Source: an uncultured bacterium (GTDB lineage: Bacteria; Oederibacteriota; JAAXVQ01; JAUVAV01). From it: 64,000 nucleotides of DNA. The notes under the pieces were generated by a model. It ran no database searches. It saw only the letters and a list, made by a program, of their open reading frames with translations, and was not told the origin of the DNA. The translations under genes were made by a program, and so were the position numbers. Shown here in pieces: positions 1-64,000 of the stretch; the first letter of the stretch is position 1, and the number at the start of each line of letters is the position of its first letter. The stretch lies in contig CAVQBK010000003.1 of assembly GCA_963710755.1 (NCBI GenBank), forward strand, positions 1,120,001 through 1,184,000, given 5' to 3'.

Positions 1-145
1 CCGTAAACAATTGATACCCCTCAGATTTGAGCTGATACTGAATCAGTTTAACCACCGCTTGCTCATCATCGACCACGAGGATTTTTTTTGCGGATTTGGC
101 CTCTTTAATGAGGAGATTACGGGATTGGGAATCATCTAAGGTCAT
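1..145 (-). CDS. Response regulator receiver-domain protein (5' part; runs off window start)
   Basis: Not in ORF track. Manual translation of minus strand from ATG at 145: MTLDDSQSRNLLIKEAKSAKKILVVDDEQAVVKLIQYQLKSEGYQLFT; KILVVDDE is the REC beta1 motif; GGAGG upstream. Confidence 0.88.
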   Translation of the reverse strand, partial: MTLDDSQSRNLLIKEAKSAKKILVVDDEQAVVKLIQYQLKSEGYQLFT

Positions 146-303
146 AACCGCCTGCCTCCGGACTGCACAATATATATGCAGCTTCTGAATTTTCGCTTTT
201 TACATAGTGAAAGTTTCGGAAGCTTTGGTTTAAACTTAAATTGGCCTGTACCCGGCTCAACCCAAAAAATCCCTGACTCAGGGTATAACAAATGGGACGA
301 GGA

Positions 304-492
304 TTATGGGGTAACGTCAGCATTGACGTCAAGCTCCCAGGTGGCATCGATGGTCATGTTGCTTGTGTCCATTTGATCCAAACTGGGATCGGTGGGTGAC
401 CAACGTTGTTGGCTGCATCCCATGAGAATAGTGCCCAACGTGAAAATCAACAATAATGCAAACCATAATTTTCCAATCATTTTCCAGTCCAT
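304..492 (-). CDS. Small lipoprotein (62 aa)
   Basis: Basic N-terminus, hydrophobic core, lipobox LMGC; GGAGG 6 nt upstream of ATG. Confidence 0.65.
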   Translation of the reverse strand: MDWKMIGKLWFALLLIFTLGTILMGCSQQRWSPTDPSLDQMDTSNMTIDATWELDVNADVTP

Positions 493-666
493 GTGGAACC
501 TCCTTGGGGGGGTGAGGTTAATATAAATTAGTACAAGCTGATCTTTGTCCGGTTTTGACTTATGGCCTGCTGATCCAGTAGGGCGGATTAGCGCATCCTG
601 CTTTAAGAAAACTTAGTCTTATAGATTAATGCATTCTCAGAATTCCCCGGGGCTTGCCGCAGGGTA

Positions 667-760
667 ATTTAATTTTGAGAGCACATACCTGATCCGTGGA
701 GCTACGCGCCGGGGGGGATGGACTGAGCTCGGGAAAAGGTATGTGCTCACAAAATGAAAT
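667..760. repeat. Long inverted repeat / hairpin (candidate sRNA or 5' leader)
   Basis: ATTTTGAGAGCACATACCT (672-690) pairs with AGGTATGTGCTCACAAAAT (737-755), 18/19; inner GAGCT/AGCTC stem. Confidence 0.75.
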
Positions 761-799
761 ATCTGGTGTGGACAAGGCGTCGCTACGCTAGTACCTAAT

Positions 800-816
800 A
801 GCATATGCCGTACCAA
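800..816 (-). promoter_or_regulatory. sigma54-type -24/-12 promoter (leftward)
   Basis: Minus strand TTGGTACGGCATATGCT = GG-N10-GC, close to TGGCAC-N5-TTGC. Confidence 0.6.
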
Positions 817-1162
817 TTATTGGCCGGCCGGCCGGTGAAATTTAAGGGCTGAAATAAAAAGGATTCCTGTAAAAATTAAAGCTTCCCCAAAAGCTGTCCT
901 CAAACGTGAGTATGCAATTCCCTAAAATGGATCCTGAGATAACCATAGTGGGCCTCTGGCAGCCAATAGCATAATTTCCTTAATAAAGGCCTATATATGG
1001 AATGGATTCTATAGACCTGTGAAAAACCCATATTCTTTTATCCTTGACAACCAGGGGCATTATGGTGAAGATTAATTTTTAAAATTGGATTTTACTAAAA
1101 TACCCTACAATGAATGGCAGGGTATTTTTGAGACGAAAGGAAGAAGATCATTCTATTTTTTG

Positions 1163-1342
1163 GCCCCCGTCCCTGCATATAGAGACTGTGCCCAAACGTT
1201 ATTTTTTGATGGTCATCCCGTTGTGCTCTTCGACGGAATCCAGAAAAGTCTTTAAAATCAAGGCCTCTGGATACCGACTTTCACCGGTATGACAGAAAAA
1301 GCCGGTTGTGACCCAGTCTCTAAATGCGGGGCTGAAGGGGGC
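1163..1342. ncRNA. Candidate ~180-nt structured RNA element upstream of purN
   Basis: Nested pairings GCCCCC/GGGGGC, CCCTGCAT/ATGCGGGG, TAGAGACTG/CAGTCTCTA, GTCAT/ATGAC closing three hairpins (CCGTTG/CGACGG, TCCAGA/TCTGGA, TACCG/CGGTA). Confidence 0.5.
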
Positions 1343-1382
1343 GTATAAACTTATTATGGAAATAAAATCAAGGGGGACGCTC

Positions 1383-2015
1383 GTGCAAAAGAAAATCGCG
1401 GTGCTGGCATCAGGCGGAGGGAGCAACCTGCAAGCCCTCATCGATGCCTGGCGGGCCGGTCAATTGGAGCATGCACAAATCCTCACCGTGATCAGCGATA
1501 GGCAAGAAGCCAAAGCCTTGGAAAGAGCCAAAAACAGTGAGATTGATGCGCGTTTTCTCGATCCCAAAATCTATAAAAACAGGGAAGCCTTTGATCAGGC
1601 TCTGGTAAAAATTTTGATGTCCTCCCAAATTGACTTGGTTTGTTTAGCCGGCTACATGCGCATCTTATCGGCCAACGTGGTCCGGCATTTTCCCAATAAA
1701 ATCATGAACATTCATCCTTCCTTGCTGCCCTCTTTTGGAGGCGAAGGCATGTACGGTCATTTTGTTCATGAAGCGGTCTTACGATCAGGCGTCAAATATT
1801 CAGGTTGTACGGTGCACTTTGTGGATGAAGGCACGGATACAGGCCCGATCATCTTGCAAGCCGTGGTGCCGGTGCTGGATCATGATACCCCGGAGAGCCT
1901 GGCCGAGCGGGTGCTCATTGAAGAGCATCGGTTATTCCCGAGGGCCGTGGCCTTATATTGTGAAGGCCGACTGCAACTCAAAGGGCAAAGGGTATTCATC
2001 AGCGAACGCGCCTAA
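1383..2015 (+). CDS. purN: Phosphoribosylglycinamide formyltransferase
   Basis: IAVLASGGGSNLQA, LAGYMRIL, NIHPSLLP, GCTVHFVDEGTDTGPII; start moved to GTG 1383 after AGGGGG. Confidence 0.97.
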   Translation: MQKKIAVLASGGGSNLQALIDAWRAGQLEHAQILTVISDRQEAKALERAKNSEIDARFLDPKIYKNREAFDQALVKILMSSQIDLVCLAGYMRILSANVVRHFPNKIMNIHPSLLPSFGGEGMYGHFVHEAVLRSGVKYSGCTVHFVDEGTDTGPIILQAVVPVLDHDTPESLAERVLIEEHRLFPRAVALYCEGRLQLKGQRVFISERA

Positions 2016-2176
2016 TCTGCATTGAAGCTGCTTGGCATTAATAACAGGTCGGGCTATAAAGGGACTAGGTCTGAGCCAGCCAAAAGTAAACGCCACCCAC
2101 TGTTAGGAATCATTAAGCAACATGGGATCATTTCAGCGGCACCCACCGCGGTATTCTTAAGAAAGGACTGTCTATT

Positions 2177-3754
2177 ATGGTTAAAATTAAACGAGCTTTG
2201 ATCAGTGTGAGCGATAAAACGGGAATTGTGGAACTGGCCCAAAGCCTGGTAGCTCAGGGCGTGGAGATTTTATCCACCGGAGGAACAGCCAAAGCCTTGA
2301 AGGACGCAGGCCTGGCCGTTAAAGATGTTTCGGAGGTCACCGGTTTTCCGGAAATGATGGATGGCCGGGTTAAGACCCTGCACCCGAAGATTCATGGTGG
2401 CCTCCTGGCCTTGCGCGATAATCCTGACCATATGCATCAGCTTGAAACCCAAGGCATCACCCCAATTGACATGGTGGTGGTCAACCTCTATCCCTTTGCC
2501 AAGACTGTGGCCAAACCGGGAGTGGCCTTGGAGGAAGCCATTGAAAATATCGATATTGGCGGACCTTCCATGATCCGGTCAGCGGCTAAGAATTTTAAAA
2601 GCGTGGCAGTGGTCGTCAATCCGCAACGATATGCTGCGTTGCGGGAGGAATTGGAACAAGGTCAAGGGCAGTTGGGTGATGAGACCCTCGCGGCCTTGGC
2701 GGTGGAGGCTTTTGACCACACGGCCGGCTATGATACCGCCATCCATCGCTATCTGCAGGCTCATCTCCTGCAGGAAAAGGATCCCATGTTCCCTGAGACC
2801 ATACGCATGACCTTTATGAAGCAGCAACCGTTGCGTTATGGTGAAAATCCCCATCAACAAGCTTGTTACTACCGGCAGGACGAAGGCTCTTCGGAAATTT
2901 CCGTTACCAATGCCAAACAGTTGCACGGCAAAGAGCTGTCGTTCAATAACATTGTGGACATTAATGCCGCCTTGGAAATTGTCAAAGAATTCACGGAACC
3001 GGCCGCTTGTGTCATTAAACATACCAACCCCTGCGGGGCCGCCATGGCGGCTACGATTACCGATGCCTATAACAAGGCATTTGACGCGGATCCTGTCAGC
3101 GCCTTTGGAGGTATTGTTGGATTAAACCGCTCCTGTACCCTGGGTATTGCCGAAAAAATGAAAGATGTATTTTTGGAATGCGTGATTGCCCCTGCCTTTG
3201 ATGACGAGGCTTTGGCGCTGTTGCAGGCCAAGAAGAATATCCGCTTGCTGGTTACCGGTTCCTGGGCTCAAGCAGGCACGCCCGACCGCAGCTGGAAGGG
3301 CATGGATTTCAAACGGGTGGTAAATGGGTTGCTTCTGCAGGAACGTGACTTGGGCGGGGTTACATCCGAGCAGTTGAAGGTGGTGACCAAACACCAGCCC
3401 ACGGCGGAGGATGTGGAGGAATTGCTTTTTGCCTGGCGGGTTTGTAAACATGTTAAATCCAACGCCATTTTGCTTTCCAAAAATAAAGTGACTTTGGGTG
3501 TGGGGCCAGGGCAAACCAACCGGGTAGGAGCAGCGGAAATTGCTCTCCAAAGTGCCGGCCAAGAAGCTCGCGGGGCGGTGGTGGCCTCAGATGCCTTTTT
3601 CCCGTTTCGGGACAGCATCGATGTCCTGGCCAAAGCCGGCATCAAGGCTGTGATTCAGCCGGGCGGCTCGGTTCGCGATGAAGAAGTCATTGCGGCCGCC
3701 GATGAACATGGGTTGGTCATGGTATTTACAGGCATGCGTCACTTTAAGCACTAG
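2177..3754 (+). CDS. purH: Bifunctional AICAR transformylase/IMP cyclohydrolase
   Basis: RALISVSDKTG, GRVKTLHPKIHGG, IDIGGPSM, LRYGENPHQ, KHTNPCG, ASDAFFPF, GMRHFKH. Confidence 0.98.
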   Translation: MVKIKRALISVSDKTGIVELAQSLVAQGVEILSTGGTAKALKDAGLAVKDVSEVTGFPEMMDGRVKTLHPKIHGGLLALRDNPDHMHQLETQGITPIDMVVVNLYPFAKTVAKPGVALEEAIENIDIGGPSMIRSAAKNFKSVAVVVNPQRYAALREELEQGQGQLGDETLAALAVEAFDHTAGYDTAIHRYLQAHLLQEKDPMFPETIRMTFMKQQPLRYGENPHQQACYYRQDEGSSEISVTNAKQLHGKELSFNNIVDINAALEIVKEFTEPAACVIKHTNPCGAAMAATITDAYNKAFDADPVSAFGGIVGLNRSCTLGIAEKMKDVFLECVIAPAFDDEALALLQAKKNIRLLVTGSWAQAGTPDRSWKGMDFKRVVNGLLLQERDLGGVTSEQLKVVTKHQPTAEDVEELLFAWRVCKHVKSNAILLSKNKVTLGVGPGQTNRVGAAEIALQSAGQEARGAVVASDAFFPFRDSIDVLAKAGIKAVIQPGGSVRDEEVIAAADEHGLVMVFTGMRHFKH

Positions 3755-3792
3755 GCCTGGAAACGCTTTTAAGAAATTGACAAAGGAGCAGG

Positions 3793-4143
3793 ATGAGACC
3801 AGAAGAACGGCGTTATGAATACCGCATCCCAGCGGAAATTATCATTGATCAATTGGATCATTGTGATCTCAAGCCAGGTAAGTTTCAAGCCAGCATCAGA
3901 GAATTATCCGCTTCGGGTTGCCGTTTGCAATCTTCTTTGGAACTTAAAATCGGGCAGGAATTCGATATAAGCTTCAATTTGGAAGGCGGCCTTAGAATAG
4001 AATGTGCCCGGGTCAGGGTTGTTCGCCGGTTATCCCACCGCACCCATAAAGTGGTGGCCATGGAGTTTATGGATCTTCCCGAAGAAGATCAATACCGGAT
4101 CAGGGAGTTTATCATTTGGAAAGAAGCGCAGGAGGCAGAGTAA
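3793..4143 (+). CDS. Stand-alone PilZ domain protein
   Basis: RRYEYR (RxxxR) and ELSASG (D/NxSxxG variant); stop overlaps purD start (TAATG). Confidence 0.85.
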   Translation: MRPEERRYEYRIPAEIIIDQLDHCDLKPGKFQASIRELSASGCRLQSSLELKIGQEFDISFNLEGGLRIECARVRVVRRLSHRTHKVVAMEFMDLPEEDQYRIREFIIWKEAQEAE

Positions 4144-5420
4144 TGAAAGTACTGATCATTGGCAGCGGTGGCCGTGAATATGGTATGGCCTGGGCGGCCA
4201 AGAATTCCCCCTTGGTGGAGGAAGTGCTGATGGCGCCTGGCAATGCCGGCATGACCAAATTTGGGCGCTGTTTCCCCATCGGCGCTGACGATGACCAAGG
4301 GCTAATGGCTCTGGCTCAAAAAGAAGGCGTGCAACTGGTGCTGGTAGGGCCTGAAGGACCTTTGGTGGCGGGTCTGGTGGATAAACTGCAGGCGGCCGGT
4401 ATTGCTGTGTTCGGTCCTGTGCAAATGGCCGCTCAGCTGGAAGGCAGTAAAGCCTATGCCAAGGCCTTTATGCAAAAATATAATATTCCCACAGCGGCGT
4501 ACGAGGTATTCACGGAGACCGAGGCAGCTTTGCAGGCCCTGGATCGCTTCGGGCTGCCAGTAGTGATTAAGGCTGACGGCCTGGCCGCAGGTAAAGGCGT
4601 TTTCGTGGCCATGACCAGGGAGGAGGCGGTAGGCGCGATCACCTCCATATTGGTGGACAAAAGCTTTGGTGACGCCGGTCAACGGGTTGTGGTAGAAGCC
4701 TATATGGAAGGGGAAGAAGCCAGCATTCTAGCCTTCAGCGACGGCAAGGTGGTGGTACCGCTTATCGCTTCCCAAGATCATAAACGCATTGGTAATGGAG
4801 ACCAGGGACCCAATACCGGTGGTATGGGGGCCTACAGTCCTGCTCCGGTCATTACGGCCCAATTAATGGATGAAATAAAAACCACCATCCTTAACCCTGT
4901 GATCACAGGCATGCAGCAGGAAGGCCACCCTTATCAGGGCATCCTTTACGCTGGTTTGATGATGACCGCTGCTGGTCCCAAGGTGGTCGAATTTAATTGC
5001 CGGTTTGGTGATCCTGAAACCCAAGTCATTCTGCCGCTGTTGACTTGCGATTTAATTGAAATCGCCCTTGCCTGCACCCAAGGACGCCTGCAGCCTGAAA
5101 TGGTCACCTGGAAAGACGAGGCTGCCGTGACCGTGGTGTTGGCTTCGCCCGGTTATCCCGGCCCTTATCCCAAAGGATTGGAAATCACGGGCGTAGAACA
5201 AGCCGAAGCTTTGGACAAAGTGATGGTCTGGCATGCGGGCACAGCATTTGAGAACGGCCATTTAGTCACTAATGGCGGCCGGGTATTAAATGTAATAGCT
5301 ACGGGTGAGGACATTAAGACTGCGGTGGCACGGGTCTATCAGGCCTGTGTCCGGATCCGGTTTGACGGCATGCAGTATCGCACGGACATTGGCCATCGAG
5401 CGTTGGCCAGACTGAGATAA
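4143..5420 (+). CDS. purD: Phosphoribosylamine-glycine ligase
   Basis: MKVLIIGSGGRE, GPEGPL, LEGSK, KADGLAAGKGV, QDHKR, GPNTGGMGAYSP, EFNCRFGDPETQ. Confidence 0.98.
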   Translation: MKVLIIGSGGREYGMAWAAKNSPLVEEVLMAPGNAGMTKFGRCFPIGADDDQGLMALAQKEGVQLVLVGPEGPLVAGLVDKLQAAGIAVFGPVQMAAQLEGSKAYAKAFMQKYNIPTAAYEVFTETEAALQALDRFGLPVVIKADGLAAGKGVFVAMTREEAVGAITSILVDKSFGDAGQRVVVEAYMEGEEASILAFSDGKVVVPLIASQDHKRIGNGDQGPNTGGMGAYSPAPVITAQLMDEIKTTILNPVITGMQQEGHPYQGILYAGLMMTAAGPKVVEFNCRFGDPETQVILPLLTCDLIEIALACTQGRLQPEMVTWKDEAAVTVVLASPGYPGPYPKGLEITGVEQAEALDKVMVWHAGTAFENGHLVTNGGRVLNVIATGEDIKTAVARVYQACVRIRFDGMQYRTDIGHRALARLR

Positions 5421-5430
5421 GGAGCGCGTC

Positions 5431-5967
5431 ATGAACATGAACAGCAAACCGGTATTGGTGGCCATGGTGGTGGGTAGTGATACTGATTTACCGCTCATTC
5501 AAACCAGCACGCAAACGCTGGAACGTTTGGGCGTTACCTATGAAATCACCATTGCTTCACCCCATCGCAGTCCGGAGCGGGTCCGGCATTGGATTCAAAC
5601 CATGGAAACCAAAGGCGTGGAGGTTTATATTGCCGGTGCCGGCGGTGCGGCGCATTTGCCGGGGATGGTGGCTGCTGAAACCGTCAAACCGGTGATTGGT
5701 CTGCCCATGCCCACTTTGTATCTGGGTGGGCAGGATTCGCTGCTTTCGATGGTGCAAATGCCCGCAGGAGTTCCCGTGGCTACCATGGCCGTGGGTAAAG
5801 CGGGAGCCACCAATGCGGCTGTGTTGGCTGCGCAAATTATCGCGCTCAACCATCCTGAAGTAGAGGAACAGTTAATCCGCTTTAAAGAGGAGCTGAGAAT
5901 GAATTTGGAAAAAAAGGCCGAGCAATTGTCAACCCTCGGTATGGATCAATATATTGAGACCATGTAA
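5431..5967 (+). CDS. purE: N5-CAIR mutase
   Basis: GSDTD, SPHRSP, AGGAAHLPG, DSLLSMVQMPAGVPVAT. Confidence 0.96.
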   Translation: MNMNSKPVLVAMVVGSDTDLPLIQTSTQTLERLGVTYEITIASPHRSPERVRHWIQTMETKGVEVYIAGAGGAAHLPGMVAAETVKPVIGLPMPTLYLGGQDSLLSMVQMPAGVPVATMAVGKAGATNAAVLAAQIIALNHPEVEEQLIRFKEELRMNLEKKAEQLSTLGMDQYIETM

Positions 5968-5975
5968 GAGGTGCC

Positions 5976-7241
5976 ATGGGGGCAACTAAGCCAAGAGGAC
6001 AACTGGCCGTCAAAGCCATTGTTTTTGACATGGACGGTACCCTTTATCACCAACCCGCCTTGGAACGGCGTTACCGCGAATCTATTATTCAAACGATCGC
6101 AACGGTAAAAAAGGTGCCCTTTGTCCAAGCCAGGTCTCTCTTTGAGGAACTCTACCAACAAACCAGGCGCCGTCTAAAAAGAGAGCCGTCCAAATTAAGC
6201 CTATTGCAATCCATGGGCATCAGTCATCGCCTCTGGGCCAAAACAGCCGGCCGTCAAGTGGCACCGGAGAGGTGGTTGAAAACGGACCGTAAACTAAAGA
6301 CTGTTTTAGGTCGTCTGCAGCAAGAATTTAAATTGGCGGTGGTCACCAATAATCATGACCATAATACCAAGGTTACCTTAAAGCGATTGGAAATTTTGGA
6401 TTTTTTCGACGCTGTCCAAACGTTGTCAGCCACGGAGTTGCTCAAACCTTCAGCCCGGCGATACCGCATGATCTGCAAAACCCTGGGCGTGCATCCCCGG
6501 GAAGCCTTGTCCGTGGGTGATCGTTTTGATTTGGATTTGGCGCCAGCGGCCAGTATTGGCATGTCCACCCTATTGGTAACGGGTATGCAGGATATTTATC
6601 ATCTTCCGGAAGTTATAACTTCCATTCCGGCGACGCCCTTAAGCCTTGTTCGAGAAATGCCGGGAAAGATATTTACTAAAGCTATGCGCGCCCTAGTAAA
6701 AGAACATCTGGTCATCCTCCCCACAGATACGGTCTACGGCATCGCAGCTTATCCTTCGCCTGCAGCCATCGCCGCCCTTTATCGTGCCAAGGGAAGGGAG
6801 GAGCACAACCCCCTGGTGCTGCTGATCAGTGATGCGCAGCAGGCGGAACGGTTTGCTGTGCTCTCGGTCAAAACCAAAGCCTTGATGGACGCCTACTGGC
6901 CGGGCGCTTTGACCCTGGTACTGCCGGTACGTCCCGGGACCCCCTGGGGACGATTAACCAGAGGTGGCCGCTGGATTGGCCTGCGTTGTCCGGCGCATCC
7001 TGAAACGCGCCAGTTGATCAAGCGTTGCGGCGGCGTCCTGGCCACCAGTTCGGCCAACCGCAGCGGCCAAGCAGCTGCCACCAGCTTTGCCGCTCTGGAC
7101 CGTAAATTGCTGGCGTTTGTGGACTATGCCATCGATGGGGGACCTTCTCAAATGGGTGTCAGTTCTACGATCGTCAAAGTTTCAGGACAAAAGGTTATGA
7201 TCCTGCGTCAAGGTGCACTGGTGATTTCGCGCAAATCTTAG
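5976..7241 (+). CDS. HAD-family hydrolase fused to TsaC/YrdC (Sua5-type) threonylcarbamoyl-AMP synthase domain
   Basis: N-half FDMDGTLY, VVTN, KP, VGDRFDLD; C-half PTDTVYGI, KGR..NPL, WPGALT, SSANRSG, SSTIV. Confidence 0.88.
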   Translation: MGATKPRGQLAVKAIVFDMDGTLYHQPALERRYRESIIQTIATVKKVPFVQARSLFEELYQQTRRRLKREPSKLSLLQSMGISHRLWAKTAGRQVAPERWLKTDRKLKTVLGRLQQEFKLAVVTNNHDHNTKVTLKRLEILDFFDAVQTLSATELLKPSARRYRMICKTLGVHPREALSVGDRFDLDLAPAASIGMSTLLVTGMQDIYHLPEVITSIPATPLSLVREMPGKIFTKAMRALVKEHLVILPTDTVYGIAAYPSPAAIAALYRAKGREEHNPLVLLISDAQQAERFAVLSVKTKALMDAYWPGALTLVLPVRPGTPWGRLTRGGRWIGLRCPAHPETRQLIKRCGGVLATSSANRSGQAAATSFAALDRKLLAFVDYAIDGGPSQMGVSSTIVKVSGQKVMILRQGALVISRKS

Positions 7242-7304
7242 GTGAAAAAACAGCCGGTTATAGACATGCTCAAAATAGAAAAAAAGTAATCCCGATGAGG
7301 ACTC

Positions 7305-7901
7305 ATGAATCAATCCTACCGTCAAGAACAGCACCAGCCGAGCGTGTCGCTTATGCGAACCAACAGGGCGGCGACACTGGAAACCTTAAGGACCCAGACC
7401 AAAGAGGCTTTGTTAAATGTGGCCTATAGATTTTTCCAATCGGACGAGAAAGCGCTGAAGGTGGTGTTGGAAACCTATAAACGATTTTATCAAAAACGTT
7501 TCCGCGGGGTTGCTGGTCATGATCCGCAAATTCAGCTTTGGTCAACTTTCAGTCGCCTATGTTTTAAAAAAGAAGTCCATGATGGCCATGGCCGGCAGGC
7601 ACGTCGCGTACCTAGCCGAAGCCTGACAGGTTTGGACGATAATAAATGTTTTGAAGCCATCGACATACCGGAATCTGACGTTCAGGACCATCCTGTGGAT
7701 GCCAACACATGGGTTAGGAAGGTAATTGCCGAATTAGGCCCGCAAGAAAGAATGGTCCTGATTTTGAATCACTGGGAGAAAAAAGACTCGACGGCAATAG
7801 GGGCGATATTACACCGGCCGGTGGATGAAGTGAAAACCATCTTAACCTGTGCCCGGGCCAAATGTCGCATTAAGTTACAACCGTATCTTATCGGGGTATA
7901 G
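7305..7901 (+). CDS. Divergent ECF sigma factor-like protein
   Basis: Region 2-like LLNVAYRFFQSDEKALKVVLETY and region 4-like LGPQERMVLIL..IGAILHRPVDEVKTILTCAR; followed by anti-sigma gene. Confidence 0.7.
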   Translation: MNQSYRQEQHQPSVSLMRTNRAATLETLRTQTKEALLNVAYRFFQSDEKALKVVLETYKRFYQKRFRGVAGHDPQIQLWSTFSRLCFKKEVHDGHGRQARRVPSRSLTGLDDNKCFEAIDIPESDVQDHPVDANTWVRKVIAELGPQERMVLILNHWEKKDSTAIGAILHRPVDEVKTILTCARAKCRIKLQPYLIGV

Positions 7902-7903
7902 CC

Positions 7904-8164
7904 ATGGATTGCAAATTATGCCGGGAACATATCGGAGATTATCTGGAGAAAAAATTGACTCCGCAAGCCATGCAGGAGTTTGCTCATCACCTGCAGCAAT
8001 GTCCTGATTGTCATCGGGAAGTTGCGCAGACCAAGCAAATGAACAGCCTTTTGGATGCTTGGCAACTTCAAAATTTAGTGGACGCTTTTGACGCCCAATG
8101 GGAAAAGCAACGTCTTCACCTGAACCGTCCTTGGTGGCAGAAACTTTTATCTATCTTCCGGTGA
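7904..8164 (+). CDS. Zinc-finger anti-sigma factor (zf-HC2/ZAS)
   Basis: MDCKLCREHIGDYLEKKL...HLQQCPDC (HxxxCxxC); soluble, 86 aa. Confidence 0.85.
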   Translation: MDCKLCREHIGDYLEKKLTPQAMQEFAHHLQQCPDCHREVAQTKQMNSLLDAWQLQNLVDAFDAQWEKQRLHLNRPWWQKLLSIFR

Positions 8165-8203
8165 TAGTCTGACGTATTTCTTTTTTGAAAAATGAAATTT
8201 CCT

Positions 8204-8234
8204 GCAGCCCCGACGGGATTATTATGAAAGGGAC
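8204..8234 (+). repeat. Degenerate dispersed copy of the 42-bp tRNA-Pro-linked repeat
   Basis: GCAGCCCCGACGGGATTATTATGAAAGGGAC vs array GCAGCCCCGACCGGAATTGATATTATGTGAAAGGGAC (internal deletions). Confidence 0.65.
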
Positions 8235-8295
8235 AGCGTCGCCAGCAAGGCGAAGGGCATTTGGAACCATCACAATTTAATTTTATGGGAAGGTA

Positions 8296-8824
8296 TTAAA
8301 AAGACTCCTGTACAGGATCTAGGTTCAGTTTTTGTGCCAAAGCGCGCAAGACCTCATCCAAGGAGCGAGGATGGTAGCGGAGATTTTGATCGACCATCGG
8401 GTGTCCGGTTTTGGTGCCGAACGGATAAGCCACCACGGCGGCTCTGGCCGTAATGACTTTATAACCTTTAGGCCAGATTAAATTGAAGTAACCGATGGCT
8501 TTGACCCGGTAACGAGCTTCATATAAAAAACCTGTTTTTCTGCTGCCGCTAATTTTTTGCGGCATAGCCAATGGGCCATTGGCCGCGAGCCGTTTTAGTT
8601 GCAGGGAAATGGGGCCAAAAAGGGGCTGCGCCAAAATGGTCGTTGAGATGATTGTAATAACTACCATGCCAGGCTGCCCGCCGGGCCAGGTAATGACCAT
8701 TCATCCAGCCAACTCCCAGCAGGACTAGTTGTATCAGTCCGATCACCACGATATAAAACAAAAAAACAACGGCTGCCAACTCTACCAAGGCTTGACCGGC
8801 CTCTTCATGAAGCAGGTTTTTCAT
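8296..8824 (-). pseudogene. TadE-like pseudopilin, frameshifted (or sequencing indel)
   Basis: ATG 8824: MKNLLHEEAGQALVELAAVVFLFY (G-Q-A-L-V-E prepilin motif) stops at 8549; removing one A from the A6 run (8553-8558) joins it to the 8296-8700 frame (KISGSRKTG...). Confidence 0.65.
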
Positions 8825-9753
8825 GGTGCTTGCCCGATCATGAGCTGCCAGGCCGCACTGGCAGGATGGCAAACCAAGGTGACCGGATGGACCGATGTAT
8901 CCGGTACCAAAGCCAAGGTGGTGGTTTGAGGCTCTTGCGGCGCTTTGGCAGCGCGCTGTAAAGCTTGCAAAAACGAAGGGTTGATCGGTGTATGGATTAA
9001 ATGCTGCCCCAGGAAATGCGCTGCTGTAAAGGTACTGCCTTCCAGTATTTTTGGATTGAGCGCCAAGATTTTATTATCACGGTCAATGATGATTAAAGTA
9101 CCGGGCGCCATCGCCAGATCGGCCAAGGCATAAAGGGTGGACTGGGGATTGACGGTGGACACTACTTTTTGACGGGGATTGATCATAATATAACTTTTTA
9201 AAAGCCATGCCGACAAAAGCCCCAGGCTGGACGAGGTCAGCAGGATGAAAAGGTAAAAACGACTGTGGAAGGTCTGTACGGTGAGACGGGCGCGCGTATT
9301 GTCAAAATAAGCGCGCACATAAAAATCGTTGTTTTCCGGGAGCATGAGGGTGATTTTGGTGACAGGCCGGTCTGAGACCGTGGTAGATTCAATGGCCATG
9401 CCGCGGGTAGTCAAATCCGGCGGGGCATCGGTCTGTTTTCCCATCATGCCCGGCGTACTATGTAATTTAATCTGGCCCTTGCGGTCGAACACCATGAGGG
9501 TCTGGAGCTGGGCGAAATTTTTCTTGTCCGAATTGATGATTGCCAAGGCTGATAAATCATCGGCCTGGGCAAGGGCACGGTCCAGCTGAGCAGCCAGGTT
9601 GTGCATGACTTGGATTTGCCACTGTCGTTTACTTTGGGTCATTTGCCGGGATGCCAATCCGCTTAAATACCCCATGACCAGCCATTGTAATAAAAACGCT
9701 GTTGCGGCAATAGTTAAACTGATCCTGGTCAAAGGGGTTAAGGTTAATTTCAT
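8821..9753 (-). CDS. Membrane sensor-like protein (TM-periplasmic Cache-like-TM-PAS-like), no output domain
   Basis: Two hydrophobic segments flanking LMVFDRKGQIKLHS; cytoplasmic LIIIDRDNKILALNP PAS-like start. Confidence 0.6.
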   Translation of the reverse strand: MKLTLTPLTRISLTIAATAFLLQWLVMGYLSGLASRQMTQSKRQWQIQVMHNLAAQLDRALAQADDLSALAIINSDKKNFAQLQTLMVFDRKGQIKLHSTPGMMGKQTDAPPDLTTRGMAIESTTVSDRPVTKITLMLPENNDFYVRAYFDNTRARLTVQTFHSRFYLFILLTSSSLGLLSAWLLKSYIMINPRQKVVSTVNPQSTLYALADLAMAPGTLIIIDRDNKILALNPKILEGSTFTAAHFLGQHLIHTPINPSFLQALQRAAKAPQEPQTTTLALVPDTSVHPVTLVCHPASAAWQLMIGQAP

Positions 9754-9919
9754 CCACCGGCTCCTGAAAAGTGCTTGATCATTAGGATCGTGGTATTATA
9801 TAGTGATATGAAAATCAGGTCAATTGTGAACCCTCTCCTAATATTCAGGAGCTTCCCGTGCGGTGACGCCCATCCAAGGCACGATAACAATCGTTCATTT
9901 GAACATGGAGATGAATTCA

Positions 9920-10096
9920 ATGGGCAAAAAAAGGGACAGCCTGGGCCCAGGGAGCGAGCAAGCCCAGGCCTTGACAGAATATATCTTAGTGACCGCAGCT
10001 ATTGGCTTGGCCATGGCCGGTGTTTTGCTGATTTTACGATGGCCGCTAGCTCAATATCTGAGAAAGTTAATAAGCACATTGGCAGGGACAAATTAA
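9920..10096 (+). CDS. Flp-like pilin
   Basis: A-QALTEYILV prepilin motif plus hydrophobic helix; start chosen after GGAG. Confidence 0.7.
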   Translation: MGKKRDSLGPGSEQAQALTEYILVTAAIGLAMAGVLLILRWPLAQYLRKLISTLAGTN

Positions 10097-10156
10097 AGAA
10101 AGTGTCTGTTTGAAATGTTAACGCGAGCAAAAGCACCAGCTCATCGGGAGGGGAAA

Positions 10157-10336
10157 ATGAACAGCCTGAAACGTTTATTCCAGGAAGAAGAAGCTCAAGG
10201 TTTGGTGGAGTACATACTGATCATTGCGGTCATTGCCTTGGTGGCGGTGGTGGTGGTGAAAAGTTTTGGCGGTAAAATTGCCTCATGGTTTGAAAAAACA
10301 GGCGATAAATTGGAAACGGAAATGGACCTGAAATAA
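10157..10336 (+). CDS. flp: Flp family type IVb pilin
   Basis: MNSLKRLFQEEEA-QGLVEYILIIAVIALVAVVVV; GGAGGGG RBS. Confidence 0.92.
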   Translation: MNSLKRLFQEEEAQGLVEYILIIAVIALVAVVVVKSFGGKIASWFEKTGDKLETEMDLK

Positions 10337-10341
10337 ACCCA

Positions 10342-10863
10342 GTGCCTATGACTGTGATTAAAATCATCATTATTTTGAGTGCCTGCTTGGTGTCCATCAT
10401 CACTGATTTAAAATACAGAAAGGTCTTTAATTGGCTAACCCTGCCGCTGATGCTAATAGGGATGGTGGTCAATACGGCAGCCTACGGTATTGCCGGTTTG
10501 GGATATAGTTTGTTGGGATTGCTTTGCGGGGGCTTGATCTTTTTTCCTGCTTTTTGGTTGGGTGGTATGGGAGCCGGAGACATCAAACTGTTAGCCGCCG
10601 TAGGGGCAGTGACGGGGGCCATGATGGTCCTCAATGCGGCCCTATATGCAGCTTTAGCCGGAGGGCTTATGGCCCTGGCGGTATTGATTTGGAAACGAAA
10701 TCTTTGGCCAACCCTTAAAGCCACCGGACGGCTGGTACGCTCGCTGGTTATGCCGGCTATGGTGACGGAGCCGCTATCAACAGTCACGCCTTTTCCCTAT
10801 GCGCTCGCCATTGGTGCCGGCGTGATGGCAGCTATGTTCCTGCCCCCTTTGATACAATTTTAA
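10342..10863 (+). CDS. cpaA: Prepilin peptidase A24 (CpaA/TadV)
   Basis: ITDLKYRKVFNWLT, GGMGAGDIKL, FPYALAI; next to flp. Confidence 0.92.
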   Translation: MPMTVIKIIIILSACLVSIITDLKYRKVFNWLTLPLMLIGMVVNTAAYGIAGLGYSLLGLLCGGLIFFPAFWLGGMGAGDIKLLAAVGAVTGAMMVLNAALYAALAGGLMALAVLIWKRNLWPTLKATGRLVRSLVMPAMVTEPLSTVTPFPYALAIGAGVMAAMFLPPLIQF

Positions 10864-11107
10864 TTCATCAATTGCCCTAGGTTTTGTATCTTCGTTCTTG
10901 CCAACCAATATCTTTCCTCATTAACCCAGCTCGGACAATGGTTTTAGTCTGCATCTAAGGATTATTTTAATAGCCAGGCTATCCTGAGCGCCGCGGACTA
11001 TACGCAATATGTGCATCCCAAGCCGTAACCAAGAGATGTTGTAGTAAAAAGCTTTGAGAATAAATAAGTTATTCCGAACGGCGTTGGCAAAAGAAAGTGC
11101 TTTTTTA

Positions 11108-11137
11108 TTGACGCATAAAAATAATGCCTGTTAAGAT
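11108..11137 (+). promoter_or_regulatory. sigma70-type promoter upstream of the histidine kinase
   Basis: TTGACG-18-TAAGAT with TGn extended -10. Confidence 0.5.
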
Positions 11138-11255
11138 GTTATTATAAAGGATAACCTGACCGGCATAGGTTTGCCCGTAAGCATATGTGAATAATCAAAA
11201 ATCGGCCGCTCTGCATTTACCTTTTCTGTATGTGGTCATTATAAAATGAGGTGAG

Positions 11256-12959
11256 GTGATGCATACCAACTGTTGGGAATATAAACAATGTGGTCGGGAG
11301 CCGGATGGAGTAAATGTAGCGAAGTACGGTGTATGCCCTGCATCTATTTCTTCGGAATATCAAAATATGAATCAAGGGCGTTTTGCCGGGCGCATTTGTT
11401 GGATGGTGGCCGGTACCCTTTGCCACAAAGAGACGCAAGGCTTATTCGCAAGAAAATACCGGGACTGCCACGAGTGCAGTTTTTACCAGGTTCTCAATTA
11501 TTTTGAAACCATTTTTTGTAATGCCCTGGAAGGGATCGGCGTTTTTGATGATCGTGGGGTCTTAATTGATTATAATGAACGTCTGGTCGAGATGTTGGAT
11601 AATAATATTTTTCCCGGACAAACAAAGCTTTTTGAGTTTAACCATTACCCCTTTTTAAACCTGGACCACACACCGCTGGATAAATCTGATAATCCTTTTG
11701 CCGTTAATTTAAAAAAGAAAATCCCCGTGCGCAATCTGGAACTAATCCTGGAAGCCGGCCCTAAACAACGAAAATACTTGGAATGCAGCATTGTCCCCAT
11801 TGTTGCTGAAGAAATGGAAGACCCGCATTTATTGATCGCCTTTTTTCGAGATATTACCCATAAAAAAATTGTGGAGGAAATGCTGGCCTATAGTGAAAAA
11901 AAATATCGCCATATTTTCAATGCCAACCTAATGGGGGTCTTCTTTTTTGATGAGAAAAATATCATCATGGAAGCGAACGATCAAATGCTCGACCTTATGG
12001 GTTATAGCACCCAAGATCTGAAAGTCGGACTGGATTGGACGGAGTTGATTATCAGCGAGAAAGCCATACCCTTAGAAACCATGATGGAAAACCTGATGCT
12101 CAATGGTCAAGTAGGACCATTTGAACTTGCTCTACTGCGTAAAAGTAAAAATGTACTGCCCATCAGTTTTTCGGCCGCCTACTTTCCGGAACAAAAGTTA
12201 TCTTTGGCCATTGTGAATGATCTGAGTGAGCAGCAACGATTGGAAGACATGCGTAAAAATTTTATTACTACGGTCTCGCATGAATTGCGCACCCCCATGA
12301 CGTCCTTGCTCTGCTATTTGAAGGTCTTGACCAATGCCCACTCCCACGGCCAGGAAGAGCAGCGGTTTTTGGAGATCGCCGAGCGTAATGCCAAGCGTCT
12401 GGCTAATTTGATTAATACTATTTTGGAAGTGGAACGTTTGGAAATGGGCTCTGTCCCCCGGCATGAAGAAAAAGTCGATTTGGGCCAAATATGCCGTCTG
12501 GCGATTGAAGCCATTGCCATTCAAGCCAAAATGAAAAATATCGTCATCAAAGAAAACTTAGGGGCACCCCATGTCTTTTTGGCCAGGGGCATACCCATGG
12601 ATCTGGAACGCACGGTGACTAATCTTTTGAGTAACAGTATTAAATATACCCTAAAAGGCTATGTGAAGGTAACCTTGGCCTGGGGTCCTGATAAGCAAGA
12701 TATATTAATTAAAGTAGAAGACACAGGGGTAGGCATTAAGGCGGAAGAAATTTCCAAGGTTTTTGAAGGTTTCTATAGAGCCAAACATGAAATCACCCAT
12801 ATGGTGCCTGGAACCGGGTTGGGATTAAGAATCGTCAAGGATATTATCGAACAGCACGGTGGGAAAATAATGGTGGAATCACAATTGGGTTTAGGCACCA
12901 CTATTACCTTAAGCATACCCGCTTTCAACACTGAGCCGCCGGGGAAATGGCCAACCTGA
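11256..12959 (+). CDS. Cytoplasmic histidine kinase: N-terminal Cys/Trp-rich (two-CW) domain, 2x PAS, HisKA, HATPase
   Basis: NCWEYKQCGRE..CPA..GRICWMVAGTLC..CHECSFY; VSHELRTPMT H-box; NLLSNSIKYT, DTGVGI, GTGLGL boxes. Confidence 0.92.
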   Translation: MMHTNCWEYKQCGREPDGVNVAKYGVCPASISSEYQNMNQGRFAGRICWMVAGTLCHKETQGLFARKYRDCHECSFYQVLNYFETIFCNALEGIGVFDDRGVLIDYNERLVEMLDNNIFPGQTKLFEFNHYPFLNLDHTPLDKSDNPFAVNLKKKIPVRNLELILEAGPKQRKYLECSIVPIVAEEMEDPHLLIAFFRDITHKKIVEEMLAYSEKKYRHIFNANLMGVFFFDEKNIIMEANDQMLDLMGYSTQDLKVGLDWTELIISEKAIPLETMMENLMLNGQVGPFELALLRKSKNVLPISFSAAYFPEQKLSLAIVNDLSEQQRLEDMRKNFITTVSHELRTPMTSLLCYLKVLTNAHSHGQEEQRFLEIAERNAKRLANLINTILEVERLEMGSVPRHEEKVDLGQICRLAIEAIAIQAKMKNIVIKENLGAPHVFLARGIPMDLERTVTNLLSNSIKYTLKGYVKVTLAWGPDKQDILIKVEDTGVGIKAEEISKVFEGFYRAKHEITHMVPGTGLGLRIVKDIIEQHGGKIMVESQLGLGTTITLSIPAFNTEPPGKWPT

Positions 12960-13085
12960 CCCAAGCAGTGAAGACAACGCAGCCACCTGGATAGATCCGG
13001 TGGTTGGGGATTGGTAAAGAACACGGTTTAACTTTAGAATAGACGTTGGCACAAAAAATGTTACTGAGATGGTTGTGTATACCAG

Positions 13086-14033
13086 ATGATTAAATGTTGT
13101 TTAGGGTTGTTGATTTTCATACTCAGCTTGCCCGCACCCACGATCCATGCCAGCAGTCACCCGCAAAAGTTCTTTAAGGACGAAAGGGTTCGTTTTAGCG
13201 TCATTTATAAGGGCATTAGGCTGGGATACCGGATTCAAAGTCTTTTTCTTCTGCCTGAGGAAAGAATTACCTTAACCGCTGTAGATGCCAATTGGAAACA
13301 CGCCTATCAATTTGAGGCCCGGTCCGGCACGGTTCAACCAAGGGGTAATCGGGAGTGGTCCTGGACAGCCCCGATCCAGCCCGGTGTTTATCAGGCGGAC
13401 TTAACTCAAGTTGGTGGGCAGGAGTGCATGACGCTTAATCTAGTGGTGATGGTGCCGTTTGATCAAGTCAGCCAGGGACAAGTGAACGGCTATACTATTG
13501 GTGTTTATCCGGAGTCAACATCCTTCAAACCGCCTCGAGGATTTATTGAAGTTACACCCTTTCTGGAAACGCTTGCCCTCTCCCCGCATTTTAAATTAGG
13601 TCAGTTTGTCTGTCGCCAATCTTCGGGGTTCCCCAAATATACGGTGGTAGACGAGCGCCTGCTTATCAAACTGGAGCTGCTTTTAAGCCGGATAAATTTA
13701 AAAGGCTATTCTTGCCGCACCTTGGTCATTTCCAGTGCTTTTCGCACTCCTTATTATAATCAGACCTCAGGTTACAGTTTATACAGCCGCCATTGTTGGG
13801 GTCAGGCTGTGGATCTGTTGGTTGACGGCAATGGGGATGGGCTCATGGATGATCTCAATCGGGATGGCCGCATGGATAAGCAAGACAGCATGGTCCTGAA
13901 AACTCTAATTCTTGATATTGAACAAGAAGTACGTCATGCCAATAAAGTTGGGGGTATCGGGCTTTATGACGATACGGACGACCACGGGCCTTTCGTCCAC
14001 ATGGATGTAAGAGGGACCTCTGCCCAATGGTGA
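13086..14033 (+). CDS. Secreted peptidase M15A-family (D-Ala-D-Ala carboxypeptidase-like) protein
   Basis: Signal peptide; LSPHFKLGQF, SAFRTPYYN, SRHCWGQAVD, FVHMD. Confidence 0.85.
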   Translation: MIKCCLGLLIFILSLPAPTIHASSHPQKFFKDERVRFSVIYKGIRLGYRIQSLFLLPEERITLTAVDANWKHAYQFEARSGTVQPRGNREWSWTAPIQPGVYQADLTQVGGQECMTLNLVVMVPFDQVSQGQVNGYTIGVYPESTSFKPPRGFIEVTPFLETLALSPHFKLGQFVCRQSSGFPKYTVVDERLLIKLELLLSRINLKGYSCRTLVISSAFRTPYYNQTSGYSLYSRHCWGQAVDLLVDGNGDGLMDDLNRDGRMDKQDSMVLKTLILDIEQEVRHANKVGGIGLYDDTDDHGPFVHMDVRGTSAQW

Positions 14034-14042
14034 CCTATCACG

Positions 14043-14393
14043 TTAATAGTCCACCAATTCAGCCAGAATACTTTCAATATCCTTGCGATAGGCTTCATTC
14101 ATCCTTACAAAAGCCATGCCCAACAGCAAGCTGTGGTGCTGGGAATCAAATTTGGACCATTTGACAGTTCCCTGTCCGGTTATCGTATTGAAAGGTTCGG
14201 GTAAATGCAGAGCATAATGCAACTTATGGGAATTGTACAAATGAGGTGGGACAGGGACCTTGATACACATGCCGCCCAAACTTAAATCCTGCACATGGCC
14301 GGAAGACTTAATTTCCTTGCGAAGCTCATTATCTGTAAAAATACAATAAATGGGAAATTTTAAATCTACGCGGGCATATTGGCGACGCTGCAT
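14043..14393 (-). CDS. Stand-alone PilZ domain protein
   Basis: RRQYAR and DLSLGG motifs. Confidence 0.9.
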   Translation of the reverse strand: MQRRQYARVDLKFPIYCIFTDNELRKEIKSSGHVQDLSLGGMCIKVPVPPHLYNSHKLHYALHLPEPFNTITGQGTVKWSKFDSQHHSLLLGMAFVRMNEAYRKDIESILAELVDY

Positions 14394-14424
14394 TTTTTAA
14401 CCTCGACCTTGTTAATGATGATTA

Positions 14425-14451
14425 TTATCGGTAACTTGAATTTTTCATTGA
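14425..14451 (-). promoter_or_regulatory. sigma28 (FliA)-like promoter for PilZ gene
   Basis: Minus strand TCAA-N15-ACCGATAA vs consensus TAAA-N15-GCCGATAA. Confidence 0.5.
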
Positions 14452-14621
14452 ACGTCTTTAAACCAGGTGTCTCTTTAAGAAGAGTGTCAAAGGTGAGAGG
14501 AAAGAAAATGAACGCCAAGGTGGATATGGGCGGCGGTGAACAGTGGGCTGAGAAAACGGGAAAATGATTAAATTAAAAGGCTATTATTAAAAATGGTGGC
14601 AATATACCCTCTGGAAGAGTA

Positions 14622-14668
14622 GCACAATATATGGTAGGGCAGTATATAAACAAAACTATATATGGTAT
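14622..14668. promoter_or_regulatory. Tandem NrdR boxes
   Basis: GCACAATATATGGTAG (14622-14637) and AAACTATATATGGTAT (14653-14668), 31 bp apart, upstream of an RNR gene. Confidence 0.85.
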
Positions 14669-14685
14669 AAATAAGGCGATTTAAC

Positions 14686-14714
14686 TTGACAAGGAAAAGT
14701 GATAGGCCTATGAT
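14686..14714 (+). promoter_or_regulatory. sigma70 promoter of nrdJ
   Basis: TTGACA-17-TATGAT. Confidence 0.75.
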
Positions 14715-14741
14715 AACGACTCGAAAATTTGAGGGAGGCTG

Positions 14742-17006
14742 ATGATGGCTGAGGAGAAATCAATACCCATGGAGTTGTCAGAAAACGCATTAACCGTATT
14801 AAAAAAACGTTATCTTATCAGGGACGATGACGGCCAACCGCTGGAAACACCGGAGAATTTGTTTCGCCGGGTGGCCGATAATATTGCGAGTGTTGAACGA
14901 TTATATGACAGCCAAGCTAACGTAGAGAGCGTGAGTGATGATTTTTATCGACTCATGACCAGTATGGAATTTCTGCCCAATTCCCCCACATTGATGAATG
15001 CAGGCCGGGAGTTGCAACAATTATCAGCCTGTTTCGTCCTTCCCATCGAAGACTCCATGGAATCCATATTTGAAAGTGTGAAAAATGCAGCTTTAATCCA
15101 TAAGAGTGGCGGTGGAACAGGTTTTTCTTTTTCCCGCATCCGGCCTAAAAATGACCCGGTTAAAACCACCAATGGCTGTGCCAGTGGACCGATCTCCTTC
15201 ATGAAAGTTTTTAATGCGGCTACCGAGGCCGTCAAACAAGGTGGTACCCGACGTGGCGCCAATATGGCTATTTTAAGGGTGGACCACCCCGATGTAATGG
15301 AGTTCATTAATTGCAAACAAGATCTCACGGAGCTGACCAATTTCAATATCAGCGTTGCTATTACGGATGCCTTCATGGCGGCGCTGGCCAAGGATGAGGA
15401 CTATGATCTGATTCATCCGCGTTCAAAAGAAACGGTGGGCAAGCTTTCGGCCAAGGTGGTGTTCGACCAGATCGTTAAAAATGCCTGGCAAACCGGAGAA
15501 CCGGGCATTGTGTTTATCGATCGTATCAACGCCCATAATCCTACGCCGGAACTTGGTGACATGGAGAGCACCAATCCCTGTGGTGAGCAGCCACTATTGC
15601 CCTATGAAGCCTGCAATTTAGGTTCTATTAATTTGGCAAAAATGATTAAAACGCAAAAGCAAATCAGAAGCATTGATTATGACCGTCTTAAACGGGTGGT
15701 TCATATGGCTGTGCATTTTTTAGATAATGTGATTGATGTCAGCGCATTCCCGCTACCCCAAATAGGTGATCTGGTTAGACGGAATCGCAAGATCGGCCTG
15801 GGCATAATGGGTTTTGCCGATATGTTATTAAGTTTGGGCGTGCCGTACAACTCAAAAGAAGCCTTGGATCTAGCGGAAGAAGTGATGGCCTTTATTGACA
15901 AGGAGAGCAAGGTCAAATCCAGACAGTTGGCGGAAATACGTGGTCCCTTTCCTGAATTTGAAAAAAGCCAGTTGAATCAAAAAAATTCACCACCTATGCG
16001 CAATGCCACCACCACCACGGTGGCACCTACCGGCACCATCAGCATTATTGCCGGCACCAGTTCCGGAGTGGAACCTTTGTTTGCCGTGGCCTTTGTCCGC
16101 AATGTGATGGACAATGACCGACTGGTGGAAGTTAATCCCGTCTTTAAGGCCACGGCAGCGGCCGGGGGGTTTGATTCGCCAGAATTGATGCAGGAAATCG
16201 CCGGGCACGGCACGGTTCAAGGCAATGATAAAATTCCAGAGTCAGTGCAAAAGGTTTTTGTAACCTCCCATGATATTACCCCTGAATGGCATGTCAAAAT
16301 GCAGGCGGCTTTCCAAAAACATACGGATAATGCCGTGTCTAAAACAGTGAATTTCGCCCATAGTGCCACAACGGCTGATGTGGAAAAAGTATTTCGGCAG
16401 GCCTTTGAACAGAATTGCAAAGGGGTGACTATTTATCGTGACGGCAGCCGGGAAGGCCAGGTGTTGTCAGTAGCCAAAAAAGAAACGCCAGCCGAAACCC
16501 CCATGGTTATGGAGAGTCCGTCCACAGAACCCCGAGAGCGGCCGGATGTGATTAGTGGCAGCACGGAAAAAATGATTACCGGCTGCGGCAACTTATACAT
16601 AACCCTCAACCATGATAATCAAGGTTTATTTGAAATATTTACCCAGATGGGCAAATCCGGCGGATGCGCCGCAGCTCAATCGGAAGCTATTGCCCGGCTG
16701 GTGTCATTGGCTTTGCGAAGTGGCGTTAATCCGGAAGCCATAGTTAAAAATTTGCGTGGGATCCGCTGTTCCAATCCCACTTGGGGTAAAGGCGGGATGG
16801 TGCTCAGTTGTCCTGACGCCATGGGATTGGCTGTTGAAAGCCATATGAAGCGGATGAGCGGCCAGAAAAGCCAACGGGAAAAAGTGTCGGTCGGCTTAAG
16901 TGTACTCGATCAGCGCATAGGAGCCTGTCCTGAATGTGGCGGCACGGTGGAACACGAAGGCGGCTGTATGGTATGCAAGGCCTGCGGATATTCCAAATGC
17001 GCGTAA
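14742..17006 (+). CDS. nrdJ: Class II (adenosylcobalamin-dependent) ribonucleotide reductase
   Basis: PNSPTLMNAG, LSACFV, TNPCGEQ, APTGTIS, C-terminal SCPD domain and CxxC..CxxCGYSKC ribbon; no nrdB nearby. Confidence 0.95.
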   Translation: MMAEEKSIPMELSENALTVLKKRYLIRDDDGQPLETPENLFRRVADNIASVERLYDSQANVESVSDDFYRLMTSMEFLPNSPTLMNAGRELQQLSACFVLPIEDSMESIFESVKNAALIHKSGGGTGFSFSRIRPKNDPVKTTNGCASGPISFMKVFNAATEAVKQGGTRRGANMAILRVDHPDVMEFINCKQDLTELTNFNISVAITDAFMAALAKDEDYDLIHPRSKETVGKLSAKVVFDQIVKNAWQTGEPGIVFIDRINAHNPTPELGDMESTNPCGEQPLLPYEACNLGSINLAKMIKTQKQIRSIDYDRLKRVVHMAVHFLDNVIDVSAFPLPQIGDLVRRNRKIGLGIMGFADMLLSLGVPYNSKEALDLAEEVMAFIDKESKVKSRQLAEIRGPFPEFEKSQLNQKNSPPMRNATTTTVAPTGTISIIAGTSSGVEPLFAVAFVRNVMDNDRLVEVNPVFKATAAAGGFDSPELMQEIAGHGTVQGNDKIPESVQKVFVTSHDITPEWHVKMQAAFQKHTDNAVSKTVNFAHSATTADVEKVFRQAFEQNCKGVTIYRDGSREGQVLSVAKKETPAETPMVMESPSTEPRERPDVISGSTEKMITGCGNLYITLNHDNQGLFEIFTQMGKSGGCAAAQSEAIARLVSLALRSGVNPEAIVKNLRGIRCSNPTWGKGGMVLSCPDAMGLAVESHMKRMSGQKSQREKVSVGLSVLDQRIGACPECGGTVEHEGGCMVCKACGYSKCA

Positions 17007-17115
17007 GGGCATAAGAGGCGGACAAGGCTGGAATAAGTGAGGCCGGATTTAATGCTATGACTATAAAAGTGTGTGGGGTGAGCGGGTCATTTACAATCCT
17101 CTCAACGACAGAATG

Positions 17116-17144
17116 TTGACAACCAAAGGCCAGGCTTATAAGAT
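17116..17144 (+). promoter_or_regulatory. sigma70 promoter of the tadE/tadG-like pair
   Basis: TTGACA-17-TAAGAT. Confidence 0.65.
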
Positions 17145-17185
17145 TTTAGGGGACGCTCCACAACGCTGTCTGAAGAGGATGGGAC

Positions 17186-17566
17186 ATGTGGCCTCAACTT
17201 AAGCCGGAACAGGGTCAAGCCTTGGTGGAAACCGCACTGGCCTTGCCCTTGTTGGTATTGATATTTTTAGGCACCATTGAATTCGTTCATTGGAGCATTG
17301 CTCAGGTAGTGGTTAAAGAAGCGGCCTTTGAGGCTGGCCGGGAAGCCGTGCTTCATGGGGATGATAGGAATGCCGCTACCAGAGTGGCCCAAAAAATATG
17401 CTCCTCCGTCAGCTCGGGAAAAACCACCTTTTTGATAGAACATGCCGATCAACCTGCCTTGAAACGCTACGTGGTCATTCATCACTTGAAATTAATTTTT
17501 CCCATTTGGCCGGTTCCTAGCATTAGCCAGGCCGTGCCGGCCTTTCTCTTTGATACAGGAACCTGA
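17186..17566 (+). CDS. tadE: TadE-family pseudopilin
   Basis: GQALVETALALPLLVLIFLGTIEF...AAFEAGR. Confidence 0.88.
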   Translation: MWPQLKPEQGQALVETALALPLLVLIFLGTIEFVHWSIAQVVVKEAAFEAGREAVLHGDDRNAATRVAQKICSSVSSGKTTFLIEHADQPALKRYVVIHHLKLIFPIWPVPSISQAVPAFLFDTGT

Positions 17567-17568
17567 GC

Positions 17569-18333
17569 ATGCGGATTGGGCGGCGTTTAATCCGAAAAGA
17601 AGAAGGTAATATCCTTTACCTAACCCTGATTATGATGATGGTCCTGGTATTGATGGCCCTGGTATTAGTCAATGTTATTCAAATGGCCGTACTCAGAATC
17701 AAGGCTCAACAAGCGGCGGATCATATGGTTTTGTCTGCGGCCACTCTCAAAGCCCGTCTATTGAACAATTTTGCCAATAAAAACAGCTTTATGCAGGCCC
17801 TGTTGCAGACTAAAGGCACGCGTGATAATCCCTTTAATAGCAACACCGAGGCTAAGCAATGGAAGAACACGCTGGAAAACCTGACGCATATCATGAGTGT
17901 GGAAACCACAGCCTTTAGCAGTGCCATGATTCATTCGGAAATATTGGAAACCATTGCCCAAGAAAACGGGCTCAATGAAAAAACAAGCCGGGTTCGTCTC
18001 TACCCGGAAGATATTAAGCCCGATTTGGAGATGAGAACCACCTTCCGCCGGGCCTGGGTAGCTGACCCTTCCTTTCCCCAGAACAAACCTATCGACCTGC
18101 CGGCTTGCTATGAGCCTAAAACGCCATTATATGTGCAAGCACGGGTGGAATGGCAGACCAAGGAGATGATTATTGGCCATCGGCTGTTAAAGGTCAATCT
18201 TCCTGACATTATCACCAGGGCCAGAGCCGAAATAGTTGATGCCGGAATACTTAAAAGTCCGGCTGGCCGGTGCTGGCGGGTAAGGTTGATGCCACCTCAA
18301 CCCAGTGTGGATGAGTACTTAAAAAATCAATAA
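17569..18333 (+). CDS. TadG-like pilus assembly protein (Tad N-terminal domain)
   Basis: EEGNILYLTLIMMMVL...RIKAQQAADHMVLSAA; follows tadE. Confidence 0.75.
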   Translation: MRIGRRLIRKEEGNILYLTLIMMMVLVLMALVLVNVIQMAVLRIKAQQAADHMVLSAATLKARLLNNFANKNSFMQALLQTKGTRDNPFNSNTEAKQWKNTLENLTHIMSVETTAFSSAMIHSEILETIAQENGLNEKTSRVRLYPEDIKPDLEMRTTFRRAWVADPSFPQNKPIDLPACYEPKTPLYVQARVEWQTKEMIIGHRLLKVNLPDIITRARAEIVDAGILKSPAGRCWRVRLMPPQPSVDEYLKNQ

Positions 18334-18882
18334 TCGTAAAAAAAATCAAAGCCAAAATATAAAATTGGTTGTAAAGCCGTAAAATATCCTGCCATGAATA
18401 GCGGAGATGAACGGAGGATGTAAACTAAGGTACAGGCCTATCAACACAATAATTTATTAGTAATAATCCAAACTTCATTTAACAATTATTGTCTGTTCTG
18501 CATTATCATCGCATCGTGCTTATTACTTGAAGACATTAAGTTCTAAGACTTATCTTTTTTGTTTCAAAAACTACTCCGTTAGCTCTTTTGATAAAGTATT
18601 TGCGAAAAGGTTTATTTTCAAAAAAATTTCGCAAGCTAAGGCTGCCACCATTCGGACGCCGGCTTTAGATATAAATCTAACAAAATTAAATTAACGTGAA
18701 AAACTCATCCTACTGCGGCACTGTTTTCTCAGCTGTGCTGACATTACTTATCAGATCAAGTTTGAGTTATTACAATTTATTGCCGTAAAAGAAGAGTTAT
18801 AAATCGGCCCTTGGATGTGCTGGACCCATCACCTTTAATCTAACAAAAGAGAATCGGCTGAAATGAATCACAACAACTAAAG

Positions 18883-19236
18883 TCAAATCGTGTTAAGTTC
18901 ATCAACCAAATTATTAATCAGCTCCTGATGTTCAGGATTAATATTTTCAAAAGCCATGCCAAAAATAATAACCTGTTTATCATCATCCCGATCAGACCAT
19001 TTAATATGGCCTTTGCCAGTTAACGTTGAAAACGGTTCGGGTAAGGTTAAACGATAGGTTAGACTGGAAGAATCGATCATGGGTTTGGGGATGGGAACAC
19101 TTATGCGCATCCCGCCCAGACTTATATTGAGCACTTGACCGGCAGACGTAATTACGGCCTGTGTTCGAGCATCAATAAAGGTACAACTTATTGGAAAATC
19201 TATATCCACCCGTGGGAAACGCCGATTTTTAACCAT
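18883..19236 (-). CDS. Stand-alone PilZ domain protein
   Basis: RRFPR and NISLGG; paralogue of 14043-14393 (LPEPF, G.G..KW). Confidence 0.9.
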   Translation of the reverse strand: MVKNRRFPRVDIDFPISCTFIDARTQAVITSAGQVLNISLGGMRISVPIPKPMIDSSSLTYRLTLPEPFSTLTGKGHIKWSDRDDDKQVIIFGMAFENINPEHQELINNLVDELNTI

Positions 19237-19483
19237 AGCTCACCTGCAGTTTAATATAAACACCTTACAAGTTTACCAAATTTAAGCAACAGAAGCCGGA
19301 TTTTTGTTAGGGTACCTCCAAAATAGGAGAAAGATACGAATACCGGTGATTTGAAATTAAACAATTTCCCGTCATATAAGGGAATCGATAAAATACTAAG
19401 TTAGTTACGGAAGTATCTTTTTATGATTTAATGGGGTAAAAGCATCAGAAAAATTAAAAATAGAGCAAAAATCAACAAAAAAA

Positions 19484-19870
19484 CTATTTTTTAAATAACA
19501 TTGATAATGATTCGTGCTCCGATGACAACTCTTCCATAATATGACTTAGTTCCAGACGATGCTGCTGATCGGGATTGGAAAAGGCCAGGCCAATTTGAAC
19601 ATGACTTTGATCAGGATCCTGAAAAGTCCACTTAATATCTCCTTGACCATAAAGGCTTTCGAAAGGTTCTGGCAAATGAATTTGATAATGCAAATGTTGT
19701 GCTTCTTTGGCCCAGCTATGATCATTTAATGGCAAAGCAATTTTCATTCCACCCATACTTATATCTTTGATAATGCCTGATGTGGCCATGGTATCATTAT
19801 CATTCTTTTTCAAGGCGCACGATACAGGAAGGTTTACATCTACTCTTTTAAATTGTCTTTGGTTGTTCAT
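19484..19870 (-). CDS. Stand-alone PilZ domain protein
   Basis: RQFKR and DISMGG; LPEPF paralogue signature. Confidence 0.9.
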   Translation of the reverse strand: MNNQRQFKRVDVNLPVSCALKKNDNDTMATSGIIKDISMGGMKIALPLNDHSWAKEAQHLHYQIHLPEPFESLYGQGDIKWTFQDPDQSHVQIGLAFSNPDQQHRLELSHIMEELSSEHESLSMLFKK

Positions 19871-19909
19871 GTTGCAGTCCCCTCATTAAGGCATTAAGTG
19901 TTAAATTAA

Positions 19910-19937
19910 TTATCGGATTAATTCATGGTCAGCTTTA
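19910..19937 (-). promoter_or_regulatory. sigma28-like promoter for PilZ gene
   Basis: Minus strand TAAA-N16-TCCGATAA. Confidence 0.45.
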
Positions 19938-20847
19938 GGATCAATTGAAATAGTTCGATACTATTACAGTAAGATGACCATTATTTAAATGATCACTAAT
20001 AAGATAATAAAAATGATCAACGATTACGTGGTCTTGTGGTAGTCATCGGGAATTGAACCAGGTTATATGCTAATGGCAAGTAAAATGATAATGTTTATAA
20101 CATTGAATGGAAGGATGCTAAGAGCATCAGGAAAATTACTAATACTTACTGCCCTAAAACAAAGAAATCAAACCATTGGGGGCCGTAAACCGTTTTGTTT
20201 TTTTGGATATAATGGTTAAATAACTTAGAGTCTGTAGACGCGACCTAATGCAGCGTTAGGACTAGGTTTGATAATATTATTATTTTATAAAGGTTTTTGA
20301 ATTAAATAAAAAAAATAGGCAGCTGTAATATGAGGGGATTGTGGGACGGGTACTAAATCAGGTTGGATAAAATCATACTGTAATAAAATAATAACATTTA
20401 AAATAAAGGAAAAGAAAGATTGTATTAACAATAAAATTAAACTATATAGGCGATTAGAGTTAATTATAAGGATTGGCAAGGTGAAATTGATTTTACCAAG
20501 GAGGTGATGTTACCAGGACCTCATCAATTTATACAATTATTCGCAAGCGTAAAGCGTTAATTTAGAAATAATGATATTTTTCCACTGCCTCCTAAATACC
20601 CCAAGATTCAGTGCGAAACATTTTGTTAGGAATGAGGATTTAAAAACACCTATTTATAAACAATTTTACCTTAAATTTTAAATAAAATGAGTTAAATACT
20701 AATTAAATATCAAATTACTGACTATTACAACAGTAATTAATAACATGAATTTACTAGGAGTGTAAGCAATTAATCTATTCCATGAAGTGGATAGACGGCT
20801 ACGACCTCTCCTGTGTGTACAGGATTCATTACAGTGGGTGGAAACAT

Positions 20848-20921
20848 CCTTATCAAAAAAATATTATAACCGGTCAGGGCAGCCGAAAGTGTCCCTTTCC
20901 CATAATATTAATTCCGGTCGG
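20848..20921 (-). repeat. Dispersed copy plus adjacent degenerate copy of the 42-bp tRNA-Pro-linked repeat
   Basis: Reverse complement of 20891-20921 = CCGACCGGAATTAATATTATGGGAAAGGGAC, 30/31 identical to array unit 5; continues ACTTTCGGCTGCCCTGACCGGTTATAATATT. Confidence 0.85.
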
Positions 20922-21479
20922 TACCATTAGGTTTTCATTTTCTCCATTTGTTCGAACTGCTTAGGAGTGCAAGCGAGACGGTTGTACCTACTCGTCGATT
21001 ACCAAAGGATAAGCAAGTAACAAAGGATACCTTCGAATTAAATGAATGGTTTTATGGCCAGAAATAATGGGTTGACAAGTAGTCATTATTATAATAAGAA
21101 TATTGTAATGTCATGGAAAGGACAACTAAATAAAAGTGCAGTAGATGATGGTGATTTATAAATAGTGACCATTTTCCATTGAGCAGTAATGGAATGGTAA
21201 AGTGTCCATTGGGTATGCTTTTGATAGATGGCTTGGTTTATAAAAACTTAACATAAGAAAATAATAATATTAATTTATAGTCATAAAATTAATTTTATAA
21301 AATTATTTTATTACAGGGGAATTATATCTTAAATTAAGAATAAAGCGCTAGGCACCAAAGGGTTAAATTAATCACTTAAACTCAATCAATTTATTATTAT
21401 AAGAAAACATTGCGTATTTAAAAAAAATATGGTACATAAATAGAGGCATCAAATTCTTATAATAATATAAGGATGATTT

Positions 21480-22043
21480 ATGGAGAATCAATTACCCTTT
21501 CATCAGACCATAGCTTCCATTAAAGAGGTATTGTCAAAGAAGTCTTTTGTATTGGGGCTGTTTTTATCCAAAACAACCATGGAGGAGAAAGAAAAAATAG
21601 ATCTATTTATACTCATCGAGAACAACGATTTTATTGATGAAACAGTCAATCTTTTAACTACTATCCAAACAACCTATATCCTTAATCCTGATATTTGGTC
21701 CCTGGAAGCGCTTCAAAATACAGAACAAGACCATGTCCATGCTATTTTTAAAGAAGGTAAACTCATTTATTGGAATGCCATTGTCGATGTCCTGGCCAGT
21801 CAGGTATTTAAAGTTCGACCATATACGATATTTACTTTTGAGGTCAAACAATTCCATCAGCATGCAAAAGTGAAGTTTAATTATCAATTATATGGAAAAA
21901 AGGATAATGGATTATTGAATCAATGGGCTGGTCATCGGTTGGCTAACTCTTGTTTTTATGTTCCTTATTCCAATAAATATAAAGTAATGAGGTATTTTAA
22001 TAAAAATAACATTAAAAACACTCAAAAAGATGTATATTTCTGA
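21480..22043 (+). CDS. Degenerate minimal nucleotidyltransferase domain plus C-terminal Cas2/VapD-like domain (putative)
   Basis: VLGLFLS..EKIDLFILI and IFKEGKLIY follow the MNT pattern (GS/DxD eroded); C-term PYTIFTF..KVKFNYQLYG..GLL..G.RL.NSCFYVP. Confidence 0.55.
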   Translation: MENQLPFHQTIASIKEVLSKKSFVLGLFLSKTTMEEKEKIDLFILIENNDFIDETVNLLTTIQTTYILNPDIWSLEALQNTEQDHVHAIFKEGKLIYWNAIVDVLASQVFKVRPYTIFTFEVKQFHQHAKVKFNYQLYGKKDNGLLNQWAGHRLANSCFYVPYSNKYKVMRYFNKNNIKNTQKDVYF

Positions 22044-22465
22044 TGTATTATTATAAATTATTATCAATTATGTTTGGGATCAAGTTGATGCCTATTGTTT
22101 TAACTGGGCTATTCGGATTTATAATAAGTGAATTGTTTTTTTCATCTATTTTTTTTGGTAATAAAAATCTCTATTTACAGAAAAAAACAAAAAAAGATCA
22201 AAAAAATCCAACATTACTTTGGATTTATCAAATTTTATCATCATTTTTAACAGCATTTTTAATCCAAGTGTTTTTAATTTCCCTCCATGTTAATTCTTTC
22301 GTTGGTGGTAGTGTCATTGGTTTTGTACTTGCCATGGGGTTGATCGTTCCTATTCTTCTTCATGATTTCATCCGTTTTGACATACCTCTTTCTTTGGCGC
22401 CATTAAACCTATTATATCGAGGACTCCAGTTCACCTTAATGGGAGCCTTATTAGGCATTTTATAA
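22043..22465 (+). CDS. DUF1761-like four-TM membrane protein
   Basis: FIISELFFSSIFFG; GGSVIGFVLAMGLIVP; LMGALLG C-terminus. Confidence 0.6.
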   Translation: MYYYKLLSIMFGIKLMPIVLTGLFGFIISELFFSSIFFGNKNLYLQKKTKKDQKNPTLLWIYQILSSFLTAFLIQVFLISLHVNSFVGGSVIGFVLAMGLIVPILLHDFIRFDIPLSLAPLNLLYRGLQFTLMGALLGIL

Positions 22466-22843
22466 ACCTAAATAGTTCCTGCTGCGGATTGGTGTTGGTC
22501 CATCTTTTGGGAGGACGTCGGTTTGCAGAGCAAACCGACGCAGAGAAAAAACGGCTCCCACATGCGATTTTTTTCAATGCCGCCCCAAGGATGAACCAAC
22601 ACCTTGGTGGTCATTTAACAAAATGGCCTTTCCGCAAAAGGAACTACTTATGGTGGGTCTATTACAATAGGGATAACAGTTCCAGTCTAAATCCTTTGGC
22701 CTGATCTGGCCAGATCTCCCGTTTGCCTTAAACTCATGATGCATTAAAGACAAAAGCAGAGTATTTAATAGTATTACAATATGTTGGACTTAGCCGAGGG
22801 AACCTATACCCTTTATAAGTAGTCTATTGTTGAAAAATGGAAG

Positions 22844-23065
22844 GTGGGCATAATGATGGTAAGCATATTAAGAAACAAAGCCCTACCTGCAGAGCGATTA
22901 TTAGGATTGAGGGAGAAAGCCGGTGCAGATCAACTCAAACACGATTATTACCATAAAGTGGTTGGACGTTATCAACAAATCCTATTAAGGACTTATATTA
23001 AAAAACATCGTTTCCGCTGGTTTTGGATGACAATGAAGAAAAAAATACCCCTCTTGAATATTTAG
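22844..23065 (+). CDS. Hypothetical small basic protein
   Basis: 73-aa ORF; GGAAGG lies upstream of internal ATGs; no recognisable motif. Confidence 0.3.
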   Translation: MGIMMVSILRNKALPAERLLGLREKAGADQLKHDYYHKVVGRYQQILLRTYIKKHRFRWFWMTMKKKIPLLNI

Positions 23066-23169
23066 TCAAATAAGCTTAGACTCAAAAGGTCCTTTGGACT
23101 GGCCCGGTTGCAGGGGAGGTTTGGGTGGCCAAACAAGGGTGGTCGTTAAACAATGAAAGGGGAGTGCAA

Positions 23170-23658
23170 ATGAAAACTTCAGCATTTACAGCGCTTTTAA
23201 TTTTATTGCTTTCCGGATGCAGTACCACAACCTATGTTCAGGACAAGACCAAAGCAATGGCGAGTGGCAATGGATTTTTAAAAGCCATTATGGATCACGA
23301 GTATAAAACAGCTTATGAAAATTATCTTTCTCCAGGATTAAAATTTGGGGCACATGGACAATACGAGTATTTTTTGGCGGACTGGCAGGCTATTATCGAA
23401 AAATTCGGAAAAATAGAAAAAGCCCAGCTGGTGGCTTGGCAACCGGCGCCAGGTAAACATGCCCTGCAATTGTACTACCAAGTAAAGCACCAGCAAGTCA
23501 AAGTGCCGGTAACCTACCATTTGGTTTTGGAAGGCGACAAAACTCACGGGTACACGGTATTCATTGTGGATATTGGCAATGTCCAACCTTACCCGCCTCA
23601 AACGAATCCTCTACCTGAAAAAGTTAATTTGCCCGCACCGGTGGAAATTAATCCCTGA
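23170..23658 (+). CDS. Lipoprotein (possible NTF2-like fold)
   Basis: MKTSAFTALLILLLSGC lipobox; GGAG RBS. Confidence 0.75.
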   Translation: MKTSAFTALLILLLSGCSTTTYVQDKTKAMASGNGFLKAIMDHEYKTAYENYLSPGLKFGAHGQYEYFLADWQAIIEKFGKIEKAQLVAWQPAPGKHALQLYYQVKHQQVKVPVTYHLVLEGDKTHGYTVFIVDIGNVQPYPPQTNPLPEKVNLPAPVEINP

Positions 23659-23724
23659 CCATATGAGACGCTGGCCTTTGCAGGACCACCAGCTTTTTAC
23701 AGATGGAGGGATGTCTTATGCCGG

Positions 23725-24759
23725 TTAATTGGTGGAATGGCTGTGGATTTTAGCTATGGCTTCAGCGGCTGATTCGCGTACAGCGGCATCCGCGTCTTGG
23801 CAGGCATCATTTAAAGCCGGTATGGCATGATACGCGGTAGTCCCAATATAGCCCAAGGCTTCAGCGCAATAAAAGCGTACATCGTGGTGATTATCCTTTA
23901 ACCCCCAAATCAAGGCCGGAATGGCCTCATAACCAGCAGGACCAATAAAAGCAAAGCTCTCGGCAGTATAGCGCCGCACCAACTGGTCAGGATGGGCCAG
24001 CGTTTGAATAAGAGGTTGGACCAGCTCACTGATGCCAATCTGGCAGGACGCCAGCAAGGTGATTAGTTGATAATGGAGAAAATAGTATTTATCGAGCATG
24101 CTCTTGAATAGGGGCAGGACATGGTGCACGATCACCGTGTTTTTATCATCGTGAGGAGGCAAGGCAAAGGGGCGTAAGGATCCACTGTTATCCTTGAAGG
24201 CATTGAAGATTCGGATTAAATCACGGCGTTTGGGAAGTCCGATATTGGCCATGGCGTCCAGGGCGTGGTTGTAGGCAAAGTCTTCAGAGAGCGGTCCTTG
24301 CACCAGTTCGAACAAATCAGGAAAGGCATCATTGGCAGGGGGGCCGATCTGGCCCAATAATGTAATGAGGCGGCATCGTTTAAAAGAGGGCGCTTCTTTG
24401 ACAGCCTGGATGAGCGCCGGCACCAAGTAGGTGTTGTGAGGAGTCAATTTTTTAACGGCCATGGCCGCCATTTGGGACAGACTCTCCGATTTCCCCATGA
24501 CTAAAGTGATTAACGGTGAACAGATCTCAGGAATCGCCGGTTGGATTTTGGTGAGGGCCACAATGGCGGTGCCCTGGACAGCCTCATTATAATCCAAAAG
24601 CAGGGGGACCACTTCTTTGGAGGCGGTTTTAGCCTGTTGACCCATATCCCCCAGCGCTTTGACGGCATTTAGACGGTGCCGCCAGTCCAGGCGCCGGGTC
24701 TCTTTGATCAAGACCCGTAGATTAGCATCAATATCATAATTTGGACCTGAGGACATCAT
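23725..24759 (-). CDS. HEAT-repeat (PBS lyase-like) protein
   Basis: Repeated VR..AAEAL..IG..A..AIPAL..L.D units. Confidence 0.88.
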   Translation of the reverse strand: MMSSGPNYDIDANLRVLIKETRRLDWRHRLNAVKALGDMGQQAKTASKEVVPLLLDYNEAVQGTAIVALTKIQPAIPEICSPLITLVMGKSESLSQMAAMAVKKLTPHNTYLVPALIQAVKEAPSFKRCRLITLLGQIGPPANDAFPDLFELVQGPLSEDFAYNHALDAMANIGLPKRRDLIRIFNAFKDNSGSLRPFALPPHDDKNTVIVHHVLPLFKSMLDKYYFLHYQLITLLASCQIGISELVQPLIQTLAHPDQLVRRYTAESFAFIGPAGYEAIPALIWGLKDNHHDVRFYCAEALGYIGTTAYHAIPALNDACQDADAAVRESAAEAIAKIHSHSTN

Positions 24760-24810
24760 TGGGCCTCCTTGGGTTATTATTATACGACAAGTAATCTTTC
24801 CATTGTCCAG

Positions 24811-25708
24811 CTAATTTTTTAGCAGGTCCATAATGACAGGAACAATATCCGTCAGGTCGTGGATGCGGTGGGCATAGGCTTGGGCCAGCGGGCCATAAAG
24901 AATGGTAGGCACTGGATTAAGGGTGTGGCCGGAAGTGCTTAGATCTTCAATATTGCCGTGGTCACTGGCCAGAATCAAGGCAGTACGTTCAAGATCCAAG
25001 TGACTGAGCAGAGCTTCGACAAAGGTTTCCAAATCGTTCAAACAGGCCTGCACTTCCGGCCAATGCTGACGGTGCCCAAGAAGATCGGTCATAAAATATT
25101 CAAATAAAGTGAAATCATGTTGACTGGCCACCCTGGCCAGCCGGAGGCCGGCTTCGCGGGGGGCCAAATAGGGAACCGGTCTGCCCAAGGTTCGTAAAAA
25201 ATGTCCTGTAATATCGTGATAGACGGCCTGTCCTTGATCATAAGCGTCCTCATATCGCAAAGGAATTTGCGCGCATAACGCGGAATAAGTGGTGACCGAA
25301 TGGCGGCGCTTGCGGCGTTTAATTAAATCCCAATACTCTTTTCTGAAACCATTGGCAAAGGTGGCCTTAAATCCCGAGGCACGGCAACGTGAAAAAATAC
25401 TGTGTTGGCCTAGAATCGTTTTAAGGGCGTCATTGGGATAAGCGCTTTTATGATAACCCAATGCTTGGGGGGCGTTGATGCCGGATAGAAGCGCGGTCTG
25501 GCCGGTGGCACTTTGCGGGGTGCCGGCAATGCCCAGACGAGGCATCTGTCGGCACGATAGTCGCGACTTGACTAAGACCATGCCCATCAGCCACCAAGCG
25601 GCATTGACTGCCCAAGGATACAGGGAAAGCTGCCAGGGGATTGATGTCGCGGTTATCTTTCCCTAATCCCAGACCGTCAATAAAAAGAAGTAATACTTGT
25701 GTTGCCAT
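24811..25708 (-). pseudogene. Alkaline-phosphatase-superfamily metalloenzyme (iPGM/phosphopentomutase-like), frameshifted near 25539 (or sequencing indel)
   Basis: N-term LLFIDGLGLG..IVPTDA in one frame; LGIAGTPQSATGQT, TDLLGH, SDHGNIED, HTLNPVP in the other. Confidence 0.8.
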
Positions 25709-25725
25709 AGCTATCCTGTGTGCGG

Positions 25726-26677
25726 TTAACCGCGAACCGTGATTTCGAAAATGAAATAAATGTACAATGCCAATAAAGCCAGCCCGTGTAAGCGGGTAAG
25801 ATGTGGTGATTTTTTACCCCAGGGTATGATCAGTGAACTTCCGGCCAGCAACAACCAGAAATCCAAATGTAAAGCTTCGGCAGGAACGCGGATGGGGTTC
25901 AATAAGGACGCCACACCCAAAATAAGGAGCAAATTAAAAATATTAGAACCGATCAAATTACCTAAGGCCATATCGCTATGACCCCTAAATAGGGCGACCA
26001 GTGAAGCGGCCAATTCTGGCAAGGAAGTGCCGATGGCCACAACTGATAAACCGATGAAAAACTCAGATACGCCCAATTGCCGGCTAATATGAACGGCCCC
26101 CTGGATAAATAATGCGGAACCAAAGGCCAACCCCACCAGGCCGATGACAATCAGCACCCACGGCTTCCACCAGGCGTTGACCAATTGGTCCGGGCGGTTG
26201 GGGGGGGCTTGGGGATCGATCAGGAGAAGCGGTTTTAATGCAATAAAGGATGAACAGCACCAACAACAACAGCAATACCAGGCCGTCAATTCGTGACAGG
26301 TGCTGATTGGCGGCCAGGGCAAACGTCAATCCCGTAATACCCAGTAAAAAGGGGATTTCTCTTCGGACCAGTGAACGGTTGACGGACACGGGCCTCATTA
26401 AGGTCATGAACCCCAATACCAACCCCAGGTTGGCCATGTTGGAGCCGATCACATTACCCAGGGCGATACCTTGATTGCCTTGCCAGGAAGAAAGGGCGGA
26501 AACAAACAATTCGGGTGAAGAGGTACCCAAAGCCATGATGGTTAGGCCGATGACCAGCGGGGAAATACCGGCTCGAATAGCCAAGGTGCTGGATCCACGC
26601 ACCAAGGCCTCACTGGCCAGCCAAAGAAATACACCACCTACGACCAACTGTCCGATGGCCCAAATCATACTAACCAT
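25726..26677 (-). pseudogene. Ca2+/Na+ antiporter (YrbG/CaCA), frameshifted at a C8 tract (or homopolymer error)
   Basis: GTSSPEL..GNVIGSN in first frame, GTSLPEL..GNLIGSN in second; C8 at 26200-26207, C7 restores the frame. Confidence 0.85.
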
Positions 26678-26788
26678 GCTCAGACTTCCGGCCCTGAACC
26701 AAGACGACGGGCACGAGCGGTACCAACCAGGCCACGTCCAAGTCGTAACCGCAAGACAATAGGGGGATCATTGTGGGAGGGACTCAAC

Positions 26789-27955
26789 CTAGGAATACTC
26801 CAGGAAAAGCTCGTGCATTTCATCGAAACGGTCCAGGAACAGATCTAATAAATGGGGATCGAAATGCGAAGCCCGTCCCTCTTTAAGGATGCCAAATACC
26901 TGTTCCGGTGGAAAAGGATCCTTGTAGGGGCGTTTGGAAAAGAGCGCATCGAACACATCGATGATGGCCAGTAGGCGTGCTGCCAGCGGAATTTCTTCCC
27001 CCTTGAGCTGGTTGGGATAACCATTGCCGTTCCATTTCTCATGGTGAGAATCAGCAATATCCACGGCCAGCTTGAGCAAGGGCGCCTGTCCTAATATGGC
27101 CGCACCTTTGGTGGTATGGGTTTTCATAATTTCGAACTCATTGTCGTCTAAAGAACCTGGTTTGAGCAGTATGCTGTCAGGAATGGCCACCTTGCCAATA
27201 TCATGCATCATCATAGATACCCGCAAGTTTTCAAGATCTTTAGCGCCAATGCCAATGGCTTTGGCCAAGCGGACGGCATATTCACCGCAGCGTTCAATAT
27301 GCAAACCAGTGTCGTGATCGCGGAATTTTTCAGCCTTGGCCATATTGAGCATGCTGCTGATATAGGCGCTCTTGACTTCGTCATACAGGCGGGCATTATC
27401 AATGGCTACGGAGACTTCGGCCGCCATGGTTTTAAGTCGTTGCGCGTCGGCCGCGGTGAATGTACCCCGGGCCTTGTTCAAGACTTCCAACACGCCGATG
27501 CGTTTACCTTTGATGGGAATGGGTGTGGCAATGAGATTTTTGGTGACGAATTTGGTTTTGTCATCCACCTGCTTGTAAAAGTACTTGCTTTTAGCGGCGT
27601 CGGGAATAAGTAAGGTTCTCCCAGTAAGAAAGGAGCGGCCGGCCACGCCTTTATCGGCAGGCATGCGAATAACTTTTAACACATCCTTCTTCGTACCAGT
27701 TGCCAGATAAAATTTCAGCTCATTGCTCTCGGGATCATGAATTAAAATGGATGAGGCAGTGGCACCGAGCGTTTTTTCCATTAGTTGCATGGAGAGATTG
27801 AGGACTTCATCAATTTCCAAGGAAGAATTAATGAGTTTGATAATGCGGTCCCGGGCTGATATTGTTAGGGTTCCGCTCGAGTGGAGACGTTTGCCTTGGC
27901 GGCGTTTGGAAGCCGCAGCGCTTTTGCCCGGAGTTGATGAAGCACGTCTGGCCAT
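26789..27955 (-). CDS. GAF + HD-GYP cyclic dinucleotide phosphodiesterase
   Basis: GAF (GVAG, FYKQVD, IGVLEVLNK); HDIGK, HHEKWNGNGYP, DVFDAL..RPYK. Confidence 0.93.
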   Translation of the reverse strand: MARRASSTPGKSAAASKRRQGKRLHSSGTLTISARDRIIKLINSSLEIDEVLNLSMQLMEKTLGATASSILIHDPESNELKFYLATGTKKDVLKVIRMPADKGVAGRSFLTGRTLLIPDAAKSKYFYKQVDDKTKFVTKNLIATPIPIKGKRIGVLEVLNKARGTFTAADAQRLKTMAAEVSVAIDNARLYDEVKSAYISSMLNMAKAEKFRDHDTGLHIERCGEYAVRLAKAIGIGAKDLENLRVSMMMHDIGKVAIPDSILLKPGSLDDNEFEIMKTHTTKGAAILGQAPLLKLAVDIADSHHEKWNGNGYPNQLKGEEIPLAARLLAIIDVFDALFSKRPYKDPFPPEQVFGILKEGRASHFDPHLLDLFLDRFDEMHELFLEYS

Positions 27956-28017
27956 ATAATCCTCCTGTAGGTTATGAACTGCCTATTGTCCCATGAGTGT
28001 CCTATAAAAGCAAATCC

Positions 28018-28956
28018 TTAAACATCAGGGCGTCGTGGAAACGACTCGGTCTTACGGATGACTTGCTGAGCCGCGCCGCGCGGTGCCAGCCAACCCTGGT
28101 AAAAAGCAATGCTGCCCAAGGCCAGGGCTATGCCTAACAATTGTCGCAGCTGCAAAGGTTCATTAAAAAACAACCGACCCCATATAATCGCCAACAGTGG
28201 TTGCAACAATAGCAGCAGGCTGCCCTGATGCCCCGGCATTCTGACAATCGTAGCCTGAATCAGAAGCCATCCTGCCACTTGGGCCACCAGGGCCATGGCC
28301 AGCATGATGAGATAATCGCGGCGGCCATATCCCAGCAGGTGGCCGTTTTCCACCACCAGCAAATAAGTGCCGATAAGCACGGCGGCGGTGAGCATGATCA
28401 GAAACAAGTTAATTACTTCCGGAAAAGCGCCGGGGCCTCGGTCATGGGCCATGCGCAATCCCATCAGGAAGCCGGCGTAGGTCAACCCCACCAGCACGCC
28501 CATGATCAGACCATGCATCGATGTGCCCGCCGGCAGACGCTCGGGTATGGCCCAGTAGAGACCGAGGAACACCAGAGGCATCAGCAGCCAAAACAAGGGA
28601 TGCACTTTTTCTTTGAAAAAGAAAATCATAAACAGGCTCACGAATATCACCTGGGAATTGCCCAGCAAGGTAGCCGGGCCGGCTCCCAGCATAATGATGG
28701 TTTTGTGCCATAAAATTAAATCGACAGCCAAGAACAAACCGGCCAGCAATGGCCACCCGGCCCAAGACCAGGAGAAAGCACGACTATGCTTTTTAAAGCC
28801 AGGGATCATGATCAGTCCCAACAGGCAGGCGGCATTAAATGTTCGGTAAAAGGCACTCACTGTCGGCGGGACAGACACCCATTTGACAAACACCGGCGAA
28901 AAACTGATAGCCAGGACGCCCACTAAGAATTTAAATAATAACCAGTTGGGTCTCAT
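28018..28956 (-). CDS. EamA/DMT family transporter
   Basis: About 10 TM segments; ISFSPVFVK, AFYR, GAGPATLLGNSQ, LLLLQP, FFNEPL. Confidence 0.9.
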   Translation of the reverse strand: MRPNWLLFKFLVGVLAISFSPVFVKWVSVPPTVSAFYRTFNAACLLGLIMIPGFKKHSRAFSWSWAGWPLLAGLFLAVDLILWHKTIIMLGAGPATLLGNSQVIFVSLFMIFFFKEKVHPLFWLLMPLVFLGLYWAIPERLPAGTSMHGLIMGVLVGLTYAGFLMGLRMAHDRGPGAFPEVINLFLIMLTAAVLIGTYLLVVENGHLLGYGRRDYLIMLAMALVAQVAGWLLIQATIVRMPGHQGSLLLLLQPLLAIIWGRLFFNEPLQLRQLLGIALALGSIAFYQGWLAPRGAAQQVIRKTESFPRRPDV

Positions 28957-29385
28957 CCTGTTCCTTTCATTTTTGCGGCAACAATAGACTAAATGGTTGC
29001 TTGGGGCAAATGAAAATATTAGCGCATGCAGGGAATGACCAATGTCGTAAAGGGGAAGGCGGCTTTCCCGGTGTCCTAGTGGTCTGGCGGTCTTGTAACC
29101 AACAGCAGCCCTATCAATGTGCCCCTACGCCGGCCGTCGGGAATATTCTGGTTGGGCGATAACAATATTGACTAAAAGAAAAAAAAGTACGCCCAATGCT
29201 AGCAGGCTGGCATGATCAACCATGATGACTGCCAGACGATGGATTGGTTACAACCAAGGCGCAGGAAGAATAAGGTTGGGACCAGGGGCACGATCTCTGA
29301 CCAATCCAGCTGCAAAGACGGTGTCGCTCACTCATTTCTTTTTTAACCGGCAAGTTAATAGGGTCGCTGTAGGACCAGCCCCGGA

Positions 29386-30084
29386 TTACCGGAAAAGGTG
29401 AACGCCGCCATCATTACCTTTGGAATATGAAAGCGGCATGCCGCAGAGCATGCCGCTTTCATATAATCCGGTCTTGGGGAGGTTTCCAATTACAAGGTGA
29501 TCTTCAGAGGCTTTTCTTTTAGCATGATACATTTTAAAGTTATTCTCATTCCCCATGGCCAGTAAAAGGAAATAAGGTTGTCCCGGTGTTAACAGAAGGT
29601 CTTGGCCTTCTTTGTCATTGGCCAAAGGCAGAGTGAACTTCAATATTGTTTCACCGCCTAGCTCCTCCCCGGAAACCTTGGTCAGGTTCTGAATTTTATC
29701 TTTCTCGTGATGATGACCTTGTGCATAACTGTCGCGAATGGCCACTTGATTATTTTCGATGTAACCAATCACAATATTAGCTCCATTCATGCGAGGTTGG
29801 TTGTTAAACCCAACAGCCACCCAACCCTTGGTTTTACCCGTTAAGACGCAGTCCATATGATCTTCCTGGATTTTCCATTGGAAAGTCAATCCCTCTGCTT
29901 CGGCGGATTTAAAACCTTTTTGATTAACAGCATCGGGGTTGTCTGCGCCAGGGGTAACTGTGGATGATTTGGAGACAGGGGGAGCAGTGGTAGTACTGGA
30001 TTGCGTTTCACCACCTGGACCGGAACAAGCCGCCATCAACAATAACCCAAATACTAATGACCATAGCTTTAACCATAGTTTCAT
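29386..30084 (-). CDS. DOMON-domain lipoprotein
   Basis: Lipobox MAAC; GWVAVGF..MNGANIVIG, DSY, YH; the true C-terminus may be RKALKITL* at 29490 if there is a 1-nt indel near 29508. Confidence 0.82.
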   Translation of the reverse strand: MKLWLKLWSLVFGLLLMAACSGPGGETQSSTTTAPPVSKSSTVTPGADNPDAVNQKGFKSAEAEGLTFQWKIQEDHMDCVLTGKTKGWVAVGFNNQPRMNGANIVIGYIENNQVAIRDSYAQGHHHEKDKIQNLTKVSGEELGGETILKFTLPLANDKEGQDLLLTPGQPYFLLLAMGNENNFKMYHAKRKASEDHLVIGNLPKTGLYESGMLCGMPLSYSKGNDGGVHLFR

Positions 30085-30750
30085 TGTTTGCCTCCGGAGA
30101 ATGAGTTAATCACCGGCTAATTATTCCAAATTTACCGATTCTGTCAATAGTTGTTATAGAGCCGAGGTGACCATCCGCAATATTAGGCAGGTTAAGTAAT
30201 AGGAGCTTGTGTTTCAACTGAACAGCTGGGGTATCTCATAAATAAATTTACATTTGGCTAAGTCGCTTTGAAACGATTTTTTTATTTCGCCACCCAGAAA
30301 GGATTAATCCGGGGTCCGCAATGATTTTGATCGATAAAATCACTGGTGGCCGGCTTAAAGCATGACGGCAGGACGTTTTTAAAAATAAATTCAAATGTAA
30401 TGAAGCGTACATTACAGGTACAAAGTTAAAGCTGGCCAAGGCAATGGCTGGCAATGACTTGAAACATCCCCATTTCTCACTGCGGCTTGCGGTTGACAGC
30501 CGGCCCATTGCGTTGGAAATCGTGACCGGCGGGGGCAGCCGGAAACCTCCCTTTGACATAATATTCAGTCCGGTTGATAACGGAAATTAATACACGGCGA
30601 CGAAATGCTGTACAAATTAAGCTGGACTTAAAAACATTTCGGAATTTAAGGGTTGTATAACTTTCAGGGAAAACCAGGAAATGACTATTGCTATTAAGGA
30701 ACATCCACGAAAAAAGATATTCTGGTTATCCCAATTTAATTGCCACATTT

Positions 30751-30766
30751 TGGCATATAGCTTGCT
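30751..30766 (+). promoter_or_regulatory. sigma54 -24/-12 promoter
   Basis: TGGCATATAGCTTGCT = TGGCA-N6-TTGC, GG-N10-GC. Confidence 0.7.
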
Positions 30767-30819
30767 TTATAAAAGTGTACTGGATTAAGCCATTACCTGC
30801 GGATAGAGGAGTACTAGGC

Positions 30820-30999
30820 ATGGTTAAAAACCAGCGTCCTTTATGGGATGCATTTGATGACTCTTGGCGAATGTTGGAGGACCAAATAAAGGAACTCCTT
30901 AATCGGAAAGTTTACCAAGGCCAACCACCAGCAGTGATGTCCTTCGATGGTTCCTCGCATGAAGTTTTACCTGGTGAAGTTGATGAGCCGCAAGAGTGA
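30820..30999 (+). CDS. Small protein (59 aa), unknown function
   Basis: GAGGAG RBS, ATG 30820, MVKNQRPLWDAFDDSWRMLEDQIKELLNRKV...; lies just downstream of a sigma54 motif. Confidence 0.6.
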   Translation: MVKNQRPLWDAFDDSWRMLEDQIKELLNRKVYQGQPPAVMSFDGSSHEVLPGEVDEPQE

Positions 31000-31180
31000 G
31001 GCAAGTGTTGGGCAGTCAATGAAACTGTTATGGGCATAGGGGCGGGAATAATTAAATAACTCCGGCCAAGAGTAATTATTCTTCCCCTATTTTTCGCCAT
31101 AAAGGGGGGCTGATCTAAAGATATACTTTATCCTAGATCTGCTATGATTGCAGCCCGCCCATGGGCTTCAATGCCTCCCG

Positions 31181-31222
31181 AAAAAATACCCTCGTGGTTC
31201 CCCCCAGCGAGGGTATTTTTTT
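31181..31222. terminator. Bidirectional intrinsic terminator
   Basis: AAAAAATACCCTCG...CGAGGGTATTTTTTT between convergent genes. Confidence 0.8.
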
Positions 31223-31226
31223 GACC

Positions 31227-31982
31227 TCATTCCTTGACGACAACAGGACTGGTAATATCAAAGTCAAATATCAGAGGCCGGTGATCGGAAAAACGGACAT
31301 CGGGCATATGAAAGCCAAGGGGCTTGATCTCCGGGCTATAAAGAATAAAGTCGATTTCCCGTTTGGGGCCGCGGCTGGGATAGGAGTAAAACCCTTTGCG
31401 GTTAGCGTTGGTCAGGCCGGTGGAGGCCAAAAACAGTTCCAGTTCCCGGACGCCGCTTAGCACATTGAAATCACCGGCCAAGATCACTGGTTTGCGAATG
31501 GTTTTAACCCGTGTATAAATGTCTTGCAGTTGTTCCTGCCGGGGGCGAAAGCGCAGGGACAGATGCACCAGCAAGATCACCACATCCTCCAGGTCCAATT
31601 CCATCATCAATCGTTTAATCCCTCTGCGAAAATAATAAAATTCCTGTTTTTGAATGCGTTTGTTGGTAAGCAACGCATTGCCCTGTTTGTTCGTGATGGG
31701 AATTTTTTGCAGCACCGAATTTTGGCTGTATTTGGATTTATACACGCAGTAATGGTTGAGTTGGCGGGCAATGATTTCTGGTTGGCACTGGTGCTTGGTT
31801 CGGCGGGAGCCACAATCGACTTCAAGCAACCCAATGACATCAGAGTTAGTGGATTTTAAAAATTGGATCAGTTTAGGGAGGCGGTGATGCGTTTTACGCA
31901 GATAGCCGCTGAAAGGCAACGGCAAATGAAAATGCCAGTCTGTGCCTGTGGCATAACGAATATTATATATAAGGAGACGCAT
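31227..31982 (-). CDS. Endonuclease/exonuclease/phosphatase family protein
   Basis: LLIYNI, GLLEVD, GNALL, VHLSL, AGDFN, IDFI, FSDHRP. Confidence 0.92.
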   Translation of the reverse strand: MRLLIYNIRYATGTDWHFHLPLPFSGYLRKTHHRLPKLIQFLKSTNSDVIGLLEVDCGSRRTKHQCQPEIIARQLNHYCVYKSKYSQNSVLQKIPITNKQGNALLTNKRIQKQEFYYFRRGIKRLMMELDLEDVVILLVHLSLRFRPRQEQLQDIYTRVKTIRKPVILAGDFNVLSGVRELELFLASTGLTNANRKGFYSYPSRGPKREIDFILYSPEIKPLGFHMPDVRFSDHRPLIFDFDITSPVVVKE

Positions 31983-32130
31983 GGTTAAGCCCTTTCTGAT
32001 AAACCTCGTTTTGGAAGCCCTTTATTTTACGCTGCCTGATCACAATGGTCAACGTCGCAATCTTATCCGGCTCTTCATGCCAAGACCTCTTTTGACGTTA
32101 CTGATTAGACGCCAAAGCAGGCAATTGTGC

Positions 32131-32159
32131 TTGCAACCCCGGGAGGGGAACGGTAGTAT
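32131..32159 (+). promoter_or_regulatory. sigma70-type promoter of the ODP-roadblock operon
   Basis: TTGCAA-17-TAGTAT. Confidence 0.55.
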
Positions 32160-32185
32160 GAACCATCACAATGCGGAGGTGAGCA

Positions 32186-32938
32186 ATGGCGGACGTATTG
32201 TTTAAAAGCGATGACCATCAGTGTATATTCTTTGAAGACTTGACGGAAGGTGAAATGGTTTCGGCCAATCAATATCTGGTCATCCATAAGGGCAAGGGCA
32301 TGCTGCTCGATCCGGGCGGGCACATTGTTTATTCCAAGTTGATCTCCGCACTTTCGGAATACCTTTCACCGGCGGCACTGCGCTACATTTTTCTCTCTCA
32401 TCAGGATCCGGACATCGTGGCCTCCGTCAATGCCTGGCTGATGGTAACGGATGCGGACGCCTATATTCCCACGTTGTGGCGGCGGTTTGTAGCTCATTTC
32501 GGCGTAGCCTCCAGCGTGATGCCGCGGTTGAAAACCATTCCCGATCAAGGCATGGGATTCGATCTGGAAGGATGCCGGTTGCTGGCCGTGCCGGCTCATT
32601 TTATGCACGCACCCGGTAATTTTCAACTTTACGATCCTGTGTCCAAAATACTTTTCTCCGGCGATTTGGGCGCAGCTGCCGGTCAGAGTTACCGTTTCGT
32701 GGAAGATTTCAACCAACATGTACAATATATGGAGGCTTTTCATAAGCGCTACATGTGCAGTACCCGGGCCTGCCAGCTTTGGGCTAAAATGATACGTGGT
32801 TTGGATATCGAAATGATCGCCCCGCAGCATGGCGCTGTTTTTCAGGGTAAAACCATGGTCAACCAGTTTATTGACTGGGTGGAACAATTGACCGTGGGTG
32901 CGGAAGTGATTGAAAATGTTTATCAATTGCCGCAGTAA
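32186..32938 (+). CDS. MBL-fold di-iron protein (ODP / FprA N-terminal-like), no flavodoxin domain
   Basis: LLDPGG, SHQDPD, AHFMHAPG, FSGDLG, IAPQHG. Confidence 0.85.
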   Translation: MADVLFKSDDHQCIFFEDLTEGEMVSANQYLVIHKGKGMLLDPGGHIVYSKLISALSEYLSPAALRYIFLSHQDPDIVASVNAWLMVTDADAYIPTLWRRFVAHFGVASSVMPRLKTIPDQGMGFDLEGCRLLAVPAHFMHAPGNFQLYDPVSKILFSGDLGAAAGQSYRFVEDFNQHVQYMEAFHKRYMCSTRACQLWAKMIRGLDIEMIAPQHGAVFQGKTMVNQFIDWVEQLTVGAEVIENVYQLPQ

Positions 32939-32967
32939 CAGGACCTTGAAAATAGGAAGGAGGCGTC

Positions 32968-33339
32968 ATGGCCACCAAGCAGGATATTCTCAATAAAATA
33001 TTGGAAAATTTACAGATGGCCAGTGCTGATATTGAAGGCATTTCGGTTATCACACCCGATGGCATGACCATTGCCAACCGTTTTCATCTCCAGGGTAATG
33101 ATGCCACGGCTACCGGTGCCATGGGAGCTGCTATGAGCGGCTTGGGTTCCCGGGTTTCGCGGACACTCAATATCGGGCAAATGGAAGAAATTAATATGCG
33201 CAGCGAGAAGGCCAATATTTTAGTGCTGGTCATTGAAAACCGGGCAGCCTTAATGGTGCAGGTTAGTAATCAAGCCAACATGGGGCTGATACTGATGGAA
33301 GCGCGCAAAGCCAAGGAAACCCTGAGTAGAATTCTTTAA
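32968..33339 (+). CDS. Roadblock/LC7 (MglB-like) protein
   Basis: IEGISVITPDGMTIA, GAMGAAMSGLG, ANMGLIL. Confidence 0.9.
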   Translation: MATKQDILNKILENLQMASADIEGISVITPDGMTIANRFHLQGNDATATGAMGAAMSGLGSRVSRTLNIGQMEEINMRSEKANILVLVIENRAALMVQVSNQANMGLILMEARKAKETLSRIL

Positions 33340-33461
33340 AAAACATACTCCCCTAAGGAGGTCAAGCACTGGGGTGGTGTCCCCAACCTTCACCGCGCCG
33401 GACTTGAACTTAAGCAAGATCGCGTCAGGCCATTCGCCTGCAGGACCTAAAAGGAGTCACC

Positions 33462-33833
33462 ATGGCCACAAAACAGGAGCACCTCAATCAAATCCTGGAA
33501 GGGCTGGATCAGACCAGCCGGGAAATCAAAGGTACTGCGCTTATTTCTCCGGACGGCATGATCATCGCCAGCTCCTTTAAATCCACGGGAAGCGCCACCG
33601 ATATGGCGGCGGCCATGGGCGCCAGCATCCTGGGATTGGGAGCCAGAGTGACTCAAAGTCTGAATGCCGGTGAAATGGAAGAGATTATTATCCGCGGGGA
33701 AAAAGATTATGTGGTGGTGTTCACCATCAGGAACAAAGCCGTGCTCCTGGTGCAGGCGGACGGGGCCATCACCTTGGGGTTTTTACTGTTAAAAGCCCGG
33801 CAAAGTTTAAAAGCGCTGACTTCTATATTATAA
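33462..33833 (+). CDS. Roadblock/LC7 (MglB-like) protein, paralogue
   Basis: IKGTALISPDGMIIA, AAMGASILGLG, ITLGFLL. Confidence 0.9.
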   Translation: MATKQEHLNQILEGLDQTSREIKGTALISPDGMIIASSFKSTGSATDMAAAMGASILGLGARVTQSLNAGEMEEIIIRGEKDYVVVFTIRNKAVLLVQADGAITLGFLLLKARQSLKALTSIL

Positions 33834-33853
33834 GGCTCTGGCCCTTTGTGTGG

Positions 33854-34813
33854 TTACCGCTGTCTGGACAGTTTGACCGGGGAGTGGAAGCCTTTGGGTT
33901 TGAGTGCCAGCAGGGAGCAGTGCAGTTGATTTAAAACTTTTTCGGCGGTGTGGCCCAGTAATAAACCGGCCAGTCCTGTATGGGCCACCGTGCCCATGAC
34001 CAGCAAATCAACTTTTTCTTTCCTAGCCTGACTGGGTAATTCGTCGCCCGGCTCTCCGGCCAATAACCGCGTCTGTATGTGTTGGCCCGATGGCAGGGTG
34101 AGGTGCTTTGTGAAATCATCCAGCCACTTTTGATGAAGCGTCTTGGTTTGTTCCAACACCTGCGTGATTTGTATAGGCGGTACATCCACATAATCAAAGC
34201 CCAACATCAATTCAGGGTACTTTCCCCAGCAATGCACTACGGTGAGCGCGCTCTTTTCCAACGCCGCCATGCCCGACGCCATGGTCACGATTTGATGGTT
34301 GAGACTGCGCTTGCCGGTTTGGCCTGGCTCAGGATCGATGGCGGCCATGATCTTGTGGTAGGGCCGGGTGTGAGATGAGGTCATCACCCAAACCGGGCAG
34401 GGGCATTTGCGGATTAAACGCAGCGTGGTGCTGCTGAACCGGGCAGCTTTGTCCTTGGCCCCTACCGAAGTGACAACCAGATCATGATGATCGCGCAGCA
34501 CTTTTTGGATGATTTCAAGAAAAGGGATGCCAGTCAGAACTTGGGTGTGCATGTCGAACCCTTTTTGTCGCCATGGCTTAACCGCCTGGTCAAGGACCTT
34601 GCTGCTGTGCTTAAGGGTGGTTTGATAGAGACCGCTTAAGGTCATGCCTGAAGCCGGCGGCACAGAAACCGGGTAATAATCGGGCAGCTGCGGCACTACG
34701 GTCACGACCGTTAATTGGGCATGATTTTCCTGCGCCAAACGCACAGCTCTTTCCAGGACAATAACGCCGTTGGGTGGTGCATAATAGCAAAGGATGTTTT
34801 TAAAAAGGTTCAT
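33854..34813 (-). CDS. Universal stress protein, tandem domain (UspE-like)
   Basis: FKNIL, DHHDLVV, LRLIRKCPCPVW, VMGTVAHTGLAGLLLGHTAEKVL. Confidence 0.92.
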   Translation of the reverse strand: MNLFKNILCYYAPPNGVIVLERAVRLAQENHAQLTVVTVVPQLPDYYPVSVPPASGMTLSGLYQTTLKHSSKVLDQAVKPWRQKGFDMHTQVLTGIPFLEIIQKVLRDHHDLVVTSVGAKDKAARFSSTTLRLIRKCPCPVWVMTSSHTRPYHKIMAAIDPEPGQTGKRSLNHQIVTMASGMAALEKSALTVVHCWGKYPELMLGFDYVDVPPIQITQVLEQTKTLHQKWLDDFTKHLTLPSGQHIQTRLLAGEPGDELPSQARKEKVDLLVMGTVAHTGLAGLLLGHTAEKVLNQLHCSLLALKPKGFHSPVKLSRQR

Positions 34814-34852
34814 CTCAGCCCCCCTCCTTGCCGCAGGCCAAGGCCCGCTGCT

Positions 34853-35968
34853 TTAAGTCCGCTTTTGTGACCCCGGTTGGTATTGGTGCTTCACGTCATA
34901 TTCTATTTTTTTCCAACAAAGCCGTTCCCGGATGAGGCGGACATGTTGCTCGTACTCTTCAGCCTGAGCTTCATGTCCCAGCAGGTGATGAGCACGGGCC
35001 AACCCCTCCCAGGCAGGGGCGAACATTAAATTTTGTTCCAACAAGCCTTCGAAAATCTGGATGGCCTCCTGGGCAAATCCTTTTTCCAGCAATTCTTTAG
35101 CTTGGTTAAAATCACCTTCCACCTGCTGCAGCATATGGGTCAGCAAGCGTTGGCGGAAATTCTCCGATCTGAAGGTCATCAGGGAACAATGGACCTGGGG
35201 AATAAGACGACGGAGGACCTGGCCTACCCCATGCTTATCCGGATGATGCACTCCGGAAGCGCCCATCAGAACCAGGTCAATTTCTTCCTCAGTGATCACC
35301 GCGATCAGCTTGTCTGCAACCTTGCCCTTGATCACTTGGAGGGTATATTCCAAGCCCGCACGATCTGAATCCCCCAGCAAGATGTCCATTTTATGACGCG
35401 CTGTCTCTGCGCTGTGATCAGCCGAGGAGAGGACATGCACGATGGTCAGGGGAGCCTCGAATTGGCGGCTCAAGACCAACGCCTGCTGTAAGGCGTGCTG
35501 ACTGGGAGGGGAAAAATCCAGGGCACATAGCAAACGGCGAAAAGGATAGGGGACAGGTGCTTTTAGCACCCAAATGGGTTTATCGCAAACCGCCAGCATG
35601 TGGTCCAGCAGGCCGCGTTTGGCCATATGCCCTTTCGCGGCGGAGGCGGCGAGGAACACCACCATATCCGCGGCATGGGCTTGGGCAGCTTCCCGGATGC
35701 CTTCCGCCAGGGAGGTATGATGGCCCACTAGGGGGAGTGATGAAATCCCTTGCATCTGCAGGTCATCGCGAAGTTGCAATAGCTTTCCCGTGGCCTCGCG
35801 ATAGGCTTTAACCGAAGGAGTGAAATTGTGGCCCGAGGTTTTGAGTACATGCAGCAGTACCACATCGGCATCCCAGAGACGGATGAAAGGCAGCAATTGA
35901 GACAGGAGAGTGGGTGTTTGCGGGGTGAAATCAACGGCAAGTAAAAGTTTTAAGGGCGCGTTCATCAT
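34853..35968 (-). CDS. Tandem Usp domain protein with C-terminal TPR
   Basis: LLAVDFT, LCALDFSPPS, DLVLMGASG; C-term AIQIFEGLL..FAPAWEGLARAH..LG; start moved after GGAGG. Confidence 0.85.
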   Translation of the reverse strand: MMNAPLKLLLAVDFTPQTPTLLSQLLPFIRLWDADVVLLHVLKTSGHNFTPSVKAYREATGKLLQLRDDLQMQGISSLPLVGHHTSLAEGIREAAQAHAADMVVFLAASAAKGHMAKRGLLDHMLAVCDKPIWVLKAPVPYPFRRLLCALDFSPPSQHALQQALVLSRQFEAPLTIVHVLSSADHSAETARHKMDILLGDSDRAGLEYTLQVIKGKVADKLIAVITEEEIDLVLMGASGVHHPDKHGVGQVLRRLIPQVHCSLMTFRSENFRQRLLTHMLQQVEGDFNQAKELLEKGFAQEAIQIFEGLLEQNLMFAPAWEGLARAHHLLGHEAQAEEYEQHVRLIRERLCWKKIEYDVKHQYQPGSQKRT

Positions 35969-36219
35969 CTGACCTCCGTTTAATCTGACTTGGACATGAT
36001 GGACACTACCTTGAGGCATCCTTATCTTACCGCTTGCGCCGTCTGATTGCCAGTGGAAAGAAGGCTATGGTTAAAAACACCCGGACCGTGGTTTAGGATT
36101 TTTTTGAAAAAAGGGTTGACAACCAATTCAAATATAATAATATCCTAATATATGCCTCTGGGCCTTGGCGGCCTCGCTGCTGCATCCAGGCTAATCTCGG
36201 CAAAGGAGAAGGAAAAGCC

Positions 36220-36435
36220 ATGCCTATTTTTGAATACCGCTGTCAGGCTTGCCAGCATGTCAGCGCCTATATTGAAAAAGCCGGAATCACCGGTGAGCAC
36301 GAATGCAAAGCCTGCGGGTCCAAGCAGACCGAAAAAATATTATCCACCTTTTCCACGCCCGCGAAAAGCATGAGTACCAATAGCGGAGGGGGCTGTAGCG
36401 GCGGCTGCAGTACAGGTAATTGCCCCTTAGCTTGA
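36220..36435 (+). CDS. FmdB-family zinc-ribbon protein
   Basis: MPIFEYRCQAC..CKACGS..KILSTF, Cys-rich tail. Confidence 0.9.
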   Translation: MPIFEYRCQACQHVSAYIEKAGITGEHECKACGSKQTEKILSTFSTPAKSMSTNSGGGCSGGCSTGNCPLA

Positions 36436-36472
36436 AGTGCAAGCCCCGTCTATAAAAAATTAAGGAGTCAGG

Positions 36473-36832
36473 ATGATGGAACATTTGGTCAAAGAAACCT
36501 TTAAAGAAAAAGTTTTTGATTACGAAAAAGATAAGGACTGGTCTTTCAAAGGCCAGAAACCGGCGATTATAGATTTTTATGCCGACTGGTGCGGTCCCTG
36601 CAAAATGGTGGCCCCTGTCCTGGAAGAACTGGCCAAGGAATATAACGATAAATTGGATATCTACAAGATCGACACCGATGACCAGCAGGAGCTGGCCGCC
36701 ATTTTTCAGATCCGCAGCATTCCCAGTATTCTGTTTATTCCTACTGAAGGTCAACCGGCCATGGCGGCCGGCGCCATGGCTAAAGATCAGTTTAAAGAAG
36801 CGATCAAGAATGTTTTGAAAATAGAAGCTTGA
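36473..36832 (+). CDS. trxA: Thioredoxin
   Basis: DFYADWCGPCK, IRSIP. Confidence 0.95.
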   Translation: MMEHLVKETFKEKVFDYEKDKDWSFKGQKPAIIDFYADWCGPCKMVAPVLEELAKEYNDKLDIYKIDTDDQQELAAIFQIRSIPSILFIPTEGQPAMAAGAMAKDQFKEAIKNVLKIEA

Positions 36833-36838
36833 GTATGT

Positions 36839-36877
36839 CATCACCGGTTTGTAGTCCGGGCGCGCAAACCGGTGATG
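36839..36877. terminator. 13-bp hairpin after trxA (probable terminator or stabiliser)
   Basis: CATCACCGGTTTG / CAAACCGGTGATG; weak U-tract. Confidence 0.5.
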
Positions 36878-37228
36878 GTCTTCATTGCCATCATGATTTG
36901 CCTGCATTGTCTTTTTTCCAATCATCTGAATGATCATAAAAAGCTGGTGGAAATAGGTCCTTCTTGCTATCATTTGAAGACTATTCTGGAAAAATTACTT
37001 ATAAGATATTTTTTTGCTTGATTCTTTTGATAAACCTATTGATAATCTTACTTATTTTAACAAAATACTAACATTGGCAATAAATGCTTTTGATCAAAAC
37101 TCACAGTGGAAGATCAGTAGCTGTTGAATTGTTGAGCATCCGGGAAAGGGGGGATCATTTTTTATTAAGTCTGCTTTAAGAAACACAGTACCAACGACAG
37201 AACAACCAAATTTACTGGAGGTGCTTTC

Positions 37229-38878
37229 TTGAAAAAGATTTATTCACTATCGCTCATGTTCATCTTAACCCTTGCGCTTGTCGGTTCGGCTTCTGCTCTG
37301 CGCTGGCCTACCAATGCCAGCTATCGGGTGACCACCATGGGTGGCGCCACCCTTGCCATTGAAGACGAAACCACAGCCCTCACCATTTTCAACCATCAAA
37401 ATCCCGCTGGCCTGGCCTTGAATAAAAAAGAAAACCGTTTGGATATTGGTCTTAACTATTTGTACGATTCAGTGGTCACGGAAAGCGCTTTCCTTAAAGA
37501 TGCCAATGATACGACTACCTTGGAATTGGTCCGGCCTGGCGCGGAATACCGCGGTTTGACCTACTGGCTTGGGGATCAGTTCGTAGTACGCGCCGGCATC
37601 GAAGGGATGTTGGTGACCAATCAAATGACCCAAACACCGGCTGTGGGCGATGAAGTTAAAGATGCCCTTAATCTGTCTGGTTTGGGTGGCGGTGCCAGTG
37701 TGGGTTATAAAACCGACAGTGGCTTGGCCTTGGGCGGTGGAATCTCCTATTTAGGAGCTGGCGGCAAGCCCGATGATAAGCTCGGGTTTAATCCTTACCT
37801 GGATTTTGGTGGTACCTCGGATAAAACTGGATGTAACCTCCAACCTATTGAATTGGGGTGTTGGTGTAGGTTATGAATCGACCGACCTGGGTGAACTGGG
37901 CAACAAGTTGACCTTTGGTTGGCGGCCAGCAGTGTTGACGACAAACCGAGTTTGATACTGTTCTGACTGCCGGCATTGAACCCATTTGTTGCACTATCGC
38001 CGATGAGTCTAGGTGGGTACAGCACCACTATTGAAAGCGCGGGCAATGTCGTTGCTTTTGGAGGTGATTTTATCCTCCAAAAGTACCTATTCCCAATCAC
38101 CGGTCAATATCTCGGCTGAAGCTATTTATGATATGGGCTCTATATTGCAAGCAGGGTTTGCTCTTTGATTACACTATGGATGGCGTTAATTTAAAGACCG
38201 AGAATACCAATGTGTTGGGCACCGCGGCCAATGACTACAAGTCAGCCTCAGCTTCACAGTACGGCATTACCCCGGTAGTGCAAGCTAACATTCCCCTTGG
38301 TGAAGGGATGGCCTTGCTGCCGGGCATCAGCTTCAGCAATTATGGTACTGGTATGATCGAAAATTACAGGTTGGACACCACTACTGCTGATGAAAACGAC
38401 ACCTATAAATCTTCCCAGGTGGACATGACCAAGAGTAACTTTGGCGTTGGCCTGGGCTTGCAAGCCATGGGCAAGGCCTTGCAAGTGGCTGTGCAATATG
38501 AATCAGGCAGCTATAAATATGACCAAACGCCTTATGCAGTTGATGGTACCGCCGGCAGTTGTGGCCACCACCGAGGGCAGCACCAGCGCTATTCGCTTTG
38601 GCGGGGAATACTGGCTCCTGCCCATGTTGGCCGTACGTGCAGGCTATGCTATTTTGGGTGATGTTCTTAAAGATGGCGCTCTTGACGGTAATGGTCATCT
38701 CACGGATCTGACCAATACCACCGGCCGTTTCACCGTTGGGGCAGGCTTGGCCATGCTCAATGGCACCACCGCTGATTTGCTGATTCAAATGGATACCAGA
38801 ACCTCTGATCCAAAACAGGATCCAGAACCAAAAGATACAGGTTTGGGTATTATGCTGGGCCTGAAAATGATGATCTAG
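37229..38878 (+). pseudogene. Outer-membrane beta-barrel protein, broken by multiple frameshifts (pseudogene or consensus errors)
   Basis: Signal peptide, MGGA..NPAGLA N-terminus; beta-strand-like segments continue across ORFs 37229-37876, 37773-37955, 38128-38661 and 38441-38878 (AIRFGGEYW, LAVRAGY, FTVGAGL). Confidence 0.72.
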
Positions 38879-38894
38879 TTGTAAATGTTTACCT

Positions 38895-38930
38895 AAAAGG
38901 CAGGAAGAGTACTCTTCCTGCCTTTTTTTT
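38895..38930 (+). terminator. Intrinsic terminator
   Basis: Perfect palindrome AAAAGGCAGGAAGAGT-ACTCTTCCTGCCTTTT ending in a T8 run. Confidence 0.9.
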
Positions 38931-39268
38931 GTCCTTTCTTCTTGGCCTATTCACGCTGGTGGCAAAGAGGATGCGACCGACTTGGCCAGTACTTAATTTT
39001 TTATTGTTTCCGAAAAACTGCTTTTATTGAATAACTTCCAAGGTGTTATAGCCAGCCCGGAAGCGGTATTGGAAAAAAGATCTTTCAGGTACACGCAACT
39101 TACCCCGCGTATGCCGGGATGCTCGAACTTTCGTCCATGGAAGGATACAACACCCCATCTGCAGTAAGAACTAATAAATGATGCATAAGGGTTTTTGTTG
39201 CGGCCACCCCAGCCATGACCTATAATAACGCCGCATTCCTCTCCACTTTGTTTTAAAGGAAGACCGTC

Positions 39269-40927
39269 ATGACTGATGATCTCGGTAACTCCGAAACTGC
39301 TGCCTCTGGCGACAATCAACAGGGAAGGTTAAATTTAAATCGTCATGATCATCCGGCCCGGCCGTCCCAAGAAGCGCTGGACCTTATGGGCAGGAGTTTG
39401 ACCGTTCTTACTTCCAAGCAACCATTGTCCGCACGGTTGAACACCCTGGCTGAACTGGTCAAGTCCGGTTTGCACTTGCAGGGTACGGCGTTTTATCTTT
39501 GGGACGATGATCGGGAAACCTTTGTGCTGCATGGCTCTGCATTAAACCAGGGCTTGATGGGCCGGTGGCCCGTGGTCCGGCAAGACTGGTGGTCTTTGTT
39601 CCAATCGCGGCAAGTGGAACATGAACTCCTCCCAACACCTCACGACCTTCGGCTCAAAGACTTTAATAGTGGCACTGCCCTAACTATACCGCTTTGGCTT
39701 CAGAACCATTTCCTGGGGGTCATGACCGTAATCCGGTGTAGGCCGGAGCAACCGTCTTTTTCTCCCAGGGAAATCAACCTAGCCCAGATGCTAGCCGCGC
39801 AAACAGGATTGGCCGTAGGAGCGCAGCAACTGAACCACCAATATCATCGCGCCCAAAAAGAAGCTTATGTTGCGCAAACCTTATTGCAAATGGCGGAGGA
39901 TATTGAAACCTTGGATTCCCAAGCAGAGGTGCTGGACCGTATACTCCTCATTATTTCGCGAGCCCTCAACTTCAGGCAAACCGCCATCTTTCTTTGGGAT
40001 GAAGAAAATAATGCCTACCATTTGGCCAAGGCCACAGGGTTGCCGGCCCAAAACCGGCCAAGTTGGTCAGCCTTGAGCTTGAGCCAACAGGACCTGGCCC
40101 TATGGGCCCTTGAGCGCGAGGAACGCACCATTGTGAAGGTCCGGGCCGATCTTCACACCGCCTTAGTAAAGCAACTGGAGGGTTCTTTTAAATGTGAGGA
40201 TAGTCGCTTGATTCCTTTGATTGTGAAGAACAAATTGTTGGGTGTCGTTGTGGCGGCCGATTATCAAGGGCAGTCTCCCTATAGCCCTAGCACGGAGTTC
40301 TTTTTAAAAGGCATTGGCACCCAGGCTGCCATTGCCTTAAATGACGTTAAATTGGTGGAAGCTCTGGATAGGGCCTTCTGGGATGTCATTAAATCTCTGG
40401 CCACCACCATTGAAGCCAAGGACCATTACACCCATTCTCACTCCCAGTCCGTGGCCATCTACGGCACTAGTCTGGCCCGGGCCTTGGGATTACCAAAAAA
40501 AGAAGTCGATAAAATTGCCAAGGCATGTCTGCTTCATGATCTGGGCAAAATCGGTATTGCCGATGAGATTCTTCAGAAACAAACGCCCCTTAGTCCCAGC
40601 GAACGCAATGAGATCAACAAACATCCCGTGATTGGAGAAATGATTCTCAACACGGTTCATCATTTTAATGATATTGCCTTATTGGTCAAACACCATCACG
40701 AAAAAGTCGATGGCACCGGTTATCCTGAACAGCTTAAGGGGGAGGAGATACCCTTGTACGCCCGCATCATCCAAATTGCCGATTCCTTTGATGCCATGAC
40801 CTCCGACCGCCCCTACCGCAAAGCCATGAGCCGCCGGGAGGCAATGGCGGAATTGAAAGCCCATGCGGGCCATCAATTTGATAAAAATTTAGTGGATGTC
40901 TTTTTAACCACCTTGGACAACAGGTAA
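39269..40927 (+). CDS. GAF-GAF-HD-GYP phosphodiesterase
   Basis: Two GAF-like segments; EAKDHYTHSHS, HDLGK, HHEKVDGTGYP, DAMTSDRPYRK. Confidence 0.92.
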   Translation: MTDDLGNSETAASGDNQQGRLNLNRHDHPARPSQEALDLMGRSLTVLTSKQPLSARLNTLAELVKSGLHLQGTAFYLWDDDRETFVLHGSALNQGLMGRWPVVRQDWWSLFQSRQVEHELLPTPHDLRLKDFNSGTALTIPLWLQNHFLGVMTVIRCRPEQPSFSPREINLAQMLAAQTGLAVGAQQLNHQYHRAQKEAYVAQTLLQMAEDIETLDSQAEVLDRILLIISRALNFRQTAIFLWDEENNAYHLAKATGLPAQNRPSWSALSLSQQDLALWALEREERTIVKVRADLHTALVKQLEGSFKCEDSRLIPLIVKNKLLGVVVAADYQGQSPYSPSTEFFLKGIGTQAAIALNDVKLVEALDRAFWDVIKSLATTIEAKDHYTHSHSQSVAIYGTSLARALGLPKKEVDKIAKACLLHDLGKIGIADEILQKQTPLSPSERNEINKHPVIGEMILNTVHHFNDIALLVKHHHEKVDGTGYPEQLKGEEIPLYARIIQIADSFDAMTSDRPYRKAMSRREAMAELKAHAGHQFDKNLVDVFLTTLDNR

Positions 40928-40989
40928 CCACTACGGCAACAACATCCATCGAAGGTACCAAAATCTTATAAGGAAGGACAACGGCGTTA

Positions 40990-41814
40990 ATGCATAGTAT
41001 AGAGAGCATTTTGTTAGGCCTCATTCAAGGGCTGACCGAATTTTTACCGGTTAGCAGTTCGGCCCACTTAACTTTGGTCCCGCAGCTGCTGCATTGGGAG
41101 AACCCGCTGCTGCATTCTCTGGCTTTTGATGTGGCGCTGCATTTCGGTACCCTGATCGCGGTGGTGGTCTATTTCCGGAAAGACCTGGCGTTGATGATCG
41201 AGCGGGCGCTGCGCGGCCTGTTGAACAAGCGGCCTTTGGCGGATGAATATGCCCGTTTGGGCTGGTGGATTGTGCTGGGCACTATTCCTGCCGTGGTGGC
41301 GGCCCTACTTTTCAAGGACAGTATTGAAACCATTTTTCGCCAACCGCCCCGGGTCGCGGTCATGCTGATAGGTTTTGGCCTGATCATGGGCTTGGCGGAA
41401 TGGCTGGCCAGGCAAAAACAAGCGCTGTTGCAAATGTCCTGGCTGCAGGCGCTTGTGATCGGGGTGGCGCAAGCCCTGGCCCTGATGCCCGGTGTTTCCC
41501 GCTCCGGCGCCACCATATCGGCGGGCTTGGTAATGGGGTTTAAAAGGGGAGAGGCGGCCCGCTTTGCCTTCCTGCTCAGCATCCCTGCGATCTTGGGCGC
41601 CACTGTATTTGCCCTCAAGGACATGCTGACCATGGCTAGGGATTCTTCCTGGTTGTCCATGCTCCTGGGCACAGCCGCAGCCGCGGTGGCAGGGTACGCC
41701 TGCATTGCTTTTCTGCTGGCTTTTCTTCAAAAACGATCGCTCTGGATTTTTGTCTTCTATCGAATTATTTTTGGTGCATTGGTACTGTTCTGGTATTATG
41801 GACGGACCCGTTGA
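40990..41814 (+). CDS. uppP: Undecaprenyl-diphosphatase
   Basis: QGLTEFLPVSSSAHL, FDVALHFGT, PGVSRSG. Confidence 0.96.
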   Translation: MHSIESILLGLIQGLTEFLPVSSSAHLTLVPQLLHWENPLLHSLAFDVALHFGTLIAVVVYFRKDLALMIERALRGLLNKRPLADEYARLGWWIVLGTIPAVVAALLFKDSIETIFRQPPRVAVMLIGFGLIMGLAEWLARQKQALLQMSWLQALVIGVAQALALMPGVSRSGATISAGLVMGFKRGEAARFAFLLSIPAILGATVFALKDMLTMARDSSWLSMLLGTAAAAVAGYACIAFLLAFLQKRSLWIFVFYRIIFGALVLFWYYGRTR

Positions 41815-41872
41815 GTGCGTCCTGTCACGGGCAGGGCTTACACAACGTATCTAAACTCCTGTGGAGGTTTCG

Positions 41873-42538
41873 ATGGATCCTTTTACTGCCCAAATGGTGC
41901 TGATGAACCAACTCGGTCAATTTTCCAGTATTTTTCTTGAGCAGATTCGCGCTCTCCTGCTGGGTCTGGCTATTATTATTTCGGGACTGCTGGTGGCTGC
42001 CCTATGTGAATACCTGGCTATGTTTCTCTTCCGTATCGTCCGCTGGGAAAAATTCATGCAATGGGCAGGGCTGACTAAAATCATTCACAAAGCGCGGCCT
42101 GATCTGAGTACCACAGTGCTCTCATCGCAAGTGGTTTTTTGGCTCATATTGGTCAGCTTCTTCATGATGGCTTTGGAAAAAATGAAACTGGGATTCCTGA
42201 GCGATTTGGGCATGATTTATTTTGACCATATTGGTCAAGTGCTTTTGGCTCTGATAATTCTTGCCATCACGCTGCTTTTAAAGAGCGTATTCAGTCAACT
42301 AACGTTGCTGCTCACAGAACACGAGAGCGCTCCTCTGGCGGCAGGATTATCGGCCGCTGTGATCTGGAGTCTGGGGGTTTATTTGGCATTAATTACCCTG
42401 GCATTTAACCGAGAATTAAGTATAGCCGTAAGTGTACTGGTCATGATCGGGCAAATGGGTATGGCCGCCTTGCGCTGGATGAGCCCGGGCCGTGCTTACG
42501 ACACGATGGTTAGAGTCCGTGAGCAGGAGGAAGGATAA
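41873..42538 (+). CDS. Membrane protein with TM-helix repeats (MscS/CmpX N-terminal-like)
   Basis: Multiple TM segments; LAIIISGLLVA, QVVFWLI, VLLALIIL pattern; start after GGAGG. Confidence 0.6.
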   Translation: MDPFTAQMVLMNQLGQFSSIFLEQIRALLLGLAIIISGLLVAALCEYLAMFLFRIVRWEKFMQWAGLTKIIHKARPDLSTTVLSSQVVFWLILVSFFMMALEKMKLGFLSDLGMIYFDHIGQVLLALIILAITLLLKSVFSQLTLLLTEHESAPLAAGLSAAVIWSLGVYLALITLAFNRELSIAVSVLVMIGQMGMAALRWMSPGRAYDTMVRVREQEEG

Positions 42539-42544
42539 TTCACC

Positions 42545-44518
42545 ATGCTGGAATTTGGCCGCGATGCCTGCGGTGACCTTAATTTAGCCGTCAGTAAGGA
42601 ATGGCTGGAAACCAATGGCCTGGGGGGCTATGCCTGCGGTACCATGGCAGGACTCAATACCCGAGGCTATCATTCCTTGTTAACGGTGCCTTTGAAACCG
42701 CCCTTGAAAAGGACTATCCTTTTGTCCCAGCTTGATGAGGTAGTGGTTTATAAAGATAAAAAATATATGCTCAGCACCATGGAGTATGAAAGTGGGGCGC
42801 TTAATCCCCGCGGTTACATTTACCTGGAACGATTTAAAGGCGAACCTTTTCCCACCTTCTATTACCGCCTGGATGATCAGGTGCTGCAAAAACAAATTTT
42901 CATGAGTTATGGGCAGTCCCTGACCTGGATTACCTATCAGTTGCTGACGGAGCCGGACGGGGCCTTCAACCTTATGGTAAAACCATTGCTCAGCTTCCGC
43001 AGTCACCACCTTATGAAGCAGGGGCGTTTGTTTGTCAATACTTACCATGATTTGGACCGGCATGTTGTCAAAATTTTGCCTGACCAGCAAGTTCCTTCCA
43101 TGTTTATTCACCATACTGCCGAAGGGTATGAACATTCAGCCCATTGGTTCAACCGGGTTTTTTACCGAGCGGAAAAGAACCGAGGTTTGGATTGTGTGGA
43201 AGACCTCTATACACCGGGTGTCCTGGATTTTGAATTGAAAAAAGGGGCTTGGAATTACATGGCCGTGACCACCGAATCCTTGGAGCAGCTGGATGTGCTG
43301 GCCGCCATGAAAAAAGAAACCAGCCGGCGCAAGGAGTTGCAGGATCTTCTGCCCCTGGAAGATGAGTTCGGACGCCGGTTACTGCGGGCGGCTGATCATT
43401 TTTTAGTCAAGCGGGGAGAGGGCATGAGTGTTATTTCCGGATATCCTTGGTTGGCGGAAAGTGGACGCGATGCCATGGTGGCCAGTATGGGGTTGGCCGT
43501 GGCCAGCCGGCGCTATGAGGATGCGCGCCGACTGCTTAAAACTTACGCCGCGTACTGTGACCAGGGCATGCTGCCCAATCATTTTTCCGAGGAGATGGCC
43601 GAACCGGTTTACAATGCCGCCGATGCAGCTTTGTGGTTTATCATTGCCGTGGATTACTATCATACCCACACCCGAGATGATAGGTTTGTTAAAGACAACT
43701 GTTGGCCGGTGATGGAAAATATCATTGCCGCCTACAGCACCGGCACCAGATATGGCATCCGTATGGACACGGACGGCCTTATCAATCTCCCCGAAGAAGG
43801 GGCGCAGTTAACCTGGATGGATGCGCAGGTTGGTGACTGGGTGGCCACTCCCCGTGCCGGCAAACCGGTGGATGTCAATGCCCTGTGGTATAACTGTTTG
43901 TGCATGATGGCCGATTATGCGGAAAAATTCAGCAGGCCGGCGGAAAAAGAGCGCTACGCGCGCCTGGCCGCCAATGCGCGGGAAGGTTTCAGAAGTTTGT
44001 TCTGGAATGAAGAAGGCGGATACCTTTACGACCGGGTCGAGGATTTTCATAAGGACTTCTCTTTTCGTCCCAATCAGTTGTGGGCGCTGGCGTTGCCCTA
44101 TCCATTGCTGGAAGGGCAGCAGGCCCAGCGTCTGCTTCAGCAGGTGATGGAGCGCCTATATACTACTTTTGGGTGCAGAACCCTGGACCGGAGCGATGAC
44201 CATTACCGCGGTTTTTACAAAGGCGACCTGATGACCCGGGAAAGCGCGGCCTTCCAAGGCACCGTGTGGCCCTGGATGATCGGAGCACTGGCCGGAGCTT
44301 GGCGGGCGGCTTATGGCGCTTCAGCGGAGACGGATGCCATAATAGGCCGGCTGTTAAAGCCTTTTGAGCTGCATTTGACGCACAGCGGTTTGGGGCTGAT
44401 ATCAGAAATGTTTGATGGGGAAGAACCGCACCGCGCCCGTGGGTGCATTGCTCGTGCTTGGAATGTGGCCGAGCTCCTTCGTGTATACCTGGAGACCAAT
44501 TACAAAGACTTGAAATAA
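42545..44518 (+). CDS. Amylo-alpha-1,6-glucosidase (glycogen debranching enzyme, GDE_N + GDE_C)
   Basis: KEWLETNGLGGYA, TRGYH, GYPW, LTWMDA, RPNQ, QGTVWPW, SEMFDG. Confidence 0.9.
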   Translation: MLEFGRDACGDLNLAVSKEWLETNGLGGYACGTMAGLNTRGYHSLLTVPLKPPLKRTILLSQLDEVVVYKDKKYMLSTMEYESGALNPRGYIYLERFKGEPFPTFYYRLDDQVLQKQIFMSYGQSLTWITYQLLTEPDGAFNLMVKPLLSFRSHHLMKQGRLFVNTYHDLDRHVVKILPDQQVPSMFIHHTAEGYEHSAHWFNRVFYRAEKNRGLDCVEDLYTPGVLDFELKKGAWNYMAVTTESLEQLDVLAAMKKETSRRKELQDLLPLEDEFGRRLLRAADHFLVKRGEGMSVISGYPWLAESGRDAMVASMGLAVASRRYEDARRLLKTYAAYCDQGMLPNHFSEEMAEPVYNAADAALWFIIAVDYYHTHTRDDRFVKDNCWPVMENIIAAYSTGTRYGIRMDTDGLINLPEEGAQLTWMDAQVGDWVATPRAGKPVDVNALWYNCLCMMADYAEKFSRPAEKERYARLAANAREGFRSLFWNEEGGYLYDRVEDFHKDFSFRPNQLWALALPYPLLEGQQAQRLLQQVMERLYTTFGCRTLDRSDDHYRGFYKGDLMTRESAAFQGTVWPWMIGALAGAWRAAYGASAETDAIIGRLLKPFELHLTHSGLGLISEMFDGEEPHRARGCIARAWNVAELLRVYLETNYKDLK

Positions 44519-44755
44519 ACCAAGAGTTATGGACAAGGCCATGGGGAACCAAAGTCAGCAGGACTCTCGGGAGTGATTTGGCCGCAAGTAATTTTTGGGC
44601 ATTGTCAAACCTGTCCAGGTTCTATATAATCCAGCTCTGGACCATGTCTTATAGTCTCTTTATCAAGAGGGCAATAAGGTGCTAATCCTTTTTTACTCGA
44701 CTCCATTTCCCCGTTTCTTAACACGAGGTTATCCAGGTCACAACTTTGGCGGTAA

Positions 44756-46093
44756 ATGTCCATGGCAAGACATAGAGTAGTAGCGATTGTGGGCCGGCCC
44801 AATGTGGGCAAATCGGCTCTCTTTAACAGAATAGTGGGGAAAGCCAGGGCTATCGTGGATGAACATGCCGGCTTGACCAGAGACCGCAATTATGATCTGG
44901 CCAATTGGTTGGATCGTGAATTTCTACTAGTCGATACGGGCGGGTTTGAACTGCAGACCACAGACAGTATCTTAATGCAGATGCGGCTACAGACGGAAAT
45001 TGCCATTAATGAGGCAGATGTTATTGTCATGGTCGTGGATGGCCGCACGATCCTGGACAAGACCGACCGGGAATTGGCCAGCCGCTTGAGACAGTCCGGC
45101 AAACCGGTTGTGCTGGCGGTTAATAAGATTGATAATGCGGAGCTGGAAGCGGAGATCCATGGTTTTTGGAATATGGGATTTGGCCAACCGATCGGCATTA
45201 GCGCTATTCAGGGACGTTGTGTGGATGACTTGTTGGATGCGGTGATTGAACACATTCCTCCCCAGCTGCGGGAAGATGAGGACGACCTGGTCATTAAATT
45301 GGCGATCGTGGGGATGCCCAACGCTGGCAAATCATCCTTGGTCAATACTATCCTGGGCGAGGAACGAGTGTTGGTGAATGACACGCCCGGCACCACCCGG
45401 GACTCGGTCAGTTCTTTTTTTAATTACCAAGGCAAGGCTTACCAAATTGTCGATACCGCCGGCATGCGTGCCAAACGCAAAATCGAGCACGCGGTGGAGC
45501 GCTATGCGGTCATGCGCGCCCTCAGAAGTATCGAAGAGACGCATGTGGCTGTTATTCTCCTGGATGCCACCAAGCCCATCACCGAACAGGAAGAGCATAT
45601 AGCCGGCTATGTCCACGAATCCGGGCGCGCCAGCATTATAGCCATCAACAAGTGGGACCTTCTGGACAAGACCACCCATACTCAGGAGCAGTATTTGCAG
45701 ACATTGAAAAAACGCATGCCTTTCATGGATTACGCCCCGGTAGTGACCATTTCCGCTAAAACCGGCCAGCGGGTCAATAAACTGTTGGAGTTGGCAGCCT
45801 ATGTAAATGAGCAGCATGTGATGCGCATAAAAACAAGCTTGCTAAATAAGACACTTCACGATATCATCCAAAAACAACCACCGCCCACCAAACGGGGCAA
45901 AGTCTTAAAAATCAAATACATCAGTCAAACCGGCGTGCGGCCTCCGGCTTTTGCCCTGTTTGTCAATGATCCAGGCAGAATGCAACTCCATTACTTACGG
46001 CACATCAAAAATGAATTCCGCAAGCTATTCGGACTGGAAGGAACACCGCTTATCATAATGTTAAGAGCAGGGAAGGAGAATGCCCGTGGTTGA
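44756..46093 (+). CDS. der: Ribosome biogenesis GTPase Der/EngA
   Basis: Two G-domains: GRPNVGKS/DTGG/NKID and GMPNAGKS/DTAG/NKWD. Confidence 0.97.
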   Translation: MSMARHRVVAIVGRPNVGKSALFNRIVGKARAIVDEHAGLTRDRNYDLANWLDREFLLVDTGGFELQTTDSILMQMRLQTEIAINEADVIVMVVDGRTILDKTDRELASRLRQSGKPVVLAVNKIDNAELEAEIHGFWNMGFGQPIGISAIQGRCVDDLLDAVIEHIPPQLREDEDDLVIKLAIVGMPNAGKSSLVNTILGEERVLVNDTPGTTRDSVSSFFNYQGKAYQIVDTAGMRAKRKIEHAVERYAVMRALRSIEETHVAVILLDATKPITEQEEHIAGYVHESGRASIIAINKWDLLDKTTHTQEQYLQTLKKRMPFMDYAPVVTISAKTGQRVNKLLELAAYVNEQHVMRIKTSLLNKTLHDIIQKQPPPTKRGKVLKIKYISQTGVRPPAFALFVNDPGRMQLHYLRHIKNEFRKLFGLEGTPLIIMLRAGKENARG

Positions 46094-46736
46094 ATCTTGG
46101 TTAAAAATTATGGCAGCCTTGGCCCTGAGTTATCTATTGGGTGCCCTGCCCACAGGTTATCTCGCCGGCCGGCTGAAAGGTCTTGATATCCGAAAGCTGG
46201 GATCAGGTAACATGGGCGCCACCAATGTGATGAGAATCTTGGGTGTGCCGGCAGGGGTATTGGTAATGCTAATTGACGCGGCCAAAGGATTCCTGGCTGT
46301 GGCCTGGTTGCCAGGGTTGACACCCTATCCGGAATTTGACTGGCTGCGGGTGGGCTGCGGCTTGGCCGCAGTCCTGGGACATACCTTTACCTTATTTTTA
46401 AAATTTAAAGGTGGTAAAGGCGTAGCCACCACGGCTGGTATTTTTCTGGCCCTGGCGCCTATGGCTGCTGTGGTGACGCTTTTGATATTTGCATGTACGG
46501 TGGCCATGACCAAGACCGTGTCGGCCGGCTCTATTTTAGGAGCGCTCCTGTTACCGCCACTAGTTTGGATTTTGGGGGAAGCCGGACAAGGTTATAGCAT
46601 TCTTTTGATAGCCGTGGTATTGGCTATACTCATTGTGGCTCGTCATGGGGCCAATATTCAACGGTTGAAAAACGGCACGGAAAATAAAATCGGCCGGCCG
46701 GTGGAACCAAAAGACCAGCAGGGAGGGCCATCTTGA
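46080..46736 (+). CDS. plsY: Glycerol-3-phosphate acyltransferase PlsY
   Basis: YLLGALP, GSGNMGATN, FKGGKGVAT, RHGANIQRL..GTE. Confidence 0.96.
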   Translation: MPVVESWLKIMAALALSYLLGALPTGYLAGRLKGLDIRKLGSGNMGATNVMRILGVPAGVLVMLIDAAKGFLAVAWLPGLTPYPEFDWLRVGCGLAAVLGHTFTLFLKFKGGKGVATTAGIFLALAPMAAVVTLLIFACTVAMTKTVSAGSILGALLLPPLVWILGEAGQGYSILLIAVVLAILIVARHGANIQRLKNGTENKIGRPVEPKDQQGGPS

Positions 46737-47731
46737 ACGAACCGATTGCCGTTATTGGGGCAGGCGCATGGGGCACTGCCCTAGCTATGGTACTGGCCCA
46801 GCAAGGCCGGCTGGTCAACTTGTGGGAATACTTTCCGGCTTACGCTCATGAGCTGCAAATCGGACGCGAAAATTACAAATTTTTACCGGGTATTACCATT
46901 CCCGATCAGATTACCATCACTCCTGACTTGGCCAAGGCCGTGCACGGCGCGGACATCATTGTTTTGGTTGTACCTTCCCAAGCCTTAAGAAGTGTGGTCC
47001 AACAATTGGCGCAGATGGAGATCGCCCCGCGCATTGTGGTGACAGCATCCAAAGGCATAGAAAAAAACACTCTGGACCGCATGTCGCAAATTGTTCAGGC
47101 TTACTTTGACAACCGCTGTCATGTAGTGGCTTTATCCGGCCCCAGTCATGCGGAAGAAGTCGCCCGCCGGTTACCCTGCACAGTAGTGGCAGCTTCGTCT
47201 GATGAACAAGCAGCGGAAGAAATCCAAATTCTCTTTACGAATGATCATTTTCGCGTCTATACTACTTCCGATATCATAGGCGTGGAATTGGGCGGGTCCC
47301 TGAAAAATATTATTGCTTTGGCTGCTGGGATCATCGATGGCTTAAGCTTGGGAGACAATGCCAAAGCCGCTTTGCTCACGCGAGGCCTGGCAGAAATGGC
47401 ACGGTTGGGGCAAGCTTGCGGCGCCGCGCCGGAAACATTTGCCGGACTAAGTGGTATGGGTGATCTGGTAGTAACCTGTACCAGCCAACATTCCCGTAAT
47501 CGACGAGTGGGTGAAGAAATCGGGCGAGGTAGACAATTAGATGATATTTTAAAGGATATGGAGATGGTGGCTGAAGGTGTGGAAACCACCCAATCTGCCT
47601 ACGCCCTAGGTCAGCGGATGAGTGTGGAATTGCCTATTATTGAACAGGTTCATCAAGTCTTATTTGACCATAAGCCGGCGAAGGACGCGGTGCGGATCTT
47701 AATGCAGCGTCCCCATAAACCGGAACGTTAG
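46733..47731 (+). CDS. gpsA: NAD(P)H-dependent glycerol-3-phosphate dehydrogenase
   Basis: GAGAWGTALA, SKGIE, SGPSHA, GGSLKN, GDLVVTC.SRN. Confidence 0.97.
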   Translation: MNEPIAVIGAGAWGTALAMVLAQQGRLVNLWEYFPAYAHELQIGRENYKFLPGITIPDQITITPDLAKAVHGADIIVLVVPSQALRSVVQQLAQMEIAPRIVVTASKGIEKNTLDRMSQIVQAYFDNRCHVVALSGPSHAEEVARRLPCTVVAASSDEQAAEEIQILFTNDHFRVYTTSDIIGVELGGSLKNIIALAAGIIDGLSLGDNAKAALLTRGLAEMARLGQACGAAPETFAGLSGMGDLVVTCTSQHSRNRRVGEEIGRGRQLDDILKDMEMVAEGVETTQSAYALGQRMSVELPIIEQVHQVLFDHKPAKDAVRILMQRPHKPER

Positions 47732-47773
47732 CATAAGAAAAAGGGAAGCCACCGGGGCTTCCGGAGGTGTTTG

Positions 47774-48118
47774 ATGAAAGACGAAGAAAAAACAGTTACC
47801 AAAGCAGAATTGGCTGCCAGTATTTCCAAATTGGGATTGTCCCTGCGGTTTTCCCAAACCGTGGTTGATTATATTGTTCAGGAACTAATTCAAACCCTTA
47901 GCCAGGGAGAGGTTATTCATTTGGTGGGGTTTGGTGCATTCCGCTTTAAGGTGAGAAATGCCAGACAGGGACGTAATCCTAAAACCGGCGAACAGGTGGC
48001 CGTGCCCAATAAAAAGATTATACAGTTTAAACCAGGCAATGAATTGAAAGAACGTATTCGTAAATCGAAAGAGCCGGCACAACCTTTTGTTCCGGAGGAA
48101 CCTGTTGATGGCCAATGA
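47774..48118 (+). CDS. ihfA: HU/IHF family DNA-binding protein (IHF alpha position)
   Basis: TKAELA, GFGAF, RQGRNPKTGE, FKPG; in ihfA-merR-tRNA-Pro synteny. Confidence 0.75.
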   Translation: MKDEEKTVTKAELAASISKLGLSLRFSQTVVDYIVQELIQTLSQGEVIHLVGFGAFRFKVRNARQGRNPKTGEQVAVPNKKIIQFKPGNELKERIRKSKEPAQPFVPEEPVDGQ

Positions 48119-48494
48119 ACCAATCTCCAAACCCGGGCGGGCCTCTGGGGATAAAATGTTCTACCAAATAAAAGAAATCAGCGAGATGTTGGGTATAAAA
48201 TCCCATGTGTTGCGTTATTGGGAAACCGAATTTCCACAATTGCGTCCCGATAAAGGCAGTACCGGCCAACGTCTTTATCGTCCCAAAGATCTGGAACTGG
48301 TGAAAAGGATTAAAACGTTACTGTATGAAGAAAAATTTACCATTGCCGGGGCCAAAAAAAAATTAGCCGGAGAATTACGGCACGATAAATCTCAGATGGA
48401 TTTGAATTTAAACTTGCGTGAAAATCACTTATTGAATACAATCCATAAAGTCAAACGGGAATTAGAAAGTCTCTTGACCATTTTAAACCAATAA
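48108..48494 (+). CDS. MerR-family transcriptional regulator
   Basis: KMFYQIKEIS..HVLRYWETEF..GQRLY..LLYEEKFTIAGA. Confidence 0.92.
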   Translation: MANEPISKPGRASGDKMFYQIKEISEMLGIKSHVLRYWETEFPQLRPDKGSTGQRLYRPKDLELVKRIKTLLYEEKFTIAGAKKKLAGELRHDKSQMDLNLNLRENHLLNTIHKVKRELESLLTILNQ

Positions 48495-48513
48495 TTTATA
48501 GTCTAAACCCTAT

Positions 48514-48589
48514 CGGGGCGTAGCGCAGTGGCTAGCGCGCACGCTTGGGGTGCGTGAAGTCGGAGGTTCAATTCCTCTCGCCCCGACCA
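48514..48589 (+). tRNA. tRNA-Pro(GGG)
   Basis: CGGGGCG acceptor, anticodon arm CACGC-TTGGGGT-GCGTG, GGTTCAATTCC, encoded CCA. Confidence 0.96.
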
Positions 48590-48610
48590 GTTTAACTATA
48601 TTATAAATCC

Positions 48611-48927
48611 GGGACCCTTCGCAGCCCCGACCGGAATTGATATTATGTGAAAGGGACGCTTCGCAGCCCCGACCGGAATTGATATTATGTGAAAGGGACG
48701 CTTCGCAGCCCCGACCGGAATTGATATTATGTGAAAGGGACGCTTCGCAGCCCCGACTGGAATTGATATTATGGGAAAGGGACGCTTCGCAGCCCCGACC
48801 GGAATTGATATTATGGGAAAGGGACGCTTCGCAGCCCCGACTGGAATTGATATTATGGGAAAGGGACGCTTCGCAGCCCCGACCGGAATTGATATTATGG
48901 GAAAGGGACGCTTCGCAGCCCCGACCA
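48611..48927 (+). repeat. Tandem array of a 42-bp unit (7 full + 1 partial) containing the tRNA-Pro 3' end
   Basis: Unit GGGACGCTTCGCAGCCCCGAC(C/T)GGAATTGATATTATG(T/G)GAAA starting at 48611, 48653, 48695, 48737, 48779, 48821, 48863, 48905; ends GCCCCGACCA. Confidence 0.97.
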
Positions 48928-49153
48928 GTCAGTGCCTAGGGAGGTGCATGACTGAAAATCGATCCGGCCTACAACTACGGGCCAAGCCATCGGGAGTCGG
49001 GAATTGATGACATGAGATTTTCGATTCGGCCGATTTTCGACATTCCATTTTCCTTTTTTTGGTTGTCCCCACCTCAGACATTGTGGCTGTTATTGGTCCA
49101 GCCATTGGTGGTAATAGACGTCATTTCGAATAAATGATTCTAATTATCCTTCC

Positions 49154-49181
49154 TTGATCTTTTCCTTATTTTTCGTATAAT
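49154..49181 (+). promoter_or_regulatory. sigma70 promoter of tRNA-Pro(CGG)
   Basis: TTGATC-16-TATAAT ending 15 nt before the tRNA. Confidence 0.6.
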
Positions 49182-49196
49182 GTCAGCTACTTAAAT

Positions 49197-49272
<76 letters not shown>

Positions 49273-49293
49273 GTTTAACTATATTATAAATCC

Positions 49294-49360
49294 GGGACGC
49301 TTCGGGCAGGAGAAATGCCCTTGGCAGCCCCGACCGGAATCAATATTATTGGAAAGGGAC
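49294..49360 (+). repeat. Single copy of the 42-bp repeat with an inserted hairpin
   Basis: GGGACGCTTCG-[GGCAGGAGAAATGCCCTTG]-GCAGCCCCGACCGGAATCAATATTATTGGAAAGGGAC (last 37 nt 34/37 identical to the array). Confidence 0.88.
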
Positions 49361-49502
49361 ACTTGGTGGTGGTCCATTTGTTGTGTTTGCTCGAGTGTTC
49401 CGGAGCCTGAGCATTTAGTTGGTCAGGTGCCCATAGCTGATCTCAGATACGCTAACGTCCCCGGCGGGGCGATGAAACTGGACATAGACGAAAGGAAAGG
49501 GG

Positions 49503-50243
49503 ATGACCCCAAAAAAGTGGATGATCAGTTGTTTCGGGGTGGGGGTCCTCGTTTTTTGTGCCTTTAAGCCAGCTGCTGCACAACTGGATGAAGCTACCTA
49601 TTATTTGGAACAATCCAGTTCTCTGAGCGGATCCACGGGGTGGATCAATATTCCTTCGCCCGCCGTTCCTGATAATGGTAAAATGACCGGTGGCCTGCAT
49701 CGTGGATCAGCCGAGTTTAATCTCGGCCTGTTGAATGTGATGGAAGTTGGGCTGTATTTTGAAGCCGACCGATTGGGAAAACAGTTTGATCGCTATAAAA
49801 ATTTATCAACTTGGGAAGAAGTTGAAAAAAACGTTCCGGCCTTTGTCAAGGAAGCGTTCAAAGGTCAGGCGAAAATCAAACTTTTGGATCAGGATTGGGG
49901 ATTAATTAATCTGGCGGTGGGGATGGAGAAGCAGGATTACTATATAGTCGGCCATCGTCACTTTCCTGAATTGTCCAATGTGACCTTGCTGGCCGGATGG
50001 GGCCGCGGGCGTTTTGAAAAAGGTTTTTTTGGATTAAGTAAGACTATTTTTTCAGGAGCCGATCTCATTTTTGAATTTGACGGTCAAGGGTTCAATGTGG
50101 GGTACCGATTATTGCTGGGTCCCAATCTAATTATGAATTTAGCCGGACAGGATTTGAACACTATTGGTGAGGTACAAAATCTAGGTCAGGTGATCTCCAA
50201 TCATTTGATTTTCGGAATTACCTATGTGGAGCGTATTTGGTGA
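49503..50243 (+). CDS. Exported YjbH-like beta-barrel protein
   Basis: Signal peptide; GSTGWINIPSP N-terminal motif; EFDG..FNVGYR strands. Confidence 0.6.
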   Translation: MTPKKWMISCFGVGVLVFCAFKPAAAQLDEATYYLEQSSSLSGSTGWINIPSPAVPDNGKMTGGLHRGSAEFNLGLLNVMEVGLYFEADRLGKQFDRYKNLSTWEEVEKNVPAFVKEAFKGQAKIKLLDQDWGLINLAVGMEKQDYYIVGHRHFPELSNVTLLAGWGRGRFEKGFFGLSKTIFSGADLIFEFDGQGFNVGYRLLLGPNLIMNLAGQDLNTIGEVQNLGQVISNHLIFGITYVERIW

Positions 50244-50524
50244 GCGGTATTGAGCGTGTGCATGTGACGGTTTACGGCCGGGTACAAGGCATTGGGTATC
50301 GTTATTTTGCAGTGCAGTCGGCCAAGAACCGGAACTTGGTGGGGTTTGTAAGAAATGAGCCGGAAGGGACCGTGGTGGCTGAGGCGGAAGGCCCCATGCC
50401 TGCCCTCTACTCCTTTCTGCATGATTTGGGAAAAGGCCCGCGCATGGCCAGTGTCACTTCGATAGATGTGAAAAAAATAAAAAGCCTTGGTCAAGAGAAA
50501 GATTTCCGGATTCGCTATTGGTGA
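50237..50524 (+). CDS. acyP: Acylphosphatase
   Basis: VYGRVQGIGYR, GFVRN..GTV..EAEG, GP. Confidence 0.93.
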   Translation: MVSGIERVHVTVYGRVQGIGYRYFAVQSAKNRNLVGFVRNEPEGTVVAEAEGPMPALYSFLHDLGKGPRMASVTSIDVKKIKSLGQEKDFRIRYW

Positions 50525-51831
50525 CAAGGCGTAAAAAGGATCCCTTTATGGCGGCTGGCCGCGAAAAAAAGATCACTAAAAAGAAACGGAAGACCAAGAC
50601 GAACAGGTCTACCGCCAGCACTTCCGTAAGGCCTGTTAAATCCAGAAAAAAAACCGTTGCCAAACCTAAAAAGATAAAGACCACCTCATCTGAAGAGCAT
50701 CAGTTAGAAAGTGTCCCGACCCGGACCGGTACCCAGCCTCATCCTGATCATGACCAGGACTGGGCCGCTCCTAAGCCCATCGCGAAGGAACCGGAAGAGG
50801 AAAGATTGGACGGCGAGGATAATTTTGAGGGCCATGACGTGGAAGAACATGGCCTTGAACCTGATGAGGAGCAGGAAGAGCGGGAAGATCATGACAGCCT
50901 TTCGGGTGATGAGAGCAGTGGGCAGGTCCGTCCGCGATCAGGCAAACGGCCGCGCGCAAGCAAGCGCAAAGCGGACGAGGACAGGCATGCGGATCTGGAT
51001 GCCATCAAACAATACTTGAATGAAGTCAGCAAAGTACCGCTGCTTAATTTCGCGGAAGAACAAAGCCTGGCTTTTAAGGTTCAACAAAATGATGCTGCCG
51101 CACGGCAGACGCTGATTGTCAGCAACTTAAGACTGGTGATCTCTATTGCCAAACGCTACTTAAATCGCGGTCTGTCTATGCTGGACTTAATAGAAGAAGG
51201 CAACATCGGGTTAATGAAGGCCGTTGAAAAATTCGAACCGGAAAAGGGGTTTAGGTTTTCAACTTATGCCGCTTGGTGGATTAAGCAGCATATCATGCGG
51301 GCCTTAGCCAATCAGAGCAATCTGATCCGCCTGCCGGTGCATGTGGTGGAAAAAGTGTCCAAACTGGCCAAAGTGCGTTATGAATTGGCCCAACGTCTGC
51401 GCCGGGAGCCAAGTATGGAAGAATTGGCCCGGGCCTTGGAAGTCAGCGTAGACCAAATTTCGGAGATTATGCGCATTGAACAAAAACCGGCCTATTTGGA
51501 AACACTGATTGGAAGCCATGATCAAGACAATAAAAAACTGTTGGATGTGTTGGAAGATCGTACCAATGCTCTGCCCGATGCCTCAACGAAAGATGACCAT
51601 CAACGACAAGTTATGTTGGGTTTGCTCGATAGCCTGACCGACAAGGAAAGAGCAATTTTGGTGATGCGTTTCGGCTTAGAAGATGAACAACCGCAAACCC
51701 TGGAAGAGACGGGACGTCATTTTGGGCTGACCAGGGAACGGATCCGCCAGATCGAAATGACAGCCTTAAAAAAATTAAGGGCACAATTACGAGATGGCCA
51801 AATTTCGGTTGATGATTTATTAAGAGATTAG
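50518..51831 (+). CDS. rpoS: sigma70-family factor, group 2 (RpoS-like) with long disordered N-terminus
   Basis: YLNEVSKVPLL, NLRLVISIAKRY, DLIEEGNIGL, FSTYAAWWIKQHIMRALANQ, LTRERIRQIE; no region 1.1; upstream of apt. Confidence 0.7.
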   Translation: MVTRRKKDPFMAAGREKKITKKKRKTKTNRSTASTSVRPVKSRKKTVAKPKKIKTTSSEEHQLESVPTRTGTQPHPDHDQDWAAPKPIAKEPEEERLDGEDNFEGHDVEEHGLEPDEEQEEREDHDSLSGDESSGQVRPRSGKRPRASKRKADEDRHADLDAIKQYLNEVSKVPLLNFAEEQSLAFKVQQNDAAARQTLIVSNLRLVISIAKRYLNRGLSMLDLIEEGNIGLMKAVEKFEPEKGFRFSTYAAWWIKQHIMRALANQSNLIRLPVHVVEKVSKLAKVRYELAQRLRREPSMEELARALEVSVDQISEIMRIEQKPAYLETLIGSHDQDNKKLLDVLEDRTNALPDASTKDDHQRQVMLGLLDSLTDKERAILVMRFGLEDEQPQTLEETGRHFGLTRERIRQIEMTALKKLRAQLRDGQISVDDLLRD

Positions 51832-51841
51832 GAGGCGCAGC

Positions 51842-52366
51842 ATGGTCGTTGTGGAGAATATAAAAAAACTAATCCGCGATATACCTGATTTTCCCAAACC
51901 GGGCATTATTTTCAAAGATATTTCACCTTTGTTGGCGGATGCGAATGTCTACCATACGGCTATTGAGCAATTGGCGCAAGCCTTCAAAGCCAGTGGTGTG
52001 GAACAGGTGGTTTGCTTGGAGGCACGTGGTTTCCTGGTGGGCGCTCCGTTGGCGTATAAACTGGGCGCAGGAATGGTGTTGGTGCGCAAACCGGGTAAGC
52101 TGCCTTTCTCCACACTGAAAACCACCTATCAACTGGAATATGGCACCGGTACTTTGGAGATTCATTCTGATGCCATTCAAGAAGGCAGTAAGGTCCTGAT
52201 TGCCGATGACGTATTAGCTACCGGAGGCACAGCCGCTGGCGCTGTGGAACTAATTCGGGCACTTAAAGGGCAAATCGTGGGCTGTGCGTTTCTCATGGAA
52301 TTGGGATTTTTACAAGGCCGTCGAAAATTAGAAGGGCAAAAAATAGTATCTTTGATTGAATACTGA
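51842..52366 (+). CDS. apt: Adenine phosphoribosyltransferase
   Basis: PDFPKPGIIFKDI, EARGF, RKPGKLP, LEYG, IADDVLATGGT. Confidence 0.97.
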   Translation: MVVVENIKKLIRDIPDFPKPGIIFKDISPLLADANVYHTAIEQLAQAFKASGVEQVVCLEARGFLVGAPLAYKLGAGMVLVRKPGKLPFSTLKTTYQLEYGTGTLEIHSDAIQEGSKVLIADDVLATGGTAAGAVELIRALKGQIVGCAFLMELGFLQGRRKLEGQKIVSLIEY

Positions 52367-52407
52367 ACGACTTCAGGCGGCTTAGCATAGATATGCCGGC
52401 CACACAT

Positions 52408-52484
52408 GCCCCCGTAGCTCAGCAGGATAGAGCAGCGGTTTCCTAAACCGTTGGTCGTGCGTTCGAGTCGCGCCGGGGGCACCA
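52408..52484 (+). tRNA. tRNA-Arg(CCT)
   Basis: GCCCCCG acceptor; anticodon arm GCGGT-TTCCTAA-ACCGT; GTTCGAGTC; CCA. Confidence 0.96.
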
Positions 52485-52568
52485 ATTTATTAACCGGGCC
52501 GTGGTCACTGGTTACATGTTTTCGGATCAAGAAAAGTCCGATAAGGTCCTGGGAAGGTAGGATGGAAA

Positions 52569-53219
52569 ATGATCGATCTGCATATGCATACCTTTCATTC
52601 CGATGGTGTTTTGGGACCGGCTGAATTGGTCAGACGGGCGCAGGTCAAAGGTTATAAAGTTATGGCCATTACGGACCATGTGGATCAATCCAACTTGGCC
52701 AGTTATGTCCCCGCCATCGTGGCCACAGCCAAAGCCCTTAGCCAAGTCACGGGCGTGGTGGTACTGGGTGGTTTGGAACTGACCCACGTGCCGCCCAAAC
52801 AACTACCGGCCTTGATCCGTCAGGCCCGCGCCTTAGGGGCAGAAGTAGTGGTTGTCCATGGTGAAAGTCCCGTGGAACCAGTGGCACCGGGGACTAATCG
52901 TGCAGCCATTATGGGCGGAGCCGACATTCTGGCTCATCCCGGCTTGATCAGTCTGGGCGAAGCACGCTTGGCCAGGCAAAAAGGTGTGGCCTTGGAGTTG
53001 ACGTCGCGCGGAGGACATTCGCTAACCAATGGTCATGTGGCTAAAGTAGCCCGGCAGGCAGGCGCACCCCTGGTTGTGGACAGCGACACCCATGCCCCGG
53101 GTGACATTTTATCGGTGGAATTAATTAAAAAAGTGGTCCTGGGGGCAGGTTGTCCTCTGACTCAATTGAAACAATGCGAGGCACGATCTTTACAGATCGC
53201 TCGGCGTGCCCGTCACTAA
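52569..53219 (+). CDS. PHP-domain phosphoesterase (histidinol-phosphatase-like)
   Basis: DLHMHT..SDG, AITDH, ELTH, HGE, LAHPG, DSDTH. Confidence 0.9.
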   Translation: MIDLHMHTFHSDGVLGPAELVRRAQVKGYKVMAITDHVDQSNLASYVPAIVATAKALSQVTGVVVLGGLELTHVPPKQLPALIRQARALGAEVVVVHGESPVEPVAPGTNRAAIMGGADILAHPGLISLGEARLARQKGVALELTSRGGHSLTNGHVAKVARQAGAPLVVDSDTHAPGDILSVELIKKVVLGAGCPLTQLKQCEARSLQIARRARH

Positions 53220-53237
53220 TGGCAACATGGAGGCAAG

Positions 53238-53954
53238 ATGGCTAAGAAAAGATATTCCCATAAACAAATAAGAAAAGATCTTAAAAAGGACGAGTTAAGG
53301 AACCTGATTGATAAAACCGTAGCGTTCGTTAAAGATAACACGGAAAATTTGCTGATTACGGTCATCATTGTAGGCGTAATTATCGTCTTGATCCCCCTTT
53401 ATTTCAATCACCAGGTTGATAATGAAATGCGGGCAGCAACCATGCTTAATCAAGCCATGAGTCTGTCCATGCAACCTGTGGATCAGGGACAGTTTAAAAC
53501 CATGGGGGAAAAATATAAACAATTGGGTCAACAATATGCGGATATTGTCAGTAATTATCCCCGCACCACGGCCGGCAAAATGGCGTTGCTCGATGAAGCG
53601 AATGCCGCTTATTATGCCCAAGACTATGCCAAAGCCGGGGCGCTTTTTGAGCAAGCCCTGGCCAAATTTCAGGACATGCCCCTGTGGTTGACGATAAAGG
53701 AACGTCTAGGCAATTGCTACGAACAGCAACAACAAGTCGACAAAGCCATTGCCACCTACCAGGAAATTTTAAAGGATAATCCCGATTATTTTGCCAAAGC
53801 ATCGGTCAATCTCAGCCTGGCCCACTGCTATCTAGCTTTGAACAAAACGGCCGAGGCCAGGGCACTGTTGCAACAGCAAGCCGCCCAACCGAAAAGCTTC
53901 TGGACTACAGCATCAGGACAATTGTTAGCCGAGACCCCAGTTACAGAAAAATAA
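53238..53954 (+). CDS. Membrane-anchored TPR protein (YfgM-like)
   Basis: RKDLKKDE N-terminus, single TM, TPR helices. Confidence 0.8.
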   Translation: MAKKRYSHKQIRKDLKKDELRNLIDKTVAFVKDNTENLLITVIIVGVIIVLIPLYFNHQVDNEMRAATMLNQAMSLSMQPVDQGQFKTMGEKYKQLGQQYADIVSNYPRTTAGKMALLDEANAAYYAQDYAKAGALFEQALAKFQDMPLWLTIKERLGNCYEQQQQVDKAIATYQEILKDNPDYFAKASVNLSLAHCYLALNKTAEARALLQQQAAQPKSFWTTASGQLLAETPVTEK

Positions 53955-54012
53955 TCGCTTGACAGGTGAACCGGTATGGGTTAATTATCTTGATCACGAA
54001 AGAAATAGCAAT

Positions 54013-54088
54013 GGGGCTGTGGCGCAGCTGGGAGCGCGTTTGAATGGCATTCAAAAGGTCAGGGGTTCGATCCCCCTCAGCTCCACCA
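54013..54088 (+). tRNA. tRNA-Ala(GGC)
   Basis: GGGGCTG acceptor with G3-U70; anticodon arm TTTGA-ATGGCAT-TCAAA; CCA. Confidence 0.96.
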
Positions 54089-54096
54089 ATTTTTCC

Positions 54097-54126
54097 AAGG
54101 CGTTCTGAGGTTCAGAACGCCTTTTC
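54097..54126 (+). terminator. Intrinsic terminator after tRNA-Ala
   Basis: AAGGCGTTCTGA-GGT-TCAGAACGCCTT followed by T-rich tract. Confidence 0.8.
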
Positions 54127-54216
54127 ATTTTAAGCCTTTTCCGGAATTATCATCACTCCTGTCAGGCAAACGGTACATCCACAGGGAACAGCATCTTAAA
54201 AAAGTTAAGGAAAACC

Positions 54217-55047
54217 ATGATGGCCCATCCCCATAGGCCCGGCACAATTATTGATTTTCACACCCATGCCTTTAATGATCAATTGGCACCCATGGTCATG
54301 GCCGAATTTGCGGACCAATTCAATTTCCAAGCCCATTATGACGGTACGGTATCCGGCTTATTGGCCCATATGGCCCAATGCGGCGTGGAGCAGGCTGTAC
54401 TTCAGCCGGTGGCCACCAAAACCACCCAAGTGCAGGTCATTAATCGCTGGTGTCAAAACATTCGAAGTAAGGAAAAAATTCATTGTTTTGGAGCTCTCCA
54501 TCCTGAAATGGAGGATGAAGCCATAGAGCAGGAGGTTGCGTTTTTTAAAGCAACCGGGATTCGGGGGGTTAAGCTGCATCCTGAATATCAGTCCTTTTTT
54601 CCTGACGAAGATCGCATGAGCCGAATTTATACAGCCCTCGAGGAAGCAGGCTTGATTTTATTATTCCATAGTGGCAAAGATTTGTGCTTCCATGGTGAAG
54701 TCAAGGCCACACCTCGGCGGTTGCTGCAAGTTCATCGCAGCTTTCCCCGGCTGAAGCTGGTATTGGCACATTTGGGCGGCTTTCAATTGTGGAAGGAAGT
54801 GGCCAGGGAATTGGTGGGACAGTCGCTATGGCTGGATACGGCGTTTTGTCCGGGTTATTGTCCTGCCGATCAGTTTGAAGAGATCGTGGCCGGCCATGGT
54901 GCTGAACAGATCCTTTTCGGCTCGGATGCACCCTGGGGCAATCAACAAGCTCACATAAATTATATTCTGGACTCGGGCCTTACGAGGGAAGAAAAGCATC
55001 GCATCCTGGGGAAGAATGCGTTAGAATTGCTGGCTATCACCAGGTGA
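54217..55047 (+). CDS. Amidohydrolase family 2 protein
   Basis: IDFHTH, GVKLHP, FHSG, LAHLGG, LDTA, LFGSDAPW. Confidence 0.9.
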   Translation: MMAHPHRPGTIIDFHTHAFNDQLAPMVMAEFADQFNFQAHYDGTVSGLLAHMAQCGVEQAVLQPVATKTTQVQVINRWCQNIRSKEKIHCFGALHPEMEDEAIEQEVAFFKATGIRGVKLHPEYQSFFPDEDRMSRIYTALEEAGLILLFHSGKDLCFHGEVKATPRRLLQVHRSFPRLKLVLAHLGGFQLWKEVARELVGQSLWLDTAFCPGYCPADQFEEIVAGHGAEQILFGSDAPWGNQQAHINYILDSGLTREEKHRILGKNALELLAITR

Positions 55048-55083
55048 CACTATCAGACCACTGGAACAAAGGGGAGCAACCTC

Positions 55084-55548
55084 ATGCCTGAATTAGAAAC
55101 TATACGCAGTGTGGAAATATTGCAGGGCTTGAACGACAGTGAATTGGCCACGGTGGTACGCAGGGCCAAACGAATGGAATACAAGGCCGGTGGAGTTATT
55201 GTCAGGGAAAAAGCGCCGGGCGGTATGCTTCATATCATCATCGAAGGTTCCGTGGAAGTGAAGAAAAAGAGCGAGGATATGGAACGCACGCTGGCGGTAT
55301 TGAAGGAAGGCGAGATTTTTGGGGAGATGTCTTTGTTTGACGGGGAACCTTATTCGGCCAGCGTGATGGCCAGGGAAAACACATCGACCTTGAGTCTTTA
55401 TAAAAATGACTTTCTTGACCTGGCCACGCAGCATCCGGACGTAGCTTTCAAGGTGACCGTCAACATTATCAACACTCTTTCCGAACGGCTGCGCAAGACC
55501 AGCGACAACCTGGTCACCTTCGCCGTCATGGCCAGAAACAGCCAATAA
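55084..55548 (+). CDS. Cyclic-nucleotide-binding domain protein (Crp-like, no HTH)
   Basis: IIIEGSVEV, GEIFGEMSLFDGEPYSASV, LSERLR; ends at 154 aa. Confidence 0.9.
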   Translation: MPELETIRSVEILQGLNDSELATVVRRAKRMEYKAGGVIVREKAPGGMLHIIIEGSVEVKKKSEDMERTLAVLKEGEIFGEMSLFDGEPYSASVMARENTSTLSLYKNDFLDLATQHPDVAFKVTVNIINTLSERLRKTSDNLVTFAVMARNSQ

Positions 55549-55623
55549 GAGGTGTCAAAAAAATCAGGTGTGTTTTTTGAAGCCGCGGCATGATGGATTT
55601 TTATTCGCGCGATTAAATATAAG

Positions 55624-55651
55624 TTGACATTCAACGAAATGGTCTTATTAT
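55624..55651 (+). promoter_or_regulatory. sigma70 promoter of the ilv-leu operon
   Basis: TTGACA-16-TATTAT. Confidence 0.55.
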
Positions 55652-55778
55652 ATCTGATTAATCGTTAAGCCACCATACCAATCAAAAGCAGTAGATCCGA
55701 TTCAATTTTTGTCAAGATTTATTTACTATTTCAGCCGTTTTCTGAAGTATCCAGGGCTGGGAATGGAGTAGTTCATCC

Positions 55779-57443
55779 ATGCGAAGCGATCGTATTAAAA
55801 AAGGTATTTCCAAATCACCTCATCGTTCCTTGTTAAAAGCCATCGGGTATACGGACGGTGAATTACGGCAGCCTTTAATCGGTATTGCTAATTCCTTCAA
55901 CGAAATTATCCCGGGTCATGTGCATTTGAATAAAATTGCCGAAGCCGTTAAAGCCGGTGTGCGCATGGCCGGCGGGACCCCGATGGAGTTCAATACCATT
56001 GGGATCTGCGACGGCATCGCCATGAACCATGAAGGTATGAAATACTCCTTGGTTTCCAGGGAAATTATTGCCGACTCGGTGGAAGCTGTGGGCAATGGTA
56101 TGCCTTTTGACGGTTTGGTGTTGATCCCCAATTGCGATAAGATTATTCCCGGCATGATGATGGCCGCGGCGCGCTTGAATATTCCTACGGTGCTGGTTTC
56201 AGGCGGCCCCATGCTGCCCGGCAAATACCGGGATCAACGCACGGATTTGATTAAGGGACCCTTCGAAAGCATGGCCAAGGCCAATACCGGCAAACTATCG
56301 GAGGAAGAGTTTTTAGAAATCGAAAACAATGCCTGCCCCACCTGCGGCTCTTGTGCCGGGTTGTTTACCGCCAATACCATGAATTGCATGGCCGAGGCTC
56401 TGGGACTGGCCTTACCCGGCAACGGATCAGCGCCGGCCGTGTCCTCCGAACGCATTCGGCTGGCCAAACAAGCCGGGGAAGCGGTGATGCTGGCCGTTAA
56501 AAAAAATCTGACCCCGTCCAAGCTCTACACGGTAGAGGCCTTTAAAAATGCCATTGCCGTGGATGTGGCTATGGGCGGTTCCACCAACACCGTGCTGCAT
56601 TTGCCGGCCATTGCCCATGAAGCCGGTCTGACACTGGATTTGGATATTTTTAACGAAATGTCGAAAAAAACACCTCATCTCTGCAGCGTCAGTCCCGGGG
56701 GCAATCATTTTATGGTGGATATCCATGAAGCTGGAGGCGTGCAGGCGGTGATGAAAGTCCTGGCCGGCAAAAAGCTTATTAATACTCATTGTCCGACCGT
56801 CACCGGCAAAAGCGTGGGGGAAAACCTCAGCCATGCCCGGGTCCTGGATCATGATGTCATCCGCCCGCTGAGCAAACCTTATCATAAACGGGGCGGCTTG
56901 GCTGTTTTGCGCGGCAATATTGCGCCTGATGGTGCGGTGGTCAAGCAATCCGCCGTGGCACCGGAAATGATGCATCGCGTGGGTCGTGCCCGTGTATTTA
57001 ACGGCGAAGACGATGCTTTTAAAGCCATTATGAACGGTAAGATCAAAAAAGGCGATGTGGTGGTGGTGCGTTATGAAGGTCCCAAAGGCGGACCGGGCAT
57101 GCGCGAGATGTTATCACCCACCAGTGCTATTGCCGGCATGGGGCTGGACAAGGACGTGGCGTTGCTGACAGACGGTCGTTTTTCCGGCGGTTCTCGGGGC
57201 GCAGCCATCGGGCATATCTCGCCTGAGGCAGCGGCCGGAGGGCCCATCGCCGCTATTCGGGAAGGCGATCAAATTGAAATTGACATTCCCAAATTAAAAA
57301 TAAACCTTTTGGTCTCGAAGGAGGAGCTTAACACGCGTATGGCGCATTTAAAACATCCCAAGCTAAAAACGTATAAGGGTGTTTTAGGGCGCTATGCGCG
57401 GTTAGTAACCTCGGGAAGCACAGGGGCTGTGTTAGAAGATTAA
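55779..57443 (+). CDS. ilvD: Dihydroxy-acid dehydratase
   Basis: [52 protein letters not shown]. Confidence 0.98.
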
Positions 57444-57599
57444 ACCATAAGGTGGCTCTGGGGAACAGTCTTGGACTAGTTATGGCTGTTCTGCAATGGC
57501 CAAGGAGATTAGTTTCAACACCATGCTTGAGGCGGTTTAGCCTCCAGGCGGAACCAGTTTTAAATGGTGTTGGTGGTGTTATTGATCAAGGAGGAACCG

Positions 57600-59279
57600 A
57601 TGAGTGCATTAATGACGGGCGCTGAGATATTTGTGCAGAGCTTGAAAAAGGAAGGCGTGGACATCATTTTTGGGTATCCCGGCGGGGTGCTATTACCTAT
57701 TTTCGATGCCCTATATCAATCTGATTTGAAAGTGGTCCTGCCACGGCATGAACAAGGCGGGGCTCATATGGCCGATGGATTTGCGCGGGCAACAGGCAAG
57801 GTGGGCGTGTGCTTAGCCACCTCTGGCCCGGGTGCAACTAACCTGGTCACAGGCATTGCCACGGCCTACATGGATTCTGTGCCCATGGTGGCCTTTACCG
57901 GCCAGGTGGCGTCCAGCTTGATTGGCAATGACGCCTTTCAGGAGGTGGACATTACAGGCATCACGCGACCTATTACCAAACACAACTTTCTGGTGAAAGA
58001 TGTGAAGGACCTGGCGGCGACCATCAAACAAGCCTTTTATTTGGCCAACACCGGGCGACCTGGTCCGGTGTTGGTGGATATTCCCAAGGACGTGACCACC
58101 AGTAAATGCGAGTTTCATTATCCTGATAAAGTGGAACTGCGCAGTTACAAACCTACCATTGAACCTAATCTGAACCAGATTAAAAAAGCTGCCGCTTTGA
58201 TCAAAGAAGCCAAAAAACCGCTGATTTACGCGGGTGGCGGTGTGCTTCTTGCCAATGGCAGCGACGAGCTTATTACCCTGGCGGAAAAGTTGAAGGCACC
58301 AGTCACCTTAACCACCATGGGTTTAGGCGCTTTCCCGGGAACCCATCCCCAATTTTTAGGAATGCTGGGTATGCATGGCACCCGCACGGCCAATTATGCG
58401 GTGCAGGAAAGTGATGTGATTTTAGCTATTGGCGTGCGTTTTGACGACCGGGTGACAGGCCGGGTGGATCATTTCGCACCAGGCGCTAAAATCATTCATA
58501 TCGACGTGGACCCGTCCAGTATTTCTAAGATTGTGACCGTGGATATACCGGTGGTGGCTGATGCCAAAAAGGCCATGGCTGCGTTGATCAAAGAGGTCAA
58601 TGCTGGACATTATGAGGAGTGGTGGACGCAAATCAACCAATGGAAAGAAAAATTTCCACTGTCTTACGATAAAAGCAGCACGGTCCTCAAACCTCAATTT
58701 GTTATCGAGACCTTATTTAATCTGTTTGGCAAGGACTTATTTGTTGCCACTGACGTGGGGCAACATCAGATGTGGGCCGCTCAGTTTTACAAATACGACC
58801 GGCCGCGGCAATGGGCTTCCTCCGGGGGGTTGGGCACCATGGGGTATGGTTTTCCCGCAGGTATTGGCGCTCAATTTGGCTTGCCCGGAAAAAAAGTGGC
58901 GATTATCAGCGGAGACGGCAGCTTCCAGATGAACATGCAGGAAATGGCCACGGCTGTGAACCATAAATTACCGGTGAAAATTATTTTGCTCAATAATGGC
59001 TATCTGGGTATGGTGCGCCAATGGCAGGAGCTGTTCCATGGCAAGCGTTATTCCTCCACGATCATTGAAAACTCCGTGGATTTCGTTAAATTGGCCGAGG
59101 CCTTTGGTGCCACAGGCCTGCGGGTGACTAAGACGGAAGAAGTGGAGGCTAACTTGAAAAAAGCCTTTGAAATTGAAGGACCTGTGTTGATTGATTTTCA
59201 GGTGGAACGGGAAGAGAACGTGTGGCCTATGGTCCCTGCTGGAGCCCCAATTCATGAAATGATAGGCGAGCTAGCCTAA
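57600..59279 (+). CDS. ilvB: Acetolactate synthase large subunit
   Basis: [52 protein letters not shown]; start after AAGGAGG. Confidence 0.97.
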
Positions 59280-59468
59280 AAGAAGTGGTTGGGCGACAGT
59301 TCTGGTTGGCGAAGAAAAATTCAATAAATGCATTTAATGATCCACCACCAAGGTGCCAAGGTTCACCATAGCAATGACCACCGAATCTTCGGACAAAGGG
59401 TGAGGTTAGGGTGCTTGAAGCCTGGGCGTGGGCATAATTTTATTTACATAAAATGAGGTGATTAGCTC

Positions 59469-59963
59469 ATGAGACATATATTATCCGTATTGGTTGAAAA
59501 TAAACCGGGGGTTTTATCGCGTATTTCCGGATTGTTTTCCGGCCGGGGTTTTAATATTTCCAGTTTGACCGTGGGGGAAACCGAAGATCCCTCGGTTTCA
59601 CGCATGACTATTGTGGTGACCGGTGATGATGCGATTTTGGAACAGGTGTCCAAGCAACTTAATAAAGTGGTGGACACCATCAAGGTTTATGACCTGACCA
59701 GGGAAGCTCATCTGGAACGGGAATTGGCTTTGATCAAAGTTCAGCCCGAAGGCAAGGAACGCTCCGAAATTGTTCAGTTGGCTGAGATTTTCCGGGCTAA
59801 AATTGTGGATGTTTCCGAAAAAACCTATACCTTTGAAATTACCGGCGCCAATGATAAAGTCAATGCTTTCATTGAATTGTGCTGGCCCTTTAACATCAAG
59901 GAATTGATCAGAACCGGGGCCGTGGCTATTGCCAGGGAAATCAAAAGAAAAGCAACTAAATAA
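59469..59963 (+). CDS. ilvN: Acetolactate synthase small subunit
   Basis: LSVLVENKPGVLSRISGLFSGRGFNISSL, KQLNK, ERELALIKV. Confidence 0.96.
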   Translation: MRHILSVLVENKPGVLSRISGLFSGRGFNISSLTVGETEDPSVSRMTIVVTGDDAILEQVSKQLNKVVDTIKVYDLTREAHLERELALIKVQPEGKERSEIVQLAEIFRAKIVDVSEKTYTFEITGANDKVNAFIELCWPFNIKELIRTGAVAIAREIKRKATK

Positions 59964-60171
59964 GCAAACCAGCAAAGCAAAATGTCGGGGCGGAGACGTT
60001 GGTAAGGGCGAAAAAAATATTCGCCCTTCCATTAAAGATAATCGCAAACAAGAACAAACAAAATTTGAACCTTTAACTTTGCATCCTTTGCAGCTTAAGG
60101 TGAGAAACAGCATTTATTCCAGCTTTGTCGGTTTCGTCTTAAAGAATTAAAAAACAGGGGGAAAGATTAAA

Positions 60172-61167
60172 ATGGCTAAAATGTATTTTGATAAAGACGC
60201 TGATCTAAAGGTTTTGAAGGGCAGCACTGTGGCGATTATCGGTTACGGCAGCCAGGGTCATGCCCACTCGTTAAACTTGAAAGATTCTAAGGTCGACGTG
60301 GTGGTGGGATTGCGCAAGGAATCCAAATCCTGGATGATTGCGGAAAAAAGCGGGCTCAAGGTGATGACGCCTGATGCCGCCGCCAAAGCCGCGGACATCA
60401 TCATGATGCTGGTGCCCGACCAAATTCAGGCCAAGGTTTACAGGGAATCCATTGCGCCCAACCTTAAAAAAGGCAATGCTCTGGTGTTTGCCCATGGGTT
60501 CAATATCCATTTCAATCAAATTGTGCCACCCGCGGATGTGGATGTCTTTATGGCTGCTCCCAAGGGGCCAGGCCATATGGTTCGTCGCGTCTTTACTGAA
60601 GGGGGCGGGGTACCAGGTTTGGTGGCGGTTCATCAGGATGCCACCGGCAAAGCGCTGGCTACAGCATTGGCTTATGCCAAGGGCATCGGCTGTACCCGTG
60701 GGGGCGTGATGGAAACCACCTTCCGCGATGAGACGGAAACCGACTTATTCGGGGAGCAAGCAGTGCTGTGCGGTGGTGCCAGTGAACTGGTACGCGCAGG
60801 CTTTGACACGTTGGTGGAAGCGGGTTATCAACCGGAAAATGCTTATTATGAATGTCTGCACGAACTTAAACTGATCGTGGACTTAATGTACGAGGGCGGT
60901 ATTTCCGGTATGCGCTACAGTATTTCCGACACCGCCAAATATGGTGACATCACCCGTGGCAAAAGGGTGATTACCGAAGAGACTAGAAAAGAAATGAAAA
61001 AGATTCTCAAGGAAATCCAAAATGGGGAATTTGCCAAGGAATTCATCCTGGAAAATCAGGCCGGGTTGTCTTCCTTTACTGCCATTTTACGCAATGAAGC
61101 GGAACATCCCATTGAAATCGTGGGGAAAAAATTGCGGAGCATGATGGGTTGGCTGAAAAAGAAATAA
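60172..61167 (+). CDS. ilvC: Ketol-acid reductoisomerase
   Basis: [44 protein letters not shown]. Confidence 0.98.
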
Positions 61168-61184
61168 GCCGTCATAATCGCGCC

Positions 61185-61901
61185 ATGAACTTAAAACAGG
61201 GACAAGGTGCGGCCGGCCCGGTGGCCAAAGCCGCGCCATATATCTTTATGGGTATAGAAATGACCATGGGCATCGTGGCCTTGCTGTTGGTCATTAATCA
61301 CCGATTAGCCTTGGCTGGTCAAATTATTTTATCAGCCATGATCATCGCAGGATCGGAATATCAATGGCGTCGGTATACCAAAGGCCCCAGCAGTTTTGAA
61401 GATGAGTTTTCAACCTTGAGCGACATATTCAGTTTTGCTGTTGTCCCTGGACTCTTAATTTATCAATTGGCCTTCCGGGGCTGGGGCGTGCTGGGCCTGA
61501 GCGCTGTGTTTATCCTGGTGTTTAGCGCCATGGTGAGATTGTCCCTATATCGCATCTATAATCCGATGACCGTCAAACGGGCTTATGTGGGACTACCCTT
61601 GATCATCAATGCGGCTTTTATCGCCTTATTGGCCCAGGTGCAGGACAGTGCCGGGGTTGCTCCTGATTACCGCTTGCTGCTCCTGGTGATCCTGACCGCC
61701 CTGAGCTTTTTATCGGTCAGTCCCATTCGGTATCCCAATCCTGCAGAACGGCCGAGCTTTTTGCTTATAGGGTTGCTGGCGGTAGCAGGGCTGTTTGTCC
61801 CCAGCGTCAGCCATCTGTTCAGTTGGGGCATGATGGGGATTTTGCTGGGGTATGTTTTATTGGCCCCTCTGATGACTGGGACCGCTGCCCTGGATGCATA
61901 A
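61185..61901 (+). CDS. PssA-like CDP-alcohol phosphatidyltransferase homologue with eroded catalytic motif
   Basis: LSDIFSFAVVP, AMVRLSLY, YVGLP, SVSPIRYP match PssA; DG..AR..G...D...D motif replaced by GSEYQWRR..SSFEDEFSTLSD. Confidence 0.75.
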   Translation: MNLKQGQGAAGPVAKAAPYIFMGIEMTMGIVALLLVINHRLALAGQIILSAMIIAGSEYQWRRYTKGPSSFEDEFSTLSDIFSFAVVPGLLIYQLAFRGWGVLGLSAVFILVFSAMVRLSLYRIYNPMTVKRAYVGLPLIINAAFIALLAQVQDSAGVAPDYRLLLLVILTALSFLSVSPIRYPNPAERPSFLLIGLLAVAGLFVPSVSHLFSWGMMGILLGYVLLAPLMTGTAALDA

Positions 61902-61937
61902 ACCTGACGATAAGATTGTCAGAGAGGAGTTAAGAAA

Positions 61938-63236
61938 ATGGCTAGAGCCATGACTATTGGAGAAAAAATCCTGGCCCATGGGGCCGGGAAAAAGGAAGTC
62001 AAACCCGATGATATTATTCTGGCCAAGGTGGATCTCTGCCTTGGCAACGACATCACGGCGCCCCTGGCTATCCAGGAATTTTACAGTCACGGGGGGAAAA
62101 AGGTGTTCGATCGCCACCGGGTTGTCTTGGTGCCTGATCATTTTACCCCCAATAAGGACATCAAATCAGCGGAGCAAGCCAAAATTTTACGGGAGTTTGC
62201 CAAAGCGCAAAAACTGACCTATTACTGGGATCAGGCTGAATGTGGTGTGGAACATGCTTTGGTACCGGAAAAAGGGGTGGTGGTTTCTGGTGATTTAATG
62301 ATCGGCGCTGATTCCCATACCTGCACCAACGGTGCCCTGGGAGCGTTTGCCACGGGCGTGGGCTCCACCGATCTGGCCGCAGCCATGCTTACCGGCAAAG
62401 CTTGGTTTCGCGTGCCCCATACCATCAAGCTTGTGTTTAAAGGAAGACTTCCCAAAGACGTCACGGCCAAGGATTTAATCCTGGCGGCCATTGGACGGTT
62501 GGGCGTGGATGGGGCCAATTACCGTGTGCTGGAATTCACCGGACCGGTCATCTCCAAACTTTCCATGGAGGGGCGCATGACCATGAGCAATATGGCCATT
62601 GAGGCCGGGGCCAAGGCCGGCATCATGGCGCCCGATGCCATTACCGAAGCCTATATGAAAAACCGGGCCCAGCGCCAACCCCGCTATTTTCAGTCCGATC
62701 CGGACGCGGTTTATGAGCGGGTGGAAGAATTTGATGTGAGCCATATGGAACCCATGGTAGCCAAACCCCACCTGCCCTCCAATGTAGCGCCGGTACGCGG
62801 CTGCAAAAACATTGTGATTGATCAGGTGGTAATCGGTTCCTGCACCAATGGCCGGATTGAAGATTTTCGCGCAGCCGCCAAATTATTAAAGGGCAAGACC
62901 GTGAGTCCGCGGGTGCGTACGCTGATTATTCCCGCCACACCGGCAGTGTGGAAGCAGGCCATGGACGAAGGACTGCTGGAAATATTTATCAATGCCGGTT
63001 GTATTATCTCGCCACCAACCTGCGGGCCTTGCCTGGGAGGCCATATGGGCATTTTAGCCAAAGGAGAAAAGGCGGTGGCCACAACCAATCGTAATTTTGT
63101 GGGCCGCATGGGTCATCCGGGAAGTGAAGTCTATTTGGCCTCGCCGGCCGTGGCTGCAGCCACGGCCATCAAGGGCCGTATTGCCGCACCGGAAGAAGTG
63201 CGCGGGGCGCACTGGAACCAGGGGGTGAAAAAATAA
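61938..63236 (+). CDS. leuC: 3-isopropylmalate dehydratase large subunit
   Basis: MTIGEKI, DHF, GADSHTCT, GSCTNGR, CGPCLG, STNRNF-like TTNRNF, LASP. Confidence 0.96.
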   Translation: MARAMTIGEKILAHGAGKKEVKPDDIILAKVDLCLGNDITAPLAIQEFYSHGGKKVFDRHRVVLVPDHFTPNKDIKSAEQAKILREFAKAQKLTYYWDQAECGVEHALVPEKGVVVSGDLMIGADSHTCTNGALGAFATGVGSTDLAAAMLTGKAWFRVPHTIKLVFKGRLPKDVTAKDLILAAIGRLGVDGANYRVLEFTGPVISKLSMEGRMTMSNMAIEAGAKAGIMAPDAITEAYMKNRAQRQPRYFQSDPDAVYERVEEFDVSHMEPMVAKPHLPSNVAPVRGCKNIVIDQVVIGSCTNGRIEDFRAAAKLLKGKTVSPRVRTLIIPATPAVWKQAMDEGLLEIFINAGCIISPPTCGPCLGGHMGILAKGEKAVATTNRNFVGRMGHPGSEVYLASPAVAAATAIKGRIAAPEEVRGAHWNQGVKK

Positions 63237-63733
63237 TGAAGTTCAAAGGCAAACTCTACAAATTCGGTCATGATGTGAACACCGATGAAATTATTCCAGC
63301 CCGATATTTAAATACGTCCAACGCCAAGGAATTGGCGGCCCATGTGATGGAAGACGCTGATCCTACCTTTCCTCAAAAGGTCAAAAAAGGGGATATTTTA
63401 GTGGCCGGCAGGAATTTCGGCTGCGGTTCTTCCCGGGAACATGCCCCTCTGGCCATTAAGACTGCCGGTGTGAGTTGTGTAATTGCGGAAAGCTTTGCTC
63501 GTATTTTTTACCGCAATGCCTTCAACATTGGGCTGCCTATTTTGGAATGTCCGCAAGCCGCCCGGGCTGCCAAAACCGGCGAGCAGCTGGAGGTGGATGC
63601 CGGCCAAGGGTTGATTAAGAATATGACCACCGGAAAATCTTATACCGCGGCACCCATTCCAGCTTTCATGCAGGAACTGGTAGCAGCCGGCGGGTTAATG
63701 AATTATGCCAAAAAGAAATTAGTGAAAAAATAG
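63236..63733 (+). CDS. leuD: 3-isopropylmalate dehydratase small subunit
   Basis: [32 protein letters not shown]. Confidence 0.96.
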
Positions 63734-63884
63734 CTAAACGACCGCTAGATAAAGGTCTTTGATTTTATGACCCGTCCTCCCCAACCGGGGTGGAAAATTA
63801 TGGGGGGCAGCTGCATCCATTGAATAAGCGCCGTTAGGGGTGACCCTGAGGGGGCTATGGCTTAGGCCATGAAGGAGGAATCAC

Positions 63885-64000
63885 ATGAATAAAACGTACA
63901 AAATTGCAACCATTCCCGGGGACGGCACCGGACCTGAGGTGGTGGCGGAAGGTAAAAAAGTCCTGGCTGCTGTTGCCCAAAAGTTCGGCTTCAAACTGGA
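63885..64000 (+). CDS. leuB: 3-isopropylmalate dehydrogenase (5' part; runs off window end)
   Basis: AAGGAGG RBS; [23 protein letters not shown]; follows leuCD. Confidence 0.9.

Follow-up and report, generated by a model that had tools for sequence, protein, structure and literature searches.

The tandem array of 42-bp units that follows a tRNA-Pro(GGG) gene in the window analysed here (the whole stretch of DNA, 64 kb) very probably belongs to a dispersed family of mobile elements, the resemblance to the tRNA end being a mimic created by the junction between two units. Units of this family are scattered over the window and a related genome, have fixed ends, are inserted precisely without duplication beyond a GC dinucleotide, show a target bias and form head-to-tail arrays that grow locally. 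The element is real and, as far as this can be checked, previously unrecognised. Its fuller description as a non-autonomous mini-element of about 44 bp (with variants of 42 and 59-64 bp), specific to a lineage near FCPU426/Firestonebacteria and mobilised in single-stranded form by an HUH transposase acting in trans, stands at about an even chance.

The array behind tRNA-Pro(GGG)

The features of the locus are the following.

48514..48589, + strand: tRNA-Pro(GGG), downstream of ihfA-like and merR-like genes; its 3' end is a 9-bp match to the element junction and acts as target
48580-48591, + strand: copy 1 of a 12-bp direct repeat flanking the array (sequence comparison)
48582..48625, + strand: unit 0, a diverged 44-bp unit that overlaps the tRNA end, the encoded CCA being kept
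48626..48919, + strand: seven 42-bp units (units 1-3 identical, 4 identical to 6, 5 identical to 7)
48637..48939, + strand: open frame of 14-aa repeats spanning the array (ORF list)
48918..48929, + strand: copy 2 of the 12-bp direct repeat (sequence comparison)
48926..48954, + strand: 12-pair RNA hairpin after the last unit (RNA folding)

A tandem 42-bp array had been recognised here in an earlier, sequence-only reading, and two lines of evidence agree with it. GCCCCGAC is found at positions 48580 and 48624 and then every 42 bp up to 48918 (one spacing of 44, then seven of 42), and TRF applied to the window returned 48611-48926 with a period of 42, 7.5 copies and 97% matches. The motif GCCCCGACC has nine matches in the window against 0.6 expected, a number reached in none of 100 shuffles. 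What had been taken for an AT-rich trailer between tRNA and array is itself a diverged 44-bp unit, unit 0, and was missed at that time. The ordered unit variants were confirmed (TGTG in units 1-3, TGGG in units 4-7, CTGG in units 4 and 6), as were the seven occurrences of GCGAAGC on the minus strand and the termination of the last unit in GCCCCGACCA with the 12-pair hairpin next to it; internal units carry no CCA. Units 4-5 are identical to units 6-7, a two-unit duplication that marks local growth within the array and supports the earlier proposal of a minimal element expanding stepwise. Compared with the 44-bp unit of the family, the 42-bp units lack one base on either side of the inner stem; apart from these two single-base deletions, 3-4 substitutions separate them from the family consensus.

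Copy 2 of the 12-bp repeat would represent the original tRNA end, displaced, and the hairpin at 48926..48954 is probably the native tRNA trailer or terminator. Since the 12-bp flanking repeat is longer than the GC microhomology, extended homology acted as well at this array. Folding of the array as RNA was no better than that of shuffles, and an Rfam scan returned tRNAs only, plus one sub-threshold match (E 0.04); positive evidence of a processed small-RNA array was not obtained. The open frame of 14-aa repeats has a weak DUF7170 match on a 12-aa stretch in a Pfam scan; a coding role was rejected and the frame regarded as incidental, the 44-bp period of the relative's arrays breaking it. As previously stated, the array is not a CRISPR: there are no unique spacers and no cas genes.

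Further copies in the window

The dispersed family suggested at the outset was borne out by a search for more copies, which gave three more loci in the window and 21 contigs of one related assembly, CAYVTN01. The additional window features are listed here.

49197..49272, + strand: tRNA-Pro(CGG), the second target, 683 bp downstream of tRNA-Pro(GGG), with its own sigma-70-like promoter at 49154-49181
49265..49328, + strand: 64-bp long-class unit, start same as unit 0, hairpin longer by 18 nt
49329..49364, + strand: 3'-truncated unit, directly after the 64-bp unit
20879..20922, - strand: dispersed 44-bp unit, no tRNA near; a decayed second unit follows on the same strand (about 20835-20878)
30535..30578, - strand: dispersed, diverged 44-bp unit, no tRNA near

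Four unit loci are thus present in 64 kb, two of them without an adjacent tRNA. A position matrix built from the array and the second tRNA-Pro locus only gave 47.4 and 28.7 bits to the minus-strand sites at 20879-20922 and 30535-30578, respectively, the best shuffle reaching 15.1 (n=20). A profile search found 10 unit matches in the window, and a second shuffle test also gave 10 matches there and none in 100 shuffles. The two tRNA-Pro genes have a 43-bp identical run in common, made of 17 nt of tRNA and 26 nt of trailer, and the presence of unit 0 at both may result from conversion between the genes. The tRNA-Arg and tRNA-Ala genes of the window have other 3' ends and no units.

Two observations concern the surroundings of these copies. 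The copy at 20879-20922 lies within about 1.6 kb of very AT-rich DNA devoid of long ORFs (19870-21480), adjoined by tandem PilZ genes and a nucleotidyltransferase-like gene. After the second tRNA locus, a 25-bp stretch (49402-49426) is identical at 23/25 positions to L006:90-114 of the relative, where it is found near another gene; it is possibly a further small repeat or a regulatory site.

Units in a related genome

Species-representative genomes were scanned with an exact pattern, by which more diverged members of the family would be missed. Thirty-eight loci were obtained, 22 of which (on 21 contigs) come from CAYVTN01; L031 was left out as a duplicate of contig L029. The 16 loci from other genomes are attributed to chance, being single matches in which the profile matches only over the searched stretch, with a rough chance expectation of about 9; 12/16 were listed at E<0.05, the best being L026 (7e-6, positions 5-36). 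Among these chance matches, L003:1847 and L024:10001 are from two Bacteroidota genomes and lie in almost the same DNA sequence, some 1.7 kb downstream of tRNA-His; it looks like a tRNA-His-integrated element.

The genes of CAYVTN01 are 70-84% identical to window DNA, and contig L006 is syntenic with the window at 27-41 kb. The nearest named relatives of the window IlvD are from candidate division FCPU426 and Firestonebacteria (78-79% identity). In CAYVTN01 the unit is 44 bp long (e.g. L005:9997-10040) and occurs singly or in tandem, the L005 array consisting of four exact repeats; a profile search of the loci gave 41 matches in 154 kb. Conservation of the window unit looks higher than that of the genes next to it. 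Of 28 unit sites, 26 are outside long ORFs.

The sequence-only reading had the element anchored site-specifically at tRNA-Pro. This did not hold in the relative, where none of the 21 contigs has a tRNA next to a unit, a count to be read with the fact that many units are at contig ends, so that a hidden neighbour is possible, and that the relative's tRNA-Pro locus is outside the set. In L035, a tRNA cluster begins about 250 bp downstream of the unit; on the upstream side the contig ends. A unit lies within 100 bp of a contig end in 12/21 contigs and two more adjoin N gaps; the family thus explains why contigs break off in short-read genomes of the lineage.

Other repeats were encountered in CAYVTN01. 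A MITE-like family of 100-400 bp with GTAACTACTCAG-like inverted ends (L013:9194-9588, L029:5037-5390, L029:9928-10252; shorter copies at L015:87-207, L005:10967-11013, L005:11939-12048, L027:2783-2860 and L034:1700-1802) carries the 44-bp unit at two sites. Long palindromic REPs with a G(T/C)AG foot are present at L007:1434, L008:3017, L020:668, L022:6167, L029:14101, L029:15459 and L029:16996; the same scan detected none in the 64-kb window.

Ends, empty sites and targets

Unit ends are sharp, the start being CCC(G/T)AC and the finish GGC(A/T)GC. Positions 1-3 are CCC in 22, 22 and 23 of 23 units and the terminal GC is conserved in 21 and 22 of 23, all of these positions being outside the search pattern. 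Filled and empty sites can be compared within one genome in a host repeat of CAYVTN01, the one with GTAACTACTCAG-like inverted ends. At its first site, the length difference between three filled and six empty copies is exactly 44 bp, and nothing beyond the GC microhomology is duplicated; the three filled copies probably go back to one insertion event. At the second host-repeat site, two filled copies (59 and 62 bp) face one empty copy. A third site, in L037, differs from its nearest empty look-alike (L013:7585) by +43, not +44. Between the two genomes, the L006 array lies within about 0.5 kb of additional sequence, at a place without an array in the window, and an alignment of 38 bp of flanking DNA ends at 30579, a single base short of the 30535-30578 copy.

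The left side of the cut is G(C/T) at 14/17 non-redundant sites (P 7e-11) and the right side is YYY at 7/12 (P 3e-4), or at 5/10 if the window sites are omitted (P 0.006). Insertion sites therefore fit G(C/T)^YYY, a loosened form of the unit's own junction GC^CCC. This preference accounts for the tandem arrays, for an insertion in a REP arm in L020 and for the insertion at tRNA-Pro. The 9 bp common to the tRNA-Pro end and the units, initially understood as a reiteration of the tRNA 3' end as in Escherichia coli, are the element's head-to-tail junction, which is present at all tandem loci. A short 'reiteration' of a tRNA end can thus come from a look-alike junction instead of from duplication of the tRNA, and such cases should be interpreted with caution. 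In L005, L019 and the host-repeat site, unit ends are identical and only GC is common to unit and site.

The base at -3 of the left flank is A/T in 9/17 sites. Cutting at C|T (or C|A) by a TnpA-REP enzyme, which would need A or T there, was rejected on this mixed composition. The two ends are not complementary, so that terminal inverted repeats are absent, and no target site duplication extends beyond GC; a DDE-type MITE was rejected on both grounds. Where a unit at the end of an array is incomplete, it is the 3' side that is missing (49329, L006, L035); the first unit of an array is often the most diverged one (48582, L001, L027, L028). The unit is oriented along the gene strand at 12/15 co-directional sites (P 0.018), a count from which site 20922 was excluded since its nearest genes diverge. 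With respect to the replication strand, third-position GC skew is positive on the element strand at 15/21 loci, and window copies are distributed two per strand.

Hairpin, length classes and predicted junction promoter

A bulged hairpin, complete only where two units meet, is formed by the final 17 nt of one unit together with the CCC of the next. Its foot on the opposite strand is GTCG in 17/23 units and GTAG in 6/23, the layout of a REP, for which a GTAG-type tetranucleotide 5' of an imperfect palindrome is described (PMC8266576). The lower stem has only 3 bp. The loop is more variable than the stem (13/66 against 13/176, P 0.0095), and its classes determine units of 42, 44 and 62-64 bp, a 59-bp form being also seen; such loop classes are described for GTAG-3 REPs (PMC3733652). 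Two long variants (49265-49328 of the window and L029:5241-5302) differ in their inner sequence, and both are longer by 18 nt with an inner 5-bp stem and carry a 23-nt insert between GGGACGC and GCAGC. No compensatory base-pair changes were observed in the hairpin, whose pairing was not above that of shuffles in an alignment that misplaces the gaps of three 42-bp rows, and the DNA fold is thermodynamically ordinary (z 0.14 to -1.5). In both genomes, the junction is a predicted sigma-70-like promoter with a 17-bp spacer: the -10 box matches at 5/6 positions in all six junctions checked, and the -35 box at 4-5 of 6 positions in five junctions and at 3 of 6 in one.

Searches for an enzyme and for related sequences

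The idea of a linked recombinase or Y1 transposase found no support: Pfam scans of 68 ORFs from the window, 126 from the relative's loci and 51 other frames, covering 64 kb of the window genome and about 154 kb of the relative, returned no transposase, recombinase or Cas gene. Likewise, no cognate tnpA-REP gene flanked by repeats was present in these 245 frames, nor any DEDD/Tnp20 recombinase with the unit's ends in the loci covered. BLAST of the window and L005 arrays against plasmids and phages gave nothing, or matches of 20-30 bp at E 0.5-6. No account of the 44-bp unit family was found in the text of the literature searched; a match to one of the 24 GTAG consensus sequences listed in Figure 1 of PMC3733652 is conceivable.

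Proposed mechanism

Movement as single-stranded DNA by an HUH enzyme is suggested by four properties of the unit: it is too short for a double-stranded circle, it lacks terminal inverted repeats and target site duplication, it has a subterminal hairpin and its target resembles its own end. For this mechanism taken by itself, our confidence falls at or just short of an even chance. A transposase encoded elsewhere, either Y1/IS200-TnpA-REP-like or IS91-like, would cut and join the unit at the GC^CCC junction. IS91 itself has no target site duplication, a subterminal palindrome and an ssDNA circle (PMC13181058), and TnpA-REP subclasses with atypical flanking structures exist (PMC6006769), which makes an unusual HUH partner plausible. 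Arrays with 3'-truncated last units could arise by rolling-circle-like copying, re-insertion at the element's own junction and slippage; excision by TnpA-REP and rolling amplification have been modelled for BIMEs (PMC3333891, PMC2817692). At tRNA-Pro, insertion would leave the tRNA intact and push the old end and the hairpin downstream. The orientation bias could come from exposure of the sense or lagging-template strand, as considered in PMC5027513, or may be due to selection, the other strand having a terminator-like reading that would be disfavoured.

The GGGAC arm, located 5' of the small hairpin, might pair with the junction or the target as IS200/IS605 guides do, guide pairing being described in PMC8266576. 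The pairs would be G:C at -2, C or T at -1, and G:C or G:T at +1 to +3. The target consensus is complementary to this arm if G:T is allowed, which suggests guide pairing from few sites; such self-guided pairing is a doubtful part of the scheme. Its strongest form, also unlikely, would be a self-guided minimal transposon: a single GGGAC arm would pair with both its own junction and G(C/T)^YYY targets, the hairpin would serve as both ends and guide, and an undescribed HUH nuclease or recombinase would move and multimerise the unit. If true, few bacterial elements that insert precisely would be smaller than the unit; its cut-in-stem logic would be unlike that of REP, IS200/605 and attC, and a promoter would be created at every tandem junction.

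The in vivo spread and array formation of REP-like repeats are still open questions (PMC3333891, PMC8266576). Unlike most REP families, the unit family combines ends that are fixed with sites known in filled and empty form, a bias in its targets and arrays caught in growth. Together, these features make it possible to predict the cut site and the guide and, when the enzyme has been found, to test both with short oligonucleotides.

Comparison with known systems and alternative explanations

The closest likeness is with the REP/BIME/REPIN repeats of the TnpA-REP/RAYT system, especially bulged GTAG-3/group-2 REPs and tandem REP clusters. These are short, extragenic and dispersed, single or in tandem with a linker, as is the unit. 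The imperfect hairpin of the unit has GT(C/A)G at its foot, and GTMG variants are reported for REPs (PMC3733652). Its loop-size classes (GC/GC, GCC/GGC, long self-paired) are also comparable, with copies homogeneous at each locus, and so is dispersal followed by local amplification. The differences are as clear. The unit boundary GC^CCC cuts through the hairpin stem, whereas the REP palindrome is intact within the mobile unit; arrays are only head-to-tail, without REP/iREP inverted pairs; the C|T target rule does not apply; GTCG prevails over GTAG; and the frames scanned hold no cognate tnpA-REP. The unit thus works like a non-autonomous REP/BIME-type repeat and resembles MIRUs in its genomic behaviour (PMC3184786), but fails REP membership on account of the split hairpin, the C|T rule and the inverted pairs. 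With IS91/ISCR and IS200/IS605 it shares the absence of TIR and TSD, a palindrome near one end (weak in the unit), a target like its own end and possibly guide pairing; it differs in having no transposase, one tiny hairpin that would serve both ends and no fixed target tetranucleotide.

The main rival to an HUH transposase is an IS110-type mover. The unit would be an internally deleted IS110/IS1111 derivative with joined right and left ends and a GC core, a bridge-RNA recombinase would act in trans, and arrays would form by insertion into its own junction. The sigma-70-like junction promoter predicted in both genomes and the 2-bp GC microhomology, compatible with a core, fit this explanation. 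In IS110, the circles form junction promoters, REPs serve as targets and MITE-like derivatives in tandem exist (PMC12288879), and non-autonomous tandem copies are also found for MITEPpu9 (ssr9). However, the unit is far shorter than these elements and too small for an RNA gene, and it has no subterminal inverted repeats. ISPpu9 targets are highly conserved around the core (PMC12288879), whereas unit targets have about five loosely defined common bases: flanks are diverse beyond G(C/T)^YYY, with no sign of a bridge-RNA-type specific target around the core. The loci covered contain no IS110 gene, and the sole plasmid match inside one is 25 bp long (E 0.5). A double-stranded circle of 44 bp is moreover physically implausible, which counts against this rival. 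Overall, an IS110 derivative is considered unlikely.

A dispersed minisatellite without a dedicated enzyme, comparable to mycobacterial MIRU or pneumococcal BOX, is a slim prospect. It would spread by microhomology recombination, gene conversion, hitch-hiking in larger repeats and slippage. Several copies indeed reside inside larger host repeats, the 43-bp identical run of the two tRNA-Pro genes is of the kind left by conversion, the duplication of units 4-5 as 6-7 is of slippage type, and unit orientation tracks transcription. MIRU and BOX are likewise dispersed intergenic units of 40-100 bp with tandem arrays and filled and empty sites (PMC3184786), but the unit lacks their 4-bp direct repeats, TIRs and conserved ORF, and its sequence is unrelated. 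Identical ends at unrelated sites having only GC in common (L005, L019, host repeat) are hard to obtain by homology alone.

A tRNA-linked repeat, in which the tRNA 3' end would have been duplicated locally, or a functional small-RNA array cut at tRNA-like ends, is very improbable, and an origin of the array by tRNA duplication is largely refuted. The units do stand behind both tRNA-Pro genes of the window and the last one restores CCA, as the tandem repeats right behind E. coli tRNAs (tyrT etc.) contain the tRNA 3'-end sequence, and rRNA-linked TLRs of E. coli are transcribed and processed (PMC8144298). Yet the common sequence is 9 bp for internal units, which lack CCA, and 12 bp for the terminal repeat, against 18-19 bp in TLRs (PMC8144298). 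TLRs are confined to tRNA/rRNA operons, whereas the unit family is mostly away from tRNAs (2/4 window loci and 21/21 relative contigs without an adjacent one) and its match stems from the element junction. The repeat-free tRNA-Arg and tRNA-Ala genes and the lack of an Rfam match also disagree with this origin.

An array of sites for Xer or another tyrosine recombinase has hardly any likelihood. The first 28 bp are dif-like in size, and we take positions 18-28 (e.g. 48643-48653 of the window) to resemble an XerD-binding arm, TTAT(A/G)T(G/A)AAAG being conserved where an 11+6+11 spacing predicts it. These positions belonged to the search pattern, though, the left 11 bp are unlike an XerC arm and insertion boundaries fall at the unit edge, outside the would-be 6-bp central region. 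Finally, an assembly artefact or chance is barely credible: the copy number of the array comes from one assembly, but the units are of three ordered types, independent arrays exist in a second genome (L005, four units), 0/100 shuffles match and the source contig measures 1.47 Mb (1,467,107 bp).

Other observations in the window

A non-coding stretch of 199 bp (31026-31222) is 84% identical to L006:9010-9203, above the level of nearby genes, and begins with a strong hairpin; it has no Rfam match at gathering score. Four stand-alone PilZ genes (3793-4140, 14046-14393, 18886-19236 and 19487-19870) and two GAF-HD genes (26792-27955 and 39269-40924) within 64 kb suggest extensive cyclic-di-GMP signalling.
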